Part shown: positions 1-64,000 of the stretch, piece by piece | Position numbering within the stretch: position 1 is the stretch's first letter | Layout of the letters: every line of letters starts with the position of its first letter | Source: Ostreococcus lucimarinus | Taxonomy: Eukaryota | Assembly (NCBI GenBank): GCA_000092065.1 | Contig: CP000590.1 | Strand: one strand, 5' to 3' | Length of the DNA: 64,000 nt | Position numbers and translations under genes: made by a program | Notes under the pieces: generated by a model | Database searches by the model: none | Seen by the model: only the letters and a program-made list of their open reading frames with translations | What the model was told of the DNA's origin: nothing

Positions 1-259
1 TTTTTCTCAACGTTTTCGTCGCGTTTGCGCGTCCGTCTTCGAGAGTGATGATAACAAATCGAGCTTAAAGCCTGTGAGACATTCGTGTCATACACTTTGC
101 GCTGCTGTGGGCATTATGTCATAGTTACACTGACTCGAGAGACGACGCGGACGCGAGACGAAAACCAAAACCAACCAACCGACTGCTAGGTAGTCGTCGA
201 CGACCGACGAACACGACACTGACCGCACGCACGCGCGTACGTTTTATTCACTCGCACAG

Positions 260-1384
260 GATGGTAAGACGCTCGAAAACGAATTAGAAGTCGTCGAAGG
301 GATGAAGTTTGACCGCGGTTACATTTCACCGTACTTTGTGACCAACCCGAAGACGCAAAAGTGCGAGCTCGAAAACGCGTACATTCTCATCGTCGAGAAG
401 AAGATCTCGGGTCTCACCCCGCTCTTGCCCGTGCTCGAGAGTGTGTTAAAGACGCAACGTCCTCTGCTAATCATCGCTGAAGACGTCGAATCCGAGGCGT
501 TGGCGACTTTGATCGTGAACAAGCTTCGCGGTGGCGTGAAGATTTGCGCCGTGAAGGCACCCGGCTTCGGTGACAATCGCCGATCGAACTTGCAAGACAT
601 CGCCATCTTGACTGGTGGCACCGTCGTCAGTGAAGATCTCGGCCATAAGCTCGAAAATGTCGAACTCGACATGTTGGGCTCCGCCAAGAAGGTGACGGTG
701 AGCAAGGACGACACCATCATGTTGGACGGCGCCGGGGAATCGAGCGCCATCGAAGAGCGATGCGAACAGCTCAAGGAAGCCATGGCCGAGACAACGAGCG
801 ATTACGATCGCGAAAAGATGCAAGAACGACTCGCTAAACTGAGTGGTGGTGTCGCCGTGCTCAAGGTTGGTGGTGCTTCCGAGGTTGAGGTGGGCGAAAA
901 GAAGGATCGCGTCGTCGACGCGCTCAACGCCACCAAGGCTGCCGTCGACGAGGGCATCGTTCCGGGTGGGGGGTCCGCGCTCTTGCACGCGAGCAAAACT
1001 TTACAAGCGCTCGAAGATTCGTTGGAGGTTTTCGATCAAAAAATTGGCGTCCAAATCATTCGCGAAGCAATCAAGCGCCCTCTTCGTACCATCGCTCAAA
1101 ACGCCGGCGTCGAAGGCTCCGTAGTCGTCGAAAAGGTCTTGGCGCAGACGGACATTGGCGTGGGTTACAATGCGGCGACGGACGAATACACTGACATGGT
1201 TAAGGCCGGCGTGCTTGATCCGCTTAAGGTTGTCCGCACGGCGCTCACCGACGCGGCGTCGGTGGCGTCGCTCATGATGACGTCCGAGTGCATGATCACC
1301 GACATCAAGGAAGACAAACCAGCCTTTTTGCCCGGCGATTCCGGCATGGGCGGCATGGGCGGCATGGGCGGTATGGGCTTCTAA
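260..1384 (+). CDS. HSP60: Mitochondrial chaperonin HSP60/Cpn60, terminal exon (partial; 5' exons upstream of window). 1..259 is intron sequence ending in a pyrimidine tract and acceptor ...ttttattcactcgcacag|GAT
   Basis: Translation reads ...[26 protein letters not shown]...[11 protein letters not shown]...[23 protein letters not shown]... and ends in a [14 protein letters not shown] tail typical of mitochondrial HSP60/GroEL. The reading frame continues upstream of ATG 302 to the AG at 258-259. A CACTGAC branch-like motif lies about 38 nt upstream of that AG. Confidence 0.88.
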
Positions 1385-1455
1385 TCATACTTGACTAACG
1401 CTGCTTTTGTGAATCACAAATCTACAAATTATTTACATGAATAAAGCGGTCCTAT

Positions 1456-3078
1456 CTAAAAACATTTTTCGAGCTCGTCGTCGCCTATTTCGTCAAACGT
1501 TGGGGCGGCAAGCTCTTTGTCGTCTATCTCGTCAAAAGTCGGGGGCTTGTACAGCAACTTCAACAGTTCATGCGACTCATCCAATACATCTTTACTCAAT
1601 TTGTGCCACGCACCTCGGATACCACGGCAGTCGGGATCGTGGCATCTCTGATAGTACGCGTCCTCGCGGAAATCGATGACGAACATCACATTGTTGCTCT
1701 TGTGCGCTCGTTCGATGTTTTCGCAAAACCGATTCCCAAACAGATTGAGGATTAACACACCATACTCTGGAAACGCCTTCCACGAGCGCACGGCCGCACC
1801 GCCGTGACCGCTCCAGCGATCAAAGTCTTTGCAAACGAACGAAGCCGTGCGAGGACAAGGTCCGATTGCGTTGCCGTTGAACTCAGACGCGGTGCGCGCT
1901 AGGTGAGACCCGGTTCGATATCCTTGGAATGCTTGTCCGCGCAATACCGAAGTATGCGTGACGCCTTCGAATCGAATCACTTTGGCTTCCAAAATCAAAC
2001 ACGTCGCTGACACCAGCGATCGTTTGAAAGTTTCAAAACTTACTTCAGATTTACTCTTCCAAAATCGTCCGGTAGTCTTCAGAATCGGTTTATTCGTCTC
2101 TTCGCTGTGCTTGTTCGACAAGTAGAGGCGAAACACTCGATTTCGGGTGTACACACCAAGATCGATGAACGGCTCGGTCTTTTCGACGTCGTCTCTCTCT
2201 TTGCGTAAGAACATCGCGTCGCATCGGTCGTCCTCGCCGCGCCGCGACTCTACGGTGTGCCAAAGTTTTCTGACAAAGTGCGCACAATGCGAATTGTCGG
2301 CAAAGACTTGATCATCAGGAAGTTGTATGATCAAGTGACGACTGAACTTGGTCTCGCTTTCGCTATCGAGCTCGACGATGTGCTCCAGCTCATCAAACTT
2401 GGACGTGTCTATCTCCGGCGTCGCCTTCAGCTCCTCTACGATGAGCTGAACCAACCAATCCATCATTCGCACGCCGTCGACGTCTGGGTTTGAAACCTTG
2501 GAAAACTCAACGTCAAAGTACAAATGACAATGGGTATCTTCTCGCATGAGTTCGTAATAGTGGCGCTCCTTCAGACTTTCGTAATATTTCCAAAACGTGC
2601 GCAAGTCTTTCGGGCCGAGCATTCGAACCCCGACGTATTGTCGAAGCCCGCCTTTCTCTTCTAATTGGCGGCAAAAGTACATGTAGGGCTCTTGCACATC
2701 TTCCGAAAGTCTCCTTTGATCCACAGCTTCGAACAATTCTTGCTGCCTGTAACTTTTGATCCAGAATCGGTCTGGTTGCTTGCTCTCTCTTTCGTCCTCT
2801 TCTCGCACGACTCGCTTGCGCCTTTTCCTCGTGTCTTCCTCCTCTTTCTTTCGTTTCGTGTCTTCTCCGTCGTAGAAACTGCTGGGATCATACGGTCTTA
2901 TCGCGTCGAAATCTATGGATGTACGCGCTTTCGTGTTCTCGTCCTTCTTCGGAGGCGAAAGCCGTGGATCGTATATTTCTCGCATCTGCCGTCGTTCGTA
3001 AACCGTTGCGTCGCGGTCAGTCGCCGTCGCGTGTGAAATCGCACGAGTATGTAGACCAATTATGGCTCGATACGCCAT
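1456..3078 (-). CDS. PRIMPOL: Primase-polymerase PrimPol (archaeo-eukaryotic primase with a UL52-like zinc finger)
   Basis: HYYELMREDTHCHLYFDVEFSK matches the PrimPol motif I region (human ...CKLYFDLEFNK). The C-terminal CHDPDCRG...H pattern is a UL52-type zinc finger. On the minus strand a TGTAA lies about 25 nt past the stop. Confidence 0.75.
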   Translation of the reverse strand: MAYRAIIGLHTRAISHATATDRDATVYERRQMREIYDPRLSPPKKDENTKARTSIDFDAIRPYDPSSFYDGEDTKRKKEEEDTRKRRKRVVREEDERESKQPDRFWIKSYRQQELFEAVDQRRLSEDVQEPYMYFCRQLEEKGGLRQYVGVRMLGPKDLRTFWKYYESLKERHYYELMREDTHCHLYFDVEFSKVSNPDVDGVRMMDWLVQLIVEELKATPEIDTSKFDELEHIVELDSESETKFSRHLIIQLPDDQVFADNSHCAHFVRKLWHTVESRRGEDDRCDAMFLRKERDDVEKTEPFIDLGVYTRNRVFRLYLSNKHSEETNKPILKTTGRFWKSKSEVSFETFKRSLVSATCLILEAKVIRFEGVTHTSVLRGQAFQGYRTGSHLARTASEFNGNAIGPCPRTASFVCKDFDRWSGHGGAAVRSWKAFPEYGVLILNLFGNRFCENIERAHKSNNVMFVIDFREDAYYQRCHDPDCRGIRGAWHKLSKDVLDESHELLKLLYKPPTFDEIDDKELAAPTFDEIGDDELEKCF

Positions 3079-4045
3079 ATTTGTAGGCGTATCAAGATGG
3101 AAGGATGGCCATTGAATTTACCGAACGTAAATTATTCTCCCAAAGACGTGTGCGATGGGAAAGACTCAACAGTTCGGAGAGCGAGAAAAACCGCGCAAAG
3201 ATCAGATTTTCCTCGGATTACGGTTCATAATCACAGCAAAACTCAGCTGACACGCATGAATGATTGTTGTGCATTGTTCATCATCGGAATCTCTCTCTCT
3301 CGCGCGTCGCATTCAAGAAAAACCGTCCACCGGTGAGCCGGAAAACGCCGTCGACGCGTCAGACAAGGCTGAATGTTAATCCACAGGAGTGTTCAGACAC
3401 AAACGTATACGTCGTATGGTATATCGTCATCAGCCGCGTCGACATCACGTTCTCCGATCGCCTCACCGCCGCCTCCCTCGCGCGCGTTCCCGGTGTCCTC
3501 CCCGTCGTCGCGTTCCGAAACGGCTCAGTCTTATGCATAATGAGTTCATCGAACAATGGCCACAAAGTCTCGTACAAGAGGTGTCAGAATGTGGTGATCA
3601 TCATCGCCGTTTCGCAATCGCACGCCGTGGTCGCATTTCCTCGCGCGTCGCCCCCTCGCGCGTCCCGAGCGACCGTCCAGACGCCGCGCGAACGATCATT
3701 CACCGATGCAAACCCATCGCCCGCGCGCATCTTCACCGCGCTCGCGCTCTCGTTCGCGCGCGTTCGAGCCATCGCGCGCGCGCCTTCGCACGCACCGTTA
3801 TCGCGCGCACCGCATGGTCGCGTCGTCGTCGCGACGCGCGTCGACGCGCGTCGGAGTGGCGGTCTTCAGTCGCGGCGGCGGCACATCGCGACGACTCGAC
3901 GCGACGCGACGCGACGCGACGCGCACGACCCGCGGGACGACCGCGCGCGACCGCTCGAGATCGAGCGCGCGACGTCCGTCACCAGTCCTCACCGTCGCGA
4001 GCGCGTCGAACGCGAGCGAACGCGCGAGGCGCGAGTGGCGGCGGC

Positions 4046-5746
4046 ATGGGTGGCGGCGGCGAAGCGAAAAAGGCGAAAAAGGAAAAGCGCGCGAAGCGCG
4101 ACGGCGACGACGGCGAAAGGAAGAAGAAGGCGAAGAAGAGTAAAAAGACCGACGCGGGAGCGGGCGATGCGGACGATTCGAGCGGGCGCGAAACGCGCGA
4201 GGAGGAGGCGGTGGAGAGAATCGAAGCGCCGGTGGATGGAATACTGAGCGAGACGACGTTCGAGTCGCTCGAGTTGAGCGCGCCGACGATGAAAGGGATC
4301 GAACAGATGGGATTTAAGACGATGACCGAGGTACAAGCGCGGTGTGTGCCGCCGTTGCTGGCCGGGAAGGATGTGTTGGGGGCGGCGCGGACGGGGAGCG
4401 GAAAGACGCTGGCGTTTTTGGTGCCGAGCGTGGAGTTGTTGTACCACGCAAAGTTCATGCCGAGAAATGGGACGGGAGTGATGGTGCTGTCGCCCACGCG
4501 TGAATTGGCGCTGCAGATTTACAACGTCGCGCAACAGCTGATGGAGAAGCACTCGCAGACGCACGGATTAATCATCGGAGGCGCGAATCGACGCGCCGAA
4601 GCCGAACGCTTGATCAAGGGCGTCAACTTGCTCGTCGCCACGCCTGGACGGTTGCTGGATCACATGCAGAACACTCGTGGATTCACGTTTAGCTCGCTCA
4701 AGGTGTTTGTCATGGACGAAGCCGATCGCATGCTCGATATCGGGTTCGAGGAGGAGATGCGAACCATCGTGAAAATGTTGCCAAAGGAGCGGCAGACGAT
4801 GCTGTTTAGCGCGACGCAAACCACAAAGGTTGAAGATTTGGCGCGCTTGTCGTTGAAGAGTCCGATTTACATCGGCGTTGACGACTCGCGCGCGGTGTCC
4901 ACCGCCACGGGCGTCGAGCAAGGGTACTGCGTCGTCCCGAGCGAGCAAAGGTTTTTGCTCTTGTTTACGTTTTTGAAGAAGAACTTGAAGAAGAAAATTA
5001 TGGTTTTCTTTTCGTCGTGTAACTCGGTCAAGTATCACGCCGAATTGTTGAATTATATCGACATTCCCGTGAGCGACATTCACGGCAAGCAAAAGCAACA
5101 GCGAAGAACGACGACGTTCTTTGAGTTTTGCAAAGCCGACCGCGGCGTTTTGTTGTGCACCGACGTCGCGGCGAGAGGCTTGGACATCCCCGCGGTGGAT
5201 TGGATCATTCAGTACGATCCTCCAGACGACCCAAAGGAGTACATTCATCGCGTCGGGCGCACGGCGCGAGGGACGGACGGAAAAGGACGCGCATTGCTCT
5301 TCTTGATTCCAGAAGAGTTGTCGTTTTTAAAGTATCTCAAGTCGGCGAAGGTGCCGCTCAACGAGTACGAGTTCCCGACGAAAAAAATCGCCAACGTGCA
5401 GAGTCAGTTGGAGAAACTGGTGGAGAAAAATTATTACTTGCACACCAGCGCGCGCGACGCCTATCGAGCGTACATTCTGGCCTACAACTCGCACACGCTC
5501 AAGGATGTGTACAACGTGCACGCGCTCGACCTCAACGCCGTGGCGAGCTCGTTCGGTTTCCACAAACCTCCCAAGGTCCAACTCAACCTGGACTCCAAGG
5601 CGAGCAAAGGGCGCACGAAATCACGAGGCGACGGCGGTCCGGGAAGCGATTACCGTCGCCAGAAAGGCACCGGTCACAATTTTAGCGCGGAAAATCCATA
5701 CGGTAAAAAGGATTCGAGCGATTCGCGTCAATTCGTACGCATGTAG
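4046..5746 (+). CDS. HAS1: DEAD-box ATP-dependent RNA helicase of the HAS1/DDX18 type. The track ORF starts at 3389 but its first 219 codons are Arg-rich GC-shadow; the first plausible ATG is 4046 ([18 protein letters not shown]...)
   Basis: Q-motif region [36 protein letters not shown]; motifs [33 protein letters not shown]...RGLDIP...HRVGRTAR. The lysine-rich N-terminus is typical of Has1/DDX18. Confidence 0.9.
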
Positions 5747-6240
5747 TAGCCCGCGTATCACTAGCGATCAAAGACACCAATCACTCAGTATTCATCACTC
5801 TCGTTTTACAAACTCACTTATCCATCGGTTCCAGCACGACGGGCGTCGCGCTCCCCTCTCGCGGCCACGCCTTCATGCGCGCCTTCGTCGCGTCTTCCCA
5901 CTCCTTCGTCATCGTCGACGGCAACGGATCGCCTGCTCGCGCGCGCGCGCGCCCATCGTCAGTCCCCACCCCCTCCCGCGCGCTCGCGTCGATCGACCCT
6001 CCGCGCGCGCTCGCGCGCGTCCGTTCGCCCGTTCGTAGGGTCGCGCCTCGACCCCCCTCGATCGCGCGCGCGCGCCCGTTCGCGTCGCCCTCGCCGCGTC
6101 GCGCACCTCCGAACACTTTCGCGACGTTCACGGCGTAATACGTCACCCCCGCCGCGCCGCACAGCGCCGCCGTGGCGCTCGCCACCTGCGCGATCGACGC
6201 GCTCGTCATGGCGCGGCGTCGCGGTGTGGCGTCGCGCGCG

Positions 6241-6433
6241 GCGTCGTGATCGACTCGTCACGTATTTAAGGACTCTTCTTGGGTCGCGAACGGTCGATCG
6301 TCGTCGCGGCGTCGTGCTCGAGTCGTCACGTATTTAAGGACTCTTCTTGGGTCGCGAACGGTCGATCGTCGTCGCGGCGTCGTGATCGAGTCGTCACGTA
6401 TTTAAGGACTCTTCTTGGGTCGCGAACGGTCGA
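6241..6433. repeat. 68-bp tandem repeat, about 2.8 copies; unit starts at 6241, 6309 and 6377
   Basis: Unit gcgtcgtgatcgaStcgtcacgtatttaaggactcttcttgggtcgcgaacggtcgatcgtcgtcgcg repeats with only 2 mismatches between copies. Each copy carries TCACGTA (ACGT core) and TATTTAAGG (TATA-like). The array lies 270-460 bp upstream of the DNA2 ATG. Confidence 0.9.
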
Positions 6434-6700
6434 ATTCAAAGCCCGCGACGACAGACGCGGCGTCGCGCGGCGTCGCGGCGCATCGCGACGCGCGCGAGCG
6501 GACGCGCGCGAACGCGCGAGCGCGCGACGCGCGACGCGCGCGTCGTCGTCCCGACGCGTCGAGAGCGCGGCGCGAGCGACGACGCGCGACGACGACGCGA
6601 CGCGAGGGGCGACGACGGGACGACGAGACGAGACGAGACCACGACGACGCCGACGACGCCGACGACGACGCGCGAGCGCTCGACGAGGGAAGGGAGCGAA

Positions 6701-9700
6701 ATGAGCGGGAAGAAACGCGCGCGGGGCGGGCGGCGGGTGACGGTGGACGCGGAGGTGGAGACGTCGCAGCGGGAGCGGGTGACGTACGGGGCGCCGAGCG
6801 GGACGACGACGACGACGACGACGGCGACGGCGACGACGACGACGGAGGCGAATGGGAGCGCGCGGCACGGTGATAGCGCGGCGATGGAACGATTGTTCGC
6901 GTTAGGCGCGGGAACGGTCGCGGGGGGGGGCGAAAACGATGCTGATGATGGATTAGGGGTGTGGTTGAGCGAGAGCGAATTCGGCGGCGGCGGCGGCGGC
7001 GCGAGGGGGAAGTCGAACGCGGTGGGCGCGAACGGCGAGCGTGGGAGGCTTTCCGTGCCCGTGGCGCCGGCGTGGGAAGAATCATCGGCGGAGAAGTCAC
7101 CGGGGGGGCGGAGACGACGGGCGAGCCGCGATGGCGAGGAGCGAAGACGATCGGAGGATTTGTTTGAGGAATTGTTGACAAACGTCGAGCGCGGCGCGCC
7201 GGCGCGAGACTCCGCGCCGGCGACGATGGAAGTCGCGACGACGACGACGGCGTCCGCGGTGAATACACGCAAAGAAGGTGACCACACGCTTGCGCTGGCG
7301 TCGATGGATCCCGATTGGAACGACGAGGATGAGGATAGTCAGGCGCTCATCGACGCCGTGACGCTCGCGGAGAAGCGCGCCAAGATGGCAAAGTCGGCTT
7401 CTGCGACGACGACGCAAGCGAGTAACGCCGTGCCTTCGCTGAGCGATATAACCCTAGACGATGGCGATGACGACGACGACTTATTCGCCGCCGCGGTGGA
7501 TATGGCTGAAAAAGCGCGCGACAGTCGCGTTGAGTCCGGAACGCCGTCCACGGCGACTTCCCCTAGGAAATCGCCTAGGAAATCCGCCGCGGTCGCGGCT
7601 TGCGCGCGCACGCAATCGGCGACTGCGCGAGTTAAAATTGAAGATGGCTTTATGGAAGATTGCAAGGCGGAGTTGCAGAAAGCGTTGGAATTCGCGAGAG
7701 AAGAAGCGGAGGCAGAGACTGAAATTCTAGGCACCTGGTTCGTCGAAAGCGTCGCGTCGCCGCGGATTGGCTGCGTCGAATCCCTCGTCCTGACGAAGGC
7801 TAGCGGTGCAAAGAAGACTGTCGTGCTGAAGGGTTATTGGCGAGAAACCCTGGTTTCAGTGGGAGATTCTCTGATCTTGTACTGTTTGCCCGGCGTGGCG
7901 CGCAAAGAAGACGTCGCGAAGGATATTGTCGAAGTCACTGACGATGGAGGGGTGATGATTATTCTTTTCCCGGCGTACTTGATAAGTGCGACGACGATAG
8001 GGAATGGTATGGACTGCCCTCGACAATCAGTGTTGCAGCAACAACTGCAGACGACGTGGGGTGACGCGAACGAGGCGGCGACGATCGGTACTATTATGCA
8101 CGATCTCGTTGAGCACGCGCTCCTCGTCGGATCGAGCCGAGCACTCGTGCCGATGGCTTCCAAGGTGAAGAGCGTGATCGAAAGCAACGTGGACAATATA
8201 TTCGCCATCGATTCAACCGAAAAGAAGCTGCAGCAAAGAATAGATGCGACCATTCCAGGTGTGGAATCATGGGCTAACAAGCTCACGGCGGCGTCTCGTG
8301 TGCCAAAGCTTGGTCGCGCGAAGCCCGGCGGCAACGCCCAGGTGCGAATGAACAGAAAAGCTGCGCACGATAAGCTTCGAAGAAAGTGCACTGTGGGCGT
8401 CGAGGCAAGCTTGGATTACAATACGTCTGCAACGTTGCAAGTTGACGACATGATTGACATAGAAGAACTCATTTGGGCTCCAAAACTTGGATTAAAAGGC
8501 ATCTTGGACGGCGTCGCAAACGCCGTCATACGTCAATCGAAGGAAGATTTACCATTGCCGAGCGTCGTTCCGATCGAGTTGAAGACGGGTAAGTGGAAGT
8601 CTGTCGGTCACGACGCACAAGTCTTGTTTTATAATCTTATGATCGGCGAACGCTACGGCAAAGTGTCTCCTTTCGGCGTATTGCACTACACCACGGACGA
8701 TAATGACGACGAAGGCACGAGTAAAATTTTCACGAATAAGCCGGCTAACATCAGCGCTCTGATGCAGCGTCGGAATCACCTTGCGGCAATGTTAAGACCG
8801 ACGCCCGAAGAAGCGATGCAACACAACGCTCCAGTCCCGCACGGCAAGGCCCGTCTCGGGAACGGTAAGCTGCCGAAGATGCAGCCACAAAGCTGGTGTG
8901 AGCGTTGCTTCTCACAGCACGAGTGTTTCAGCTTGCATCGCGCGCTCGAGGGAGGAGACGGCGAAACAAGCGAGCTCGGCAATTTGTTCATCGGCGCCAC
9001 CTCGCATCTGAACCAGACTCACGAAACAGCAATCCGTCACTGGATTCATCTGATTGATTTGGAATCTTCCGAGTCTTTGCGCAAGCGTGCAACTCCGTGG
9101 CTTCCGGTTGAACTCGTCAATCGTCGCGCGAGCGACACGTACGCGATCGACGACCTCGCTTTTGTTCGTGAAAGCACGCAAGAGAAGTCTGCATTCGTCG
9201 GTGATAATCACTATTACATATTCAAACCCTCAAGTTCTGTCGCAGAAAGCGTTCTGAAGAGAGTTGGGATCGCCGATCGCGTCGTCTTGAGTCGCGACAA
9301 AGGCTTGACGGTGATTTCTCGCGCACAAATCATTCGCATCTCAAATGATTCTGGCGAGGTCGTCATCGAAATGGCTACAGAACGACCATTACGCCGGGAT
9401 ACCGCAAATAATGCGATGGCACCGTTACCGGGATCGTCCGAAGAGAGCGCGCTATGGAGAATCGATAAAGACGGGGCTTCTCTCACCATGGCCGCGAGGA
9501 CTCGTGGAAACGTTCTCGCGTTGTTTACCCAAACAGAACGCGCCGCTATCATTCGTCGACGCATCATCGATTTGGAGCGACCCAAGTTCGCTCCAATTGG
9601 TGACCATAAGAGGAAAATCGAAGTCGCACTCAAAGATCTCGGCTTCCCTTTGAACGACGAGCAGCTTTTGGCAGTCGAAAAGATCGTTACGGCTGAAGAT

Positions 9701-10948
9701 TACGTCCTCGTGCAGGGCTTTCCGGGTGCCGGCAAAACAGCCATGCTCGTCGCCGCCGTGAAAGCTCTTCGAGCGCAAGGAAAATCGGTGTTGATCACGT
9801 CCCACACGCACAGCGCCATCGATAACGTCTTCTCTAGGCTTCCAGGAGTTGGAGTTCACGAGTTTATGCGCATCGGCGACGAAGTGAAAGTCGTCGACGC
9901 CGTGCAAGAATACAGGCTTGGATCAAAGCGATGGCCGTGCTCGAATTCGGATGACTTGCGTAAGGTATCAGAGCGCGCTATGGTCGTCGGTGCAACGTGC
10001 CACGCCATGGGTCACGCGTATTTCCAGCGTAAAATGTTTGACGTTGTTCTCATCGATGAGTCGGGGCAGATTACGCTTCCGAGCATTCTCCCTCCGCTCT
10101 TTGCGGCAAAGACGTTCGTGCTCGTCGGCGATCACCATCAGCTCCCGCCGCTCGTGAAGTCAAAACAGGCAATTGCCGGTGGACTTGGTCGATCTCTTCT
10201 TGCCATGCTGTGTGACGCACATCCAGACATGGTGACGAAATTGTCTTCGCAGTACCGCATGGCAGAGCCGCTGACTCGATTACCAAACATTTTGACGTAC
10301 GACGGAAAGTTGCGCTGTGGTACGGAGTCGGTCGCGAAACAGTTACTTTCGCTCGCGCCTCTCAAAGATGCTTTCTCCTGCGCTCCGCAGTGGTTAGCGC
10401 ACGTCATGAATCCCGCGAATCACACCGTTTTCTTGGATACGAGCGCGCTCGGCGCCGCGGCGCGCGAAACGCCTAAGCCGTATATTAATGAGGCAGAGAT
10501 GGACTTGGTGCTGACGACAGTCAGTGCGCTCACAACTCACGGCGCCACGAGTGTGTGCGCATTATCACCATTTAACGCCCAGGTCGACGCCATCAAAGCT
10601 CGCTTGAACGGATTCAAAGCGCTCAGCGGCGACGACGCGCCTCGAGCGCTCACAATTGACAAAGCGCAAGGCCAGGATATGGACGCGGTGTGCATCTCCT
10701 TCGTCTGTTCGAACGATGAAGCCAAGGTGAACGTTTTGCTGAATGACACCAGTCGCTTTAACGTTGCGATCACGCGTGCAAAGAAAAAGCTGATCCTCAT
10801 CGGTAACGCCGAAACGTTGCGATCCTCTCCGGTGCTCGCGCGAGCGCTCGAATTTTATCGCGCCGAGGGGTGGATCGTGCCGCTCACCATCGAAGCGCTG
10901 GATTTCACGAACTTCGTCCTCGGGACGTTCGAACCGAGCGTTCTCTAG
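6701..10948 (+). CDS. DNA2: DNA replication ATP-dependent nuclease/helicase DNA2
   Basis: Nuclease domain with Fe-S cysteines (CPRQSVLQ... and CERCFSQHEC) and PD-(D/E)XK motifs (IMHDLVEH, VVPIELKTGKW). SF1 helicase motifs GFPGAGKT, VVLIDESGQ and VLVGDHHQLPP. Long disordered N-terminus. Confidence 0.85.
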   Translation: MSGKKRARGGRRVTVDAEVETSQRERVTYGAPSGTTTTTTTATATTTTEANGSARHGDSAAMERLFALGAGTVAGGGENDADDGLGVWLSESEFGGGGGGARGKSNAVGANGERGRLSVPVAPAWEESSAEKSPGGRRRRASRDGEERRRSEDLFEELLTNVERGAPARDSAPATMEVATTTTASAVNTRKEGDHTLALASMDPDWNDEDEDSQALIDAVTLAEKRAKMAKSASATTTQASNAVPSLSDITLDDGDDDDDLFAAAVDMAEKARDSRVESGTPSTATSPRKSPRKSAAVAACARTQSATARVKIEDGFMEDCKAELQKALEFAREEAEAETEILGTWFVESVASPRIGCVESLVLTKASGAKKTVVLKGYWRETLVSVGDSLILYCLPGVARKEDVAKDIVEVTDDGGVMIILFPAYLISATTIGNGMDCPRQSVLQQQLQTTWGDANEAATIGTIMHDLVEHALLVGSSRALVPMASKVKSVIESNVDNIFAIDSTEKKLQQRIDATIPGVESWANKLTAASRVPKLGRAKPGGNAQVRMNRKAAHDKLRRKCTVGVEASLDYNTSATLQVDDMIDIEELIWAPKLGLKGILDGVANAVIRQSKEDLPLPSVVPIELKTGKWKSVGHDAQVLFYNLMIGERYGKVSPFGVLHYTTDDNDDEGTSKIFTNKPANISALMQRRNHLAAMLRPTPEEAMQHNAPVPHGKARLGNGKLPKMQPQSWCERCFSQHECFSLHRALEGGDGETSELGNLFIGATSHLNQTHETAIRHWIHLIDLESSESLRKRATPWLPVELVNRRASDTYAIDDLAFVRESTQEKSAFVGDNHYYIFKPSSSVAESVLKRVGIADRVVLSRDKGLTVISRAQIIRISNDSGEVVIEMATERPLRRDTANNAMAPLPGSSEESALWRIDKDGASLTMAARTRGNVLALFTQTERAAIIRRRIIDLERPKFAPIGDHKRKIEVALKDLGFPLNDEQLLAVEKIVTAEDYVLVQGFPGAGKTAMLVAAVKALRAQGKSVLITSHTHSAIDNVFSRLPGVGVHEFMRIGDEVKVVDAVQEYRLGSKRWPCSNSDDLRKVSERAMVVGATCHAMGHAYFQRKMFDVVLIDESGQITLPSILPPLFAAKTFVLVGDHHQLPPLVKSKQAIAGGLGRSLLAMLCDAHPDMVTKLSSQYRMAEPLTRLPNILTYDGKLRCGTESVAKQLLSLAPLKDAFSCAPQWLAHVMNPANHTVFLDTSALGAAARETPKPYINEAEMDLVLTTVSALTTHGATSVCALSPFNAQVDAIKARLNGFKALSGDDAPRALTIDKAQGQDMDAVCISFVCSNDEAKVNVLLNDTSRFNVAITRAKKKLILIGNAETLRSSPVLARALEFYRAEGWIVPLTIEALDFTNFVLGTFEPSVL

Positions 10949-11016
10949 CTTATTGACTACTATAGATCTAAAAATTATCTGTTGTACACACTACTCCTAC
11001 GTCTTCGAGCGAGGAC

Positions 11017-11541
11017 TCAGAACAGCAACTCGTCCAAAGTCTCTGTAATCGTGCACGCCCCCGGCTCGTACCGCGCAAACTCAAACGCGCTTCCATCATC
11101 CGCTAACGCCTCGATCGCTTCCAGCAACCCCTCAGGCACGCACCACCGCAAGCACTTCCTTTCCCCGAGCTCCTCCGCGAGCTCGCGTTGATGATTATCC
11201 ATCAGCGTCTCGTTCACCACGACCAACAGCGGCCGTCTCGCGCGCAGCGTCTCGAACACCGACCCAGCTCCCGCGTGCGAGATCACCAGCGCCGCCCGCG
11301 CGATCTCACGATCGATGCTCGGTAAGTAGTCGACTATTTCGACGTCGAACGCGCGCGCGTTCGCGATGCGTCGAGGACGGTAGGCGCCGCGTCCGATTTG
11401 CATCGTTAATCCAGTAAAGCCTTTACGAACGAGCGCGTCGACGATTCGAGGGTCGTCCATCGCGCGCGCGAGGGCGTCGAACGACGTCGTGCCGACGGTG
11501 ACGAACACGCGACGCGACGGGGGTTTGGCGCGAGGGGGCAT
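11017..11541 (-). CDS. ALG13: UDP-GlcNAc transferase subunit ALG13 (glycosyltransferase family 28 C-terminal domain)
   Basis: VFVTVGTTSFDAL...VISHAGAGSVFE...NHQRELAEEL, a domain of about 170 aa. Confidence 0.75.
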   Translation of the reverse strand: MPPRAKPPSRRVFVTVGTTSFDALARAMDDPRIVDALVRKGFTGLTMQIGRGAYRPRRIANARAFDVEIVDYLPSIDREIARAALVISHAGAGSVFETLRARRPLLVVVNETLMDNHQRELAEELGERKCLRWCVPEGLLEAIEALADDGSAFEFARYEPGACTITETLDELLF

Positions 11542-11701
11542 GTCGCGCGCGGCGGCGCGGCGCGCTTCTGGCTGTGCGGTCGGTTACAACGTAACCGAAC
11601 GTTTCGTCGTGACGGCGCCGCGTCAAATAATGTGTCTAATAGCGTGTCAAATAGCGTACCAAACAAGGAATCATCATCCATGCCGAGCGCGCGGGCGTGG
11701 A

Positions 11702-12590
11702 TCAGTCGGAGATGAGAATCACGTCGGCGTCTCGGTCGAGTTTCTGCTGCTTCGCGCGGCGCGCGTTCTCTTCTTCGTCTTCGTCTTCGTTTTCGCCTTC
11801 GTCGTCGTCGTCTTCTCGCTTGTGCAGAGAAAGGTGAATCATGCAGTGATCGGAATCCATGAAACAAGACATAGGCATCGATTGTGCCGTGGTGTCGTCG
11901 AATCGATCGGTGGAGGTTTCGCACGACTTGATGCGCGCGACCAACTTACGCGGCACGACGAAGTAGTCTAATCGCATGCCCTGCCAACCGTCCAAACCTT
12001 GACCTCGCGTAGAACGCCAAGTGTACGTCAAACGATCGCCGTTAAAGGCGCGATAAGTGTCCACCATATCCGTCGCGGCTAAAATGTCGGTGAATCGTCG
12101 GCGTTCCGGGAGCGTAAAACCGCCCACCCCCTCGAAGAGCCGTGGACTCGGTCCGACGTCATGATCCTGGTGTGCCACGTTCAAATCACCCATCCACACC
12201 ACATCCTTCTTCCCTCTGTAGTTTTCCAGAAACCTTTGAACTCGAAAGTCCCACAGCGCGCGCTTTTCGTACCGCTCGGCGTTGCTCCCGTTGTGCGGCA
12301 CGTACGTGTTCAACACAATCATCTTTTCGTATTCGAGCATCAGCACTCGCCCTTCGTTCGTGTCGATTTCATCGGGCGTCACGTCCCGCCCATCGAGCGC
12401 CAACGTCCTGGCGACTCGAATCGGTTTCGCCAAACATTTCTTCACCATCGTGATGACGCCGGCGCGCCGCGCGTTCGCCAAACAATAATACGCGTCGTAA
12501 TTCTTAAACGGCCGTCGCCCCATCAGTGCCTCGATGAATGCCTTCTCGTCTCGTAACTTTTTATCCTCAGCCCCCATCTTCGCGTGATCC
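11702..12590 (-). CDS. AP endonuclease/exonuclease III family (APE1/ARP-like), 3' exon; acceptor cgcgcag at 12591-12593
   Basis: ...NTYVPHNG...WMGDLNVAHQDHD...TYTWRS...MRLDYFVV...DSDHCMIHLSL, the ExoIII/APE catalytic core. The frame differs from the 5' exon ORF. GACTGAC branch motif at about 12617-12623. Confidence 0.8.
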
Positions 12591-12682
12591 CTGCGCGTTT
12601 CGATCGAATCACCGTCAGTCCTTCGTCTCGCGCGTCTCGCGCGTCGCCGACGAATCAAAGCACATCGAATCGAATCTCGCAC

Positions 12683-13026
12683 CATTTGCCCGTTCCCTTT
12701 CCCATCTCCTCGCACTTCAGCCACACCTCCTGCAACGCTATCACGTCCGGTCGTTTTCGCATCACGTTTTCGCTCAGCGCGAGCAGCGCACGCGTGCGTC
12801 GTCCGTTCGGGTCGCTCTTGTCTCTGATTCTGTTGAGCAATCCGTTCGCGTTCCACGACGCGAACGACAGCGGCTCGGACGCGTCCTCGACCGTGAACGC
12901 CTCCGTCATCGCCATGAGTTCGCGCTCGAGCGCGCTCGCGCCCGACGTCGACGCGTCGCCCATGTCGAGTTTAATCGACGCTCGCGGCGAAGTGTCGTCA
13001 CTTTTCGACGGCGTTTCGCGCGCCAT
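12683..13026 (-). CDS. AP endonuclease, 5' exon (N-terminal SWNANG...PDVIALQE segment). The donor is ambiguous: GTGCGA at 12715 or at 12682 (minus coordinates), giving an intron of 125 or 92 nt.
   Basis: LSFASWNANGLLNRI...RPDVIALQEVW is the ExoIII N-terminal motif, in a different frame from 11702..12856. This ORF stops at 12655, so a splice (or frameshift) is required. Start is ATG 13026 or 12963. Confidence 0.6.
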
Positions 13027-14077
13027 GACGCTCTACGGCGCGTTCATGGCGCTCGTCGAGCGCAACGCGGTGCCAGACGTCGTGCTGCGCGCGGGAATAC
13101 GCCGTAACCTGCGCGTGAAGTGCCTGAAAACGTTCGCGAACGTCGAAGATGAGCTGCGATGCGAGCAGGATTTCATCGAGGATTTGCGCCGACGGGAAAC
13201 GATCGCGATCGAGACGGACAAGGCGAACGAACAGCACTACGAGGTGCCGACGTCGTTTTACGAGCTCTGCCTCGGGTCTAAGAAGAAGTACTCGTGCTGC
13301 TTGTACGAGGACGCGAGGACGACGCTGGACGACGCCGAGACGGCGATGCTGGAAAAGTATTGCGAGCGAGGCGAATTGAAAGACGGGATGGCCGTGCTCG
13401 AGCTCGGGTGCGGATGGGGGTCGCTGTCGCTGTATCTCGCGGAAAAGTACCCGAAATCGAAGATCTGTGGGGTGAGCAACAGTAAGACGCAAAAAGAGTT
13501 TATCGACGGCGAGGCGGCGAAACGAGGGCTGACGAATTTGGAAATCGTCACGCAAGACGTGAATAAGTTTGAACCGCCGGGAGGGTTGGGGTCGTACGAT
13601 CGAATCGTTTCCATCGAAATGTTTGAGCACATGAAGAATTACGACACGCTGTTCCAGCGGTGCGAGACGTGGTTGAAACCGGGTGGGTGCATGTTCGTCC
13701 ATATATTTTGCCACAAGACGTACCCGTTTCACTACGACGTCGAGGACGAGAGCGATTGGATGTCCAAGTATTTTTTCACCGGTGGCACGATGCCGACGGA
13801 TAGGATGTTTGCGTACTTTGCGCGAAAGTTGCACTTAAAGCGACAGTGGCGCGTGAATGGAAAGCATTATTCGAGGACGTGCGAGGATTGGCTCCGAAAT
13901 CTCGACAAAAACTATAAAAAAGCGGCGCCGATTTTGGACGAAACGTACGGCAAACAAAATCGCACGAAGTGGTACGTGTATTGGAGGTTGTTCTTTCTCA
14001 GCTGTTCCGAGCTCTTCAATTACAACGACGGCAATGAGTGGTACGTCGGGCACTATTTGTTCGAGAAGCTCGCGTGA
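13025..14077 (+). CDS. Cyclopropane-fatty-acyl-phospholipid synthase-like SAM-dependent methyltransferase (CFAS/coclaurine-N-MT family). Alternative starts at 12914 or 12962; the track ORF from 12584 overlaps the divergent APE gene.
   Basis: VLELGCGWGSLSLYLAEKY...DRIVSIEMFEHMKNYDTLFQRCETWLKPGG...YFFTGGTMP...YWRLFFLSCSELF, diagnostic of the CFA-synthase family. Confidence 0.75.
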   Translation: MTLYGAFMALVERNAVPDVVLRAGIRRNLRVKCLKTFANVEDELRCEQDFIEDLRRRETIAIETDKANEQHYEVPTSFYELCLGSKKKYSCCLYEDARTTLDDAETAMLEKYCERGELKDGMAVLELGCGWGSLSLYLAEKYPKSKICGVSNSKTQKEFIDGEAAKRGLTNLEIVTQDVNKFEPPGGLGSYDRIVSIEMFEHMKNYDTLFQRCETWLKPGGCMFVHIFCHKTYPFHYDVEDESDWMSKYFFTGGTMPTDRMFAYFARKLHLKRQWRVNGKHYSRTCEDWLRNLDKNYKKAAPILDETYGKQNRTKWYVYWRLFFLSCSELFNYNDGNEWYVGHYLFEKLA

Positions 14078-14140
14078 GACGACGACGCCGCGGCGTCTTT
14101 CATTTAATATTTCACAGTTTTACAACACAGCTGTACAACA

Positions 14141-15183
14141 CTAGCCCCCTTCGCGATTGATCTCCGCGAGCTCGGCACGAATCATATCTTGAATCGTCTG
14201 CGCGCCCTTACTCTTGACGTTCATCGTGAACGACGATTCGTCGTCCCAATCTTCGTCTTCGTCTTCGTCGTCCCATTCGTCTTCGTCGCCGTCGCTCGCG
14301 TCGCTCGTCGGCTTCTTCGCGCCCTCCTTCTTCTTTGGACGAGACTTCCCCATCGCCAAGCCTTTAGCCTCGTACTTTGCGTCTTTGACAGATTTTGCCT
14401 TTTCTCGCCGCTTCGCCTTCTTGCGCTCCTCGTTCCGCTCGCGACGGTAGACGATTAAACTGCTCACGAATTTGAGCACCTCGTCGCGACCCTCCGCGGT
14501 GACGCTGCTCGTGGAAATCATCGACGGCAAGCGATGCCACTTCTCGTCCAACTTGCGCCGCAGCGCCGCTTTGTTTTCATCCACGCTCGGCATCCCGGGT
14601 TTGTCTCGATCACACTTCGTGAACACGATCGTGAACGGCGTCTCGTGTTCGATGAGCCAATTCGCGTATCGCTCGTCGTTCTCCGTCGGCGGCACGCTCG
14701 CGTCCACCAACAAAAGCACCCCCGCGAGATTTTCCCTGCGCACGAAGTAATCCTTCGTGAACGCGTCCCATCGCTCGATCGCCTCCGCGTCCGCCTTCGC
14801 GTATCCGTACCCCGGCAAATCCACCAACCGCCACTTTTTATCCACTAAATAATGATTCATGCTCACCGTCGTCCCCGGCTTCGCGCTCACCGCCGCCGCG
14901 CCCGCGCCGAACGTGATCGAATTCAACAGCGACGACTTCCCCACGTTCGACCTTCCGATGAGCGCGATTTCCGGCAATCCATCGCTCGCCGGCGCATCGC
15001 TCGCGTCCTCGCTCGAGCTTTCGAACGCCACCTTCGCCATCTTCTTCTCCCGCGTCAGCTTTTCGTTCGGCGGCGGCAGCGTCTGCGCGCGCGCGCCCAC
15101 GCGCAGCACCGGTCGCGCGTCTCGCCGTCCCAGCGGCGCCGTCGGATCGAACCCGGCCACGAACACCGCGCCTTCCCTCGCGC

Positions 15184-15230
<47 letters not shown>

Positions 15231-15364
15231 CGTCCGCGCCCACCGCGTCCCGGCGGCGCCGCGCGCCCGCGTCCACCGCGTCCACCGCGCGCGCCGCTCG
15301 CCCGCGCGCGCGGCGCCGCGAATCCTCGACGCATCGCGCGCGTCGTCGTCGCGCGCGTCGCCAT
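14141..15364 (-). CDS. engB: Ribosome-biogenesis GTPase EngB/YihA (YsxC) with an organellar presequence, a poly-Thr tract and a KE-rich acidic C-terminal tail
   Basis: G1 motif GRSNVGKSSLLNSIT; DLPGYGYA; TKCD. Poly-Thr is encoded by (ACG)n at about 15183-15235. A minus-strand TGTAA lies about 30 nt past the stop. Confidence 0.8.
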
Positions 15365-15621
15365 CGCGACGCGTCGACGTGTGCGCGCTCGCGCGAACGA
15401 TCGATCGTCCGCATTCCGCGCGCGCGGCGACGCGCGGCCGACCGTCGCGTCGTCGCGCGCGACGCCGCGTCGACCGCGCGCGCGCGAGGGTCGACGCGAA
15501 AAAAATTCGCGCGCGCGACGCGGCGACGCGGCGTCGCGTCGCGCGTCGCGTCGCGGCGCGGACGCCGCTCGAGCGTCGCGCGCGCGGCGGACCGCGACAC
15601 AACGACGCGCGACGGGCGTCG

Positions 15622-15768
15622 ATGGGGAAGCGCGCGGCGCCCGACGCGACGACGGGCGACGCGGAGAGCCGACGGGTCGAGCGCGAGGCGAAGTGTCGCG
15701 GGACGGTCGAGGCGCTGAACGCGCAGTTCGCGGCGTGGATCGCGCGACGCGCGATCGAATCGCCGATC
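15622..15768 (+). CDS. Nup50/Nup2-like nucleoporin, exon 1 (phase-0 donor GTGAGT at 15769)
   Basis: MGKRAAPD... N-terminus resembles the NUP50 importin-alpha binding region. The frame closes 49 codons before GTGAGT. Confidence 0.55.
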
Positions 15769-15953
15769 GTGAGTTGGCGTCGAGGGTGCGAGGATTACTT
15801 GAAACATCTCGATCGCGTCAAGGTGCGCGAACGCCCGGGCGATGCGATGCGCGCGCGCGAGTTTTTGCTCGCGACGAGGCGACGCGCGACGCGACGAGGC
15901 GACGCGTCGACGCGAACGTGAGGACTGAATGAATGAGACGACGACGCGCGCAG

Positions 15954-16679
15954 GTTGATTTCGGCGACGTGTTGGAACGCGTCGAGGACGAGAACGACGG
16001 AGAGACGACGAAGGCGACGACGACGGCGAGCGATGGGCGCGTGGACGCGAAGGGGAGCGTGAATCCGTTCGGGGGGGGCGCGGTGGCGGCGGTGCCGGCG
16101 GCGGGATCGATTTTTGGGAGTTTGCCGACGGCGCCGGGATCGACGTTTGGCGCGCCGTTCGGCGGCGGCGGGGGGCTGTTCGGCGGTGGGACGGCGCCGG
16201 GCGCGGGGACGGCGGCGGACGACGAGGACGAGGATGAGCCCGCGCGACCGAGCTCGCCGTCGTATCAGGCCAACGAGGCGGTGGAGGACGAGAAAGAGGT
16301 GGTGCTCTTGCGCGTCGGCAAGGTGAAATTTCACACGAAGAAGGACGCCGGGGATAAAAATTGGGCCGATCGCGGGGTGAATAGCTTTGAGTTTAGACGC
16401 GAAAAGGCGCCGAGCGAGGGCGACGTGAAGCGCTGTAGGTTGCTGATGCGAAACACCATCGGTAAAGCGGTGTTAAACGCGGGTTTGTACCCGAAAATGT
16501 CCTCGCAATTGACTGAAAAGAAGATGAAGGATGGGAGCGCCGTTCAAAACGGCTTGATCGCCACCGTGTTCAACGCCGAGGAAGAAAACCAAAAAGTCAT
16601 GGTTTATTTACGTTTCGGCAAGGAGAGCGACGCGAAAGAGTTACACAAGCTCATCTCCGAAAACGTGGCGACGCTTTAG
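15954..16679 (+). CDS. Nup50/Nup2-like nucleoporin, exon 2: FG/GG repeats plus a C-terminal Ran-binding domain. Intron 15769..15953 (185 nt, cgcgcag acceptor).
   Basis: FGGG...FGSLPTAPGSTFGAPFGGGGGLFGG repeats, then RanBD KEVVLLRVGKVKFHTK...NSFEFRRE...KRCRLLMRN...NQKVMVYLRFGKESDAKEL. The splice joins ...ESPI|VDFGDV... in frame. Confidence 0.65.
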   Translation, partial: VDFGDVLERVEDENDGETTKATTTASDGRVDAKGSVNPFGGGAVAAVPAAGSIFGSLPTAPGSTFGAPFGGGGGLFGGGTAPGAGTAADDEDEDEPARPSSPSYQANEAVEDEKEVVLLRVGKVKFHTKKDAGDKNWADRGVNSFEFRREKAPSEGDVKRCRLLMRNTIGKAVLNAGLYPKMSSQLTEKKMKDGSAVQNGLIATVFNAEEENQKVMVYLRFGKESDAKELHKLISENVATL

Positions 16680-16755
16680 CAAACATAATTATTGAACCGC
16701 GTGCTTCGCAATTAATTACAAGAGAAATCGAGCGACGACGTCAATCGAAACTCAA

Positions 16756-17619
16756 TTAATCCCCCTCTCGGCGCCCACCGCCCCAACTCGTGAGCTCCTC
16801 GACCTCCTCCCACGCGATCGCGCACGCCTCTCTCGTCGCCCCGCTCGCGCACAGTTCGATCGCGCGCGCCACCGCCGCCTCCACCGCGCTCCGCCTCGCC
16901 GCGCTCGGATCCGCCTCGCCGCTCGTCGCCGCGTCTCCGTCCTCCTCTCTCGCCATCAACCGTCCGCGCGCCTCGAGCGTGCCCTCCGCCACCGTGCACT
17001 CCCCCAACCCTCGACACGGCAGCGATCCCATGAGCGGATCCTTCGCTAATCGTTCGCGCATCTCCTTCGCCTTGGCCCGTTTCGCCGCCTCCTCCGCCTT
17101 CGTCGTCTTCCCGCGCGCGTTCAAATCCAAATCCTCCCCCTCTCCGCGCGTTCGCACCCCCGCTCGAGACGCCGCGTCTCGCACCTCCGCCACCTCTTCC
17201 CACGCCGTCACGCAGCTCGCGCTCGCCGTCCCCTCTTCCTCGCACGACGCCTTCGCGCGTTCCACGGCTTCGCGTAAAATCATCTCCAGTCGTCCCCTCC
17301 GCGCGTCGTCCCTCGCCGTCGTCGCCGCGTCCTCGTCCGCTCGCGTCGCGCCGTACAGCGTCTCCAGCGCCACCGCCGCGATCTTCGCCTGCGCCGCGCT
17401 CAGCTCGACGCGCCGCTCGACGCGCGCGCCGTCGTCGTCGTCGCGGGACGTCGCGTCGGCTTTGAAATCGTCGAAATCATCGTCTTCGCGCGCGCCTCGC
17501 GCTCGACCCGTCGCGCGTCGCGCTCGACGGCTCGCGCGCGACGCGCGGGAAGGGCGCGCGAACGACCTCGAGCGCTGATTCGGCGCCCGCACCGCCGCGG
17601 GCGTCGCGAGACGCGTCAT
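16756..17619 (-). CDS. CP12-domain-like protein with two Cys-pair/AWEEVEEL motifs and a chloroplast-type presequence. The track ORF extends to 18264 but its 5' portion is Arg-rich shadow.
   Basis: CEEEGTASASCVTAWEEVAEV and CASGATREACAIAWEEVEELTSW match the CP12 N-terminal motif C-x8-C-AVAWDTVEEL. There is an extra PCRGLGEC pair between them. MTRLATPAAVRAPNQRSRS... is transit-peptide-like. Confidence 0.5.
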   Translation of the reverse strand: MTRLATPAAVRAPNQRSRSFARPSRASRASRRARRATGRARGAREDDDFDDFKADATSRDDDDGARVERRVELSAAQAKIAAVALETLYGATRADEDAATTARDDARRGRLEMILREAVERAKASCEEEGTASASCVTAWEEVAEVRDAASRAGVRTRGEGEDLDLNARGKTTKAEEAAKRAKAKEMRERLAKDPLMGSLPCRGLGECTVAEGTLEARGRLMAREEDGDAATSGEADPSAARRSAVEAAVARAIELCASGATREACAIAWEEVEELTSWGGGRREGD

Positions 17620-18062
17620 GAGACGCGGCCGGTGCGGCGCGGAGTGCCGCACATCGCCGCGCCGCGACGCGCATGCCGTGCGCGCACTGCGAGCGCATCG
17701 CGCGCGTCGCGGACGACGCGCTCCGCGACGCCGCGCGCGCGCTGCGAGCGACGACGCGCGAGCGCGACGCGCTGGCGCGAGAGCTCGCGCGCGCGCGCGA
17801 GACGGTGACGGAGACGCAGCGCGCGGCGAACGACGCGCTCGTCGCCGCGCTCGAGGCGGCGACGAGGCGCGGAGGCGCGGAGGCGTTCGCGCGCGATCGG
17901 GGGAGCGAGACGAAGGCGCGCGGCGTTCGGGCGGTGTTCGACGACGTCGGGCCGGTGCCGACGACGCCGACGGGACGCGACGGGCGACGGAACGAGTAGA
18001 GAGGGAACGGGCGTCGTCGATGCGATGCGTCGCGTCGGTAGCGTGTATTATTATTATTAGAT

Positions 18063-19097
18063 TTATCGCGGTGCGCCGTCGGTGGACGTCGGCGCGTCGT
18101 CGTCGTCGTCGGCGGTCGGCGACGCGTCTTCGTCTTCGTCTTCGTCTTCGTCTTCGTCTCGCGCGCGCTCGGCGTCTTTGATTTTCGCGTCCGCCTCGTT
18201 CGATCGATTCGCGATTTTCACCACCTTGCGCGCGGGCACGACGGCTTCTATGGCTTCGCCCCAATCGCCGCGCTCGAGAAACGACGTCAAGACGTCCGCC
18301 GTTTGGTTCACGGTGAGCACGGGCGCGCCGCGCGTCTCGAGAAACTCGCCGATCGGCAACCGCGCGTGTTCGACGCCCAATTCCCGAGCCTTGCGCAGCG
18401 TCAGCCCTTTGTGTCGATTACGATCGATGAACCCACCGATGACGTACGTCTTCCCCGCCTCTATCTCGCGCAGTTCGCGCTCGCTATCGGCGGTGAGATA
18501 CACGAGCGACTTCGCCGTCGTCTCGCTCTCCGCCGCCGTCTCCCTCAACGTCTTCCCCAACCGCACGACGTGCCAATTCTCCCACCCCGCGTTCATCCTT
18601 CCCATCTGTTCCTCGAACGCTTCGCTCATTCGCGTGAAGCTCATCTTAAACGGCGCCGTCGTCTTACAATTCCTCTCGTACGCCGCGCGCAACTGTTTCA
18701 TCAAGCTCCCCCACCGCTCGCGTTCCATCGTCGTCGTCAGATCCTCGTCGCAATCGATCGTCAATCCGTACGCCGACGAGAGCTGCGCCCGTCGCCTTTC
18801 CTTCCTCTCCGCCGTCTCGCGTCGTCGCGCCTCGATCCTCGCGCCGCGCTCGACGAAAAACGCGTCCCGCGCCTCGCTCGACATCGCGTTCACTTTGGAG
18901 TGAAACGCCGCCTTGGTCGACGCCGCGACGTCGGCTTTGCGCCTCTTCGCCTCGGCGCGCTTCGCGAGCTTGGCGTCGCATCGTCGCTGTCGCTTGAGCC
19001 GCTTTTTCATCGCGCGCTTGCTCTCGGCGCGCCGGACGACGTCGCCATCGTCGCCGTCGTCGCGGGTCGCCATGACGCGCGCGCCGCGCTCTATCAC
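18063..19097 (-). CDS. TRM10: tRNA (guanine9-N1)-methyltransferase TRM10 (SPOUT class); alternative start 19073
   Basis: GKTYVIGGFIDRNRHKGLTLRKARELGVEHARLPIGEFL...VLTVNQ... matches the TRM10/RG9MTD catalytic domain. Confidence 0.75.
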   Translation of the reverse strand: MIERGARVMATRDDGDDGDVVRRAESKRAMKKRLKRQRRCDAKLAKRAEAKRRKADVAASTKAAFHSKVNAMSSEARDAFFVERGARIEARRRETAERKERRRAQLSSAYGLTIDCDEDLTTTMERERWGSLMKQLRAAYERNCKTTAPFKMSFTRMSEAFEEQMGRMNAGWENWHVVRLGKTLRETAAESETTAKSLVYLTADSERELREIEAGKTYVIGGFIDRNRHKGLTLRKARELGVEHARLPIGEFLETRGAPVLTVNQTADVLTSFLERGDWGEAIEAVVPARKVVKIANRSNEADAKIKDAERARDEDEDEDEDEDASPTADDDDDAPTSTDGAPR

Positions 19098-19193
19098 CGT
19101 CGTTTTCGCTCTACATCCGTCGGCGGACGATAACCCTAAATCAGAAGGAGATTATTTGTTACACAAAATTGTTCACGACTACGACGCGAAGAC

Positions 19194-19201
19194 ATATAAA
19201 T
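19194..19201 (+). promoter_or_regulatory. TATA box TATAAATA in the divergent TRM10 / metallothionein-like promoter, about 120 bp upstream of ATG 19322
   Basis: acaTATAAATAgagcgctc read directly in the sequence. Confidence 0.45.
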
Positions 19202-19321
19202 AGAGCGCTCAAGACTTGGTAAACGACCGTCCGCGCCCCGAAACGCGGCGTCACACGCGCGCGCGGGACCACTCGCGAGCGAACGAACGAACGAGCGACA
19301 CGTTTCAAATTTCTTTTCTTC

Positions 19322-19477
19322 ATGGCGTGCGATAAGTGCGGCGACGCGTGCGCGTGCGGCCCGGGTGCGTGCGCGTGCGCGAGCGCGCTGACGTGTCATG
19401 CGTGCGGGCACAAGAGTTGCGGCTGCGCGCGATGTAGATGCGCGTGCGATTCGTGCCAGTGCCAGACGAAGAAGTGA
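19322..19477 (+). CDS. Metallothionein-like cysteine-rich small protein (51 aa, 16 Cys). Not in the ORF track because it is below the length cut-off.
   Basis: atg gcg tgc gat aag tgc ggc ... tga translates to MACDKCGDACACGPGACACASALTCHACGHKSCGCARCRCACDSCQCQTKK with CxC and CxxC clusters. TATA box about 120 bp upstream. Confidence 0.6.
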   Translation: MACDKCGDACACGPGACACASALTCHACGHKSCGCARCRCACDSCQCQTKK

Positions 19478-19534
19478 TGATTGCGTCACTTTTTTCGTCG
19501 GCGCATTCCGCCGCGCGCGCTCGGGGCGCGAGTT

Positions 19535-19590
19535 CCGAGGGCGACCGCGGAGGATGCGACCGAGGGCGACCGCGGAGGATGCGACCGAGG
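19535..19590. repeat. 25-bp tandem duplication (ccgagggcgaccgcggaggatgcga x 2.2) in the 3' region of the metallothionein-like gene
   Basis: Two perfect copies plus a partial third. Confidence 0.85.
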
Positions 19591-19688
19591 GGAAGGATGA
19601 AAGTTACCGTGGCAACACTCAATAGCAGTGCTTTTCAATCAATCAATACACGATTTTCCACTGAAACAACTTTTTAATGAATAATACT

Positions 19689-19706
19689 AAACCCTAAACC
19701 CTAAAC
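19689..19706. promoter_or_regulatory. Telo-box / interstitial plant-type telomere repeat AAACCCTAAACCCTAAAC upstream of the organellar HSP90
   Basis: (CCCTAAA)2.5 is the reverse complement of TTTAGGG. It sits 15 bp before ATG 19721 and about 140 bp before the likelier transit-peptide start at ATG 19847. Confidence 0.6.
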
Positions 19707-19720
19707 TAAGTAAGGCGTTA

Positions 19721-21949
19721 ATGAATAATAAGGCGTCGCGCGCGTCTTTGTATGGGTCGGTCGGTCGGTGTCGCGTCGCGTCCTTCGCGCGTCCACGGCG
19801 TTCGCGACGCCGAAATCCGCGTCGCACGACGACGCGGATTTCGGCGATGCTGACGGTGGCGCGCGCGTGTCGACGGCGCGCCGCGCGCGCGGTCCGGCGC
19901 GGCGTCGCGGACGCGCGCGCGACGCGCGGGGCGTCGACGACGACGGATCGCGCGTGGGACACATCTTCATCATCTGCGTCGGCGTCGGCGCGGACGTCGA
20001 CGGCGCGGACGACGAGGCGCGGACGGGCGACGGAGCGCCTGGCGTTCCGCGCGGAGACGAAACGATTGCTGGACATCGTGACGAACTCGCTGTACGAGGA
20101 CAAGGAGGTGTATCTGCGAGAGCTGGTGTCGAACGCGAGCGACGCGCTGGAGAAGGCGCGACACGCGGCGCTGACGGAGACGCCGAACGAGGAGGAACTC
20201 GCGATAAAGATCGCGACGGATGAGGGCGAGGGGAAGGTGCTGGTGGTGTCGGATAACGGGGTCGGGATGACGCGGGAGGAGCTGATGGAGAATTTGGGGA
20301 CGATCGCGCGGAGCGGGAGCAAGGCGTTTTTGGAGGGGTTGGACGCGGACGCGGACGCGGCGTCGAACATCATCGGGAAATTCGGCGTGGGGTTCTACGC
20401 GAGTTTCATGGTGAGCGATAAGGTGGAGGTGATCTCGAACGCGGGCGCGCGAGGGGATGGGAAGGCGTGGAAGTGGAGCTCGACCGGGGATGGAGAGTTT
20501 ACGATTGAGGAGGCGACGGAGAGCGACGAGGCGCCGACGCGGGGGACGAAAATCGTGATGCACATCAAAAGCGACGATAAACACTTGACGTCCAAGTGGG
20601 GGGTGGAGACGGTGCTGAAAAAGTACAGCTCGTTCGTCGCGTTCCCGGTGCTGTTGAATGGGCACAAGATGAACGACGTCGGGGCGCTTTGGATGAAGGA
20701 TGAAAAGGACATAACCGACGACGATTCCATCGCGTTTTACCGCTTTGTGAGCGGCGCGAGCGACATGCCGCCGTTTCGCATGTCGTTCAAAGCCGATGCG
20801 CCCATGACGATTCGAAGCTTGCTGTACTTTCCCGAAGAAAATCCCGAACGCGTCGCCGGATTCGGCGGGCAGACGAATTCGGGCGTGTCGCTGTACGCCA
20901 GGCGCGTGATGATTCAAGAGAAGACGGAAAAATTGCTCCCGGCGTTTTTGCGCTTTGTGCGCGGCGTGGTCGATTGCGAAGACATCCCGCTGAACATCTC
21001 GCGCGAGTCGCTTCAAGATTCCATGCTCGTCATGCGGCTCGGCCAAATAATCACAAAGCGCGTGCTCAAGTTTTTGGATGAAAAGGCGAAGAAGGAGCCG
21101 GAAAAGTACAACAAATGGTTCGCCAATCTCGGCTTCTTCTTGAAGGAGGGCGTGTGCTCGGAGTACGCGTACAAACTCGAACTCGCAGAGCTGTTGCGTT
21201 ACGAATCGAGCTCGACGGAGACTGGAAAATTGACGTCTTTCCGCGAGTACGCCGCGCGCATGCCCGAGGGACAAGACAAAGTGTATTACATCGTCGCGCC
21301 GTCGCGGCTGCAAGCCGAAGCGTCGCCGTATTTGGAAGCGGCGAAGTCGCGGGGCTACGAAGTTTTGTTCTTGTACGCTCACATCGATGAGTTCGTGATG
21401 CAGCACTTAATGAGCGTCGCGGGCAAGCAATTGGTGAGCGTTGAAGCCGCAAATCTCGACGTCGACGGCGAAAAAGCCGACGGTGAAGAGTCAAAATCAA
21501 ACGACGCCGCGGCGTTGGACGACGCCGCGGGCGCGGAACTTTGTAAGTGGTTCAGCGACGACGCTCTCGCGGGAAAGCTCAAGGAGGTGAAGCTGAGTAA
21601 CAGATTGGTGAGCTCTCCCGCGCTCATCTCCGGACACGAGCCCGAAGCCATGAGACGGTACCGCATGGTTCAAACCATGGCGAGCGACGCGGCGGCGAGT
21701 AAAAAGCTCGCCGAGATGTCCAACGACTTCTCCATGATGACGCTCGAGTTGAATCCGAAACACGAAATGATCAAAAGGATCAACGCCGCGCGCACGAGCG
21801 AAGACGCCGGCACGCGAAGATTAGCCGCGCTGGTCGCCGAACAAATATTTGACAACGCGCGCGTCGCCGCGGGATCTTTAGACGATCCTCGAGCGATGCT
21901 CGGTCGTCTGAACGAAATTCTCGAAAAGACGCTTCCGGCGAAGGAGTAG
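19721..21949 (+). CDS. Organelle-targeted HSP90 (TRAP1/HtpG/HSP90C-like; no MEEVD). The true start may be ATG 19847 (MLTVARACRRR...).
   Basis: HSP90 N-terminal signature LYEDKEVYLRELVSNASDALEK; VSDNGVGMTREEL; IGKFGVGFYASFMV; middle and C-terminal domains throughout. Ala/Arg/Ser-rich presequence. Confidence 0.9.
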   Translation: MNNKASRASLYGSVGRCRVASFARPRRSRRRNPRRTTTRISAMLTVARACRRRAARAVRRGVADARATRGASTTTDRAWDTSSSSASASARTSTARTTRRGRATERLAFRAETKRLLDIVTNSLYEDKEVYLRELVSNASDALEKARHAALTETPNEEELAIKIATDEGEGKVLVVSDNGVGMTREELMENLGTIARSGSKAFLEGLDADADAASNIIGKFGVGFYASFMVSDKVEVISNAGARGDGKAWKWSSTGDGEFTIEEATESDEAPTRGTKIVMHIKSDDKHLTSKWGVETVLKKYSSFVAFPVLLNGHKMNDVGALWMKDEKDITDDDSIAFYRFVSGASDMPPFRMSFKADAPMTIRSLLYFPEENPERVAGFGGQTNSGVSLYARRVMIQEKTEKLLPAFLRFVRGVVDCEDIPLNISRESLQDSMLVMRLGQIITKRVLKFLDEKAKKEPEKYNKWFANLGFFLKEGVCSEYAYKLELAELLRYESSSTETGKLTSFREYAARMPEGQDKVYYIVAPSRLQAEASPYLEAAKSRGYEVLFLYAHIDEFVMQHLMSVAGKQLVSVEAANLDVDGEKADGEESKSNDAAALDDAAGAELCKWFSDDALAGKLKEVKLSNRLVSSPALISGHEPEAMRRYRMVQTMASDAAASKKLAEMSNDFSMMTLELNPKHEMIKRINAARTSEDAGTRRLAALVAEQIFDNARVAAGSLDDPRAMLGRLNEILEKTLPAKE

Positions 21950-22055
21950 ACGCGTCGCACGTGCGAGAATCGTAGCGACCTAACAACACATTATTTAATC
22001 GATCACAACGATCCTTGACGCTATTCGCTCAAACGTCGCCGAAGCCTCGCGCGCG

Positions 22056-23048
22056 TCAGCAGAATTTCCACCGGTTGCCGCACTCGACACACGTCACGAA
22101 TGTCGTCATAGGTTCATCCGCGGAGCGCGTCTGCAGTTGATAATACGTGCACTTGCGCTGTTTGCACTTGCCGCACTTGAACGCGTCCGTGCTGGCTTCT
22201 TGTTGTTGCCCGCGCACGGCTTCCCACTCCGCCAACTCGCGAATGCGCTCGTTCGCGTTCCGTCGCTCGTTCGAACCCAACTCTTCGGGAGACAAATCGA
22301 TCAACACCCCCGCACTAATCTCACCGGTCGCTAAGTTGGTGCGCAGATCCGGATTCTTCGCATCCTTGAGATTGAAGGCCAACTGCCGCACTTTCGCCTT
22401 GTAATCCTTGCCGCCGCTCGGCCACTTCGCCGTCATCGAGTTCTCAATCTGATCCACGATCGACGCCAACTTTTTCGCATCCACGCTCTCAATCTTACCA
22501 TCCGTCACGCACAGCGCCAACGCGTCGGCGAATATTTCCCGCGTTCGATCCCTCGCCGCGTCGTTCACGCGCGTCAACCGCTTCTTCACATCCGCCCTCG
22601 CCTCGACCAACGCCGCGTCCTCCTCCTCCCCCCCACCGCGCTCTTTCGCCGCCGTCTCGACCTCGCGCTTCACCTCCTTCGTTTTCTCGCTCTTCCCGCT
22701 CGTCTGTTCGACGATCATCGCCGTCCATCTCGCCTTGACCGCCGCCGCCGCGTCCCGCACGCCCTCCGCCTCGTGTCGCTTTCGCAGCTGATTCACAATC
22801 TTCCCGCACGCCGCGAACCGCGCGTCCAGGAGCGTCTCCCTCGGCAGCGCTTCCTTCGACAGCGTCAACACCCGTCGCAGCGCGTCCACCGCTCGGCCGC
22901 TCTCCCCCGCCTTCGCGTCTCGCGCCGCTCGACACAGCGTCGCGATCGTCTCGAGCGAACCCTCCCGCGCGTCTTCGTCCGCCGTCCGCGCGTCGCTCGC
23001 GCCTTCTTCGCCGCCGTCGACCGCCATGTCGACGCCGGTCGTTCGCAC
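22056..23048 (-). CDS. TFIIS: Transcription elongation factor TFIIS (S-II); alternative start 23027
   Basis: C-terminal zinc ribbon FKCGKCKQRKCTYYQLQTRSADEPMTTFVTCVECGNRWKFC; central domain; N-terminal LW/TFIIS domain I. Confidence 0.85.
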   Translation of the reverse strand: MRTTGVDMAVDGGEEGASDARTADEDAREGSLETIATLCRAARDAKAGESGRAVDALRRVLTLSKEALPRETLLDARFAACGKIVNQLRKRHEAEGVRDAAAAVKARWTAMIVEQTSGKSEKTKEVKREVETAAKERGGGEEEDAALVEARADVKKRLTRVNDAARDRTREIFADALALCVTDGKIESVDAKKLASIVDQIENSMTAKWPSGGKDYKAKVRQLAFNLKDAKNPDLRTNLATGEISAGVLIDLSPEELGSNERRNANERIRELAEWEAVRGQQQEASTDAFKCGKCKQRKCTYYQLQTRSADEPMTTFVTCVECGNRWKFC

Positions 23049-23393
23049 GCGCGCGCGACTCCGCGCGAGCGCCGCGACGCGCGACGGATCGCGACGCGAC
23101 GCGTCGATGAGTGACGACGCCGCCGCGATCGGGGGAACGACCGCCGTCGTTTCGACGCGGCGTCGCCGCAGAGCGCGACGCCGCGCCGCGCGCGACCGCC
23201 GTCTCGCCGCTCGAGCGCTCGGAAACGGTCAAACGTAAAATCCTTCGCGCGTCGACGCGCTCGAGCGGCGCGACGCGCGCGACGAGACGCGTCGAATCGC
23301 GCGAAAAGACGAAAGACGACGGTTGGTGTCGCGGCGCCGACGATGGCGCCGCGACGCGCCGCGCGGCGACCGGCGACGACGGCGGCGACGACG

Positions 23394-24188
23394 ATGACGC
23401 TGGTCGTGATCACCGGACCGTGCGCGGGACGAGAGTTCGAGCTGCGTCGCGACGGCGAGAGCGCGATCGGGCGAACGAAGCGAGGGAACGCGGTGTGGAT
23501 CAAGGGCGACGGCGCGGTGTCGCAGTCGCACGCGACGTGCCGGTGGTGCGCGAAACGCGAGGCGTGGACGATCTCGGACGCGGGGTCGTCGAATGGGACG
23601 GAAGTGGACGGGAAGGACGTGGAGGAGGGAGGCGAGGGGGCGACGCTGAGGGATGGGAGCGTGATTAAATTGGGGACGGAGACGACGGTGGTGTGCCGAA
23701 CGCGAGCGGCGGACGAGAGGGGCGAGGCTGGAACGGTGGGTGAGGAGGAAGATGAGGAAAACGGAAATCGTGAAAACGCAGTCGTGGTGAACGAGGGAGG
23801 TCGAGGCGCGGTCGGCGACGGCGGAAAGGCGTCGGCGGCGAAGACGAAGAGCGGCAAGCGAGACGCGTACGCGTTCGATTTGGACGAACCGAAATCGGTG
23901 ACGAAAGTCGCCGCGGCGCGGAAACGCGCCAAGGCGACGACCGTGACCGCGAAACAAGCGCACGAGTCGACGACTGCGGCGAGCGAAACCGCGGAGGTTG
24001 CGACGAAGGCTGAGTCCCGAGCCGCCGCCGAAGTCGGCTTCGACGTTCCCACCGTGCACGAGTACGCCACCGCGCAGCTCGAGCGCCTGCAAGCCGTCAT
24101 TCGCGCCGACGCGCGCGCCAGCGTCGAAGCCTTTCGCGCCGACGCGCGCGGATTGCTCGCAGACCTTCTCCAGGACATCAAAGCGTAG
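23394..24188 (+). CDS. FHA-domain protein (track ORF from 23343) with a Lys/Ala-rich middle and a conserved helical C-terminus
   Basis: FHA core: GREFELRRDGESAIGR...VSQSHATCRW...WTISDAGSSNGTEVDGKDV...DGSVIKLG. Confidence 0.55.
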   Translation: MTLVVITGPCAGREFELRRDGESAIGRTKRGNAVWIKGDGAVSQSHATCRWCAKREAWTISDAGSSNGTEVDGKDVEEGGEGATLRDGSVIKLGTETTVVCRTRAADERGEAGTVGEEEDEENGNRENAVVVNEGGRGAVGDGGKASAAKTKSGKRDAYAFDLDEPKSVTKVAAARKRAKATTVTAKQAHESTTAASETAEVATKAESRAAAEVGFDVPTVHEYATAQLERLQAVIRADARASVEAFRADARGLLADLLQDIKA

Positions 24189-24454
24189 CGCGCGCGTCCG
24201 CGCCAATCGGCGCCGAGCCAGCTGGCGACATTCGCGCCGCGCGCGCCGTCGTCCATCACCCGACGCCGCATGTAACACCGCACCCATTCAATTCGCACGA
24301 AACACTCTCGATTTAATATTTTCTAAACCACCAGAGCGCATCTCGCGCCTCGTCGACCGCGCGCGTCGCGCATCCGCGTCGCGCGCTCGGCGACGTCGTC
24401 CGCGGCGCGCGCCGAACGACTGCGACACTTCGCGGCGCGGCGCCGCCGCGCGCG

Positions 24455-27163
24455 ATGTCGAGCCTCGTCCGCGCGCTGTCGCGACGCGTCAGTCGCGCGG
24501 CGCGCGAGGCCGCGGACGCCCCCGAAGACGCGCCCGCGCCCTCGGCGCCGCCGTTGAGCGCCGAAAGCGCCGACTCGGCGAACGACCACCTGACACCGTC
24601 GCCCGCGCAAGAAATGACGAAAACCGCCGCCGCCGACGGCGACGCGGCGTCGAGCGACGCGGAAGAGACCGCGCTCGACGCCGGCGAGGTTATTCTCGAG
24701 CGAGACGACGCCAGGGTGCCGGTGCTGCTGAAGCAAACGTCGTCGACGCTGCTGCCTCGCGACGAGGCGAAGAGGCTCGAACGAATGTTGTCGACGGATG
24801 TGCGGGACATGATGGCGAAGGAGGTGTGGGCGTGTCGACCGTCGACGTTCATCAGACTCACGATGCGGGCGCCGGTGCTGATGATGATTTTGTCGATTAT
24901 TTTTTGGGTGGCGGCGGGCGCGTACGCGCTGGTGCGGAAACCGCCAAAGGTGGAGACGGATGTCGCGGGATTTAGCATTCGCGATCATCCCACGGCGAGG
25001 CTTAAGGATGCGATTTGGAGCGCGGAGAGTGAGTCGGAGTTTAATTGGGACGCCATGTTGACCGCGGGTGGGTCGGCGAGCGTGGGGACGATTCCGTACG
25101 TGACGAGTTGGCTCGATTCGGGTGGATATTTGACGTCGCCTTCGGCGGTGCGAAAGATGCGTCGATTGCAATCGTACGTCGCGACAGAAAGACCGAGCTC
25201 ATATAGTTCGTTTCAGCTCGTTTACACGTCCACGCGTGGGGAGAATGTGTTACGCGAGGAGGTGATGAAATTCGCGTTGGATTTGGAGGGCAAAATTACG
25301 CGACTCCCGGGCTACGCAGAGACGATGTGCTTGCAGATCGCAGACACGGAGTATTTAGGCTCGAACGGATGCACGCCGCCAAATTCCATAGCACCTTTAT
25401 TCTTCGCGACGACGGTGAGCGGGACTTACTACAGAAATACCGTCGATGTCACCATGAGTTTGGCGTCGAGGGGGTTGTATGTCTACGTCGACAAGGATTT
25501 CGACGCCGCGAACGGCACCGCGTCGTCGTTTAGAACGAGCTTTCCAATCGGTCAGCCTAGTAAGGCAGTGTGGAAAAAGTGGATGAAGAGCACTCTAGTT
25601 CCGTTTTTACGAGCAAACACGAGAGATGAGGCAAAAGGCATTCGATGTCTCTATGGGGGCAAAGAAATCACCCAGTATGAAGCCGATTTGGCAATCTTGC
25701 ACGACGCGAAACTCATCATTGCCGGCTTGTCGCTCGTGGTCGTGTACACATACTTTCACACCGGCTCTGTTTTCATCACGTTTGCGGGAATATTTGAAAT
25801 TATTCTATCTTTTCCCGTCGCGTACGCGTTTTACGCATACGTTTTGAAGTTGGAGTCGATTAGCGTGATGCAGTTTTTGGCGATTTTCATCATACTCGGC
25901 ATCGGCGTCGACGACGTCTTTGTATTTTACGATTCTTTCGAGGATGCTTCGCGCGCCGTGGGGATACGCGGTGACACCCTCGAAGCACGATTAAATTATG
26001 CTTATGATCACGCTGGAAGAGCGATGCTGGTGACTTCGATGACTTCAGGCGCGGCATTCGCCGCAAACCTCGCCTCCGCCATTCCGGCGGTGCAAATATT
26101 TGGTGTCTTTATCGCTGTGATGGTTTTGGTAAATTACTTCCTCGTCATCACCTGGTTTCCCGCATGTTTGTGCGCGTACGAGCGATACTGGCGAGTTTCC
26201 AAAGATTTCAACTATTGTGGCCTCGGAGGCTTGCGTACGAAGCACCTCCCTTCCGCTGAAATGGATGCTCGCGCGGCGCAACGCGCCGAATCTTGTTTGA
26301 GCTGCATCAAGCGTGTCGCTTGCTTTGGTCAAAAGTTGAACCAATATCAAAACGTCATGGCAGCGCAAAAGAAGAAACGTTCGATCTTTACATGGAGAAC
26401 TTACGGTGCATACTTGGATGTTTTCAAGTACATCTTGCTCGTCATTTGCCTCGGATCGATGGCAGTGACTGGATATTTCTCAACCAAGACGGAGGCGAGC
26501 GGGCAACCGCCAGAGCTGTTTCCGGCAGACTCGAATCAGCAAATGTTCATCAAGTGGACGGAATCGCAATTCGAGAGCGATAAATTCGCCTGCACGAGCT
26601 TTGCGCACTGTCAGCAACAGGCTGGGACTGTGCTACAGCAAAACGGTGTGACGCTGTCGCCGCCGCCACCGTCGCCGTCTCCTCCTCCTCCTCCCAGGTC
26701 GCAAGTCGGAACCATCACTTCTCCAGAGATTGATCAATTAGCAGACGTAGTATTCAATACTTTCGACAGCGACGCGAATGGTTGGCTGGACACGACGGAG
26801 TATGACTCTTTCGCAGCGGCGGTAACGACGACGACGAGCCTACCACCCGCGAACACCGTGATGAGCGCGTACGGCACGCCGCAAGGTGTCACAAAACCGG
26901 GATTTGTTCTCGCCCTGGATACAGCTGCTGGCGTAAACGACGCACCGGTACTAGATGCGTATTCGCTCCTCGTCTTAGGCACAGCAAGATCGAGCCCTCC
27001 TCCACCAAGTCCACCGCCGTCACCCCCGCCTTCGCCGCCGTCACCGCCGCCACCCCCGCCTTCGCCGCCGTCACCGCCGCCGCCGCCGTCACCGCCGCCA
27101 CCCCCGCCTTCGCCGCCGTCACCGCCGCCGCCGCCGTCGCCGCCACCGAGTTCCAATCCATCA

Positions 27164-27195
<32 letters not shown>

Positions 27196-28777
27196 GTCAC
27201 CGCCGCCGCCGCCGTCACCGCCGCCGTCACCGCCGCCGTCGCCGCCGCCGCCGCCGTCACCGCCACCGTCGCCACCGCCGCCGGAGGCGCTCCAAGCTGC
27301 CGAGCGCGTCGCGGGGACGAATTACGAAAAGGCGCAACTCGTGTGGGGCATCGAAGATATTCAAGACGATTCTGCGCCATATGCTCCGCGAGAGGTTGAC
27401 GCTAATCCGGTGGTCAACCCCGCGTTTAACATCGGCGACCCCACGACTCAAGTCCGCATGTTGAAGTTCTGCGAAGCGTTGCAAAACAGAACGGACCTCG
27501 CGAGTTCGTTTAAGGAGTGCCCGATGCAGATTCTCAAAAACGTTGGAACGACGCTTTCATACCCTTGGCCGATGAGCTCGGCGCAAATCTTAAGTGTCAT
27601 CACGTCCATCGCGACGCAGAATCCCGGGTACAGAAAAATCTACGGCTTACAGACGGTGACGTCGGGCGGCGCCTCCACCCAACGCGTCGCTTGGGTCAAG
27701 GCGAACTTCTTGTCGGGGATTCCATTTCGAATGTCGGCGACGAAGCTTGAACAAGAATATTTCAAGTTTCTCGATTTCATCGCCGAGTTTGAAGCAACAA
27801 CGTTTCAGTACTCCGCGACGAATGCGAACGGGTCGGTGACGCTCCATTCCGCCCCTCCCACGGCGTCGGCGACAGTGAGAGTGACCTCCGAGTGTTGGGT
27901 GCGCATGGCAACGGAGCTGCAAGCCATTCGAGGCACGGTGAGCTCGATCGCAGTGTCCCTCGCGTTTGCCGTTTTCGCCACGCTCATTTTCACCGGCGAC
28001 GTCTTTGTGGCTCTCATGGCGCTGCTGAGCATGCTCGCCATCATCCTCGCCGTCATCGCGATTCTAGTCGCGCTCAAGGTGAAGTTTGGCATCGTCGAAG
28101 CGATTTCGCTCACAATTCTCGTCGGCATCTCTGTCGACTTCAGCTTGCACTTGGCCGAGTCGTTCACGCGCTCACACTTCACGAGTCGCGGCTTGCGCGG
28201 CGTCGACGCGGTCTCGCGCGTCGGTTATCCGATTTTCTCCGCCGCGATGACGACCATGTCCGCCGTCATACCGATGCTTTGGTGTCAAGTCCAAGTTCTC
28301 GTGCGCTTCGGACAAATCATTCCTCTGTGCATCGTGATGTCGTTGGTGTACGGCGTACACTTCTTCCTCCCGATGCTCATGTCGTTCGGGCCCAACGTTC
28401 CCGGCGGCGGCGCCGGAAAATGGTTGTGCCACATGGGAAAGCTTCCCGGCTTGCTCTTCAGCACGCAAACTCGCCGCATGATTTTCCTCGTCGCCTCCGG
28501 CATGATCTTCGGCTTTTTGCTCCCCGCCACGCGCGCGCTCCTGTACGAGGACGGCGGCTCCGCCTTCGCCGTCGTCGCCGGCGGCTTCGCCTTCCTCTCC
28601 GCCGTCGCCGTCTTCGTCGAGCGACGATGTCATCTCCGCGCCGTCGCCGCCGCCGACCCCTCCGCGCGGTCCCACGTCGCTCGCGCCGCTCGACTCGCCG
28701 CCGCTCGACTCGCCGTCCCCGCCCCGCGTCCGCGTCCCGTCGACGCGCGACCTTCGCCTTTGCCCTCGCGCGCGTGA
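24455..28777 (+). CDS. RND-superfamily / sterol-sensing-domain (Patched/Dispatched/NPC1-like) 12-TM transporter with an EF-hand and an extensin-like Pro/Ser-rich stretch in extracytoplasmic loop 2
   Basis: Two 5-6 TM bundles: residues about 425-570 (LGIGVDDVFVFYDSFED signature) and about 1150-1320 (ILVGISVDFSLHLAESF). Canonical EF-hand loop DSDANGWLDTTE at 26764-26799. (SPPPPP)n at 26990-27290. Confidence 0.7.
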
Positions 28778-29045
28778 AAACACTTCAGACTTTTTTTCCC
28801 GCCAAAAAGCGAGTCGACGTCATGGCGAACGCGTCGCGCGTCATCGCGTCACTCTCCCGCGCGTGTCATCGCGCTTCGCGCGCCGCGACCGACGCGCGCG
28901 ACGCGCCTCGGACGCTCGCGTCGACGACGCCCGCCCCTTCGCGCGTCGCGATCGCGCGTCGAATCGCACGCGCGATCGATTCGAATCGATTGTTTAAACA
29001 ATCTTATCGCGTCGCGTCGCGATCGCGATCGCGCGGCGCGACGCG

Positions 29046-29795
29046 ATGTCGAGCGCGCGCGCGACGACGCGCGCGACGATCGCGTCGAGGTCGGTGACGG
29101 CGAGGCGCGCGCTCGGCGCGAGGGCGGCGCGAAAGACGACGCGGCGACGCGCGAAGGGCGACGAGGCGACGACGGCGGAGACAGCGCTGGCGGCGACGAA
29201 TCCGACGGATAAAAAGTACGTCGCGTTGAACGGGGTGAAACTGGTCGTGGACTTTGAGATGCACTACGAGACGAAGTTTGGGGAGACGGTGTGCGTGCTG
29301 GGGAGCCACGAGGCGATGGGGGCGTGGGAATTGGAGCGGGCGACGGCGCTGGAGTGGCACGAGGGGTCGGTTTGGAAGCTGAGCGTGGAGTTGCCGGCGG
29401 GGGGGGTGTTCTTTTACAAGTACATCGTCAAGGGCGCGAACGGTGAGGTGTTGCGGTGGCAAGACGGAAGTAACTCCATGCTCGTGCTTCCGGAGAGCTG
29501 GAACGTGCCGAACGGATCGCACTACCTCGTCGAGGATAACTTTGCGGGCGTGCCGAACGAAACGACGGAGATTTCCGAACACTTGCTCGCGGGTAAGCTC
29601 GTGGACGCGCAAGGCGAAAAGACGCAATTGTTGCAACAACTCGAGGTGCAAAAGACGATGACGCAAACCGCGCTCGAAGAACTTTTGCTCGCGCGCGAAG
29701 ATCTCGCCAGAGCGCAATCAAAGTTGTTGTCGGCGTCTTCCGAAACCGCCGCCTACGACGTCAACAATGGCAACCAAAACGGATTCTCCCGCTAA
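29046..29795 (+). CDS. CBM20 starch-binding-domain protein with a transit-peptide-like N-terminus and a C-terminal coiled coil
   Basis: CBM20 pattern: KLVVDFEMHYETKFGETVCVLGSHEAMGAWE...LEWHEGSVWKLSVELPAGGVFFYKYIVKGANGEVLRWQDGSN. Coiled coil: QLLQQLEVQKTMTQTALEELLLAREDLARAQSKLL. Confidence 0.65.
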   Translation: MSSARATTRATIASRSVTARRALGARAARKTTRRRAKGDEATTAETALAATNPTDKKYVALNGVKLVVDFEMHYETKFGETVCVLGSHEAMGAWELERATALEWHEGSVWKLSVELPAGGVFFYKYIVKGANGEVLRWQDGSNSMLVLPESWNVPNGSHYLVEDNFAGVPNETTEISEHLLAGKLVDAQGEKTQLLQQLEVQKTMTQTALEELLLAREDLARAQSKLLSASSETAAYDVNNGNQNGFSR

Positions 29796-29942
29796 TTGCG
29801 CGCCGCGAGGCGCCGCAACCGTCGATACTTTCAAGCAACGCGATAAACTGTATTTCAACGAAGTAATATCCAAGTCAAGCAGAATCATTTCAACATTAAA
29901 CGTTTCTTTCTTCTAACGCATTCGCCTCGAGCGCGCGGCGCG

Positions 29943-31352
29943 TCATCGAGCGTCTAGCTTTTCACGAATCGCGCGCACGACCTCTTCCGCATTCGCCTTC
30001 GCGGACACTTTCCCAGCATCGATTGTATCCGGAATTGGGGCGGGAAACGGCGGAAGGAAACTCAAACCGGCTAAATTTTGTGCCCACTTGTACGGCTTGG
30101 CGTTGGATGGCGCGCACGAAGCGTCAAACGTAAAATTGGGTGCCACCACGGCGACGGCGTGATTCGGCATCTCAGACCCGTCGTCATCTGGAAACAATTC
30201 TCCGAGAAATTTCTCATCTTCCGGTTTCGATGACACGACGACGACGTGTAATTTCGTGAGATAGGTGAAGAAAACTTTCGTAGCACCAAAGCCGACCTCG
30301 ACTCGGAGTGGATGTTCCTCATATAACGACGACGACGCACTCGCCGCTTGCCGCCCGCCCCTCGCTTTCCGCTTTTTGCTTCTACGATTATTCTCAGCAC
30401 CTTCGTCCACGAGTTCGCCCTCCTCTTCGCTTGCCTTTTTCTGCTTGAAATTTTGCGCGTCGTCGATTCTCCCCACCAGTTCGACTTTGATTTCCTCTTC
30501 GTTCTGCTGCAAGTGCTTCAACTGCGCGTACAGCACGTGCAACGGCACTGGAAGTAGTCCGATCCGCGCGTCGAGATCTTCCGTGCTCGCGTACGCGAGA
30601 TCAAACATTCGCCTCAACGGTTCGGCAGATTTGCGCACATTCGTCATCGTCGCCTCTAAACTCCCCCCCAACAGCTTCTTCTTCTCCGCTACCTGTTGTT
30701 GTAACGCCGCTAACTCCGCTTTCAACGCGTTTTGTTCCTCTACCATCTCCCTCCGCACGATGAGCTCGTGCGCTAACCGTCGCGTCATCAGTTCGTATTC
30801 GTCCCGCGGCTTCTTCGTCGGCAAACCGCGTCTCTTGGCGTCCGCCTCGTACTCCTTCAATTCCATCAACTCGATCCCTCCCGCGCTCACTCCCCCACCA
30901 CTTCCCTCTGCATCCGCGTGTCGCTTCAGCGCGCTCTCTCGCCACGCTGTCTCGTACGCCACCGTCGCCGCGCGCACTCGCGCCGGGTCCGTTTCCTTGT
31001 CCCGCCGCCGCGTCCCCGCCTTGAGGTATTCCAGTCCCATCAACGCTCGCCTCTGCGCCGTTCGCACGCTCGCGAGCGTCTTCATGCACGTCTCTACGGT
31101 AGGTTTACGCGCATCGCTCGTCTTCGTTCCCTCTTCGACGAGCTGCGCGACGTTTTCGCGCAATTCTTGCGTGAGCTCTTGAATCAGCTCAAACTGTGCT
31201 TCGGTGCTCTCGGGCGTCGCATCCTCGGCGTTGGGCGCGGGCGAGGGCGCGCCGACGCGCGAAGGGACGTCGAGAGACGTCGTCGTGCGATGGGCGGCGA
31301 CGGGGGAGGTTGGTTCGCTCGGTGCGCTCGCGGCGCGCTTGCGCGGCGGCAT
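29943..31352 (-). CDS. Conserved coiled-coil protein of unknown function; a weak, unverified guess is a THO-complex subunit 5 / Fms-interacting-protein-like protein
   Basis: 469-aa ORF with typical codon usage: disordered N-terminus, central heptad-repeat region, C-terminal globular part (LYEEHPLRVEVGFGATKVFFTYLTKLHVVVV...PYKWAQNLAG). No signature motif recognised. Confidence 0.4.
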   Translation of the reverse strand: MPPRKRAASAPSEPTSPVAAHRTTTSLDVPSRVGAPSPAPNAEDATPESTEAQFELIQELTQELRENVAQLVEEGTKTSDARKPTVETCMKTLASVRTAQRRALMGLEYLKAGTRRRDKETDPARVRAATVAYETAWRESALKRHADAEGSGGGVSAGGIELMELKEYEADAKRRGLPTKKPRDEYELMTRRLAHELIVRREMVEEQNALKAELAALQQQVAEKKKLLGGSLEATMTNVRKSAEPLRRMFDLAYASTEDLDARIGLLPVPLHVLYAQLKHLQQNEEEIKVELVGRIDDAQNFKQKKASEEEGELVDEGAENNRRSKKRKARGGRQAASASSSLYEEHPLRVEVGFGATKVFFTYLTKLHVVVVSSKPEDEKFLGELFPDDDGSEMPNHAVAVVAPNFTFDASCAPSNAKPYKWAQNLAGLSFLPPFPAPIPDTIDAGKVSAKANAEEVVRAIREKLDAR

Positions 31353-31451
31353 CGCGCTTCGCGAAGTGCGGGCGGCGCGCGCGGCGAATGTTGGTTTGAC
31401 CGAGATTGGTCGATTCGTAATGATAATGATACACGTCTACGTCGAATGCAA

Positions 31452-33059
31452 CTAGTCTTGATCTTCGTCGTCGTAATTATCGTCGCCGTCGTCGTCGTCG
31501 AGCGCGCGCGCGCGTAAGTCTTCGGTCTCCATGCGACTGCGCCGGCGCGATACGCGACGATGGGACTTGGTCTCGAGCTTGGCCTCGGTGCGCGTCGCGT
31601 CCTTGCCCGCCGCGGATTTAGTTTTCGTTCGCGATTCTCGACCGGACGCCATGCGTTCGGTGTCGGCGATCTGCTTGACCTCTTCGAACAGGTCGTAGTA
31701 TAAATCGTAGCGACGCTCTTCCCAGCACTCGTCGACGACGACGCATCCGGGCTCGTGACGATGGGTGCAGTCGGAAAACTGGCATCGCGCGTCAGAGCTC
31801 GCGAGGGCGTCGCGAATCTCGGGAAAACACATCGCGAGCTTGTCGGTGTCAAAGCCTTCGAGGGAAGGGTAGCCGAACCCTGGTGTGTCCGCGAGGAAAC
31901 CACCGACGTCGAGTCGAAGCAAGCTGACGTGCCGCGTCGTGTGTTTACCTCGACCGCTTCGCGTGCCCACGCCCTTGACGGATTGTAAATCTAAGTTTGA
32001 CAGATCACTGCGCCACTTTTCATCCTCGATCGAGCGGCTTCCACGCTTGATGCCCCCGCCTCCACCGCCTTCTATGTCCATGTCGGTGATATATTTAGCA
32101 TCCGGCGAGTCGCCGTCGCCTCGCTCCGAAGATGCCGATGAGGATTCCACGCTCTCGAGCGCACCGGCTAAAGCGCTACCGAAGCGAAATCTATTGATGA
32201 GCGAGCTTTTACCCACACCACTGGGGCCCGCCAAGACGGTGGTCTTGCCTCGCAGCGCCTCCTCGAGCTCCTCCACGCCTTGACCCGTGGCGACGGAGAT
32301 GACCTTGGCGTCGTATCCCCAACTCTCTAACCGCGCGCGCCAATCCGCGACTTCGACTTCGCTCAACAATTCGCATTTATTCAATACCAAAGTAAACGGC
32401 ACCTTGGTCGCCTCCATGCTCACTAAGAACCGCGTCAATTGTTTCACCTCGAGAGGCGGCTGCTCGAGCGCGAAGACCAAAAGCGCCTGGTCAACGTTCG
32501 CAATCGGCGGTTCAACGAGTTCACTTCGCCGCCCAACGACGTCATCAATCATACCCCGACTTTGCACCCAATCTACACCGCTCAGCACGACCTCGTCACC
32601 AACGAGCACACGCTTTTTAATCTTCTTCAACAGCGCTCGAGCGACGCACAACAGCTCCGTCGTTCGATCCTCCTCGGCTAGCATCGCCTCCAATCGCTCC
32701 ACGTCTTCCCTCGCCCCCGCTTCGCTCGCCCGCATTTTCGCCTCTTCGAGCTGTCGCTTCCTATCTTCATCGTGCGCACCGACGACGACGTCACCATCGA
32801 CGACGACGCGCAGAAAGTTGGCTTGCGCCGTCACCACCGTCCCCGTCAGCGGCGTCCCGTCCGCGTCTCCGGCGCTCGACGCCGTCGTCAGCGCGCGCGC
32901 GCCGTGCGCAGCGTGTCTCACGAATGCACTCGCCGTCCGCGCCGTCCGCACGCGCGCGCGCATCGCTCGCGCGAGCCGCACCGACGCCATTTCGCTCGCG
33001 AAGCGCCGCATGCTCGACTCACTTTTAGAGCGACGTCGACGCGGCTGGCGTCGCCGCAC
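31452..33059 (-). CDS. rsgA: Circularly permuted ribosome-biogenesis GTPase RsgA/YjeQ, organelle-targeted, with low-complexity insertions
   Basis: OB-fold N-terminus (GTVVTAQANFLRVVV...); permuted GTPase order LVLNKCEL (G4) ... GPSGVGKSSLIN (G1) ... DTPGFG (G3); C-terminal zinc motif CQFSDCTHRHEPGC. Confidence 0.8.
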   Translation of the reverse strand: MRRRQPRRRRSKSESSMRRFASEMASVRLARAMRARVRTARTASAFVRHAAHGARALTTASSAGDADGTPLTGTVVTAQANFLRVVVDGDVVVGAHDEDRKRQLEEAKMRASEAGAREDVERLEAMLAEEDRTTELLCVARALLKKIKKRVLVGDEVVLSGVDWVQSRGMIDDVVGRRSELVEPPIANVDQALLVFALEQPPLEVKQLTRFLVSMEATKVPFTLVLNKCELLSEVEVADWRARLESWGYDAKVISVATGQGVEELEEALRGKTTVLAGPSGVGKSSLINRFRFGSALAGALESVESSSASSERGDGDSPDAKYITDMDIEGGGGGGIKRGSRSIEDEKWRSDLSNLDLQSVKGVGTRSGRGKHTTRHVSLLRLDVGGFLADTPGFGYPSLEGFDTDKLAMCFPEIRDALASSDARCQFSDCTHRHEPGCVVVDECWEERRYDLYYDLFEEVKQIADTERMASGRESRTKTKSAAGKDATRTEAKLETKSHRRVSRRRSRMETEDLRARALDDDDGDDNYDDEDQD

Positions 33060-33401
33060 GCGCGAAATCGCGCGTCACACGACGCGCACGCGCGACGCGA
33101 ACACCCGCGCGTCGTTCGAAGCGGCCTCCCTCGACGGTGATGGTCGACGCGCGCGGAGGAGTGCGGTGCGGGTCGCGCGTCGACGAACGCGCGTCGGCGG
33201 GCGGCGAGCGGCGCGAACCGTCCCGCGCGGAGGCGAAGCGATGCGCGACGCGACGCGCGAAATGTACTGATGATCGTTGTTAAACGCTACTATTCTTCTT
33301 CTCAACTCAGCTTTAAATGTAATTTAATGTGGTGGGTTCGTGAATAATGCGAGCGAGCGTCTCGACTCGCGCCGCCGCGCGCCTCTGGAGTCTTCGCTTA
33401 T

Positions 33402-34189
33402 TTAAAATCCGTTCTTTTTTTGGAACTTTTGGATCGCGTCGAGCGCCATCAGAGTGAGCATGGCGTGCGGAGCGATTCGAACGTAATACGTCGGGAAACC
33501 GGTGTAAAACTTGAGCGGACCGCCGCTCGCCATGGTTTTCCCGCAGCAGTCCATGAAGCCTTTGAACGGCATCGTGCCATCCGGGTTCGGCTTTTGCTTT
33601 TGCAATTGCGTCTTGACGTAATCGAACGGCAAAGAGAAGAAGGAGGCGAAGAAACCGGCGATAGAGGCCGCGCCGAGCGTGGCCGGGAAACCGGTGATCT
33701 GGTTCGCCGCCATCATTTCCTTGGCTTGGTCGTTCGACGCGAGCATGCCCATGTTCAACGCCATCGCGCGAATGCTCGTCGTCCCGGCGCCGGTGAATAA
33801 TCCGCCGACACCATCCTTCTTCACGATGTCCACCAAAGCGTGCGCGACGCCTTTATAGTTGCGACGCTGATCCGGCGGCAACGTACCGTCCGCTTGCATG
33901 CGAATGAGCGACAAATCCGCCGGCGAACCGACGATGGCGCCCAAACCGCCCGCCGCCAGCCCCGCGCCCGCCTTTTGCGCCAGCGACAAGTTCTCACCCT
34001 TATTCGATTCCTTCAGCGCGTTGACGAATTGCGAGTGCAACCCCAATCGCGCCGTCGTGTACGTCGCCTGTCTCAGCAAGCCCGCGGACAATCCGGTGTA
34101 CAGCGCGCCGAAGCCTTCGTTCTTCACGATCGCCGCCGCCGTCCCGATCGGTCCCCCCGTCGACCCGAGTTGCAATCGAACCTTGATGA
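33402..34189 (-). CDS. Mitochondrial 2-oxoglutarate/malate (dicarboxylate-tricarboxylate) carrier, exon 2. The track ORF starts at a TTG; the real acceptor is the cag at 34190-34192.
   Basis: Three mitochondrial-carrier repeats (PADLSLIRMQADG, PFDYVKTQLQ). The splice gives ...ATCVIQPLD|IIKVRLQLGSTGG..., matching the OGC pattern QPLDLVKNRMQL. Confidence 0.85.
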
Positions 34190-34366
34190 CTGTCGTCCCA
34201 CCGCGTCGCTCGCCTCTCCGTCAGTCTTTCCCGCGTCCCTCTCGCGCCGCGCCGCGTCTCGTCCTTCGTTTTCCATCGTCTTCTCGCGCCCATCGTCATC
34301 ATCAATCATCATCGCGCGTCGTCCCATCGCCAGGTCTTCGTCGCGCGCGTCGCGTCGCCGACGCAC

Positions 34367-34460
34367 TGTCTAACGGCTGAATCACGCACGTGGCGCCCAT
34401 GCCGGACAAACCACCGTTCATGTACGGCTTCACCGCGCGCCACACCGCGTTATCCGACAT
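34367..34460 (-). CDS. Mitochondrial 2-oxoglutarate carrier, exon 1 (MSDNAVWRAVKPYMNGGLSGMGATCVIQPLD, phase-1 donor GTGCGT at 34366; intron 34190..34366, 177 nt)
   Basis: The N-terminal carrier motif is found in a separate frame and ORF (34302..34769). GACTGAC branch motif about 35 nt before the acceptor. Confidence 0.8.
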
Positions 34461-34709
34461 CGTCGTCGTCGTCGCGTCGCGCGATGGCGTCGTCGCCGCC
34501 TCAGCGCGCGACTCGTGGCTGGCAGACAGAGTAGGGTTTAGGGTTGATCTCGACGGGTCGTGACTCGCGCGGGGGGGTCGGTGTTCCAAACTGAGACTAA
34601 AAGAGACACACGGACACAGACGCGCGACGCGAGGGATCGCGCGCGCGCGACGCGCGGCGGTCACGCGCGGACGCGCGCGGATCGAGACGCGCGCCGACGG
34701 ACGCGCGCG

Positions 34710-36251
34710 ATGGTGCTGAATGACCTCGGGAATAAAATCGCGAGCGCGCTGCGATCGCTGAACGCGCACGTCGTCGTGGATGAGGAATTACTCGACGCGT
34801 GCCTGAAGGACATCACGAACGCGCTGCTCGCGAGCGACGTCGCGGTGCCGCTCGTGGTGCGAATGAAGAAGAACATCGTGCGAGAGGTGGATTTGGATAA
34901 CATGGCGAGCGGGATGAACGCGAAAAAGGTGCTGGAGCGGGCGGTGTTCAAGGAGCTGACGGCGCTGCTGAACGGGGGCGGGGACGCGAGCGGGACGAAG
35001 ACGAGCGGGACGAAGACGAGCGGGACGTGGACGCCGAAGAAAGGGAAACGGAACGTGGTGATGTTCGTCGGATTGCAGGGGGCGGGGAAGACGACGACGT
35101 GCACGAAGTTTGCGCATTATTACGCGAAGAAGGGGTTTAAACCATCGTTGGTGTGCGCGGATACGTTTCGAGCGGGGGCGTTTGACCAGTTAAAACAAAA
35201 CGCGACCAAGGCGAAGATTCCGTTTTACGGGAGCTACACCGAGAGCGATCCGGCGACGATCGCGGCGGCTGGGGTGAAGCGGTTTGAAGAGGAAAAATCG
35301 GACCTCATCATCGTCGATACGTCGGGGAGACATAAACAAGAAGAGGCGTTGTTCGAGGAGATGCGAGAAATCGCGAGCGTCACGGAACCGACGATGACGA
35401 TTTTCGTGATGGATAGTTCCATAGGTCAGTCAGCGTCGGATCAAGCGAAAGCGTTCGCGAGCACGGTTGACGTCGGTGGAGTGATTATGACCAAACTTGA
35501 CGGTCACGCCAAGGGCGGGGGCGCGATCTCGGCGGTGAGCGAAACCAAGGCGCCGATTTTATTCATCGGTACTGGAGAACACATCGGCGAGCTCGAAGCG
35601 TTCGAGACGACGTCTTTCGTCAGTAAATTGTTAGGAATGGGAGATATCAAAGGTTTAGTCGAAAAGATGAACGAAATCGTCCCCGAAGAGAGCGCGGAGA
35701 AGCTTATGGAGGCGTTCGGGAGCGGCACGTTTACGATGCGCCTTCTTTACGAACAGTTTCAAAACTTGCAAAACATGGGTCCCATTTCGTCCATCATGAG
35801 CATGGTGCCCGGAATGGCGGACATGATTCCCAAGGGCGGCGAAGAGCAAGGCACGAAGCGCATGAAGTCGATGATGGTGTTGATGGATTCGATGACGGAT
35901 GCCGAGCTCGACGCCCCCAACGCTTCCAAAATTTTCAACGTCAAGCGCATGGAGCGCGTCTGTCGCGGCGCTGGTCGCTTACCGTCAGAGATGATCACCC
36001 TGCTCGAAGAACATAAACGTTTGGGTAAGATGATGGGCAAGATGAAAGGCATCAAAATGCCCGGCGCCGGCGGCGCGCGCGGACGAGGCAACCCCCAAGC
36101 GATGCAACAACAAATGTCCCAAATGGCCAACGCGCTTCCGCCCGACATGCTTCGCATGATGGGTGGACAGCAAGGCATGATGAACATGATGAAACAATTC
36201 GAGGGCATGGATCCGAAGGCGATGCAGGGCATGATGAAAGGAATGATGTAA
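34710..36251 (+). CDS. SRP54: Signal recognition particle 54-kDa protein (cytosolic SRP54)
   Basis: MVLNDLGNKIASALRSL N-domain; GLQGAGKTTTC; DTSGRH; TKLDGHAKGGGAIS; Met-rich M-domain (MQQQMSQM...MMGGQQGMMNMMKQ). Confidence 0.92.
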   Translation: MVLNDLGNKIASALRSLNAHVVVDEELLDACLKDITNALLASDVAVPLVVRMKKNIVREVDLDNMASGMNAKKVLERAVFKELTALLNGGGDASGTKTSGTKTSGTWTPKKGKRNVVMFVGLQGAGKTTTCTKFAHYYAKKGFKPSLVCADTFRAGAFDQLKQNATKAKIPFYGSYTESDPATIAAAGVKRFEEEKSDLIIVDTSGRHKQEEALFEEMREIASVTEPTMTIFVMDSSIGQSASDQAKAFASTVDVGGVIMTKLDGHAKGGGAISAVSETKAPILFIGTGEHIGELEAFETTSFVSKLLGMGDIKGLVEKMNEIVPEESAEKLMEAFGSGTFTMRLLYEQFQNLQNMGPISSIMSMVPGMADMIPKGGEEQGTKRMKSMMVLMDSMTDAELDAPNASKIFNVKRMERVCRGAGRLPSEMITLLEEHKRLGKMMGKMKGIKMPGAGGARGRGNPQAMQQQMSQMANALPPDMLRMMGGQQGMMNMMKQFEGMDPKAMQGMMKGMM

Positions 36252-36311
36252 TCCGATTGACAATTCTTGTAGTTTCCGCGTCGCCGACGCCACAACGCGT
36301 CCCGAAGCGCC

Positions 36312-37394
36312 ATGCTCGCCCCTGCCCATCGCGCTCTGGCGCGCGCCATCCGCGACGCGCGGCGACCGTTCGTTCGCGCCTTCGCCACCGGTGAGAAATC
36401 CGCGATCGCGTCGGCGATCAACGAGATAACGAGCCCGCGCGAACTCGACGAAATCGTCCCCGCGTCCCACACCACCGCCATCGTCTTCGACTTTTACGCC
36501 GACTGGTGCGGGCCCTGCAAGCAGCTCACGCCCACGCTCGAGCGCATCATCAAAGAGCGATACCCGAAGGTGGCGCTGGTGAAGTTGAACGCCGATGCGC
36601 CCGCGCTGGCGCCGGTGATGGAACAATTGAGAATCAGCTCGCTGCCGACGGTGATGGGGCTGTCGCGCGGACGCTTCGTCGATCAATTTAAAGGCGCGAT
36701 CGGCGAGAGCGACGTGGTGAAGTTCGTCGATGGATTGATTCGTGACTTAGAGCTCGACGATGGGGCGACGGGGGAAGACGAGGAGGTGGGAGAGGAAGAC
36801 GGGGACGCGGCGGCGACGCGAGAGGACGCGGTGGCGGCGACGTTCGCGGCGACGTTCGCGGCTGACGCGACGACGAGAGAACGCATCGCGAAGACGTTGA
36901 GTGAAGTGATAAATGCGAAAGAAAATATCGGACCGGAGTTAAAGTGTCGAGCGCTCGCGGCGAGCGCGATGTTGGCGATACGAGGGGACGCGCCGGACGA
37001 GGAGGGAGCGAGACGACTCGTCGACGCCGGAAGAGGATTAGTCAAGGGATTCGCGGAGCCGCGAGAGTTGGCGTGCGCCGAGGCGTGGATTGGGTTGGTG
37101 AGCGACATCAAAATGTTCGGCGTGTCGACCGATGTCGGCGCTCTCGAAGCCGTGCACGAGGCTGAACCGAAGAATTTTGACGCCGTGCGCGCGCTCGCGT
37201 TGGCTCGCTTCGCAAGCGGCGACCAATCGGGCGCGTTCGACGTCGCTTTGCTCGCGGTGAAAGCTGGATTCGGAGCGAACGAGATCAGAGAGGAGGGTAA
37301 AAAATTAGTCGTCCAGCTCATCAGCGCGTGCGCGCCCGGTGACCCGCTCGCGGAGGCTACTCGCAAGCGACTCGCGAGCGCCTGGTTCATTTAA
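36312..37394 (+). CDS. Organelle-targeted thioredoxin-domain protein with a TPR-like C-terminal domain (YbbN/CnoX-like)
   Basis: Thioredoxin fold with a WCGPC active site (FDFYADWCGPCKQLTP...SSLPTV) preceded by a presequence. The helical C-terminal half is as in bacterial YbbN. Confidence 0.65.
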   Translation: MLAPAHRALARAIRDARRPFVRAFATGEKSAIASAINEITSPRELDEIVPASHTTAIVFDFYADWCGPCKQLTPTLERIIKERYPKVALVKLNADAPALAPVMEQLRISSLPTVMGLSRGRFVDQFKGAIGESDVVKFVDGLIRDLELDDGATGEDEEVGEEDGDAAATREDAVAATFAATFAADATTRERIAKTLSEVINAKENIGPELKCRALAASAMLAIRGDAPDEEGARRLVDAGRGLVKGFAEPRELACAEAWIGLVSDIKMFGVSTDVGALEAVHEAEPKNFDAVRALALARFASGDQSGAFDVALLAVKAGFGANEIREEGKKLVVQLISACAPGDPLAEATRKRLASAWFI

Positions 37395-37434
37395 ATTTGT
37401 TACACTTCAATTCATCATTTTTTTACAACACTCA

Positions 37435-39093
37435 TCAAGCCTCTGCGACGCGAAGGCGCGCGTCGTTTCTTCGTCCAACCATCGGACCTTCGTTCAACCA
37501 CTTCTCGACTTGCCCAACGATGATGGCGCGCGCCTCGACGAGGGCATCCGTGTCGGTGTCCTTGGGTGGATGCGTCCAAGCGTGATGACTGGCGCCCTTG
37601 ACGATCAACGCGGGTTCAAATCTCGGTGCAAACGTATCGGAAACGAAACTGTTTGCGATCCAAGGGTCGATACTTCCAGATGGAAACATGATGCGCGTGC
37701 CACCTGGGGTGATGCTCCCGTAGCGCGCGTTCGAACGCTCCACCGCCAGCCTTGTTTGTTCGGCGCTGACGCCGAAGACGTCGGCGCAAATTTTGTGATA
37801 CGCCTCTAAAGGCATGGTCGGAGGATCGAGCTTAAATGGGCACTTCGAACTTTTTTCGCACGTTTGGAAGAAGGCGAACTCGGTGCACGTCTGCCAAGTC
37901 CACTGTCGCTCACCCTCGCCCTTCGGATTTGGAATTTCACTCTTCAATTCGCGCATATACGCTTCAGAATCGAGCGACACGCATTCGCCGCGAAACACCG
38001 CGGCAACGTGCGCGGCGAGCGCAGCGAGTTTGTCCTCTCCGTGAGACGTCATGATTGTGCACGCCTTGGCGATGTTAAAGCACGAATCATCGTCGGCTAA
38101 GCACGACGGATCGTTATTTTGCGCGGGAAACATCGCTCGGAGGACGTCGGCGAAATCGTCCCTCGCGCCGACGCCGTCCAACGCCTCGTCGCCGCACACA
38201 TTGAACTGCTTTTCTAATGCCCGACGACCGCTCGATGTTTTCAAAGCCTCGTTCAAACGTACGGTAAACGCGTTCTCTACCGCGGTGTAACACGCGTCGC
38301 TCCCGCCCACGTCCTTTTCTCGCAACGCGTCGCCGACGACTTCGTAGTATCCGCGCATGTCAATTTGCGCTCGCACCGGCGCCGAACTCGCGACAGCGGC
38401 GTGAAATACGTGAGGAAACTTCACCCGCGACCAAGCGGCGAGCATGCCCGGATACGATCCCCCGAAAGCGATCACCTTACTGTACTTCCTCCCGTCGTTC
38501 CGCGGTTCGATTTCCAATCCGTACGCCGCCGCCGCGAACCTCGTAAACGTCACCAAATCCTCCAACGCCTGCGCGCTGCTCAAAAACCGCAGCGACTCGA
38601 CGCTTAAATCCCCCGTCGGTTGACTTTTCCCATAAAATCGATGTTCCAGCGCGAAGAACAACCCTCGATGCTTCTTCGCGAGCGCCGTCGCGATGGCGCA
38701 GTGCTCGCCCCCGTCCACCGCGACGTCGACGTCCAACGCCGGTCCTTCGCCGCCGACGCACACGAACACCGGCGCGCCGCGTTCCGCGCTCGCGTACGCA
38801 TCGTTCACGAAGTAACGCTGCGTCCAGCTCGCGTTCAGCGCGTTATCAAAGTGATCGAGTCGTTGTTCGGCGAACCAGCGCTCGTGCGCGCCGATCGATG
38901 TTCGCGCCGATGCGTCGTGACCACCGCCTATTCCGCGTCGAATCGCGCGCGCGCGCAGCGCGTCGACGCGCCATCGCGCGTTGACCGATATCGCGTCGCA
39001 CGACGCCGCGGAAAGCGCGAGCGCGAGCGACAGCGCGGCGACGACGCGCATGATTTGACGCGATCGAACGACGCGTCGTCGAGTGACGCGCAC
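37435..39093 (-). CDS. Serine carboxypeptidase of the S28 family (prolylcarboxypeptidase/DPP7-like) with an N-terminal signal peptide; alternative start 39051
   Basis: RWFAEQRLDHFD...WTQRYFVNDAY...PVFVCVGGEGP...AFGGSYPGMLAAW (GxSxG nucleophile) is the S28 arrangement. Confidence 0.8.
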   Translation of the reverse strand: MRVTRRRVVRSRQIMRVVAALSLALALSAASCDAISVNARWRVDALRARAIRRGIGGGHDASARTSIGAHERWFAEQRLDHFDNALNASWTQRYFVNDAYASAERGAPVFVCVGGEGPALDVDVAVDGGEHCAIATALAKKHRGLFFALEHRFYGKSQPTGDLSVESLRFLSSAQALEDLVTFTRFAAAAYGLEIEPRNDGRKYSKVIAFGGSYPGMLAAWSRVKFPHVFHAAVASSAPVRAQIDMRGYYEVVGDALREKDVGGSDACYTAVENAFTVRLNEALKTSSGRRALEKQFNVCGDEALDGVGARDDFADVLRAMFPAQNNDPSCLADDDSCFNIAKACTIMTSHGEDKLAALAAHVAAVFRGECVSLDSEAYMRELKSEIPNPKGEGERQWTWQTCTEFAFFQTCEKSSKCPFKLDPPTMPLEAYHKICADVFGVSAEQTRLAVERSNARYGSITPGGTRIMFPSGSIDPWIANSFVSDTFAPRFEPALIVKGASHHAWTHPPKDTDTDALVEARAIIVGQVEKWLNEGPMVGRRNDARLRVAEA

Positions 39094-39173
39094 AACCCGA
39101 CGCGCGCGTCGCCGCGTCGACGTCGAAGGACCGGCGGAAGGGTGGAAAATAATTTACGCGCGCGCGCGCGACG

Positions 39174-39911
39174 ATGTCGAGGCGAAGAGGCGCGGGCGCG
39201 AGGACGCGGACGAAGGATGGTGAAGCCGACGCGAGAAAAACGCTCACGGGAAAAACGCTCACGGGACAGACGATGGAATCGCTCACGGATCGCGCGTTCG
39301 CGTACGGGTTCGTCCCGCCGGTGGTGGAGGAATACTTTTTCCGCGGTGGACACCGCAGGGCGCGGTGCGCGCCGCTCGACGCGGGAGTGACGGCGGATGC
39401 GGACGGCGCGAACGCCGGCGAGGAGGCGCCGGAGGAGGACGCGGCGACGCGCGCGGCGATTCGGAGGTTGAATCGAGCGATCATGGCGAGTTGGCGAGAC
39501 GATGGCGACGGTGCTTACGAACCTGATGTTAAGGATGAGTGGACTCGGGTGAAATACGAGTTCGGGGAAGCGTGTGAGGCGGATGACGGTGGAGAGGAGG
39601 AGGATCCCGAGAGCGAGACGGCGCGAGAGCGTCGGTGCGCAAACCGATTGATGGATATGGTGGAAAAGGATGTGCACGCGTGCGTGCCGGCGCTGGAGAT
39701 GATGCAAAGGATGGATCAAAATATAGATGCGTTTGAGGCGTTCGTGGACGATATGGAGCGACGGTTCGCGCTCGGGACGTTACCTAAAAGAGACGTGCTC
39801 GGGGACAAGTATTTGTTTCGATGGCGCTTCTTCGTGCTGAGCGTCTTCGTCCTCTGCATCGCAATCGCGGTCGGTGTCGCGCGTTCGCTCGCTCGGTTGA
39901 TTTTCGGTTGA
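39174..39911 (+). CDS. Hypothetical tail-anchored protein (acidic cytosolic domain, single C-terminal TM helix); alternative start 39273
   Basis: C-terminal FRWRFFVLSVFVLCIAIAVGVARSLARLIFG hydrophobic segment. No recognisable catalytic motif. Confidence 0.4.
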   Translation: MSRRRGAGARTRTKDGEADARKTLTGKTLTGQTMESLTDRAFAYGFVPPVVEEYFFRGGHRRARCAPLDAGVTADADGANAGEEAPEEDAATRAAIRRLNRAIMASWRDDGDGAYEPDVKDEWTRVKYEFGEACEADDGGEEEDPESETARERRCANRLMDMVEKDVHACVPALEMMQRMDQNIDAFEAFVDDMERRFALGTLPKRDVLGDKYLFRWRFFVLSVFVLCIAIAVGVARSLARLIFG

Positions 39912-39984
39912 TTTTGTGAGCGCGTAAATTTTTCATGCGTAACTTTTTCGTAACAATTTCATCGTTTAATTAAAGTCGTTTCGT

Positions 39985-42750
39985 TCAGCCCTTAATCGCC
40001 TTCGAGATGATTTCAAAGAGATTCGGCGACAACTTTTGCGCAAGCAATCGTTCGAGTTGCGCCTTCATCAGGTTTTGGCGATTTTCGTCGTACAACCGCC
40101 ACTTCGTGAATGGTGAAGCCATTCTCGAAGATGCCTGCGGGTTAATGGCGTCGGTTTGCAGCAAAACATCGGCGACGAATTCGTATCCGCTGCCGTCGGC
40201 GGCGTGGAAACCTTCGATGTTGCCGCCGGCGAAGCCGCCAATGAGGGAGTAAAATTTGTTCGGATTCTTCGCGTCGTATACGTCACTCGCCATGAGTCGC
40301 TTCATTTCGTCGATGGCGTTGGCGCCTCCTTTACCGGCATCAGAAGCAACCATGCGAAGCCAAGTGCAACTGACGTTGTTGTCATCCTTCCACTTGTTCA
40401 AAAAGTCATCAAACGCCTTCTTCTTCGCGGCGGAAGAATCGTCGTGTCCGCACAGACCAGTGAGCGCGGAGACGGTATCTGTCATGTTCTTCGCGCTCGA
40501 GTACGCGCTTGCGATGGAGCTAGACACGTCATCACCACCGATAGAGCCCAACATACGAATCGCGTATCCACGCAAGGCACGTCGCGAGACCTGCGGTCCG
40601 TCCACGTCGTACGCCAAACCGGCGGCTTCGGCATCGCAAGTCGCCAACGCCGCCTCGAGCTCGACGCGAGATTCCTTGGCAAACGCGCGAGCAAATGCCT
40701 TGCACACCCTATACGTATTCACCGGATTCACACCAGGGGCGAGATCTTGAATCAACTGGCTAGGTCCAGGAAAATTCAGTGCTTCCTCGACCCACGCACG
40801 ATCGAGGCGATTGGCGGTCGCGTCCTTCACGATCAGACAGCAAGCCGCGGAGTATATCGCCCATGACGGATCCGAAGTAACATCCACATCTTCAATTTTG
40901 AGCGCTTTGTCATCGTTGTGCTTTTTGCACAAGCGAATCAAAATACTCGTCGCAATCTTCTGCGCCGCTTCCCATCGGTTGAATTCATCGCTATCGTTGG
41001 CGAGCAAGAACAACAACTCATCCGTGGTGAGTTCTGGAGTCATCGTGAGCTTGACTGGCGCAGAGAACCCGCGCAAAACGCTCGGCACTGGCTTGGACGT
41101 TATGTTGGTGAAGGTAAACGTCTGTTTGAACTCAGTCAACCGACACACCGCCGTCGTCTTCGTTTCGTCCAAAGTCGCCTCGGCGTCGCCTTCACACTTG
41201 ATATCGCCATCAAGCACCATATCTTTGCCATCTTCGCCGAGCAAACCGACAGCGACGGGAATGAGCTGCGGTAGTTTCTTATCCGCCGCGCCCTTCACAT
41301 CATTCGTCTGTGGTAACGTTTGCGTTAAAGTCAACGCGTACGTTTTCGTGACGGCGTCGTACGTGCCTTCGGCGTTGAGCGCCGGCGTGCCCGCTTGAGA
41401 GTACCAACGCTTGAGCTTTTCAATGTTCGTCGAGTTTGCGTCCGACATGGCTTGGAAAAAGTCCTCCGTCGTCACCGCTTGACCGTCGTGACGCTGAAAG
41501 TACAAGTCCATGCCCTTGCGAAACCCGTCCTTGCCCAAGAGCGTCGAGTACATTCTAATGAGCTCCGAACCCTTCTCGTATACAGTGAGGGTGTAGAAGT
41601 TGTCAATTTTTTGATACGCCTCGGGTCGAACTGGATGCGCGAGCGGCGACGCATCCTCCGCAAACTGCGCCGCACGCAAGTATCTCACGTCTGCGATACG
41701 CTTGACCGCGCGAGAGTGCAAATCGGACGTAAACTCATGGTCTCGGAACACAGTCAGACCTTCCTTGAGCGACAGTTGAAACCAGTCGCGGCAGGTGACG
41801 CGGTTGCCCGTGTAGTTGTGAAAATATTCGTGACCAATGACTCCTTCGATGCGCTCAAACGTCGCATCTGTCGCGCTCTCTTCCGACGCCAACACCAAGC
41901 GAGAATTAAAAATGTTCAAAGACTTGTTTTCCATCGCGCCCATGTTGAAGTCGTCCACGGCGACGATGTTGAACAGATCCAAATCGTACTCCAAACCAAA
42001 GCGATCCTCGTCCCACTTCATCGCTCGCTTCAAGCTTGCCATGGCGAAATCGCATCGATCGATGTTCTTTGCCTGCGCGTAAATCTTGAGCGCCACTTCG
42101 CGACCACTCATGGTCGTGAACGTGTCCTCGACCACCGCTAAATCGCCCGCGACGAGCGCGAACAAGTAGCACGGCTTTCGCCAAGGGTCTTTCCACGTCG
42201 CAAAGTGCGCGCCGTTCGCCGCGTCGCCTGAATCAATCAAATTTCCATTCGAAAGCAACACCGGATACTTGGCCTTATCCGCCGTGATCTTCGTCGTAAA
42301 CACGCTCATGACGTCCGGACGATCGGGATAGAACGTGATGGACCGAAATCCCTCAGCCTCGCACTGCGTGCAAAACGTTCCGCTCGATTTGTACAACCCA
42401 CTCAGTTCCGTGTTATCCTGCGGCTTAAACTTCGTCGTGATCTCCAACTCAAACCTCACGTCGGGCGTGTCTTTGATTATCATCAGCGTGTCGTCCCCAT
42501 CCGCCTCAATCGAGTACCGATCCGCGGGTAACGTCTCGCCGTTCACGCGCGCGCCGAGCAGCTCAAAGAACGGCATCTTCCCGTTCAGCACCAGCCCTCG
42601 CGTGCGGTCGCGTCCTTCGATCGGCGTAATCACCGACATCGCCGTGACGGTGGCGTACTCACCATCGAGCGCGAAATCGAGCGTTACCTGCGCGCGCGCG
42701 CGCGTCAGTCGTCGGTTTTCTTTAATATTTCTCAGAGTTTCAGATCGCAT
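39985..42750 (-). CDS. pepN: Aminopeptidase N (M1 family, PepN-type zinc metallopeptidase)
   Basis: GAMENKSLNIF exopeptidase motif; HEYFHNYTGNRVTCRDWFQLSLKEGLTVF (HExxH-x18-E). Full length about 920 aa. The start codon sits inside a (CGCGTC)6 microsatellite. Confidence 0.9.
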   Translation of the reverse strand: MRSETLRNIKENRRLTRARAQVTLDFALDGEYATVTAMSVITPIEGRDRTRGLVLNGKMPFFELLGARVNGETLPADRYSIEADGDDTLMIIKDTPDVRFELEITTKFKPQDNTELSGLYKSSGTFCTQCEAEGFRSITFYPDRPDVMSVFTTKITADKAKYPVLLSNGNLIDSGDAANGAHFATWKDPWRKPCYLFALVAGDLAVVEDTFTTMSGREVALKIYAQAKNIDRCDFAMASLKRAMKWDEDRFGLEYDLDLFNIVAVDDFNMGAMENKSLNIFNSRLVLASEESATDATFERIEGVIGHEYFHNYTGNRVTCRDWFQLSLKEGLTVFRDHEFTSDLHSRAVKRIADVRYLRAAQFAEDASPLAHPVRPEAYQKIDNFYTLTVYEKGSELIRMYSTLLGKDGFRKGMDLYFQRHDGQAVTTEDFFQAMSDANSTNIEKLKRWYSQAGTPALNAEGTYDAVTKTYALTLTQTLPQTNDVKGAADKKLPQLIPVAVGLLGEDGKDMVLDGDIKCEGDAEATLDETKTTAVCRLTEFKQTFTFTNITSKPVPSVLRGFSAPVKLTMTPELTTDELLFLLANDSDEFNRWEAAQKIATSILIRLCKKHNDDKALKIEDVDVTSDPSWAIYSAACCLIVKDATANRLDRAWVEEALNFPGPSQLIQDLAPGVNPVNTYRVCKAFARAFAKESRVELEAALATCDAEAAGLAYDVDGPQVSRRALRGYAIRMLGSIGGDDVSSSIASAYSSAKNMTDTVSALTGLCGHDDSSAAKKKAFDDFLNKWKDDNNVSCTWLRMVASDAGKGGANAIDEMKRLMASDVYDAKNPNKFYSLIGGFAGGNIEGFHAADGSGYEFVADVLLQTDAINPQASSRMASPFTKWRLYDENRQNLMKAQLERLLAQKLSPNLFEIISKAIKG

Positions 42751-42981
42751 CGCGTCGCGTCGCGTCGCGTCGCGTCGCGTCGGCGCCGCACCTCATCGTA
42801 CGCGTACGGGAACGGGGCGTAATCACTGAGCCTGATTTCTTTGGGTTCGGCGGTGGCCGTCATCGCGTCGGGTCGCCGAGTGTGGACGCGGCGGCTGCGG
42901 TCCAACTGTCTCGTCGTTTCCAGATGGTACTACGCGCCGGTACGCGCGTCGGTACGCGCGGGCAATGGGCAATCGTCGTTA

Positions 42982-44022
42982 TTACAGCGCATCGTCGAGA
43001 AGCAGCGCGCGAAGGGGCGCGCGCTCGACGTTTTTATTCTTGAGCGCACCTCGAAGGACGCACGGGATGGGAAGCGCTCGCTCGCGCGCGCGCGACACGT
43101 CCGCGCGAGCGCCGCTCGAGAGGCACGTCAAACCGCCGGCGGCGGACGCTAAACGCAACGCGTCCGCACACGTCGCGTCGCTCGCCATCGCGGCGCAGAA
43201 GGCACCGACAAACGCATCTCCCGCACCGACGGTATCGATGACGGTTTCGTCGTCGCCGAAACGCATCGCTTCGACGCGCGCTTCGTCTTGGGAATTTCCA
43301 TCGCCGTCGCGAACAAACGCCTCGCGAAACGTCAGATCTCGCGTCATCACCAATCGCGCACCAGCCGCGCCCATGGTGTACACAATCGCTCGATTCCGCT
43401 GCGGTCGATCGCTCGCCCGCGTCGGCTCGTCGAGAATCTCGTACGCCTCTGAGATTGCTCGAGCTTCGCTTTCGTTGACGACGACGCAATCCACCTCCTC
43501 TATCAATTCCAACGATATCTCCGTCGCTGGCGCGTAATTCAACACCACGACGCACCGAGGGTTCACCGTTCGCATCATCCGCACCGCGTCTAAGTTTGCG
43601 CTCACCGGAACTTCTCCCTGAAGCGCCAAAACCGCGCTCTCGTCGCCCTCTCTAAAGCGCGCGCGCGCCGCGTCGTTCGCGCCGGCGCACACGACGATCA
43701 TGTTTTCCCCCGACGCGCGCTCGCACAGCACGCACGCGGACCCAGTGGGCAACGCATCGTCGCGCGTGACTTCCCGCGCGATCACGCCCGCGCGCTCGAG
43801 CTGCGCGACGCTAAAATCGTCGTCTCTTCCGACGCGTCCCCAAAAGTGCACTTCGACTTCGACGCCCGCGCGCGCCGCCGCGCACGCCTGATTCGCCCCT
43901 TTCCCGCCCGCGAGCCTGGCGTACGCGCTATCGCCCCCCACGGTCTCGCCCGGGCGCGGAAACGCGTCGACCGCGAACGCGTGGTCGACGTTCACGGAAC
44001 CGAAGACGGAGAGTCGCGGCAT
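42982..44022 (-). CDS. rbsK: Ribokinase (PfkB family). The track ORF extends to 44955 but its 5' part is antisense shadow of ESF2.
   Basis: MPRLSVFGSVNVDH...GGKGANQA...DTVGAGDAFVGAF, the ribokinase signatures. Confidence 0.85.
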   Translation of the reverse strand: MPRLSVFGSVNVDHAFAVDAFPRPGETVGGDSAYARLAGGKGANQACAAARAGVEVEVHFWGRVGRDDDFSVAQLERAGVIAREVTRDDALPTGSACVLCERASGENMIVVCAGANDAARARFREGDESAVLALQGEVPVSANLDAVRMMRTVNPRCVVVLNYAPATEISLELIEEVDCVVVNESEARAISEAYEILDEPTRASDRPQRNRAIVYTMGAAGARLVMTRDLTFREAFVRDGDGNSQDEARVEAMRFGDDETVIDTVGAGDAFVGAFCAAMASDATCADALRLASAAGGLTCLSSGARADVSRARERALPIPCVLRGALKNKNVERAPLRALLLDDAL

Positions 44023-44058
44023 TGTGACGCTCGGGACAGCGCGCGCCGAGCGTTCGCG

Positions 44059-44919
44059 ATGGGCGCGCGCGCGCGCGCGTCGCGCGACGCGCGCGACGAC
44101 GACGACGCGAACGACGCCGACGTCGACGCGCGCGCGGCGCCGGCGCGGCGCGCGCGCGAAGAAGACGAAGAGACGACCGCCGCCGGGAGCGCAAAGAAAC
44201 CGACGCTCGACGCGAAGGCGCTCGAGCGCGTGCGCGCCGATCACGCGCGACGAGGGGTGGTGTTCCTCGGGACGATCCCGCCGTTCATGAAACCGACGAA
44301 ACTGCGACAGTTGCTGAGCGTGTACGGGGAGACGGATCGAATGTACTTGGCCGCGGAGGACCCGGCGACGCGGGCCAAGCGGAAAAAGTTTGGAGGAAAC
44401 ACGGGGAAGAAATACGTGGAGGGATGGGTGGAATTTCGGAATAAGAAGGATGCGAAACGCGCGGCGGAGATGTTGCACGGGCGGGAGGTCGGAGGGAAGC
44501 GCAGGAGCGCGCATTATTACGATTTGTGGAACATTAAATACCTGCCAAAGTTCAAGTGGGACAACTTGACGGAGGAGATGGAATATCAAAAAGCGCTTCG
44601 AGAGAAGAAGCTGCAGCTCGAGCTGTCGGTGGCGAAGAAGGAGCGAGACTTTTATCTGGCCAAGTTGGATCAAGGCAAGGCGTTGGAGGCGATGAAGGAA
44701 CGGCGGGCAAAACGGCGAGCGGAAGCGGGCGCCGAGGATGGCGAAACCGAGGAGCAGGCCTTGGCGAGATACGAGCGAGAGAAGGCCGAGGAAGACAAGG
44801 CGGAGAGGAAGAAAATTATTCGCACGTTCAAGCAAAAGGCCGTGGAAAACCCGACGTTCGTGGATACGAGTAAGGAACTCGCAAATATGGATTTGCTGAA
44901 GAGCATTTTCACATCGTAA
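44059..44919 (+). CDS. ESF2: ESF2/ABT1 family nucleolar RNA-binding protein (pre-rRNA processing)
   Basis: VFLGTIPPFMKPTKLRQLLSVYGE...EGWVEFRNKKDAKRAAEMLHG...HYYDLWNIKYLPKFKWDNL closely parallels ABT1/Esf2. TGTAA 26 nt past the stop. Confidence 0.8.
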   Translation: MGARARASRDARDDDDANDADVDARAAPARRAREEDEETTAAGSAKKPTLDAKALERVRADHARRGVVFLGTIPPFMKPTKLRQLLSVYGETDRMYLAAEDPATRAKRKKFGGNTGKKYVEGWVEFRNKKDAKRAAEMLHGREVGGKRRSAHYYDLWNIKYLPKFKWDNLTEEMEYQKALREKKLQLELSVAKKERDFYLAKLDQGKALEAMKERRAKRRAEAGAEDGETEEQALARYEREKAEEDKAERKKIIRTFKQKAVENPTFVDTSKELANMDLLKSIFTS

Positions 44920-45009
44920 TCGCGTCGATCGATCGATCGACGTCGCGTGTAACACAAGAAGATAGCTAAAACCCTACAGACCCTACAAGACTAAAGACTA
45001 GCTAAGCAG

Positions 45010-45756
45010 TCACGCGCCCGGCGCCGCCGCTGCCGACGTTATGCGAAAGATGACAATTTCTTTGCCTTCGTCTTCGCTGCGTTGCCGATGGAGCGCCTCC
45101 ACCGAGCAACCGGTGCTCTCAAACTCTCGCACGACTTCATTCGTGTGCGGGAAAGCCTTACCGCTCGACGCATCTTCGGTCGAGCTACGGTCGCGCACGC
45201 TTAGGATGAGTTCGCGGACGCCGCTGCGGAGCAACGTCGAGGACGTCGTCACGAATGGAAGCAAAAGCTCTCGCAACCACACGCACTCAGCCGCGATCAA
45301 AATATCGGCGTCTCGAAACGTGAGCGCCGAATTTTGAAACGGATCACTCGGAATTTCATCCATCCAATTTAGCGTCGCGCGCGACGCGCTTCCCGATCCA
45401 ATCCTCGTCGCGTTCGGCCACGCGCCGAGAAGCTCCGTCGCCGGTCCCGCTCCATTCTGTTCGATATTCCTTCGTATCACGTTCTCGCACACCGCGCGCA
45501 CGTCCGTCAAAAGAACGTGCGCACCGAGCGCCGCGCACGCGAGTCCGCATTCCCCCACGCCCGCGCCCAGCTCCAAGACGCGCTCGCCCCTCCCGAGTCC
45601 CGTTCGCTCCAGGTGCGCCGTCAGCGCCTCCGCGCCCTCCCACACCCTCGCGAACCCAGTCGACGCCGCGACGTCGTACCCATCGTCGAAGAAAAACGGA
45701 TCCACCTCCACGTCCTCGTCCTCGTCCCCGTCGTCGTTCGGCTCGACGTCCTTCAT
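45010..45756 (-). CDS. METTL21/Efm-type class I protein-lysine methyltransferase. The track ORF runs to 46002; the likely start is ATG 45756 (MKDVEPNDDG...).
   Basis: DPFFFDDGYDV...TGFARVWEGAEALTAHL...RVLELGAGVGECGLACAALGAHVLLTDV, the METTL21-family pattern. Confidence 0.6.
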   Translation of the reverse strand: MKDVEPNDDGDEDEDVEVDPFFFDDGYDVAASTGFARVWEGAEALTAHLERTGLGRGERVLELGAGVGECGLACAALGAHVLLTDVRAVCENVIRRNIEQNGAGPATELLGAWPNATRIGSGSASRATLNWMDEIPSDPFQNSALTFRDADILIAAECVWLRELLLPFVTTSSTLLRSGVRELILSVRDRSSTEDASSGKAFPHTNEVVREFESTGCSVEALHRQRSEDEGKEIVIFRITSAAAAPGA

Positions 45757-46000
45757 CCCGATGCGCAGTTCGTGCACTTTATGCGACTCCGAACCATCCG
45801 CCGCCCGCTCCCGCACGCGCACGCGCTTCGTCCTGTGCCTGTGTCCGCACCCCGCCCACGCGTCTCGCGCGTCCACCGCCGCGCGCGCGGCGTCGCGCGC
45901 CATCGCGTCGCGCCCTGCGGTCGACGCTTCGAGGATTATCCAACCGCGCGAGGTTTTGTCCCGCGCGCGCCGCGCGTCGTCACTCACGCGCGCGCTCGGC

Positions 46001-47212
46001 ATGCGTCGCGCGCTCGCGGCGATCGCGCGCGGCGGTCGCGCGCGCGCCGTCGCATCGCCGCGCGCCGACGACGTCGCGCTCCTCCGCGCGCGCGATGCGC
46101 CGACGCCGACGCGGACGCCGACGCGACCCTACGCCGCGGCCGCGGACGCCGCGCGCGCGACGGCGCCGCGGCGCGAGCTCGGCGCGGTGTACAACGATTG
46201 GACCAAGGACGAGGTGCGGGCGCTGTACGCGCGACCGCTGCTGGAGCTGGTGTTCGACGCGGCGAAGACGCATCGCATGCACCACGACCCGAGGCAGGTG
46301 CAGCAGTGCACGCTGCTGAGCATCAAGACGGGAGGGTGCCCGGAGACGTGTAATTACTGCGCGCAGAGCTCGTCGTGGAAGGGGGAGACGAAATTGAAGG
46401 CGGAAAAACTGATGGGCGTCGAAGAGGTGATCGAGGCGGCGAAGAGGGCGAAGGAGGCGGGGAGCACGAGGTTTTGCATGGGGACGGCGTGGCGAGGGCC
46501 GAGTCAAGTCGGCGCGGGACAGTTTGAACGCGTCCTGGAGATGACGAAGGAGGTGAGGGACATGGGGATGGAGGTGTGCGCGACGCTGGGGATGTTGACC
46601 CCGGAACAAGCGCTGAAGCTCAAGGATGCGGGGTTGACGGCGTATAATCATAACTTGGATACGAGTCCGGAATATTACGACAAGGTGACCTCGAGCCGCA
46701 AGTACGAGGATCGGTTGAACACGATCGCCGCCGTGCGCGAGGCTGGTATTTCCGTCTGCTGCGGTGGAATTCTTGGTTTGGGCGAAGAGGAGTCGGATCG
46801 GGCGAGTCTGATGACGGTGTTGGCGACGCTTCCCGAGCATCCGGAGAGCGTTCCCATCAACGCGCTGGTGCCCGTGGAGGGAACGCCGTTCAAGGACATG
46901 ACTCCGCCCAGCGGTCTCGAGATGGTGCGCGCCATCGCCGTGGCGCGCATTTTAATGCCCGCCACCGTCGTTCGATTGAGCGCCGGGCGTGTGAACATGA
47001 GCCCGGAGACGCAAGCGTTGTGCTTCATGGCTGGCGCCAACAGCGTCTTCACGGGCGATAAACTCTTGACCACGCCGAATAACGAAAAGAGCGAAGATTC
47101 TTTCTTGTTCGAAGAGCTCGGTCTCGAGGGCCGTCCGGCTTTCGTGCCGTACGCAGCGGGCGCGGCTTCGAGCGATGGAAGCGAGTGGAAACACATGAAA
47201 CACGAGTTGTAA
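46001..47212 (+). CDS. BIO2: Biotin synthase BioB (radical SAM), mitochondrial presequence. The track ORF begins at 45761.
   Basis: CPETCNYCAQSS radical-SAM cysteine triad; YNHNLDTSPEYY; second cluster region ...CCGGILGLGE...; VPVEGTP. Confidence 0.9.
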   Translation: MRRALAAIARGGRARAVASPRADDVALLRARDAPTPTRTPTRPYAAAADAARATAPRRELGAVYNDWTKDEVRALYARPLLELVFDAAKTHRMHHDPRQVQQCTLLSIKTGGCPETCNYCAQSSSWKGETKLKAEKLMGVEEVIEAAKRAKEAGSTRFCMGTAWRGPSQVGAGQFERVLEMTKEVRDMGMEVCATLGMLTPEQALKLKDAGLTAYNHNLDTSPEYYDKVTSSRKYEDRLNTIAAVREAGISVCCGGILGLGEEESDRASLMTVLATLPEHPESVPINALVPVEGTPFKDMTPPSGLEMVRAIAVARILMPATVVRLSAGRVNMSPETQALCFMAGANSVFTGDKLLTTPNNEKSEDSFLFEELGLEGRPAFVPYAAGAASSDGSEWKHMKHEL

Positions 47213-47248
47213 TTTTCTGAATTTCTATCTGAGAGTTCATACATCCTC

Positions 47249-48079
47249 CTATCGACCTAACCAACGCGCGAAACGCCTAAAGCGAGCGGCGAAATAATAT
47301 AATTCCTCGTACGCGAACAGCACGACCGGCAAGGTGTAATACGTCGTTCTGTACATCACCAACGCCGAGAGGGACGCAAAAAAACTGCCTTGGATTCCGG
47401 TCAAGTATTGGAAACCGTCCTTCATAAAGTCCAACGCGCTCAGCGCCCAATCACCAGCGCCTACGAGTTTTGCAAACAGCACAAAACCAATCATTCCAAA
47501 CACACTCACGCACATGCACGCCGCGTACGACGAGCAACACGCCAACACAAACATCGCCGCAAACGGGGCGCCGTAAAACCGGATGAAGAATTTCACGACT
47601 TCAAATTTGTTACTATACAGCTCCGCGAACGCCAGCTTCTTGCTGAACGTCCGTCTCCATCGCTCTCGCATCGTGCTCCCGAACGTCTCGTCCGCCCGCG
47701 ACCTGTGGCTGCGATGGAAAGTTCTAAACTCCAGCCCCGCGAGCGCGGCCAACTCTTCCACCGTCGCCGCGCCCCTCGCCGCGAGCGGGACGTCCACCTC
47801 CGCGTCGTCACCGCTCGTCGACGCCCGCGCGCTTTCCCGCTTCTCGCGCGTTCCGACGTCACCGCCTCGGTCACCGTTCCCCACCGCGCGCGTCGTCGAC
47901 GCCGCGAACGCGCGCGCATCCGCGACGCGTCGCCGCGCGTTCGGGACGCTTTGCGCCGCGACTGGAGCTCGCGCGGCGAGCGCGCCGCCGCCGCGCCACG
48001 CGCGCGCGCTCGTCGTCGCGCTCGTTTCGCGCGCGAATCGGGCGAGCGCGCGCGCGAGACGACGCGACGCGGCGGACAT
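47249..48079 (-). CDS. Hypothetical organelle-targeted polytopic membrane protein (alternative start 48145)
   Basis: Ala/Arg-rich presequence, then several hydrophobic helices (FGAPFAAMFVLACCSSYAACMCVSVFGMIGFVLFAKLVGAG...). No family recognised. Confidence 0.4.
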   Translation of the reverse strand: MSAASRRLARALARFARETSATTSARAWRGGGALAARAPVAAQSVPNARRRVADARAFAASTTRAVGNGDRGGDVGTREKRESARASTSGDDAEVDVPLAARGAATVEELAALAGLEFRTFHRSHRSRADETFGSTMRERWRRTFSKKLAFAELYSNKFEVVKFFIRFYGAPFAAMFVLACCSSYAACMCVSVFGMIGFVLFAKLVGAGDWALSALDFMKDGFQYLTGIQGSFFASLSALVMYRTTYYTLPVVLFAYEELYYFAARFRRFARWLGR

Positions 48080-48134
48080 CGCGCAGTGACGCGCGCCGAG
48101 CGTTACTTTATGGTACCAAAGGCGCGGAGTTGGA

Positions 48135-49136
48135 TTAAAAGTCACGCGCGCGCTTCTTCTTGCGCGCCTTCGCCTTGGCGGGATCGAAATAAACCCCCGT
48201 CGTGGTCGTCGTGGACTTTTGCGCGCCTTTGAGCATGGCGCGGACTTTGGGATTCGGGCGCTTTTGCAGGCGCTGTTGTTGAGGCAGCGCCTCGTCGAGC
48301 GCGGGGACGGAGCACGACGAGTGCGCGGCGTACTTTTTAAGCCACCACGCGCGCTGCTGCTGCGCGTCCAGGACGCCCGCGAACTCGATGTACCAAAACG
48401 TCTCGAACGGCGTCGTGCCTTTGGCGCGAATCTCGTGACCCTGACGTCCGGGCGCCCAATACCGGTACGGCTTGGCGTCGTCGGGAATGAGAAACAGCGG
48501 TTTCGCCGCGTCGCCGATGGACGGGGCGTAGTACGATTTCCTGCACACGAAATTCGGCAAAAGCAAAAGCCACGGTTTATTACTGTCGCGACAATACGAC
48601 AAAATTCGCTTGAAATGATCGCCAGAGTACGGAGGATTGGTCACCAGCACGTCGAACTCTGGCGTCGATTTCGTCGCCACCTTTTCGTAAAAGTCCTCAT
48701 TCCGATTGTACACGTTCTCGAACCCGAGGGCGTTGAGGTGGGCCACCATGGAGCCTTCGCAATAATACGGATCGTATATTCGCAGCGTCTTCTTTTCTTT
48801 CTTCATCGCTTTCGCCAGATTAAACAAAAACGGTTCCACGTCGCGGTACGCTCTAAACGGCGTCTCGCAGTGGTCCGCCTCATCCGCGTCCGCGAACGCC
48901 AGCGCCGCCTTCGTCGCCGGCGTGACGACCCCGCTCGACTTCACCGACAGGTGCGCGAGCACTCTCTCGCGCTTCGCGCGCTTCGTCGACTTCGCGCGTC
49001 GCTTCGGTTCCGCCGAGCGCTTTTCGCCCTCGCGCGCGCCGTCGCCCTCGCGCGTCGCGCCGCCCTCGCGCGACGTCGACGACGCCCCACCGCGATTGTG
49101 AGATTTCACGCGCGCGTCCTCGTCGCGCGCGGGCAT
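48135..49136 (-). CDS. NPPY-motif SAM-dependent methyltransferase (amino-MTase class: N6-adenine / N5-glutamine / m2G type); substrate unknown
   Basis: Motif I-like RIYDPYYCEGSMVAHLNALG, then FDVLVTNPPYSGDH (motif IV D/N-PP-Y) about 45 aa later. Basic NLS-like N- and C-termini. Confidence 0.55.
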   Translation of the reverse strand: MPARDEDARVKSHNRGGASSTSREGGATREGDGAREGEKRSAEPKRRAKSTKRAKRERVLAHLSVKSSGVVTPATKAALAFADADEADHCETPFRAYRDVEPFLFNLAKAMKKEKKTLRIYDPYYCEGSMVAHLNALGFENVYNRNEDFYEKVATKSTPEFDVLVTNPPYSGDHFKRILSYCRDSNKPWLLLLPNFVCRKSYYAPSIGDAAKPLFLIPDDAKPYRYWAPGRQGHEIRAKGTTPFETFWYIEFAGVLDAQQQRAWWLKKYAAHSSCSVPALDEALPQQQRLQKRPNPKVRAMLKGAQKSTTTTTGVYFDPAKAKARKKKRARDF

Positions 49137-49264
49137 GCCGCGCGCGCGCGCGACGCCGCGCGCGTCGTTTTAAAGTAAAGTCCCGAGCGCGGCCGAGCAA
49201 CCGTCGACGCACATCGCGCCGCCGCGCGCGCCGCGCGCCGTCGATTCCGCCGACGTCGCGCGCG

Positions 49265-50173
49265 ATGGTGGACTACTCAAAGTTCGATCGCATCGTCGCC
49301 GACGCGAGCGACGACGAGGACGAGGCGCGAACGCGCGCGACGCCGAACGTGACGAGACTGGATGCTGGGACGAAAATCACATTCGGAAACGGACGCGCGA
49401 CGATCGCGACGCGCGCGGACGCGGACGACGACGACGACGGCGATCGCCGGGAGCGCGACGCGGACGCGCGCGGCGCGAACGAGGGCGCGGAGGGGACGAT
49501 GAGCGAACGGGAGCTGCGCGCGGCGCTCGAGGCTCGGGACGCGGCGGCGGCGCGGGACGCGGCGCGAGCGACGCCGAGCGCGCGCGGCGACGACGTCGCC
49601 GGCGCGCGAGGCGCGAATCGGGAGACGTGTTTGACGAAGATGACGCGGAACGGTGGGGTGGTTCTGGACGCCGGGACGAAGGAGGAGCGGTATTATTGGC
49701 GGCAGGACGCGAGCGAGGCGACGCTGAGCGTCGTCGTGGCGCCCGGGACCAAGGCGAAGGACGCGCGCGTGCGCGTGACGGCGACGGAGGTGGAGATCAG
49801 TGTGCTGAATCGCGAGACCGGGGCGAGTGAGGTGGTCTTACGAGGTGAGTGGGCGCATGAGATCGACCCCGAGCCGCGCGACGAGGACGACGAGTACGCG
49901 CCGACGACGTTCGGCGACTGGGAAATCACAGATTTTGAAGGCGCGGACGCGCGTCGCGTCGTGCGCGTCACCGTGCGCAAAAAAGCTTCCCAAATGTTGA
50001 CGCACTGGTGGCGCTCGTGCATCAAAGGCGCGCCCGAGGAGGATCCCTCGACGTTTGAGGATCGAAATTCGTCTCGCGCGGAAGCCGGGCGTCGCGCGTG
50101 GGAGGAAGCGCAGGAAATGTTTCGCGAGCGCGTGAAAACCCGGGAAAAAGTCGAAATCGACGCGCACGATTAA
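49265..50173 (+). CDS. NudC-family CS-domain (p23-like) protein
   Basis: CS domain: YYWRQDASEATLSVVVAPGTKAKDARVRVTATEVEISVL...GEWAHEIDP...DWEITDF...MLTHWWRSCIKGAPE (the WW motif of NudC). Confidence 0.6.
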   Translation: MVDYSKFDRIVADASDDEDEARTRATPNVTRLDAGTKITFGNGRATIATRADADDDDDGDRRERDADARGANEGAEGTMSERELRAALEARDAAAARDAARATPSARGDDVAGARGANRETCLTKMTRNGGVVLDAGTKEERYYWRQDASEATLSVVVAPGTKAKDARVRVTATEVEISVLNRETGASEVVLRGEWAHEIDPEPRDEDDEYAPTTFGDWEITDFEGADARRVVRVTVRKKASQMLTHWWRSCIKGAPEEDPSTFEDRNSSRAEAGRRAWEEAQEMFRERVKTREKVEIDAHD

Positions 50174-51162
50174 CCGCGCGCGTCACCGTTCGATTCGTCA
50201 CCGTTCAAAATCTCATTTCTTGTTCTACAACGCTATCGTCGCGTCGCGCCGTCGCCGCGACCCGCGGCTCGCGTCCGCGCTCACTTCTTCCCCAGTTCCA
50301 CCTCGAGCCCGTTATACGGAAACGTCTTCGGCGCAAACGGCGTCGTCGACGGTTTATCCACCATCGTCGCTAATCCGTACACGCCGCCCAAGAACGCGAA
50401 CGCGCTCGCCAGGTACGTCGCCGCCCGCGCCTTCGTCACGATGCGCGCCGGCACGTCGTCCAGCGCCGGCTCCGGGTGCGCGTCTCCCGCGTCCCACGTC
50501 AACTCCGCCTCCTCGGGTATCTATCTCGCGTCATCGCGCCCCCGTCGTCGTCGTCGTCAGTCTTCGCGCGTCGCCTTCGTCGGTCGCCTTCGTCTTCGTC
50601 GTAGGGCTCCGCGATCGCCCCCGTCCGTCCCGCGTCTCCCCTCGCTCGCGCGTCGTCGTCGTCGCGCGTCGCGTCGCGCCGTCTCGCCCCCGTCGTCGTC
50701 GCGCGTCGTCGTCGCGCGCGCGTCGCGTCTCGTCGCCCTCGCGCACCTCCCGCACCGGCGCGCGCGTCGGTTCGATCGCCGGTCCCACGCCCGCGCGAGC
50801 GCGCGCGCTCGTCGCGACGCCGCGCGTCTTCGCGCCCGCGCGCGCGAGCCGCGTCGCGAGCTCGATCGCGCGTCCGCGCGGCATGCGTCGTCGCGCGTCG
50901 TCGTGTGGCGTCGAGACGACCGACGCCGCGGATTCGCGCGACGCGACACGTCGACGCTCGACGCGACGCGACGCGACGCGACGCGCGACGCGGGACGCGC
51001 GTCGATCGCGCGCGAGGCGACGTCGGACGCGCGCGTCGAGCGCCGCGCGCGTCGCGATCGAGCGCGCGCGCGCGGCTCGCGAGATTCGAACGCGCGAGAT
51101 TCGATCGCGTCGGTTCGGCACCGCGCGACGCGCGCGGCGACGCGCGACGAGCGGCGCGGCGA

Positions 51163-51186
51163 GGGACGTCGGGACGTCGGGACGTC
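51163..51186. promoter_or_regulatory. (GGGACGTC)x3 tandem C-box-like (GACGTC, ACGT core) elements 15-38 bp upstream of the VPS4 ATG
   Basis: gagggacgtcgggacgtcgggacgtcgacgg read directly. ACGT-core motifs are bZIP-type sites in plants; any function here is speculative. Confidence 0.3.
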
Positions 51187-51200
51187 GACGGAGGCGAACG

Positions 51201-52529
51201 ATGGAGGGCGGCGCGTCGATACGCGATAAGGCGATCGCGTTCGTGCGAGAGGCGGTGAGGGAGGACCAGGCTGGGGCGTACGAGGCGGCGTTTAAGTTGT
51301 ACTTGGTCGCGCTGGAGCACTTTGGGGTGTATTTAAAGTACGAAAAGAACCCGCGGATGGCGGAGACGGTGCGAGGGAAGTATAAGGAGTATTTGGTGCG
51401 AGCGGAGGAGCTGCAGAAGATCGTGCAGGGGCGGAAGAACGCGAAGGAGGTGAGCGGGACGGGGGCGAGCGGGGCGCAGAGAGAGAAGAGCGGCGACGCG
51501 GACGGGGACGCGGAGTTGGCGAAGATGAAGGGCCAACTCGGTGGAGCGATCGTGACGGAAAAACCGAACGTGAAGTGGGATGACGTCGCGGGGTTGCAAC
51601 TCGCGAAGGAGGCGCTCAAGGAGGCGGTGGTGTTGCCGGTGAAGTTTCCGCAGTTTTTCACCGGGAAGCGCAAGGCGTGGAGCGGGTTCTTGTTGTACGG
51701 ACCCCCGGGGACGGGGAAGAGCTATCTCGCCAAAGCCGTGGCCACGGAAGCGGATTCGACGTTCTTCTCCATCTCGTCGAGCGATTTGGTGAGTAAATGG
51801 ATGGGGGAGAGCGAAAAGTTGGTTTCCCAACTGTTCAGTTTGGCGCGCGAGCAGGCGCCGTCCATCATCTTCATAGACGAGATCGACGCTTTGTGTGGCG
51901 CGAGAGGGGAAAACGGCGAGTCTGAAGCGTCTAGACGCATCAAGACGGAGATTCTAGTTCAAATGCAAGGCGTCGGTAACTCGTCTGGAAAGGTGTTAGT
52001 GCTCGCGGCGACGAACACGCCGTACGCGCTGGATCAAGCCGTGCGACGTCGGTTCGACAAGAGAATCTACATCCCACTTCCAGACGAAGCCGCGCGCGCG
52101 CATATTTTTCGCGTGCACGTCGGGGAAACCCCAAACGATCTCACGGATGAGGATTACCACGCCCTCGGCGCCGCCACGGAGGGCTTCAGCGGTTCCGACA
52201 TCGACCACGTCGTCAAGGATGTCCTGTACGAACCCGTGCGCAAGGTCCAAGAGGCGACACACTTCATCACCGTCCAGAATCCACCCAACGCCCCCTCCGA
52301 GGACGCCCCCGAGACTGAGTACTACATTCCATGCTCTCCCGGCGCCGCCGGCGCGTGGCCGTCTTCGCTCGAGGAGCTCGCTCGACTCGGCTACGCCGCT
52401 CGCGTCCTCCCGCCCCCGATCACCGCAAACGATTTCCGCAAGGTGCTCTTACGCGCGCGACCCACCGTCGCCGCCGCAGATCTCGAGCTTCACGAAAAGT
52501 TCACCCGTGAATTCGGCGAGGAGGGCTAG
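51201..52529 (+). CDS. VPS4: Vacuolar protein sorting 4 (VPS4/SKD1) AAA-ATPase. The track ORF from 50220 carries a 327-codon Arg/Ser-rich shadow extension.
   Basis: MIT domain (FVREAVREDQAGAYEAAFKLYLVALEHFGVYLKYEK); AAA Walker A GPPGTGKS, Walker B IIFIDEIDAL; C-terminal helix. Confidence 0.9.
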   Translation: MEGGASIRDKAIAFVREAVREDQAGAYEAAFKLYLVALEHFGVYLKYEKNPRMAETVRGKYKEYLVRAEELQKIVQGRKNAKEVSGTGASGAQREKSGDADGDAELAKMKGQLGGAIVTEKPNVKWDDVAGLQLAKEALKEAVVLPVKFPQFFTGKRKAWSGFLLYGPPGTGKSYLAKAVATEADSTFFSISSSDLVSKWMGESEKLVSQLFSLAREQAPSIIFIDEIDALCGARGENGESEASRRIKTEILVQMQGVGNSSGKVLVLAATNTPYALDQAVRRRFDKRIYIPLPDEAARAHIFRVHVGETPNDLTDEDYHALGAATEGFSGSDIDHVVKDVLYEPVRKVQEATHFITVQNPPNAPSEDAPETEYYIPCSPGAAGAWPSSLEELARLGYAARVLPPPITANDFRKVLLRARPTVAAADLELHEKFTREFGEEG

Positions 52530-52667
52530 TTCCTCTCCTTCGCTCGCTTGTTGTAACAAAACATCCATCCGTCGCGACGCGTCGTTCGCCTCCCAAATTT
52601 GAAAATTTCGACAGCTCGCGCCCATCGATCGAACGTTCCGCCGCACACTCGCGCGCGCCCGCGCGCG

Positions 52668-55175
52668 ATGGCGCCGAGCAACAAACAACAGACACTAGCC
52701 GGGTTCTTCGGCCTGCCCAACGTCCCGAAAGTCGTCGACGAGGCGTCGCCGGGGAAGTCGAGCGATGAGAATGAGATTCAAACTCAAACGAAATCGCCGA
52801 TGAAGAGCGACGCCGCGTCGCCGATGGCGAAGAAACAGCGCGTCGACGACGCGACTGCGGTGGCGAACGCCGTCGCGGATGATGCGGTGCGAGCGAAGGC
52901 GGGAGATGGCGGCGCGGTGGAGGCGACGAAGGAGGCGGAGGCGCGAGCGGCGCGCGAGGACGACGGCGAGGACGACGACGCGATTGAAATGGATGAGGAT
53001 GAGGATGAGGATGAGGATGAAGACGAGATGGCGAACGTGGGAGAGCGACGACGAAAACGGGCGGGCGGCGGTGGTCGGGCGTTGCCGGATGATTACGAAG
53101 AAGAGTCGGAAGAGGAGTCGGGCGAGGAGGAGGAGGACGACATCGAAGACGTTGAAATCGGATCGCCGAAGACTGGGAAGATGCCCAAGGCGAAGGCGAA
53201 GGCGAAGACCAAGGCGAAGAAGGAAGAACCGGCCACGGCTGGGCTCGGAGACAAGTCCGTGGAGGCGGCGGAGCGGTATTTGGAGTATGATCCGGTGTCG
53301 AAGGTGACGTGGAAGCTCGGCGACGCGACGCCGTATTTGTATCTCGCGAATATTTTCGAGTCCATCGCGGAAACGACGAAAAGATTGGAGATCGCGGAGC
53401 TGCTGACAAATGCTTTCCGGACGATTTTAGCGAGTAAACCGACTGATCTCTTGGCGGCGGTGTACTTGGCGTCGAACACCATTCATCCGCAGCACGAAGG
53501 TATCGACCTCGGCATCGGGGATGCGACGCTCATCAAGGCGCTCGCTGAGGCCACGGGGCGGAAAGACGAATCGATTAAGAATGACTATAAGGAAGCTGGC
53601 GATCTTGGAAGCGTGGCCATGGCGAGTCGTTCGACGCAGCGCATGATGTTCCCGCCGCCACCGTTGACGGTGACGGGCGTGCTCAAGGAGTTTAGAGCCA
53701 TCGCCACGACCGATGGCGAAAAGAGCGTCGATCGCAAGAAAGGTATGATCAAGAAGCTCCTCGTCTCCGCGCGCGAGTGCGAGGCGGGTTACGTCATTCG
53801 CTCGCTCCAAGGTAAACTACGAATCGGCCTCGCTCAACAGACGGTGACGCAAAGTCTCGCGCACGCCATCGTCTTGCACGGCGACGCCGGAAAGAAGAAG
53901 AAGGGCGCCGAGCTCGCCGATGCCTTGGGTGCAGCATTCGACGTGCTCAAGCAAGTATTTAGCGAATGTCCGACTTTTGATCAAATCGTCCCGGCGCTAC
54001 TTGAGGTTGGTATCGAAGGCTTGCAAGAGCGTTGCAAATTCACCCCGGGTGTCCCCGTCAAGCCGATGTTAGCCAAGCCTACGACTGGGGTGTCTGAAGT
54101 GTTGAAGCGCTTCGAAGACATCGCGTTTACGTGTGAATACAAGTACGATGGAGAGCGCGCGCAGATTCACCTCCAAGAAAATGGCAAGGTGTCCATCTTC
54201 TCCCGCAACCAAGAGGACAACACGGCCAAGTTTCCCGATCTCATAAACGGTCTCAAGCGATACATCAAGCCTCATGTGAAGTCTGTCGTCATCGACTGCG
54301 AAGCCGTTGCATACGATAGAGAACAAAACAAGATCTTGCCGTTCCAGATTTTGAGCACGCGAGGAAAGAAAAACATCGTTGAATCGGAGATCAAAGTCAA
54401 AGTCGCTCTCTACGCGTTTGACTGCCTGTACCTCAACGGCGAACCGCTGTTGCGCGAGCCGATGCACAAGCGCCGCGAAGCACTTTACAGCGCATTCCAA
54501 GAAGTTCCCGGCGAATTCTTCTTCGTCACCGAGAAGACATCTCGCGATATCGATGAACTGCAAGGATTTTTGGACGAATCTATCGCAGAGAACACCGAAG
54601 GTTTGATTGTCAAGACGCTCGACGCGACGTACGAACCGTCCAAGCGCTCCCTCAACTGGCTTAAGCTCAAGAAGGATTACATGGAAGGCTGCGGTGACTC
54701 ATTAGATTTAGTTCCAATCGGCGCTTGGCTCGGACGCGGTAAGCGTACGGGCGTTTATGGCGCGTACTTACTCGCCTGTTTCGACGAAGACGGCGAAGAG
54801 TACCAATCCATCTGTAAAATAGGCACCGGCTTCAGCGAAGTCATCCTCGAGGAATTGGCCAACGCCATGAACCCACACGTCATAGACGGTCCGCGTTCGT
54901 ACTACAAGGTATCCGACGCCATGAAACCCGACGTGTGGTTCGAACCGAAGCAAGTGTGGGAAGTCAAAGCCGCCGACTTGTCAATCTCTCCGGTTCACCA
55001 AGCCGCGTGTGGATTGGTCGATCCGCAAAAGGGCATCGCGCTGCGCTTTCCTCGCTTCTTACGTCGCCGCGACGACAAAGAGCCCGAGATGGCGACCAAC
55101 TCCGAGCAAGTCGCCGAGTTTTACAACGCCCAGGCCAACAAGCAAGAGTTTAACGCCAACGGAGATGACGATTAA
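52668..55175 (+). CDS. LIG1: ATP-dependent DNA ligase I with an N-terminal PIP box
   Basis: QTLAGFFG PIP box at residues 8-15; active-site CEYKYDGERAQIH; DNA-binding, adenylation and OB domains throughout. Confidence 0.9.
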   Translation: MAPSNKQQTLAGFFGLPNVPKVVDEASPGKSSDENEIQTQTKSPMKSDAASPMAKKQRVDDATAVANAVADDAVRAKAGDGGAVEATKEAEARAAREDDGEDDDAIEMDEDEDEDEDEDEMANVGERRRKRAGGGGRALPDDYEEESEEESGEEEEDDIEDVEIGSPKTGKMPKAKAKAKTKAKKEEPATAGLGDKSVEAAERYLEYDPVSKVTWKLGDATPYLYLANIFESIAETTKRLEIAELLTNAFRTILASKPTDLLAAVYLASNTIHPQHEGIDLGIGDATLIKALAEATGRKDESIKNDYKEAGDLGSVAMASRSTQRMMFPPPPLTVTGVLKEFRAIATTDGEKSVDRKKGMIKKLLVSARECEAGYVIRSLQGKLRIGLAQQTVTQSLAHAIVLHGDAGKKKKGAELADALGAAFDVLKQVFSECPTFDQIVPALLEVGIEGLQERCKFTPGVPVKPMLAKPTTGVSEVLKRFEDIAFTCEYKYDGERAQIHLQENGKVSIFSRNQEDNTAKFPDLINGLKRYIKPHVKSVVIDCEAVAYDREQNKILPFQILSTRGKKNIVESEIKVKVALYAFDCLYLNGEPLLREPMHKRREALYSAFQEVPGEFFFVTEKTSRDIDELQGFLDESIAENTEGLIVKTLDATYEPSKRSLNWLKLKKDYMEGCGDSLDLVPIGAWLGRGKRTGVYGAYLLACFDEDGEEYQSICKIGTGFSEVILEELANAMNPHVIDGPRSYYKVSDAMKPDVWFEPKQVWEVKAADLSISPVHQAACGLVDPQKGIALRFPRFLRRRDDKEPEMATNSEQVAEFYNAQANKQEFNANGDDD

Positions 55176-55277
55176 TAGAACGCGCGCCGCGAACGTTGTC
55201 AACGCAAAAACCAACCGTTCCTCAGATGCCGCCGCGCCGCGCCCGCGCGCTCGCGCGCCGCGTCGTTCGCACCGCCC

Positions 55278-57134
55278 ATGGCGAACAACGCCGTCACTAA
55301 CTTCCACGCGAACAGCCGTCTGCACTTCATAGGCTCATGGCGCGCGCGTTACGATGTGTTTCTCGACGCCAAGCTCGCCCAAAAGCAGCACGATTCCGCG
55401 ACGAATCGCACGCGCGACGTCGCGTCGACGTCGCGCGCGACGCCGCGCACGATTTTTCACGTCGACATGGACTGTTTCTTCGCGAGCGTCGCGATGCGCG
55501 CGCGACCGGAGCTGTCGACGGAGACGCCGCTGGCGGTGTCGTGGGGGACGAGCGCGAGCAAAAGAGGCGAAGTGTCGAGCGCGAATTACGCGGCGCGCGC
55601 GTTCGGCGTGAAAGCCGGCATGTGGCTCGACGAGGCGCTGCGACTGTGTCCAGAATTAGTGCTCGCGCCGTATGATTTCGCAGAGTACGAAAAAGTGGCG
55701 CTGGAGGTGTATGAAATTTTGTTTGAAGCGTCGCGAGGAGAGTGCGTCGGGATTTCGTGCGACGAAGCTTTCATCGACGTCACGAGTCGATGCGAGTCCG
55801 AGGACGCCGTGGCCGTGGCGGAGCAGATTCGCAGGGATGTTTACGCGAAGACGAAGTGCGCGTGCTCGATAGGGATCGGGTCTAATATGTTGTTAGCGAG
55901 GTTGGCGACGCGAAGAGCTAAGCCAGATGGCGCGTTTCGAGTCGAGCCGAAGGATGAGCGCGAATTCATCGCGAAGACGCGATTGGCGGATTTACCGGGA
56001 TTCGGACGACACGCGGGTGAGAAGTTGCAAAAGTCCACCAAAATTCGCGTCACGGATACGTGTGAAACGCTCCTGAAAGTTCCAGTGGCGACGCTGAAGA
56101 GCGCACTAGGCGCACAGAAAACCGAAAAACTCCTCGAAGCGGCGCGAGGCATCGACAAGACGCCGTGGTGCGTGCGACCACAGCGCAAGAGCATCGGCGC
56201 GCAAATGTCTTGGGGCGTCCGGTGTGCATCAAATGAAGTAGCGATGGACTACGTTAAACAACTCGTGAGAGAGGTAGCGTACCGCATGCAACGCTTGAAA
56301 ATTCGCGGTCGCGCGCTCAACTTAAAGCTTTGGCGGGCTATTCCAGACGTGAACACGATGCGAGATTATCAAGGTCACGGCGCATGCGATGTGCTGACGC
56401 GCACAAAAGCGATGCGGGAGTTGAGTAACGACACCGAACTTATCATCAGCGAGGCTCTAACGATATTGCGAGAGTTGAACGTCGAAGCGACGTCGATACG
56501 CGGGTTAGGTGTTTCGATTACAAAGTTGGAACACGGCGCGGAGACGGCGACGTCTCCGGGCGCAAAACAACCAACTCTTTCGCAAATGTTTGCCAAACGC
56601 ACAGCGGAGAAAGCAACACACGAGGAAGAAACATGTGTACTTGCGGCGAGCGATGAAGAGTTGGCGGAGACGGAGTCTGAGGGCGACGACGACGTCGCGG
56701 ACACGCAGTCGCAGCTGACGCAAAACGATTGCGACTTTACGTTGTTCAACTCGCAGGCGGAAATAGATAGCGACAGGGAAAGATCGATACGCGACGCATT
56801 CGAAGCCGCAGCGCGGGCGTATGCATGGCAAAGATTCGAGCTCGGACGCTTAAAACTTAGCAAGCGAAGACGCGACACGTTGAGCGAGGACGAGTACGCG
56901 AGACGCGCTTGCGCTCGAGCTGCCGATGTCATCGCGACGCAAGCGCGGAGATCATACGCTCAGGATGGTGAAACCGGTCTGAACGCCTTACTCAACGACG
57001 CTCGAGCGCTGTGTCGATCGCAAGAGCTATTACACGAAACGTACTCATCACAGGGCGCCGCGTTCATCGCCGCCTGGCTCGATCGAGTCGACTCTGTGGG
57101 CAAAACAATCGTCATCGGGTCTAGCAGTCTTTAG
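55278..57134 (+). CDS. REV1: Y-family DNA polymerase REV1 (deoxycytidyl transferase) lacking an N-terminal BRCT domain
   Basis: N-digit SRLHFIGSW; IFHVDMDCFFASV; SCDEAFIDVT; SIGIGSNMLLARLATRRAKPDG (REV1-specific, compare SVGIGSNILLARMATRKAKPDGQ). Acidic region and helical C-terminus. Only 102 bp separate it from the LIG1 stop. Confidence 0.75.
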   Translation: MANNAVTNFHANSRLHFIGSWRARYDVFLDAKLAQKQHDSATNRTRDVASTSRATPRTIFHVDMDCFFASVAMRARPELSTETPLAVSWGTSASKRGEVSSANYAARAFGVKAGMWLDEALRLCPELVLAPYDFAEYEKVALEVYEILFEASRGECVGISCDEAFIDVTSRCESEDAVAVAEQIRRDVYAKTKCACSIGIGSNMLLARLATRRAKPDGAFRVEPKDEREFIAKTRLADLPGFGRHAGEKLQKSTKIRVTDTCETLLKVPVATLKSALGAQKTEKLLEAARGIDKTPWCVRPQRKSIGAQMSWGVRCASNEVAMDYVKQLVREVAYRMQRLKIRGRALNLKLWRAIPDVNTMRDYQGHGACDVLTRTKAMRELSNDTELIISEALTILRELNVEATSIRGLGVSITKLEHGAETATSPGAKQPTLSQMFAKRTAEKATHEEETCVLAASDEELAETESEGDDDVADTQSQLTQNDCDFTLFNSQAEIDSDRERSIRDAFEAAARAYAWQRFELGRLKLSKRRRDTLSEDEYARRACARAADVIATQARRSYAQDGETGLNALLNDARALCRSQELLHETYSSQGAAFIAAWLDRVDSVGKTIVIGSSSL

Positions 57135-57166
57135 TTCAAATTAAGTAAATGCGCTAACATTCCTGA

Positions 57167-57955
57167 CTAACAATCCATCTCTACGACCTTTGGCTTGGAC
57201 GCACAACACACGAACATCGAGACCCGAACGGATTTCTTCTCCATCGCCGGCTCGCCGTCCAAATCCTCCGCGTACGCGTCGTCCCGCAGCGCCGTTTCCG
57301 TAGCGGTGTGAAACGAAGCCCCCCCGAGCGTCGACCCGCTCCCAGATCGCTTCACCGACGACCTATTCGTCACCGGGAACGCCTGCGTCTTCACCGGCGC
57401 GATCTCTCCCGACGCCACCTTGGCCTTATACTCGATCCACTCGCGCGTGATTTCCGGCAGCAACTCGTACGCCTTTCGAATCCCGTCCACGACGATGTTT
57501 TCAATAATCCCTCCGATCCCTCGCAGCGCCACCTGACACTCACCCTCCACCTCCACCACGCACGCGCGCGCTCCCATCTCCCTCACCGTGATCGTTCCCC
57601 TCACCACCGAGTGTTTCGTGATGTTATTCACCGTCGTGAACGCCTGCGCGAACGGCGTCGTCTTCTCCGCCCCGTTCAAATACTTCCTCGTGTCCACGAA
57701 CTCCACCTTCCCGTTCGGCACCACGCGCGCCACCAACCGCGGCAGTTTTATCCCCGGCACCGTCCGTATCACGATCGTCCGCTCGTTCGTCTCCCGCTCT
57801 AAATCATCGCGCACTATCTCCAACTCTCGCGTCCCCACGCGCTGCATGTGAAAGCTTCGATACGCATCCGTGTCCTTGTCGTCGATGAACTCGCGCGCGC
57901 TCACGCACAGTTCGCTCGTGAATTTAAACTTCTTGCACTTTTTCTTCTCCCGCAT
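57167..57955 (-). CDS. Hypothetical protein (possible lipid-binding beta-rich fold). The track ORF to 58558 is low-complexity shadow of the WEE1 N-terminus.
   Basis: MREKKKCKKFKFTSELCVSAREFIDDKDTDAYRSFHMQRVG...RTIVIRTVPGIKLP...; no confident family assignment. Confidence 0.35.
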   Translation of the reverse strand: MREKKKCKKFKFTSELCVSAREFIDDKDTDAYRSFHMQRVGTRELEIVRDDLERETNERTIVIRTVPGIKLPRLVARVVPNGKVEFVDTRKYLNGAEKTTPFAQAFTTVNNITKHSVVRGTITVREMGARACVVEVEGECQVALRGIGGIIENIVVDGIRKAYELLPEITREWIEYKAKVASGEIAPVKTQAFPVTNRSSVKRSGSGSTLGGASFHTATETALRDDAYAEDLDGEPAMEKKSVRVSMFVCCASKPKVVEMDC

Positions 57956-58061
57956 CGCGCGCGATCCGCGCGCGCGCGGGAATCGCGTCGAGAAGTCGCG
58001 ATCGGGACGCTTCGAGTCAACGCGTTTCAAACTGCGTCGCCTCACATCGCGGCGCGTCGCG

Positions 58062-59543
58062 ATGCAGACGCCGCGAACGCGCGCGCGCGGGCGCGAGACG
58101 ATCGATACGAACACGCCGGACGGGTCGATCGCGCGCGGGGGCGCGCGCGGCGCGAGTAAGGGCGCGCAGACGTCGCCGTTGTCGGTGCTGCTGCTGCCGT
58201 TGAGCCCGGCGAGCGCGTCGCCGGCGAGCGCGCGCGGGATCGGCGCGAGCGGCGAAGGGACGAATCCGGCGCACGTCGTCGGGGCATTCGCGCGGGAGGA
58301 CGAGGACGGCGAGCCGCGGACGCCGCGGGGAGAGGATGCGGACTTTGGACCGTTCGCGAACGAAAACGACGGCGCGGCGCGATGGGCGCCGACGTCGAAG
58401 AGCGTCGAGGTCGAGCGACGGCGCGCGAAGACGCGAAGCGTAGATTTGGATTTTGATTTTAGGAGCGATGGACGCGATGGGGACGCGGGTGAACCGATGT
58501 TTCGGGTGTTCGGGAGGGATATCGGGAAACCGCCGCGGGGCGGCGGCGGATTGTTCAACTCGTTCGGCTCGCAGAGAGAGGGATCGGGGAGCGAAGGGAT
58601 GAACGATCTATCGTCGTCGTGGGGATCGAGGAATGAACGCGAATTCGGGTCGTCGCTGTCGCGGATGAACTCGTTGGCGGAGACGAAGGTGTTGACGTCG
58701 ACGCTGTTGGTGCGCCAGACGAGTGTTTCGAGCGACGCGGTGTTTGAATTTGACGAGCATTTTCAGTACGAGCAGCAAATTGGCAGCTCGCAAAACTCTG
58801 AGGTATGGTTGGTCACGAGTAAGACGAGCGGGCGCGCGTTCGTGGTGAAGAAGTGCTTGCACGCCTTCACGACTGACGCGCAACGGGCCAAGTTGCGGCG
58901 AGAAGTCGAGGCGGCGGCGTTGCTCCCAGAACATCCAAACATAGTGAGGTACTTCAGAAGTTGGCAAAAAGAGCAACTCTTTTACATACAAATGGAGCAC
59001 TGCGCGTGTGGGTCGCTTTCGAGCGTGCTTGCGCGCTTGCCCCAGGGAAATTTGATCGCCGAGTTGGACGTCTGGCGTCTCGCCGCGCAAGTCGCGAGCG
59101 GCTTGGCGTTCATGCATGCGCACAAGATTATCCATCTAGACATCAAGCCGGACAACATTTACATCGATGTTCATGGTACGTGTAAGATTGGCGACCTCGG
59201 TTTGGCGTACGTGCAAGACGCGGGATGGGATTGGGAAGAAGGCGATGGAGGTTACGTCGCGCCAGAATTGCTCAATATGCTTGGAAGCGACGCGCCGGCG
59301 CCAAGCGCCGACGTCTTCTCTTTAGGTGTCACGTTGTACGAAGCCGCCAGCGGATTGCGATTCCCGAGAGGTGCGACGCCGCGCGCGTCCCTCCCGCCGC
59401 TCCCGGAAGGGAGATCGGCCGAGCTTGCTCGCCTTGTCGACGGTTGTCTGGCGACGGATCCAGACCAGCGCGCGACGGCGCAAGACGTCGCGACGTTTGC
59501 GCAAGAAACAGTCGCGCTGCTTGAACAAAACGCGGCTCGATGA
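58062..59543 (+). CDS. WEE1: WEE1-family protein kinase (track ORF from 57870)
   Basis: Kinase core QIGSSQNSEVWLVTSKTSGRAFVVKK...HKIIHLDIKPDNIYIDVHGTCKIGDLGLA...GDGGYVAPELL with a long Ser-rich regulatory N-terminus. TGTAA at 59559. Confidence 0.8.
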   Translation: MQTPRTRARGRETIDTNTPDGSIARGGARGASKGAQTSPLSVLLLPLSPASASPASARGIGASGEGTNPAHVVGAFAREDEDGEPRTPRGEDADFGPFANENDGAARWAPTSKSVEVERRRAKTRSVDLDFDFRSDGRDGDAGEPMFRVFGRDIGKPPRGGGGLFNSFGSQREGSGSEGMNDLSSSWGSRNEREFGSSLSRMNSLAETKVLTSTLLVRQTSVSSDAVFEFDEHFQYEQQIGSSQNSEVWLVTSKTSGRAFVVKKCLHAFTTDAQRAKLRREVEAAALLPEHPNIVRYFRSWQKEQLFYIQMEHCACGSLSSVLARLPQGNLIAELDVWRLAAQVASGLAFMHAHKIIHLDIKPDNIYIDVHGTCKIGDLGLAYVQDAGWDWEEGDGGYVAPELLNMLGSDAPAPSADVFSLGVTLYEAASGLRFPRGATPRASLPPLPEGRSAELARLVDGCLATDPDQRATAQDVATFAQETVALLEQNAAR

Positions 59544-59679
59544 CTTGTACGATATCATTGTAACTAGCTTGTGTGTTATAAAAATCACTTGACTTTATCA
59601 AGATGTGGTGCTACAACGCGGCGCGATGCCGCGTGACGCTCGACGTATACCATTCATGTGTTCATTCGCGACAGCTGGT

Positions 59680-62600
59680 TCATTTTTTCGTTTTCGACGA
59701 CGGGGCGCTTTTCAGCGCACAGGAATTCACCTTAGCCGCGAATCGCAAAGAACATATGGTCTCCTGAGCGCTTTCTAGAGACGGCGAGACGTTGACCAAC
59801 ATCAACGTTTTACAATCGCCGCCGAGTGAATTTTTGAGCAAATACGTCAACTTTGAGTTGCGGAACGGAATGTGCTTTTCCTTGCTCGCCAAGGCAAAGA
59901 TGACGTCACCAAGACTTGAGAGAGATTTATTGATGGCTTGCGCTTCTTTGAGACGATCACCCGTGGCGCCCGTGCGGCTTAATCGTTCGCTCCCGGCCAA
60001 ATCAACCAAATTGAGCGCGCCGTGGATTGGTTCACCCGCTTCGTTGACGCCGTCCAAGCAAAGTCGCATAACCATGTGCGATCGCGAGCTTCGATCGTTC
60101 ATATTCGTCTTCGCTACAGCGCGAGCAGCGTTGGCTTGTTGCATCAATGACTCAACCTCCGCCGCAGAAAAAACCTCAACTTCGCACAAGTTCGTCACGC
60201 GAGTGTTTCCGTCGTCGTCGTGCTTAATCTTGTACTCAATCTTCGCACCCGGCGACGACGCGAGCAAATCTCGAATGTCTTCGTTGTAAATCTCAAGCAG
60301 TGTGGCGGTGATGGACACTTTCAAGCCTTTGGACTCGAGCAAAGATTGTGAGGCGAAAATTTGTTCCATGGACCTCGGAATCAACCCACGCTCTTCGCCC
60401 TTACCGCCCAACATCGTGTACGTTTTACCGCTACCCGTTTGACCGTAAGTGAAGATGCAAACTTTGTAACCGTCCAACGCGCTTTGCACGAGCAAAGAAA
60501 CTTCATCGAAAACGTGCTTTTGACTGTCTTTCTTTGCGAAAACGCGATCGAACGTGAAATCATATTTTTTCGGCGCATCCGGAGGCGTGATTTCGAGTCG
60601 TCGGCCGGCAAATTCACCCTTGCGATCGATCGCGAGATTGGAATCGTCAAACGCACTCTCGTCTTCGGAAGACGGTCGAATGCGGCAGAACACTCGAATG
60701 TTGCCCTTCAACTCTTGAATGGTGTTGTGCAAGTGTCGGCGGGTCACCATGGCATGTAGAAGTTCTTCTTCGCGCGCGGCTAGCTGATCTTTCACCTCTT
60801 GCAGTCGAGCGATGAGCTGAGATGTGCTTCGCTCATCATTCACGATGTTGGCGAGCTGCATTTTGCACTTTGCCATCTCGTTTCCTTGCGCGGTGTGCGC
60901 GCGTTGAAGCGCGTCGAGCTGCTGTCTTACCGAGTTGGCGTCGTCGATAGCGTCTTGTGCCGCCATGGCTCTCGCGCGCTCATCCGCGGCACTTTGGTTT
61001 GCTTTTGCCAAAATTTTCTTCGCTTGACGCAGTTCTTCCTCCATCTCCCGTCGAGCTTCGACTTCCGAGCGCAATCGTTCGTCCAAGGTGGACTTTTCGA
61101 GGTTCAGCGTCTCAACTTTAGATTTGAAGCTCAACTTTTCTCCCTCCACGGTTTGAATGAAGTGCTTGAGCGATGATATTTCGTTTTCCATTTGCTCCTT
61201 ATGATGCTTCAACTGTCGCGCCTCCGCTTGAGCATCGGCGAGCTCGCTACCAAGTTTTGACAACTTGGGATCAAGCGCGTCTTTGCTCGCGCGAGTGGCG
61301 ATTAATTCTGCGTTCAAACGCGTAGATTCAAGCTCGGATGCGTTGGCGCGTTCGGTTTGCGTGGCAACCTTGTGCTCGGCCACGCGCAAAGATTCGGTGA
61401 GCTTGACGATTTTCGCATCAAGCGACTCTTTTGAAGTCGTCATCGATCGCAGTTCGCGCTCTGTCGTCTCGACGCGTTTCGCGCTCGCCTTGAGCTTCTC
61501 TTCCACCGCCGCGAGCTGCGGCTTCAACTGTTCAATCTCAGCAGTCAGGGTATTAAACTGCTCCTGCGCGGTGTTTCGTTCGACGCGTGCGCGTTGTAAA
61601 TCAGCTGTTGCGTGATTATGTGCGTCCTCTGCTCGACGCGCGCGTTCCTCCGCGGCTTCGGCTTCGCTCGCGCTTTTGGCGGCTTTTGATCGCGCGTCGA
61701 CGGCGTCCTCGAGCGCTCGCGTCATCGCCTGAGAACTCCCATCTTTCTCCGCGCGCGTTTTCGCGAGTTCATTGTGCAGACGATCAGTCTTCTCGCGCAT
61801 ACTCTCCCGCTCCGTCGCGTGTTCGTTCGCTTGCTGCTGCAAAGCCTCGACTTGCATCTCTAATCCACTCTTTTCCCCTCGAAGGGTGCCGATGTCTGTC
61901 GTTAACTTTGACTTATCCTCTTGCAACATCGCATTCGACGTTTTCATCTCTTCCATCTCCGCATTCGTCTCGCTCAATGTCTTCTTTAACACCGCAATTT
62001 CCTGCTCCAAGCGCTCGACCTCTTCTTGCAATCTATCCGCTCTCTCCACCGCGGCTTCGGCTTCGACGCGCGCGCGCTCCGCCGCCTCCTGCGCGTCTTT
62101 CCGTTCACGCTCAGCCTCTCCTTTCGCCCGCTCGCTCGATCTTACCCCCTCGTTCGCCTTCTTTGCCCGTTCTTCCAACCGTTCCTGTTCCTCGATCGCC
62201 TCTCGCAACCGTATCTCAACGTTCGCCTTCCCCTCCTCCGCGACGCGCAACGACTCTCGAATCGCCGCCGCCGCGCGTTCGTGCTTGGCGTCGCAATTCG
62301 CCAGCTCCACCCGCGCATCCATCATCCGTCCCATCAGTTCCCGCACCGCCGGTTTCAACTCCCCCAAGTACGCATCACACGCCTTCGCCTTACCGACCTT
62401 ATCAAACTTATCCTTCCCTCGCGGATTCTTTCCCAGCAGCGCCTCCAGCGCCTCGTCTCGCGCGTCCGCCGTCACTCGCACCGCCACCTCCTCCCCGCCT
62501 CCCACCGATCGGCACGACGCCGTCGATCGCGCGCACGACTGCAACACCATCCCTCCCCGCGTCGTCGCGCTCACCTCGCGTTTCGTTCGCTTCGGCGTCG

Positions 62601-62775
62601 TCTGTTCCGTCGTCGTTTCGTTTACTCGTTTCGTCGTCATCGTCCCATCTCCATCGCTCTCGACGCCCGTTCGCGCGTCGTTCTCCTTCCCGCGTCGTTC
62701 GCGCGCGTCCAAAACGTGCGTCTGCGGGCGCGGGATGCGCGTGCGGAAGCCGCGGTCGCGCCGCCGGTCGTCCAT
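59680..62775 (-). CDS. Kinesin-14 (C-terminal motor; KIFC1/NCD/KAR3/ATK-like)
   Basis: About 650-aa coiled-coil stalk, then a C-terminal motor: GNIRVFCRIRP, IFTYGQTGSGKTYTM, SSRSHMV, LVDLAGSERL. Confidence 0.9.
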   Translation of the reverse strand: MDDRRRDRGFRTRIPRPQTHVLDARERRGKENDARTGVESDGDGTMTTKRVNETTTEQTTPKRTKREVSATTRGGMVLQSCARSTASCRSVGGGEEVAVRVTADARDEALEALLGKNPRGKDKFDKVGKAKACDAYLGELKPAVRELMGRMMDARVELANCDAKHERAAAAIRESLRVAEEGKANVEIRLREAIEEQERLEERAKKANEGVRSSERAKGEAERERKDAQEAAERARVEAEAAVERADRLQEEVERLEQEIAVLKKTLSETNAEMEEMKTSNAMLQEDKSKLTTDIGTLRGEKSGLEMQVEALQQQANEHATERESMREKTDRLHNELAKTRAEKDGSSQAMTRALEDAVDARSKAAKSASEAEAAEERARRAEDAHNHATADLQRARVERNTAQEQFNTLTAEIEQLKPQLAAVEEKLKASAKRVETTERELRSMTTSKESLDAKIVKLTESLRVAEHKVATQTERANASELESTRLNAELIATRASKDALDPKLSKLGSELADAQAEARQLKHHKEQMENEISSLKHFIQTVEGEKLSFKSKVETLNLEKSTLDERLRSEVEARREMEEELRQAKKILAKANQSAADERARAMAAQDAIDDANSVRQQLDALQRAHTAQGNEMAKCKMQLANIVNDERSTSQLIARLQEVKDQLAAREEELLHAMVTRRHLHNTIQELKGNIRVFCRIRPSSEDESAFDDSNLAIDRKGEFAGRRLEITPPDAPKKYDFTFDRVFAKKDSQKHVFDEVSLLVQSALDGYKVCIFTYGQTGSGKTYTMLGGKGEERGLIPRSMEQIFASQSLLESKGLKVSITATLLEIYNEDIRDLLASSPGAKIEYKIKHDDDGNTRVTNLCEVEVFSAAEVESLMQQANAARAVAKTNMNDRSSRSHMVMRLCLDGVNEAGEPIHGALNLVDLAGSERLSRTGATGDRLKEAQAINKSLSSLGDVIFALASKEKHIPFRNSKLTYLLKNSLGGDCKTLMLVNVSPSLESAQETICSLRFAAKVNSCALKSAPSSKTKK

Positions 62776-62844
62776 GCGTCGACTTTTGGCGACGATTCGT
62801 CGTTTGAAGAGAATGTCGCTTTAGTTCCCCCTCACTGACGCGCG

Positions 62845-63105
62845 ATGTGCGCGCGCGCGAATCGTCCGCGCGTCGCGCGGACGCGCGCCGCGAGCGACGC
62901 GCGCGCGAGCGATGACGCGCGCGGCGCGCGCGCGCGAGCGACGGCGCGCGCGGCGCGGTCGACGCGGCGGGAGGTTTTGATCGGGACCGGCGCGGGCGCG
63001 ATCGGCGCGGCGACGAGGGACGCGCGCGCGGCGCCGAGCGCGCGGCTCGCGAGCGTCGGCGAACTGGGAATAGGGACGTGGAGTTGGGGAAACACCGCGG
63101 TGTGG
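62845..63105 (+). CDS. Aldo-keto reductase, exon 1 (presequence plus the GELGIGTWSWGN motif); phase-0 donor GTGCGT at 63106
   Basis: LASVGELGIGTWSWGNTAVW is the AKR N-terminal motif; the ORF then stops at 63136 in this frame. Confidence 0.7.
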
Positions 63106-63194
63106 GTGCGTCGCGACGACGCGACGACGCGATGACGCGGGAGCGATGAGTGATGGACGACGCGACTGACGAAGCGCGAGGGCGCGACGCGTAG

Positions 63195-64000
63195 GATTAC
63201 GACGAGTCCATGGATCCCGAACTCGAACGCGTGTTTAATCGCGCGGTCGAGGCGGGGGTGAAACTTTTCGATACGGCGGATTCGTACGGAACCGGGGCGG
63301 GATTCGACGGGCGAAGCGAGACGCTGCTCGGGCGGTTTCTGAAAAACTGCCCGAGCGATGAGGCGAAGGATGTCATCCTGGCGACGAAGCTGGCGCCGTT
63401 TCCGTGGCGGGTGACGAGTGGAAGCTTTGTGAAGGCGGCGAGGGAAAGCGCGGCGCGGTTGCAGTTGGAGAAGATTCCGCTCGGGCAGTTGCACTGGTCG
63501 ACGGGAAACTACCAACCGTTGCAGGAGGGGGCGCTGTGGGCGGGGATCGCCGACGCGTACGATGAGGGCGTCATCGGTGCCGTGGGGTTGTCGAATTACG
63601 GACCGAAACAATTAAGGAAGATTCACAAGTACATGAGCGCGCGAGGGGTGCCGATTTCGACGTTGCAGGTGCAATATCATTTGCTGAGTCGATTTCCAGA
63701 GCTGAACGGCACCAAGGAGACGTGCGACGAACTGGGCATTAAGCTCATCGCGTACAGCCCGCTCGCCTTGGGGTTACTCACCGGAAAGTATAGCGTAGAA
63801 AATCCACCACCAGGGATTCGTGGGGTGGCGTACAAAGGGGTGCTACCGCCGCTCCCGACGCTTTTAGAAACCATGCGAGAAGTCGGCGATGCGCACGGCG
63901 GCAAGACGCTTCCGCAAGTCGCTCTCAACTGGTGCATGTGCAAGGACACTGTGCCTATTCCGGGCGCGAAAAATATGCGTCAACTCGAAGACAACCTCGG
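63195..64000 (+). CDS. Aldo-keto reductase, exon 2 (partial; continues past the window end). Intron 63106..63194 (89 nt, GACTGAC branch, tag acceptor).
   Basis: DYDESMDPELERVFNRAVEAGVKLFDTADSYG (DTAxxYG motif)...HWSTGNY...GLSNYGP...AYSPLALGLLTGKY...LNWCMCKDTVPIPGAKN. An in-frame TAG at 63192 means the exon must begin at the AG. Confidence 0.8.

What the first reader, a model, noticed from the sequence alone, without database searches (positions are those of the whole stretch)
6241..6433. 68-bp tandem repeat (about 2.8 copies) carrying ACGT-core and TATTTAAGG boxes upstream of DNA2
There are three nearly identical units of 68 bp (2 mismatches) at 6241, 6309 and 6377. Each contains TCACGTA and TATTTAAGG plus a GGGTCGCGAACGG segment that loosely resembles E2F/MCB-type CGCG motifs. 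Tandemly multiplied promoter modules are unusual in such a compact genome. Their position 270-460 bp upstream of a replication gene suggests a multimerised cis-regulatory element, possibly cell-cycle related. The near-identity of the copies implies recent expansion or concerted evolution.
Basis: seen in the sequence. Interest (0 to 1): 0.5.

Follow-up and report, generated by a model that had tools for sequence, protein, structure and literature searches.

The report
Variable 68-bp repeat between two genes
A real 68-bp tandem repeat lies between two back-to-back genes of the tiny green alga Ostreococcus lucimarinus; its copy number differs between wild relatives and it evolves fast, so it looks like an ordinary variable minisatellite in a shared promoter/5'UTR rather than a conserved cell-cycle switch for DNA2.

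Summary
In detail: 6237-6433 holds 2.9 copies of a 68-bp unit at 97% identity, and the unit occurs nowhere else in the window.

The window is Ostreococcus lucimarinus CCE9901-type DNA. The array lies in a 491-bp divergent spacer, 28 bp from the ATG of a small two-exon DUF1138 gene on the minus strand (6209..5814) and 268 bp from the DNA2 ATG (6701).

- **Locus-specific and variable.** All six metagenome hits to a unit 21-mer are this same locus. Same-species contigs carry 1, 2, 3 or at least 3 copies.
- **Partly transcribed.** A spliced RNA-derived contig shows that at least one whole unit, with its TATTTAAGG and CACGTA, lies in the DUF1138 5'UTR.
- **Boxes not conserved.** A close sister lineage has a homologous 69-bp x 3.0 array in which TATTTAAGG is TATTCGAGG and TCACGTA is TCTCGTA in every copy.
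- **Fast, concerted evolution.** Units are 80% identical between the two lineages, against 93-98% at third codon positions, intron and flanking spacer.
- **No cell-cycle motif.** No E2F consensus lies in the spacer.

What persists across lineages is two GAsTC pentamers per unit and an ATTCAAA box just after the array.

Verdict: a promoter/5'UTR minisatellite (VNTR), a new member of a known kind, of modest interest.

The parts
6237..6304 (.). Repeat unit 1 (68 bp), proximal to DUF1138. It carries the private variant GACTCG at unit position 18.
6305..6372 (.). Repeat unit 2 (68 bp). It carries the variant GTGCTCG at unit position 13, which is also common in metagenome copies.
6373..6433 (.). Repeat unit 3, the 61-nt shared core only. 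It lacks the 7-nt junction TCGTCGT and runs straight into the ATTCAAAG box.
6258..6271 (+). TCACGTATTTAAGG: a CACGTA ACGT-core abutting a TATA-like TATTTAA. It is repeated at 6326-6339 and 6394-6407. It is not conserved in the sister lineage, which has TCTCGTATTCGAGG.
6252..6275 (.). Pair of GAsTC pentamers 19 bp apart in unit 1 (6252-6256 and 6271-6275). The same pair recurs at 6320-6324/6339-6343 and 6388-6392/6407-6411. This is a candidate factor-binding motif, and it is the only short motif whose number per unit is kept across lineages.
6434..6441 (+). ATTCAAAG box immediately after the array. TTCAAA is kept in four of the five lineages compared (L021 has TTCGAA), and the box is also present, duplicated, in the sister lineage L025/L026. 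It is a candidate initiator or core-promoter element (inference).
6210..6297 (-). The 88 nt upstream of the DUF1138 ATG that are present in the spliced transcript contig L014. This is the minimum 5'UTR and contains one whole repeat unit.
6107..6209 (-). DUF1138 gene, exon 1 (ATG at 6209-6207).
5933..6106 (-). DUF1138 intron: 174 nt, GT..AG, CG-rich and in frame.
5814..5932 (-). DUF1138 gene, exon 2 (stop codon included). The spliced product of 73 aa equals P0005, 'predicted protein [Ostreococcus lucimarinus CCE9901]'.
6442..6700 (+). CG-rich, low-complexity remainder of the spacer (probable DNA2 5'UTR/promoter). It has no ATG on the + strand and contains a length-polymorphic GACGA run at about 6617-6636.
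6701..10948 (+). DNA2 nuclease-helicase CDS (1415 aa).

Best explanation
The array is a locus-specific minisatellite (VNTR) in the 491-bp spacer shared by two divergently oriented genes of Ostreococcus lucimarinus: a small DUF1138 membrane-protein gene on the minus strand and DNA2 on the plus strand.

Origin and dynamics. A roughly 60-70-bp piece of the DUF1138-proximal promoter/5'UTR was duplicated in tandem before the present O. lucimarinus sub-lineages split. Since then it has gained and lost copies and has been homogenised. Replication slippage and unequal exchange or gene conversion are the inferred mechanisms. The outcome is that copies within a genome stay 96-100% alike while the unit as a whole drifts faster than neighbouring neutral sites.

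Relation to the genes. At least the unit nearest DUF1138 is transcribed into the DUF1138 5'UTR. No ATG occurs in the unit on either strand, so extra copies add no upstream start codons.

Likely function. The CACGTA and TATTTAAGG boxes are lineage-specific and dispensable. The array is therefore most likely nearly neutral, or at most a weak 'tuning knob'. Copy number changes two things: the number of GAsTC pentamers (two per unit), and the distance between the DUF1138 start and the conserved ATTCAAA box / DNA2 core promoter.

Shown: anatomy, locus specificity, copy-number polymorphism, homology and concerted evolution, transcription of one unit, and non-conservation of the boxes. Inferred: the mutational mechanism, near-neutrality and any effect on expression.
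For: Anatomy.

Divergent context: the DUF1138 ATG is at 6209 on the minus strand and the DNA2 ATG at 6701.

Locus specificity:
- The unit is unique in the window.
- All six JGI metagenome hits to the 21-mer TATTTAAGGASTCTTCTTGGG carry the flanks of this same locus.
- IMG/VR gave none.
- The one hit in prokaryotic genomes is a chance match with no repeat.

Copy-number polymorphism in contigs whose read-through 131-aa DUF1138 ORF is identical, or whose flanks are the same:
- 1 copy: L012.
- 2 copies: L001, L007, L008, L016, L017, L018, plus a divergent 75-bp-period form in L005.
- 3 copies: the window.
- At least 3 copies: L015 and L019.
- Five scaffolds are broken by N-gaps inside the array.

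Concerted and fast evolution:
- The sister lineage (L025/L026/L027) has a homologous 69-bp x 3.0 array at 96% internal identity.
- Unit against unit is 80% identical, plus 17 gap columns.
- For comparison: post-array spacer 95%, intron 94.8%, 3' intergenic 98.5%, third codon positions 92.6% (DNA2) and 97.5% (helicase).

Boxes not conserved: TATTCGAGG and TCTCGTA in all sister-lineage copies. A24G (TCGCGTA) occurs in 3 of 26 population units.

Transcription: the spliced Logan contig L014 has the 174-nt GT..AG intron removed and extends 88 nt 5' of the ATG, through a full unit.

No known RNA family matches the region.
Against: - Two GAsTC pentamers per unit are kept in both lineages through site turnover. 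Two of the five population polymorphisms are C<->G flips of the central base, which keep GAsTC.
- GAsTC is enriched in this spacer across five lineages, 13 observed against 4.9 expected, with 1 of 2000 shuffles reaching the observed count. This hints at selection on part of the unit.
- A third lineage (L021) has a different 49-bp x 2.6 array in the same spacer, also carrying GAsTC pairs. This could mean recurrent selection for multimerisation rather than neutrality.
- Copy numbers of 2 or more in short-read assemblies are lower bounds. Only the single-copy k141 contig and the reference are firm.
- RNA evidence is one assembled contig from one run. Its 5' end falls exactly on a unit boundary, which may be a de Bruijn graph break rather than a transcription start.
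Confidence: 0.6

Rival explanations
1. The array is a selected homotypic cluster. Each unit supplies two GAsTC sites, half-palindromes like the core of AP-1/GCN4-type TGAsTCA sites, for a dimeric transcription factor. Multimerising the unit raises or tunes transcription of DUF1138, and possibly DNA2, from the shared spacer. This is analogous to tandem enhancer repeats.
For: - GAsTC pairs are kept per unit despite turnover.
- The central-base C<->G polymorphisms preserve the motif.
- GAsTC is enriched in the spacer across five lineages with arrays collapsed: 13 against 4.9 expected, 1 of 2000 shuffles.
- Full TGAsTCA sites occur at the equivalent place in L003, L021 and L024.
- Arrays containing the motif occur in three related lineages with different periods of 68, 69 and 49 bp.
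- A GAsTC lies 37-52 bp before the ATTCAAA box in all lineages.
Against: - The motif was chosen after looking at the data.
- GAsTC and TGAsTCA are not enriched window-wide or in non-coding DNA generally.
- A natural one-copy allele exists (L012).
- The unit as a whole is the fastest-evolving segment of the region.
- No binding factor and no expression data are available.
Confidence: 0.25
2. The array is a multimerised cell-cycle promoter module of DNA2, with ACGT-core, TATA-like and E2F/MCB-like CGCG boxes acting as the functional elements.
For: - The array lies upstream of DNA2.
- In the last copy, TATTTAAGG begins 39 nt before the A of a conserved TCAAA initiator-like box.
Against: - No TTTSSCGC occurs in 6210-6700, and the unit has no ACGCGT.
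- GGGTCGCGAACGG-like words occur at chance level.
- The ACGT and TATA-like boxes are absent from every copy in the sister lineage, which keeps the array and the DNA2 gene.
- The ACGT core is lost specifically in the DNA2-proximal copy of L001, L010 and L011.
- More distant species with the same gene pair (L003, L022, L024) have no long-period array by TRF, and none has a TATA-like box within about 40 nt upstream of the TTCAAA box; L003 and L024 have none in the whole spacer.
- The array is nearer to DUF1138 and is partly transcribed with it.
Confidence: 0.08
3. The array acts at the RNA level, as a repeated structured element in the DUF1138 5'UTR or in a DNA2 upstream transcript, affecting translation or stability.
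For: - At least one unit is in the DUF1138 mRNA.
- Both strands fold somewhat better than shuffles, with z-scores of -2.9 and -2.8.
- The unit has no upstream ATG on either strand (seen in the sequence).
Against: - No Rfam match reaches a family's gathering score.
- The fold scores are similar on both strands, as expected from internal palindromes and repeat self-complementarity.
- The unit diverges by 20% plus indels between close lineages, with no covariation analysis possible.
- Copy number is variable.
Confidence: 0.04
4. The array is a copy of a dispersed repeat, MITE or satellite, or an assembly artefact.
For: None found.
Against: - The unit is unique in the window.
- All metagenome hits are the same locus.
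- There are no viral hits.
- The array is present in many independent assemblies and in RNA.
Confidence: 0.02

Closest known systems
Variable tandem repeats in promoters and 5'UTRs. Examples are yeast promoter repeats whose unit number changes expression (Vinces et al. 2009, as summarised in PMC3887541) and human promoter VNTRs such as INS-VNTR and MAOA-uVNTR (own knowledge).
   Same: Head-to-tail units of tens of bp lie in the region just upstream of genes. Copy number is polymorphic between individuals. Evolution is fast and concerted. The repeat could act as an expression tuning knob.
   Different: No effect on expression has been measured here. The repeat lies in a very short divergent spacer of a compact picoalgal genome and is partly inside a 5'UTR. 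At 68 bp the unit is longer than most yeast promoter repeats.
Tandemly duplicated enhancers such as the SV40 72-bp repeats or retroviral LTR 75-bp repeats (own knowledge).
   Same: The unit length is similar at about 70 bp. There are two to three copies next to a TATA-like box. The units carry AP-1-like or bZIP-like words.
   Different: Those elements have demonstrated enhancer activity and defined factor sites. Here activity is untested, and the most enhancer-like boxes (ACGT, TATA-like) are not conserved even in a sister lineage.
E2F (TTTSSCGC) and MCB (ACGCGT) cell-cycle promoter elements of replication genes.
   Same: The array is located upstream of a replication gene, and a CGCG-containing segment is present.
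   Different: Neither consensus is present in the unit or anywhere in the spacer (read from the sequence).

Membership tests
Minisatellite / VNTR | Head-to-tail tandem copies of a 10-100-bp unit | tested here: met
   Period 68, 2.9 copies, 97% matches, no indels.
Minisatellite / VNTR | Copy number differs between individuals or populations of the same species | tested here: met
   1, 2, 3 and at least 3 copies occur in contigs with an identical DUF1138 ORF or identical flanks. Caveat: short-read assemblies can collapse arrays. The one-copy k141 contig and the three-copy reference are the firm ends of the range.
Minisatellite / VNTR | Concerted evolution: copies are more alike within a lineage than between lineages | tested here: met
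   Identity is 96-97% within arrays and 80% between the window unit and the L025 unit.
Dispersed repeat / MITE / satellite | Copies at many unrelated loci | tested here: not met
   Unique in the 64-kb window. Six of six metagenome hits are the same locus. The complete genome could not be searched.
E2F-regulated promoter | TTTSSCGC site in the promoter | tested here: not met
   None of the 35 window matches lies in 6210-6700. The unit's closest word, GTTCGCGA, has two mismatches.
MCB (MluI cell-cycle box) promoter | ACGCGT core within the element | tested here: not met
   The unit sequence contains no ACGCGT.
TATA-box core promoter | TATAWAWR about 25-40 nt upstream of a mapped transcription start, conserved in orthologous promoters | tested here: inconclusive
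   TATTTAAG differs from the consensus at one position. It lies 39 nt before a conserved TCAAA box on the + strand. It is replaced by TATTCGAG in the sister lineage. In L003, L022 and L024 no TATA-like box lies within about 40 nt upstream of the TTCAAA box; L022 has one about 75 nt upstream. The proximal copy lies inside the DUF1138 transcript contig. No start sites have been mapped.
ACGT-core (G-box family, bZIP) element | ACGT core retained in functional copies and in orthologues | tested here: not met
   CACGTA is present in the window's three copies, but is TCGCGTA in 3 of 26 population units, TCATCGTA in L005 and TCTCGTA in all sister-lineage copies.
Tandem enhancer repeat (SV40-type) | Orientation- and distance-independent activation of transcription by the repeat | not testable with these tools
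   This needs reporter assays.
Known structured RNA family (Rfam) | Match at or above a family's gathering score | tested here: not met
   The best hits score 16-23 bits against gathering scores of 40-153.

The most novel reading that the evidence does not exclude
The DUF1138-DNA2 spacer may be a site where tandem multimerisation of a GAsTC-pair module has been favoured repeatedly. Three related Ostreococcus lineages carry arrays with periods of 68, 69 and 49 bp. Site turnover keeps two GAsTC per unit, and the central-base polymorphisms preserve the motif. On this reading the array would be a copy-number-tunable bidirectional regulatory module in one of the most compact eukaryotic genomes, acting through an as yet unidentified factor.
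Probability: 0.2. Interest if true: 0.5.

Novelty: new member of a known kind. Interest (0 to 1): 0.28.

Why it matters
If the array is simply a VNTR, its main use is practical. It is a hypervariable, locus-specific marker for distinguishing O. lucimarinus strains and populations in cultures and metagenomes. It is also a place where short-read assemblies break: five of the scaffolds examined carry N-gaps inside it.

If copy number does tune expression, it would be a natural, small and easily manipulated example of promoter tandem-repeat 'evolvability' in a picoeukaryote with very few transcription factors and very short intergenic regions. The conserved GAsTC and ATTCAAA words would then be candidate cis-elements for a group in which very few promoter elements are defined.

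The work also corrects the local annotation context. The nearest gene is a two-exon DUF1138 gene, not DNA2.

Tried and rejected
- **Sub-motif scans in the window.** TCACGTATTTAA, GGGTCGCGAACGG, TTTSSCGC and TGASTCA show no enrichment outside the array.
- **Coding versus non-coding motif densities.** GAsTC, TGACG, ACGT and TTCAAA are not promoter-enriched, but the ORF-based mask was crude.
- **Rfam scan.** Only sub-threshold noise.
- **RNA folding of both strands.** z-scores near -2.9 on both strands are attributed to the repeats' internal palindromes, not to a specific structure.
- **Viral collection scans.** Nothing found.
- **Prokaryotic genome scan.** One hit in a Planctomycetota MAG, which is a chance match without repeat or shared flanks.
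- **O. tauri orthologue (L004).** The DNA2 upstream region is not syntenic, so it gave no footprint.
- **L002.** The contig starts inside the DNA2 5' region, so there is no upstream sequence.
- **Small-word blastn between spacers.** Swamped by CG-rich low complexity. Only a few 12-mers were informative.
- **Literature.** No mapped start sites or promoter motifs for O. lucimarinus were found. The Ostreococcus footprinting paper (PMID 19693423) is not held. The DUF1138 papers are uninformative.
- **Spliced DUF1138 protein query.** It returned only one transcript contig, so no independent RNA support was available.

Full report
**1. Observation**

The repeat is real. Tandem Repeats Finder reports 6237-6433 with period 68, 2.9 copies, 97% matches, no indels and a score of 380. 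This is the top-scoring tandem repeat in the window; the others are CG-rich low complexity or coding repeats. The repeat finder gives the copies as 6237-6304, 6305-6372 and 6373-6433. A 44-nt core matches only these three sites at up to 3 mismatches, with 0 expected. TATTTAAGG occurs three times, only here, against 0.04 expected.

**2. Organism and gene context**

ORF 6701-10948 (+) is DNA2, with Pfam matches to Dna2, AAA_11 and AAA_12. Upstream lies a DDX18/HAS1-type DEAD-box helicase ending at 5746 (+).

ORF 6209..5814 matches Pfam DUF1138 weakly (30.9 bits). My spliced model is 99% identical to P0005, 'predicted protein [Ostreococcus lucimarinus CCE9901]', 73 aa. The window is therefore O. 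lucimarinus-type DNA. O. tauri DNA2 is only 52% identical.

Alignment with an RNA-derived contig fixes the gene structure:
- exon 1: 6209-6107
- intron: 174 nt, GT..AG, 6106-5933
- exon 2: 5932-5814

The array thus lies in a 491-bp divergent spacer. It begins 28 bp from the DUF1138 ATG and ends 268 bp from the DNA2 ATG.

**3. Locus specificity**

A 21-mer from the unit (TATTTAAGGASTCTTCTTGGG) found six contigs in the JGI metagenome collection. In all six the match is flanked by the DUF1138 start or by the ATTCAAAG/DNA2 side of this same locus. IMG/VR gave no hits. A degenerate 20-mer gave one hit in prokaryotic genomes, a chance match with no repeat. The complete algal genome could not be searched. 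Within what is available, the unit is not a dispersed element.

**4. Copy-number polymorphism**

Looking up the exact read-through 131-aa DUF1138 ORF returned nine further contigs of the same species. Together with L001 and the metagenome hits, the arrays are as follows:

| Copies | Sources |
|---|---|
| 1 | L012 (a k141 assembly, so every 141-mer spanning flank-unit-flank was seen in reads) |
| 2 | L001, L007, L008, L016, L017, L018 |
| 2, divergent 75-bp period | L005 |
| 3 | the window |
| at least 3 | L015, L019 (cut by the end of the contig or locus) |

Five scaffolds have N-gaps inside the array (L006, L009, L010, L011, L013), the usual sign of an unresolved variable repeat.

Among 26 complete 61-nt unit cores, five positions vary:
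- A13C
- G18C
- A24G, which turns TCACGTA into TCGCGTA; it occurs in 3 units, always the DNA2-proximal copy
- C37G
- C42A

**5. Transcription**

The spliced 73-aa protein is encoded on one Logan contig, SRR28369097_37441 (L014). That contig lacks the intron, so it derives from RNA. It extends 88 nt upstream of the ATG, to window position 6297, through one complete unit including TATTTAAGG and CACGTA.

The proximal TATA-like box is therefore inside this transcript and cannot be its TATA box. The contig ends exactly at the unit boundary. That may be a de Bruijn graph break or a true 5' end, so the start site remains unmapped. The unit has no ATG on either strand (read from the sequence), so added copies add no upstream start codons.

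**6. Comparative evidence**

A very close sister lineage is represented by L025, L026 and L027. Its third-codon-position identity to the window is 92.6% in DNA2 and 97.5% in the helicase. It has a homologous array at the same place: 69 bp x 3.0 copies at 96% identity.

In every copy of that array TATTTAAGG is TATTCGAGG and TCACGTA is TCTCGTA. Comparing the window with that lineage gives these identities:

| Segment | Identity |
|---|---|
| Repeat unit | 80% (12 mismatches in 60 aligned positions, plus 17 gap columns) |
| Post-array spacer | 95% |
| DUF1138 intron | 94.8% |
| 3' intergenic | 98.5% |

The array is therefore the fastest-evolving segment of the region, yet it stays homogeneous within each genome. 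That is concerted evolution. L005 is an intermediate haplotype.

A further lineage, L021 (helicase 95% identical), has a different array of 49 bp x 2.6 copies in the same spacer. It shares only 12-mers with the others: CGACTCGTCACG in direct orientation, and CGGTCCCATCAT in inverted orientation.

More distant species with the same gene order (L003, L022, L024) have no long-period array.

**7. What is conserved**

Across the unit types the invariant blocks are CGTCG, CGTATT, AGGACTC and GTCGCGA.CGGTCG.

Each unit has two GAsTC pentamers:
- In the window they are 19 bp apart.
- In the sister lineage one is lost and another gained 10 bp away, so the number per unit stays at two.
- Two of the five population polymorphisms are C<->G flips of the central base, which keep GAsTC.
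- Full TGAsTCA sites lie at the equivalent place in L003, L021 and L024.
- With arrays collapsed, GAsTC occurs 13 times in five lineages against 4.9 expected, and 1 of 2000 dinucleotide shuffles reaches the observed count.

The motif was chosen after inspection, and it is not enriched window-wide.

Directly after the array lies ATTCAAAG (6434-6441). TTCAAA follows a GAsTC by 37-52 bp in the window, L003, L022 and L024, and as TTCGAA in L021. It is duplicated in L025 and L026. On the plus strand it resembles an initiator (TCA+1). That reading is inference only.

**8. The E2F/MCB idea**

No TTTSSCGC lies in 6210-6700. The unit has no ACGCGT. GGGTCGCGAACGG-like words occur at chance level. S-phase genes are co-regulated in O. 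tauri (PMC2850359), but nothing links that regulation to this repeat.

**9. Interpretation**

The best-supported reading is a promoter/5'UTR minisatellite that arose before the O. lucimarinus sub-lineages split. Its copy number and sequence turn over rapidly by slippage and unequal exchange (inferred). It is nearly neutral or weakly modulatory.

The main rival (about 0.25) is that the GAsTC pairs are real factor sites and that multimerisation is selected.

Promoter and 5'UTR tandem repeats that vary in unit number are a well-known class (PMC3887541). This is a new member of that class, not a new kind of element.

Noticed in passing
window 5814-6209 (minus strand): This is a two-exon DUF1138-family gene with a 174-nt, CG-rich, in-frame GT..AG intron (6106-5933). 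Prokaryote-style gene callers read straight through the intron as a 131-aa ORF. Metagenome variants differ in intron length and sequence (P0008, P0009, P0011-P0013).
   Followed up: partly
window 6252-6411 (GAsTC pentamers at 6252, 6271, 6320, 6339, 6388, 6407): Two of the five polymorphic unit positions in 26 population copies are the central base of the two GAsTC pentamers. Both are C<->G flips that keep the motif. The sister lineage loses one GAsTC and gains another 10 bp away.
   Followed up: partly
window 6434-6441; L003 5826-5832; L022 5925-5930; L024 6035-6041; L025/L026 (duplicated): An ATTCAAA(G) box directly after the array is conserved across Mamiellales-like lineages that share the helicase-DUF1138-DNA2 gene order. 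It may be an initiator or core-promoter element.
   Followed up: partly
L021 6373-6501: A related Ostreococcus lineage has a different tandem array (49 bp x 2.6 copies, 97% identity) in the same DUF1138-DNA2 spacer. It shares only 12-mers with the O. lucimarinus units, one of them in inverted orientation.
   Followed up: partly
window about 6617-6636: The pentanucleotide GACGA run upstream of DNA2 is length-polymorphic. The window has one more unit than most metagenome contigs.
   Followed up: no
window 1456-3078 (minus strand): This 540-aa ORF carries a precomputed Pfam hit to Herpes_UL52 (primase/PrimPol-like domain). It lies next to a Cpn60_TCP1 gene in the syntenic contigs.
   Followed up: no
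L004 5140-5860 (O. tauri RCC1115, KZ155832.1): The region upstream of O. tauri DNA2 is not syntenic with O. lucimarinus. It has an AT-richer stretch of about 700 bp and an unrelated divergent ORF, which suggests a rearrangement or insertion there.
   Followed up: no
window 27011-27283: A long imperfect CCG/CCGTCA-type repeat (periods 18, 30 and 48; score up to 266), probably a proline-rich coding repeat.
   Followed up: no

Follow-up and report, generated by a model that had tools for sequence, protein, structure and literature searches.

Does the spacer between the TRM10 and HSP90 genes of Ostreococcus lucimarinus encode a metallothionein? The question is raised by a short cysteine-rich open reading frame (ORF) in a 64,000-nucleotide stretch of contig CP000590.1, referred to here as the window. 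In coastal seas, few eukaryotic phototrophs are as abundant as Ostreococcus and its relatives, which are also used as minimal model algae. Little is known of how they buffer Zn, Cu and Cd, and the scarcity of described microalgal metallothioneins is emphasised in reviews (PMC7216689, PMC9504759). A conserved, unannotated 51-amino-acid candidate is a concrete gene for metal work and a possible metatranscriptome marker of metal stress. The case also shows how short GC-rich genes drop out of annotation.

The original prediction placed the ORF between TRM10 and HSP90. Pfam matches confirmed both flanking genes, and the region is arranged as follows.

18066-19073, minus strand: left neighbour, a TRM10-type tRNA m1G9 methyltransferase gene, divergent from the ORF (PF01746, 6e-24)
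19322-19477, stop included, plus strand: coding sequence of the 51-aa Cys-rich protein, translation MACDKCGDACACGPGACACASALTCHACGHKSCGCARCRCACDSCQCQTKK
19847-21949, plus strand: right neighbour, an HSP90-family gene (PF00183, 3e-95)

The longest HSP90 ORF begins at 19721. The ATG at 19847 (MLTVARACRRR...) matches the gene start in contig L002. It is probably the start of HSP90, in place of 19721; the 42 codons with which the long ORF opens are probably non-coding.

The Cys-rich ORF is present on the plus strand and its 51-aa translation is identical to the peptide first reported. Sixteen cysteines had been claimed. The actual count is 15, and the peptide string given with that claim also contains 15. 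They occupy positions 3, 6, 10, 12, 17, 19, 25, 28, 33, 35, 38, 40, 42, 45 and 47. Hence, cysteine accounts for 15/51 residues (29.4%), and the protein also contains 10 Ala, 5 Gly and 2 His. The cysteines form six CxC motifs, one of them within a CxCxC, and four CxxC pairs (C3/C6, C25/C28, C35/C38 and C42/C45). There are no CC doublets. Briefly, six N-terminal cysteines are followed by a short Cys-free linker, ASALT, and then by nine cysteines together with an invariant histidine, His30 (in CGH). The N-terminus reads MACDKC and the protein has no signal peptide-like stretch. One predicted tryptic peptide is CGDACACGPGACACASALTCHACGHK. Among the 256 ATG-initiated ORFs of at least 40 aa in the window, 29% Cys is an extreme outlier; the runner-up has 11%.

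The ORF had been called unannotated, and our searches agree with this. The exact 51-aa protein is missing from a collection of 15 billion proteins that includes the RefSeq proteins of O. lucimarinus CCE9901 for this window and proteins derived from MMETSP transcriptomes. Ten other long ORFs of the window have exact matches in the same collection (for example, XP_001420073.1 and XP_001419908.1). We also looked up eight further variants of 50 or 51 aa by exact match and none was present. Since no 50/51-aa form occurs in the collection, the 51-codon gene appears to be unannotated everywhere. Metagenome gene callers gave only two calls of the gene, and both were over-extended upstream (199 and 168 aa).

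A word-index homologue search with the 51-aa peptide returned no matches. We ran phmmer exhaustively over 1.84 billion cluster representatives, which showed no related annotated protein. Two relatives did appear, P0040 (E 1e-17) and P0041 (E 1e-10), which are the two over-extended calls; their C-terminal 51 aa match the query at 90% and 72% identity with every Cys kept. Scanning JGI metagenome contigs with the resulting three-sequence alignment gave 25 loci. From these loci, two ENA contigs and the window we drew 23 complete copies, which represent 12 distinct DNA sequences and 11 distinct proteins that are 71-100% identical. Neither viral contigs nor 185,579 prokaryotic genomes contained a relative of the 51-aa protein. 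Hence, a viral or bacterial origin of the gene was rejected.

All 23 complete copies encode 50 or 51 aa. They share the same ATG and register, have no internal indels and stop at codon 51/52. Poor conservation of the ORF and its cysteines in related genomes had been named beforehand as grounds for refuting the proposal, and the result favours the gene. Across the 11 protein variants, 15/15 Cys columns are invariant, as is His30, and 18 other columns vary. The probability that 0/18 variable columns would hit a Cys by chance is 2e-4. In a further 14 columns the only changes are synonymous, including TGC/TGT exchanges at four Cys codons.

What does the protein do? Metallothioneins bind several d10 metal ions in metal-thiolate clusters and are often induced by metal or stress. 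Operationally, they are defined as proteins of up to 300 aa with 15-35% Cys, less than 10% aromatic residues and CxC-type motifs (PMC7216689). The present protein has 51 aa (50-51 aa in 23/23 complete copies). At 29.4%, its Cys content lies within the 15-35% range. It has no aromatic residues, as originally claimed, and none occur in any of the 11 variants. Its six CxC and four CxxC motifs are built on 15 Cys columns that never change, set among 18 that do. By these measures the protein falls within the operational metallothionein class on every sequence-level criterion.

We therefore favour the following reading, with a probability of about 0.65. The ORF is a genuine nuclear gene of O. lucimarinus that had gone unannotated, and its product is most likely a metallothionein; we infer its transcription, its translation and the binding of metal. 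The functional call is drawn from composition and Cys pattern alone, because the family searches and profile comparisons described below gave no similarity to known metallothioneins. The product would be a cytosolic protein of 29% Cys. Thiolates of the 15 invariant cysteines would enclose several metal ions, Zn(II), Cd(II) or Cu(I), in metal-thiolate clusters, and the invariant His30 probably helps metal coordination. Such clusters would provide metal buffering or detoxification. Two clusters are suggested by the layout, with 6 Cys in the N-terminal half and 9 Cys plus His in the C-terminal half. M2Cys6 and M3Cys9 are known metal-thiolate clusters and, by analogy, each chain might bind some five divalent ions. 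A role in handling Zn is suggested by the conserved His.

The main rival, unlikely but tenable, is that the mini-protein is translated and is not a metal buffer. It could be a zinc-knuckle- or zinc-ribbon-like binder of partners or nucleic acids, a redox thiol protein, or a carrier of Fe-S or Cu. The four CxxC pairs could make two Zn(Cys)4 sites, but 29% Cys and six CxC motifs are typical of metallothioneins and not of folded zinc fingers. Gly29, Arg37, Arg39, Asp43 and Ser44 are also invariant and, together with His30, suggest constraint beyond the supply of thiolates. Against this, the 18 inter-Cys positions vary freely and there is no aromatic or large hydrophobic core residue. Nor did AlphaFold2 find a confident fold. 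The model, built from the three-sequence alignment, was of low confidence (pLDDT 52, pTM 0.25), which fits a protein that folds only around metal without being proof of it. The missing homology to known metallothioneins speaks for this alternative, but no Pfam zinc-finger family matched at E<=10 either.

The metallothionein reading and this alternative both take the ORF to be translated. A very improbable view is that it is a chance ORF, an untranslated stretch of GC-rich, partly repetitive (GCGTGC)n DNA whose bases spell Cys-Ala by accident. At 60% G+C, as in the window, stop-free frames are common, and long ORFs overlap on the opposite strand. TRF also detects an imperfect 6-nt repeat at 19345-19387, where (CGCGTG)n overlaps part of the Cys/Ala run. 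Against this view, start, stop, frame and 15 cysteines are kept over 12 DNA sequences, down to 71% protein identity, and no other ORF of the window exceeds 11% Cys. Substitutions argue in the same direction. Third codon positions carry an excess of variable sites (20), compared with 11 at first and 13 at second positions. For pairs of copies, dN/dS in the ORF frame ranges from 0.17 to 0.65, narrowing to 0.20-0.45 among the more divergent ones; the value of 0.65, for the window against contig L024, comes from very few substitutions. Nearly every comparison in 4/5 other frames gives a dN/dS close to 1 or higher. The exceptional frame is the antisense frame that shares third positions, where dN/dS falls to 0.19-0.6 in the more divergent pairs. 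The dN/dS of the ORF is itself only moderately low.

Hence, start, stop and frame are kept and dN/dS is below 1 chiefly in the ORF frame, the pattern of protein-coding sequence. Because the ORF is a Cys outlier in the window and is conserved in relatives, we judge it to be beyond chance. Conservation of frame and cysteines, and purifying selection in the ORF frame, lead us to conclude from the alignments that 19322-19477 is a real protein-coding gene, with selection acting mainly on the cysteines.

Homology between clades extends beyond the ORF. It spans 19222-19604 of the window, taking in ~100 nt 5' of the ATG, the ORF and ~125 nt 3'. By this alignment, the gene is a compact ~380-nt unit (19222-19604) of upstream block, 51-codon ORF and 3' flank. 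The parts outside the ORF are listed below.

19222-19321, plus strand: conserved 5' flank, a candidate core promoter and 5' leader; homology to other clades starts at 19222
19254-19283, plus strand: upstream block CACGCGCGCGCGRGACSACTCGCGAGCGAA, a candidate cis-regulatory or initiation element found by alignment
19478-19604, plus strand: conserved 3' flank, a candidate 3' UTR, with 79-98% nucleotide identity to loci in the second genomic context described below
19535-19591, plus strand: 25-nt tandem duplication in the 3' flank (TRF, 2.3 copies, 100% matching)

In the 5' flank (19222-19321) a pyrimidine-rich leader precedes the ATG. The 30-nt block CACGCGCGCGCGRGACSACTCGCGAGCGAA is identical in 8/8 aligned loci, from five clades, except at its degenerate R and S positions. 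It contains the palindrome CTCGCGAG. The block is unique in the window even when three mismatches are allowed, and it occurred in 0 of 100 shuffles. By eye, the invariant block contains no metal-response (TGCRCNC) or copper-response (GTAC core) element. A (CGAA)n / CGAGCGAA microsatellite at 19276-19298 (TRF) differs in copy number with clade; it is mostly missing in L009 and has one extra unit in L024. On the 3' side, the original prediction noted a 25-bp tandem duplication after the stop at 19535-19590. The duplication is there and ends at 19591. It is specific to the O. lucimarinus type, and the sister-clade contigs L009, L017, L018 and L024 have a single copy. RNAalifold predicted hairpins in the 3' flank, in which we found no compensatory changes. 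Rfam models searched over 18900-19900 gave nothing across the unit and only sub-threshold matches outside the gene.

The ORF had also been credited with a TATA box of its own, which lies just outside the conserved unit.

19152-19219, plus strand: segment X, ~70 nt, which holds the TATA-like motif and lies directly 5' of the conserved unit in the window
19195-19202, plus strand: TATAAATA, 127 nt 5' of the ATG, haplotype-specific

The box was reported at 19194, about 120 bp upstream. It is present, with its start at 19195 and 127 nt before the ATG, and is the sole copy of the 8-mer on both strands of the 64-kb window. The box does not belong to the conserved gene. It reads TATAAATA in the window, L011 and L012 and ATACAAATA in two other O. 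lucimarinus-type contigs, L014 and L015. On this comparison TATAAATA is a single-base variant of some haplotypes. The alignments indicate that the conserved upstream element is the block CACGCGCGCGCGRGACSACTCGCGAGCGAA, not the TATA box, and the function of that block is presumed. The TATA box may be functional in this strain, though recent and haplotype-specific.

Segment X has a different position in other genomes. In the sister clade (L009, L023 and L024) it reads ATACAAAYGG and lies ~440 nt downstream of the ATG. This is ~150 nt past the unit, where segment X adjoins the 3' end of a convergent gene (L024:6406-6476 and L009:1217-1282). A C-to-T change in the segment X of the window yields TATAAATA. 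The window has the order X-unit and the other context the order unit-~150 nt-X, so that, as aligned, the two are circularly permuted. A tandem duplication or a circular intermediate would produce such an arrangement, and we infer a mechanism of this kind.

Is the gene always found between TRM10 and HSP90? Three contexts were observed. The first is the TRM10-HSP90 spacer, in which the gene occurs only on O. lucimarinus-type contigs (L011-L015, 94-99.9% nucleotide identity to the window). The spacer measures 773 bp in the window versus ~285 bp in two other clades. In these clades, with TRM10 identities of 87-88% (L002) and ~55% (L003-L008), TRM10 and HSP90 are still divergent neighbours and the short spacer has no Cys-rich ORF. 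Conservation in syntenic regions had been the expectation, and in its simple form it was rejected by these empty ~285-bp spacers. Contig L002 (ENA scaffold KOPF15-1...scaffold_22785) itself looks chimeric. A run of N separates its two sides, which are 98-99.7% (HSP90 side) and only 87% (TRM10 side) identical to the window.

The second context is found on L009, L016-L019 and L022-L030, which represent two or three clades. Here the micro-protein is 76-92% identical to that of the window and the flanks are ~85% identical between clades at the nucleotide level. The gene lies downstream of a cullin gene, a ribosomal protein L18a-like gene and two genes with no Pfam match. The L18a label comes from a tblastn match to a locus so annotated in relatives. 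Species with 68-72% cullin identity keep the upstream neighbour of this context and have no Cys-rich ORF there. The third context (L010, L020-L021 and L031-L035, 71-75% identity) places a KH/SAP/WW-domain gene upstream and a TPMT-like methyltransferase gene directly downstream. In L021, this TPMT-family (thiopurine/thiol S-methyltransferase-like) gene occupies 6329-7234, on the same strand and ~170 nt after the stop of the Cys-rich ORF. Pfam scans of the neighbouring genes gave no link to metal biology.

Given three different neighbourhoods that vary with clade, and empty spacers elsewhere, the comparison of contigs indicates that the gene occupies synteny breakpoints and has moved. The conserved non-coding block is shared by the clades other than O. 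lucimarinus, and this suggests that all of them are Ostreococcus-like.

Relocation also bears on the last alternative. It is scarcely credible that the peptide is irrelevant and that the conservation comes from a role outside coding, as a regulatory element of RNA or DNA or as an upstream ORF that controls a neighbouring gene, for example HSP90. In favour of this, the 30-nt block and 3' flank are as strongly conserved as the ORF, and in the window the HSP90 ATG follows 370 nt after the unit. Against it, in other clades the neighbours of the unit are neither HSP90 nor TRM10, substitutions are codon-periodic, Rfam has no match over the unit and the 3'-flank hairpins lack covariation. Because conservation is codon-periodic and the neighbours change, the chance-ORF and purely non-coding explanations are, on these alignments, largely excluded.

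The spacer around the gene is variable. Position 19089/19090, 16 nt upstream of the TRM10 ATG at 19073, is a hotspot of structural variation and forms the TRM10-proximal boundary. Contigs that are 98-99% identical on the TRM10 side have at least four different sequences beyond it. At this position L011 and L012 have an extra 270-310 bp, and L014 and L015 have a 171-bp replacement of 19089-19172. Past the same point L001 continues with unrelated sequence up to the contig end. Telomere-type repeats, AACCCTAAA at 19131-19139 and (CTAAACC) at 19687-19706 (2.9 copies), bracket the extra spacer DNA. Of the CCCTAAA heptamers in the 64-kb window, 3/4 lie in the telomere-type repeats of the TRM10-HSP90 spacer. 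The right-hand repeat is flanked by a direct repeat, TTAATGAATAATA (19676 and 19721); it varies with haplotype and is absent in L014. Closer to HSP90, a perfect 16-nt inverted repeat with a 5-nt loop occupies 19809-19845 and ends 2 nt before the ATG at 19847. In Rfam it matches only MIR7486, at 34.6 bits, below the gathering score of 67. L014 has a changed left arm, and L002 lacks the repeat.

A fuller scenario can be drawn, which as a whole we regard as improbable. The gene would found a metallothionein family that is confined to Ostreococcus-like picoalgae, and it would travel as a self-contained minigene of ~0.4-0.6 kb that has moved to new chromosomal positions even among closely related clades. 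In O. lucimarinus the minigene would have landed in the TRM10-HSP90 spacer circularly permuted, so that a 70-nt piece that is 3' elsewhere now supplies a TATA box; interstitial telomere-like repeats flank the segment. A tandem-duplication or circular-DNA intermediate would fit such a history, as would structural polymorphism that continues in natural populations. The less usual features of the locus are that the minigene is relocated and permuted and that the spacer is hypervariable. Together with this spacer, the shifting position of the gene gives a tractable, small-scale example of relocation in a genome that is very compact.

We return to the metallothionein reading and its place among known systems. 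Metallothioneins are a polyphyletic class, and absence from the curated families is normal. Pfam-A, including PF00131, PF01439, PF02068 and PF02069, yielded 0 families at E<=10. NCBIfam yielded 0 models and a profile search of all PDB chain sequences 0 matches at the same threshold. Using hhalign, we also compared the protein with eight metallothioneins (wheat Ec-1, Arabidopsis MT4a and MT2a, human MT2A, N. crassa, SmtA, Fucus and CUP1). Probabilities were 1-24%, and 3-43/60 shuffled controls scored as high. A link to plant or algal metallothionein families, which an HMM check was to reveal, was thus not found. Of the original prediction, the real, unannotated metallothionein-like gene has strong comparative support; neither the TATA box as part of the gene nor a tie to plant or algal metallothionein families is supported. 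By these searches the 51-aa protein would be, in effect, a new family within the metallothionein class, outside every curated Pfam or NCBIfam family.

Like other operational metallothioneins (Binz-Kagi families; PMC7216689), the protein is small and Cys-rich, has its cysteines only in CxC and CxxC motifs and lacks both a signal peptide and a confident apo fold, and its cysteines are invariant while the spacers drift. Unlike them, it has no sequence relationship to any curated family. With plant type 4 proteins (Ec, PF02068) it shares the green lineage, a two-part Cys layout and a conserved His next to Cys. A His in this position is conserved in Zn-binding metallothioneins. The N-terminal 6-Cys region, MACDKCGDACACGPG..., looks similar to the start of wheat Ec-1, MGCDDKCGCAVPCPGG... 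Wheat Ec-1 has ~81 aa, 17 Cys and 2 His; the present protein differs in its Cys spacing and has 15 Cys and one invariant His. For the two type 4 sequences, hhalign gave probabilities of 18.5% and 5.2%, with 4/60 and 8/60 shuffles as high. We treat the comparison with Ec-1 as a lead rather than a test.

Other families offer partial parallels. Fungal copper metallothioneins of the N. crassa type (family 8) are likewise very short, with CxC and CxxxxC units and no CC doublets. They have 26 aa, 7 Cys and a single cluster. For the N. crassa sequence hhalign gave 24% with 3/60 shuffles as high, and homology is unsupported. Cyanobacterial SmtA/BmtA (PF02069; ~55 aa) are similar in size, and SmtA uses both His and Cys to bind Zn. 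Unlike the 51-aa protein, SmtA adopts a zinc-finger-like fold and contains aromatic residues and just 9 Cys, and the two do not match.

According to the reviews, one Ostreococcus protein was named metallothionein in GenBank in 2019; among annotated proteins, the exhaustive phmmer search showed none related to the ORF. The survey of Balzano & Sardo 2022, as it is described in PMC9504759, lists 18 predicted protist metallothioneins, mostly from diatoms and dinoflagellates; comparison with these predictions is by that description only, and overlap is possible. Environmental Cys-rich proteins have been reported by Lehembre 2013 and Ziller 2017 (as cited in PMC7216689). It is these environmental proteins and predicted protist metallothioneins that the 51-aa protein resembles in kind, as a lineage-specific mini-protein recognised by composition and not by homology.

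Follow-up and report, generated by a model that had tools for sequence, protein, structure and literature searches.

Adenine methylation in eukaryotes is explained almost wholly by the MT-A70 enzymes (METTL3/14, METTL4 and AMT1), together with the RNA-specific METTL5, METTL16, ZCCHC4 and PCIF1. [quoted passage not shown] These proteins were reported to have a TaqI/EcoKI-type fold with an N-terminal helix, to occur broadly in microbial eukaryotes (often as two paralogs) and to be frequently fused to CCCH and KH domains. RNA methylation was predicted for a subset of them, and prokaryotic/viral cognates were noted, sometimes located beside a C5-methyltransferase (PMC4738411).

The 6mA of Ostreococcus genomic DNA has been attributed to AMT1 and is almost all found in the ApT context (PMC12695648). 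Nanopore sequencing of O. tauri gave 0.76% for mAT and 0.05% for mAC and mAG, the latter level being close to that of AMT1-less controls (0.015-0.04%) (PMC12695648). Across 18 species, genomic 6mA follows the presence of AMT1, according to a published study. The assay of 6mA in genomic DNA that was proposed in the first-pass annotation of the locus described here had thus been made already, with the mark assigned to AMT1, and there is no 'missing' writer of DNA 6mA to be explained.

The methyltransferase gene and its surroundings

The window analyzed in this study, a stretch of 64,000 nucleotides of the Ostreococcus lucimarinus genome, contains a complete, intronless coding sequence on the minus strand (48135..49136, -), which extends from ATG to stop and encodes a protein of 333 aa. 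This protein is 100% identical to XP_001420081.1 / A4S3E5 of O. lucimarinus CCE9901, in agreement with the algal source assumed in the first-pass annotation. Public databases thus already list the gene, under the name 'predicted protein'. The existence of orthologues in other Ostreococcus-like genomes (65-78% identity) and of hundreds of homologues indicates that this is a real gene and not a chance open reading frame.

The gene is surrounded by those encoding a biotin synthase, an unannotated ORF, a CS-domain protein and Vps4. Its GC content equals that of the region, synteny is retained between O. lucimarinus and O. tauri, and of the genes examined in its immediate vicinity none was a viral hallmark gene. 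A divergent intergenic region of 128 bp (49137..49264, no strand), GC-rich with one central AT patch (TTTTAAAGTAAAG), is presumed to be a bidirectional promoter shared with the head-to-head neighbour (49265..50173, +), whose product is a CS-domain (NudC/p23-like) protein of 302 aa. The designation 'NudC-like', previously given to this neighbour, fits its CS domain (25.2 bits against a cut-off of 21.3), the check being confined to the CS domain itself. The head-to-head pairing is kept in O. tauri and absent from a Micromonas-like genome. Because the pairing is conserved only within Ostreococcus, the CS-domain gene was rejected as a functional partner, and the arrangement is probably mere compact-genome synteny.

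Architecture and motifs of the protein

The conserved region of the protein is approximately 230 aa long, and no further domain was found in the Pfam search. Residues 1-75, which are of low complexity, weakly conserved and variable between lineages in alignments, contain 19 Lys and Arg residues and include a Lys/Arg-rich stretch, KRSAEPKRRAKSTKRAKRER (residues 39-58; 48963..49022, -), that is NLS-like by composition. At the other end, 15 Lys and Arg residues were counted within residues 285-333 (versus 2 Asp and Glu), where the protein closes with a second NLS-like run, KAKARKKKRARDF (residues 321-333; 48138..48176, -); the Mamiellales orthologues have comparable basic tails. The earlier description of both termini as Lys/Arg-rich is therefore correct, and if these stretches act as NLSs, the protein would be located in the nucleus.

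The first core motif is motif X, DHCETPFRAY (residues 88-97; 48846..48875, -), which starts the N-terminal helix typical of M.TaqI/EcoKI-type (gamma-class) enzymes; in the structure model, a helix spans residues 94-110 (full-length numbering). Its residues D88, H89, E91 and A96 are invariant or almost invariant in family alignments, and it aligns with DECYTP / DxYxTP of viral homologues. Motif I, IYDPYYCEGSMV (residues 120-131; 48744..48779, -), comprises strand 1 and the SAM-binding loop and contains IYDPYYCEGS, with Y121, D122, P123, C126 and G128 invariant or nearly so. The motif II/III region, VYNRNEDFY (residues 142-150; 48687..48713, -), covers the end of strand 2 and a D-F dipeptide which, by analogy with M.TaqI, is expected to contact the adenine of SAM. 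In this region V142, N144, D148, F149 and Y150 are invariant or almost so, DF is kept in the viral homologues, and strands 2 and 3 are not separated by a helix. Motif IV, FDVLVTNPPYSGDH (residues 161-174; 48615..48656, -), is formed by strand 4 and the NPPY loop, the predicted catalytic element (N167-Y170), of which N167, P168 and P169 are invariant. The distance between D122 and N167 is 45 residues, and so the order reported in the first-pass annotation, a motif I-like segment followed about 45 residues later by motif IV, was confirmed. Motif X, seen here together with VYNRNEDFY, was absent from that reading.

The NPPY sequence was found in 281 of the 340 fetched family proteins and NPPF in a further 48 (NPP[YF] in 329/340), while N167, P168, P169, D122, P123 and G128 were invariant across 133 divergent representatives. 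Judged by this conservation, the active site is intact and under purifying selection.

Downstream of motif IV and the helix that follows it, strand 5 is formed by KPWLLLLPNFV (residues 187-197; 48546..48578, -), a family signature shared with viral KPFxLLxP (a strand in the model, at 130-135 in the numbering of the truncated construct). The Rossmann sheet is closed by a strand 6/strand 7 hairpin, KPYRYWAPGR...TTPFETFWY (residues 222-249; 48390..48473, -), which has a eukaryote-specific loop insertion of low pLDDT and through which the hhalign alignment passes to viral RxDF...FxxxWF. Next comes a conserved basic motif, LPQQQRLQKRPNPKVR (residues 284-299; 48240..48287, -), with P285, K292 and R299 invariant or almost invariant in the family alignment. 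It is absent from the viral mini-methyltransferases, is replaced by DPxRRRLRKKQR in group B members, and is a candidate nucleic-acid-binding or import element. The AF2 model (pLDDT 84.6, pTM 0.80) has MmeI, BseCI, TaqI and HsdM among its structural neighbours, and Foldseek searches against BFVD and PDB gave superfamily-level matches only.

Placement among described methyltransferases

An unpermuted Rossmann core with the motif order X - I - II/III - IV [DN]PP[YF] places the protein among gamma-class (M.TaqI/EcoKI-type, 'group 2') enzymes, and its earlier recognition as an NPPY amino-methyltransferase is borne out by the set and order of its motifs. With M.TaqI, M.BseCI, MmeI and HsdM/EcoKI M it shares this order, the NPPY loop, the N-terminal helix with (D/E)-x-T-P and the lack of helices around strand 3. 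Unlike these enzymes, it has neither a target-recognition domain nor an S subunit, its Pfam scores are sub-threshold, and its gene is eukaryotic, nuclear and without a partner endonuclease. A gamma-class enzyme of a restriction-modification system was rejected, since target-recognition domain, S subunit and cognate endonuclease were all missing from the Pfam results and from among the neighbouring genes. Overall, its motifs suggest a SAM-dependent amino-methyltransferase of the gamma (M.TaqI/EcoKI-like) class that is apparently active.

No match to Pfam, NCBIfam or PDB sequences exceeded the threshold, whether the query was the single protein or a 72-sequence profile. In Pfam and NCBIfam the best matches (12-16 bits) were all sub-threshold and limited to the NPPY region (about 35 residues in Pfam), and so the view that no named family could be assigned still stands. 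Scores remained below the gathering thresholds for N6_Mtase PF02384 (13.4 vs 20.4), Eco57I PF07669 (15.6 vs 25.3) and EcoRI_methylase PF13651 (12.1 vs 26.4), and none of the 72 or 133 family members reached these three models (E<=0.01 or 0.001). MT-A70 (METTL3/METTL14/METTL4/AMT1) was rejected, as there was no match even at E<=10 and the protein has NPPY and the unpermuted order. The same applies to Dam/MethyltransfD12 and phage Dam PF05869, neither of which matched the 333-aa protein; a virophage relative, L001 (see below), gave a sub-threshold PF05869 match (15.9 vs 28.1).

The NPPY sequence is also found in HemK-type glutamine methyltransferases and in some m2G RNA methyltransferases. Another amino group could thus be the target, either guanine N2 in tRNA, rRNA or snRNA (by an RsmC/RsmD/Trm11-like enzyme) or a protein glutamine amide (by a HemK/PrmC/Mtq2-like one), and [DN]PP[YF] together with a small core free of a recognition domain is common to all these enzymes. 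The matches to RsmD (TIGR00095; E 0.013, 15.2 bits vs 117.5) and HemK/PrmC (TIGR03534; E 0.017, 14.6 bits vs 199) were, however, weak, restricted to the NPPY region and far below the cut-offs, and both families were rejected; a clear profile match to a protein or rRNA methyltransferase family with a known non-DNA substrate, named at the outset as the refuting result, was thus not obtained. The TaqI/EcoKI-type adenine enzymes are characterized by the motif X helix (here DHCETP) and the DF motif, the only significant homology is with a viral family annotated as 'DNA methyltransferase' (phrog_799), and the nucleic-acid-binding fusions described below speak against a protein substrate. We consider a guanine N2 or glutamine target improbable.

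A compact Rossmann core with an [ND]PP[FY] loop and without a recognition domain is likewise present in METTL5/archaeal PH1948 (18S rRNA m6A1832) and bacterial RlmJ (23S rRNA m6A2030). These differ from the Ostreococcus protein in that there is no detectable sequence homology and TM-scores are 0.3-0.4. Moreover, the DHCETP motif X helix is, to our knowledge, not a feature of the METTL5/PH1948/RlmJ families. METTL5 requires TRMT112, and we know of no TRMT112-like partner for the family of the Ostreococcus protein.

Viral relatives

The nearest relatives of the family are methyltransferases of 165-207 aa encoded by virophage/polinton-like contigs and phages (phrog_799, 'DNA methyltransferase'), examples being L001 (virophage contig IMGVR_UViG_3300017770_000391) and proteins of Thermus phage phiYS40, Prochlorococcus phage P-SSM2, Phapecoctavirus, and Campylobacter and Listeria phages. 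Comparison of the family profile with an alignment of 11 viral proteins by hhalign gave a probability of 99.7% and an E-value of 1.5e-25 over 137 columns, and the 333-aa protein alone matched phrog_799 with E 4.2e-5. The best scorer against the family HMM was L001 (76 bits), which is identical to the Ostreococcus protein at IYDPYYC and also shares NEDFY with it; its gene adjoins one for a C5-methyltransferase-like protein. The link with phages rests on profiles, since tblastn of the 333-aa protein against a phage collection gave no match.

The viral proteins can be aligned over their whole length with the core of the cellular one; the alignment starts at motif X, takes in motif I, DF, TNPP[YF]S and KPFxLLxP and ends with the final hairpin, at an identity of only ~30-35%. 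The Ostreococcus protein differs in being twice as long, with additional Lys/Arg-rich regions at both ends, the insertion in the loop of the last hairpin, the conserved KRPNPK motif and two C-terminal helices. The phrog_799 match indicates homology, with the cellular family as a distinct, longer branch. Annotations of the viral records disagree ('DNA methyltransferase', 'tRNA (adenine-N6)-methyltransferase' and 'sugar-phosphate nucleotidyltransferase'), and no experimental characterization of any viral phrog_799 relative was found in the literature. A phage-encoded 'DNA' methyltransferase acting on 16S rRNA (PMC10810198) belongs to MT-A70 and is unrelated, and so are the Dam-carrying retrotransposons described in a preprint.

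A connection with the adenine methyltransferases of giant viruses had been suggested earlier. This was not supported, as an IMG/VR scan contained no prasinovirus-like relative and the kinship is instead with virophage/polinton-like and phage mini-methyltransferases. A GTDB scan with the eukaryotic profile gave no bacterial or archaeal relative, which is not proof of absence from cellular prokaryotes, and in a scan with the viral profile via the generic DVxxTNPP pattern at least one marginal locus was among the matches listed, so that absence is not shown.

Relatives on mobile viral genomes might imply that the protein is the decaying remainder of a virophage/polinton-like element that had integrated, and the 2-3 paralogs of several eukaryotes, reminiscent of METTL3/METTL14 active/inactive pairs, that it is a non-catalytic or regulatory subunit. 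Both are highly improbable given that the SAM-binding and catalytic motifs are all intact and invariant, and that the gene, conserved among its orthologues, lies in a syntenic region of local GC content amid housekeeping neighbours (biotin synthase and Vps4) without viral hallmark genes among those examined.

Family distribution and domain fusions

The protein had been regarded as an orphan, a description that no longer holds. A word-indexed search revealed 600 homologues (E<=1e-3), and an exhaustive profile search 2665 representative clusters at E<=1e-3, of which 1054 at E<=1e-30. Named members come from at least six supergroup-level lineages of microbial eukaryotes and include green algae, haptophytes, the cryptophyte Guillardia, brown algae and other stramenopiles, dinoflagellates, four choanoflagellates, an ichthyosporean and Acanthamoeba, and their core identity across supergroups is 35-45%. 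Three paralogs were found in Tetraselmis striata, two each in C. eustigma and Hondaea, and at least two in Effrenium, while one copy each was seen in Ostreococcus, Micromonas and Bathycoccus in a non-exhaustive genome search. By sequence, the Ostreococcus protein falls into subgroup A (Mamiellophyceae, Tetraselmis, Pavlovales). The family as a whole is a large and ancient protist family with multiple paralogs, for which there is neither a Pfam model nor a solved structure. The patchy multi-paralog distribution, with many losses, gives these proteins the look of an accessory or epigenetic enzyme rather than a core rRNA modifier.

Several members carry additional domains: (i) N-terminal CCCH fingers (P0200 and P0213), (ii) an SDE2_2C/SAP-like domain (P0210 and P0363) and (iii) zf-met, a U1-type zinc finger (other members). 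CCCH and zf-met are typically RNA-binding domains, and SAP domains often bind DNA. Rare as they are, these CCCH, SAP-like and U1-type zinc-finger fusions suggest a nucleic-acid substrate. CCCH fingers were identified in 2-3 of the 133 representatives, plus one weak match among 72, and a rough NJ tree without support values placed these fusions in subgroup B/D, outside subgroup A. One gene model runs on into an Fpg/Nei DNA glycosylase, and may be a merged model. A regex search for recurrent N-terminal beta-module and SAP motifs gave only 5 and 0 matches, respectively.

Judged from its published description, the clade that Iyer et al. (2016) catalogued by computation probably corresponds to this family. 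Common to both are the fold, the N-terminal helix, the broad range and a C5-methyltransferase-like gene beside a viral cognate. The description may also fit as regards paralogs, of which two or three were found in some genomes and one in others, and CCCH fusions, which are frequent in the clade and rare in the representatives examined. In contrast to that clade, no KH fusion was seen in the 133 representatives, and the relatives identified in this study reside in genomes of virophages and phages instead of conjugative elements. The 120 matches listed for the C. eustigma query included no protein of C. reinhardtii, and no mention of the gene identifiers of family members was found in the literature.

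Predicted activity and substrate

SAM would be held by motif X (DHCETP) together with motif I (YDPxxCxG) and the N/DF elements, and the exocyclic NH2 of a flipped-out base would be hydrogen-bonded by the NPPY loop that follows strand 4. Tyr170 would stack on this base, and the target atom would most likely be adenine N6. As the enzyme would consist of a minimal Rossmann core without a target-recognition domain, flanked by Lys/Arg-rich tails and the conserved basic C-terminal motif, substrate choice would probably depend on nucleic-acid shape, on the tails or on a partner protein. Our preferred reading, held with slightly less than even confidence, is a nuclear adenine-N6 methyltransferase of nucleic acids, for which structured RNA (snRNA, rRNA or mRNA) is a somewhat likelier substrate than DNA. 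This retains from the first-pass proposal of a nuclear N6-adenine DNA or RNA methyltransferase the NPPY class and the NLS-like ends but not the tie to large viruses.

The lean towards RNA is based on the CCCH and zf-met fusions, the lack of a target-recognition domain, the core identity maintained between supergroups, the near-restriction of O. tauri 6mA to ApT and its attribution to AMT1, the occurrence of the family in MT-A70-less Ectocarpus and Guillardia, and the RNA prediction of Iyer et al. for a clade of this description. Against it, the simplest reading of all the viral relatives is as DNA methyltransferases (with L001 beside a C5-methyltransferase-like gene), the CCCH fusions are rare and outside subgroup A, and SAP often binds DNA.

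A nuclear DNA N6-adenine (or N4-cytosine) methyltransferase, i.e. a domesticated viral/phage mini-methyltransferase acting on genomic or invading DNA, is a serious if rather unlikely alternative; it could contribute a minor 6mA fraction in addition to AMT1, tag viral elements integrated in the genome, or have single-stranded or damaged DNA as its substrate. Besides the viral relatives and their annotation, it is favoured by the two members with an SDE2 C-terminal/SAP-like domain, the gene model that continues into Fpg/Nei, the structural neighbours (MmeI, BseCI, TaqI and HsdM) and the NLS-like tails. The Fpg fusion is, however, possibly an artefact, other members have CCCH or zf-met, and the target-recognition domain is absent. 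Furthermore, in O. tauri mAC and mAG are near the level of AMT1-less controls and mAT fits AMT1, 6mA follows AMT1 across the 18 species, and the family is present in AMT1-less Ectocarpus and Guillardia (both outside the 6mA measurements of that study).

The preferred, RNA-leaning reading invites comparison with the AMT1/MTA1 complex, the MT-A70 writer of genomic 6mA in O. tauri. Both are predicted nuclear adenine-N6 methyltransferases, patchily distributed among unicellular eukaryotes and lacking in animals as well as land plants, but MT-A70 is a circularly permuted beta-class enzyme with DPPW, whereas the Ostreococcus protein has the unpermuted order and NPPY. Nor is their co-occurrence strict, since Ectocarpus and Guillardia have the family and, according to a published table of 231 species, no MT-A70 gene. 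METTL3/METTL14 are lacking in that table from O. tauri, Micromonas, Ectocarpus, Guillardia, Acanthamoeba, Chromosphaera and Prymnesium. For the seven species of the table in which the family was verified, AMT1 is present in four and METTL3 absent from six, which are too few to weigh, METTL3 loss being common in protists.

The novelty of this finding lies in function and not in existence, given that the family was probably noted computationally in 2016. There is a slim chance that it represents a second lineage of adenine-N6 writers in eukaryotes, independent of MT-A70 and domesticated early in their evolution from a virophage, polinton or phage mini-methyltransferase, which would place m6A on nuclear RNA (mRNA/snRNA) where METTL3/METTL14 are lacking, or minor, non-AMT1 6mA on DNA (e.g. 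of integrated viral elements). Ostreococcus tauri is genetically tractable by homologous recombination, and its orthologue (XP_022839748) is, as far as seen, single-copy, so that the function is directly testable there. If active, the protein would write a methyl mark on nucleic acids in plankton that is ecologically dominant, and would clearly exemplify the conversion of a viral enzyme into a conserved host gene.

The methyltransferase gene and its product

Re-translation of the ORF at 48135-49136 (- strand) from ATG to stop gave a protein of 333 aa, in which DHCETPFRAY (residues 88-97), IYDPYYCEGSMV (120-131), VYNRNEDFY (142-150) and FDVLVTNPPYSGDH (161-174) were located, with NPPY at residues 167-170, 45 residues past D122. 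Residues 1-75 contain 19 K+R, and the C-terminal residues 285-333 contain 15 K+R versus 2 D+E. The motifs, spacing (about 45 residues) and basic termini described in the first-pass annotation were thus correct. The protein is 100% identical to XP_001420081.1 (UniProt A4S3E5) of Ostreococcus lucimarinus CCE9901, labelled 'predicted protein', and its O. tauri orthologue is named solely from a PROSITE pattern ('DNA methylase, N-6 adenine-specific, conserved site').

A Pfam search returned only sub-threshold matches around NPPY (Eco57I, 15.6 bits; N6_Mtase, 13.4; EcoRI_methylase, 12.1). As the reading by eye had suggested, no curated Pfam or NCBIfam family reached its cut-off, and a clear profile match to a protein or rRNA methyltransferase family was looked for in both collections and was absent. 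Methylation of guanine (m2G) or of protein glutamine is an improbable activity, given the scores for NCBIfam RsmD (15.2 bits versus a cut-off of 117.5) and PrmC (14.6 versus 199).

Sequence searches of the PDB, with the protein itself and with a 72-sequence profile, matched no chain. AlphaFold2 modelled residues 60-333 confidently from the 72-sequence alignment (mean pLDDT 84.6, pTM 0.80); the model's top Foldseek match was the rRNA m6A2030 enzyme RlmJ, yet with a TM-score of just 0.3-0.4. The protein has no target-recognition domain. Its motif order (X-I-II/III-IV), together with the predicted fold, places it among unpermuted amino-methyltransferases of the gamma (TaqI/EcoKI-like) class.

Genomic neighbourhood

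The gene, whose GC content is in line with that of its surroundings, is flanked on one side by a small unannotated ORF and biotin synthase, and on the other by a CS-domain gene followed by Vps4. The proposed head-to-head arrangement is real, and the partner, described as NudC-like, carries a CS domain. O. tauri chromosome 10 keeps the order (Vps4, a head-to-head 306-aa gene, methyltransferase, small ORF, biotin synthase), but it is absent from a Micromonas-like genome, where the neighbours are wholly different (NUDIX, DTW and SpoVS-like genes). The divergent pairing is thus best read as synteny at the level of Ostreococcus, where genomes are compact, and does not speak for a functional link between the two genes. 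The 128 bp that separate them (49137-49264) are almost entirely (GC)n-like save for one TTTTAAAGTAAAG patch at the centre, which could serve both genes as a core-promoter element.

The ORF directly downstream of the methyltransferase (47249-48145, - strand; 298 aa from GTG) has no Pfam match and a hydrophobic-looking C-terminal half, and would overlap the methyltransferase stop codon by 11 nt if the GTG were used. Its O. tauri counterpart is called at just 164 aa, so the real start is probably an internal ATG. In the Vps4 ORF (MIT, AAA, Vps4_C; 50220-52529, + strand; 769 aa from TTG) the conserved domains begin only with residue 336, and the orthologue in O. tauri has 442 aa; the long N-terminal 'extension', rich in Arg, Ser and Pro, is probably GC-rich DNA that is not translated, and many long antisense ORFs of this 63-67% GC stretch are likewise probably artefacts.

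A protist-wide family

Homologues numbered 600 at E<=1e-3 in a word-indexed search, and a precomputed Pfam domain was attached to none of them; when 1.84 billion representatives were searched exhaustively with a profile, 2665 clusters matched at E<=1e-3 (1054 at E<=1e-30). The term 'orphan' thus holds as regards curated families and fails as regards homologues. According to source names, members occur in green algae (Ostreococcus, Bathycoccus, Micromonas-like genomes, Tetraselmis, Pedinophyceae, Volvox, Chlamydomonas eustigma, C. schloesseri), haptophytes (Diacronema, Pavlovales, Prymnesium), the cryptophyte Guillardia, stramenopiles (Ectocarpus, Heterosigma, Epipyxis, Triparma, Hondaea), dinoflagellates (Symbiodinium, Effrenium, Gymnodinium), choanoflagellates (Diaphanoeca, Choanoeca, Stephanoeca, Salpingoeca infusionum), the ichthyosporean Nk52 and Acanthamoeba castellanii.

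Seven residues (D122, P123, G128, D162, N167, P168, P194) never vary across 133 divergent representatives, and some 30 more positions are at least 90% conserved; NPPY is present in 281 of the 340 fetched proteins and NPPF in 48. That the O. lucimarinus protein is non-functional or non-catalytic is very improbable. In a rough neighbour-joining tree without support values it groups with other Mamiellophyceae, one Tetraselmis paralog and Pavlovales (subgroup A).

Three copies are found in Tetraselmis striata (P0050, P0362, P0409) and two each in C. eustigma (P0087, P0483) and Hondaea. In such green algae the two or three paralogs have diverged into NPPY and NPPF types, yet the catalytic motifs of all are intact, and they might act as heterodimers; in Mamiellophyceae a single family type was seen.

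Viral and phage relatives

Patterns from the eukaryotic profile matched nothing in GTDB genomes. In IMG/VR, 18 contigs encode proteins of 165-207 aa that repeat the motif series of the eukaryotic family (DECYTP / DxYxTP, motif I, DF, DVxxTNPP[YF]S, KPFxLLxP and a closing hairpin). The profile-profile alignment of eukaryotic and viral proteins (probability 99.7%, E 1.5e-25) covers 137 columns, essentially the entire viral protein. The viral proteins are members of phrog_799 ('DNA methyltransferase'), which the O. lucimarinus protein alone matches at E 4.2e-5. Relatives were found in 319 phage records, including Phapecoctavirus-like coliphages, phages of Klebsiella, Campylobacter and Listeria, Thermus phiYS40 and cyanophage P-SSM2; their annotations disagree among records, and experimental characterisation was not found in the literature.

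The nearest viral protein (IMGVR_UViG_3300017770_000391, here L001) shares IYDPYYC and NEDFY with the eukaryotic family and scores 76 bits with its HMM, versus 22-40 bits for phage proteins. Its 15-kb contig carries a Sputnik-type major capsid protein and a V18/19 minor capsid protein, and is therefore a virophage. The gene, a mini NPPF methyltransferase, lies between a truncated-looking C5-cytosine-methyltransferase-like gene and the ribonucleotide reductase small subunit (L001:2265-6117), an unusual virophage cargo. The next nearest contigs, L015 and L017, carry a D5-type primase-helicase, a Pox_A32 packaging ATPase and a GIY-YIG nuclease, a set typical of virophages or polinton-like viruses. 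The suggested link to giant-virus adenine methyltransferases is unsupported, since no prasinovirus-like relative was found in the IMG/VR scan.

Substrate of the family

Cellular proteins extend the viral core by variable N-termini rich in basic residues, a loop within the last hairpin, helices at the C-terminus and a basic motif that is conserved (LPxxxRxxKRPNPKxR in subgroup A, DPxRRRLRKKQR in others). Domain fusions are few, but alike in kind: an N-terminal CCCH finger in two short complete proteins (P0200, P0213), zf-met in one member, and an N-terminal SDE2 C-terminal/SAP-like domain in two (P0210, Pedinophyceae sp. YPF-701, CAG9467197.1; P0363, metagenome). P0210 runs on into a complete Fpg/Nei DNA glycosylase (Fapy_DNA_glyco, H2TH, Fpg-like_C), which may reflect either a genuine fusion with a link to repair or a gene model that merges two genes. 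Every fused domain is of a nucleic-acid-binding kind, and this speaks against a protein as the substrate. The CCCH and zf-met fusions favour RNA, and the SAP-like fusions and viral ancestry favour DNA.

Nanopore 6mA maps of 18 protists (Romero Charria et al., Nat Genet 2025; PMC12695648) locate the ApT 6mA of O. tauri and Micromonas pusilla in the linker DNA that immediately follows active transcription start sites, and credit it to AMT1. Raw values in O. tauri are 0.763% mAT, 0.194% mAA, 0.053% mAC and 0.053% mAG, versus 0.015-0.05% in controls lacking AMT1. The gene table gives AMT1 but no METTL3, METTL14 or METTL4 for O. tauri, and zero MT-A70 genes for Ectocarpus and Guillardia. Both of the latter carry the present family, which hence does not track AMT1; and since O. 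tauri 6mA is nearly all ApT and credited to AMT1, Ostreococcus has no unexplained abundant DNA 6mA. Both points make a DNA methyltransferase less likely; we regard it as less likely than not, yet as a serious alternative. In supplementary file 3 of the same study, O. tauri and M. pusilla have AMT1 without its usual partner AMT6/7, and METTL3/METTL14/METTL4 are also unlisted; the prasinophyte 6mA machinery looks reduced, with the canonical mRNA m6A writer unlisted.

Iyer, Zhang and Aravind (BioEssays 2016; PMC4738411) described a TaqI/EcoKI-type clade (type member CHLREDRAFT_205675) that is wide in microbial eukaryotes, frequently with two paralogs and with CCCH or KH fusions, whose prokaryotic cognates sometimes adjoin a C5-methyltransferase and for a subset of which RNA methylation was predicted. 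Matched by description only, this is probably the same family, although we saw no KH fusions among 133 representatives.

The best-supported explanation is that the O. lucimarinus protein would be an active, nuclear gamma-class amino-methyltransferase of nucleic-acid adenine. It belongs to an ancient family, spread across protists, that shares homology with the mini-methyltransferases of virophages and phages. Adenine-N6 methylation of RNA is the activity that we tentatively propose, at slightly less than even chances. The gene is already in databases, as the family probably is, and the latter probably also features in one computational survey; the gene poses a clear-cut question that can be put to the test in an alga amenable to experiment.
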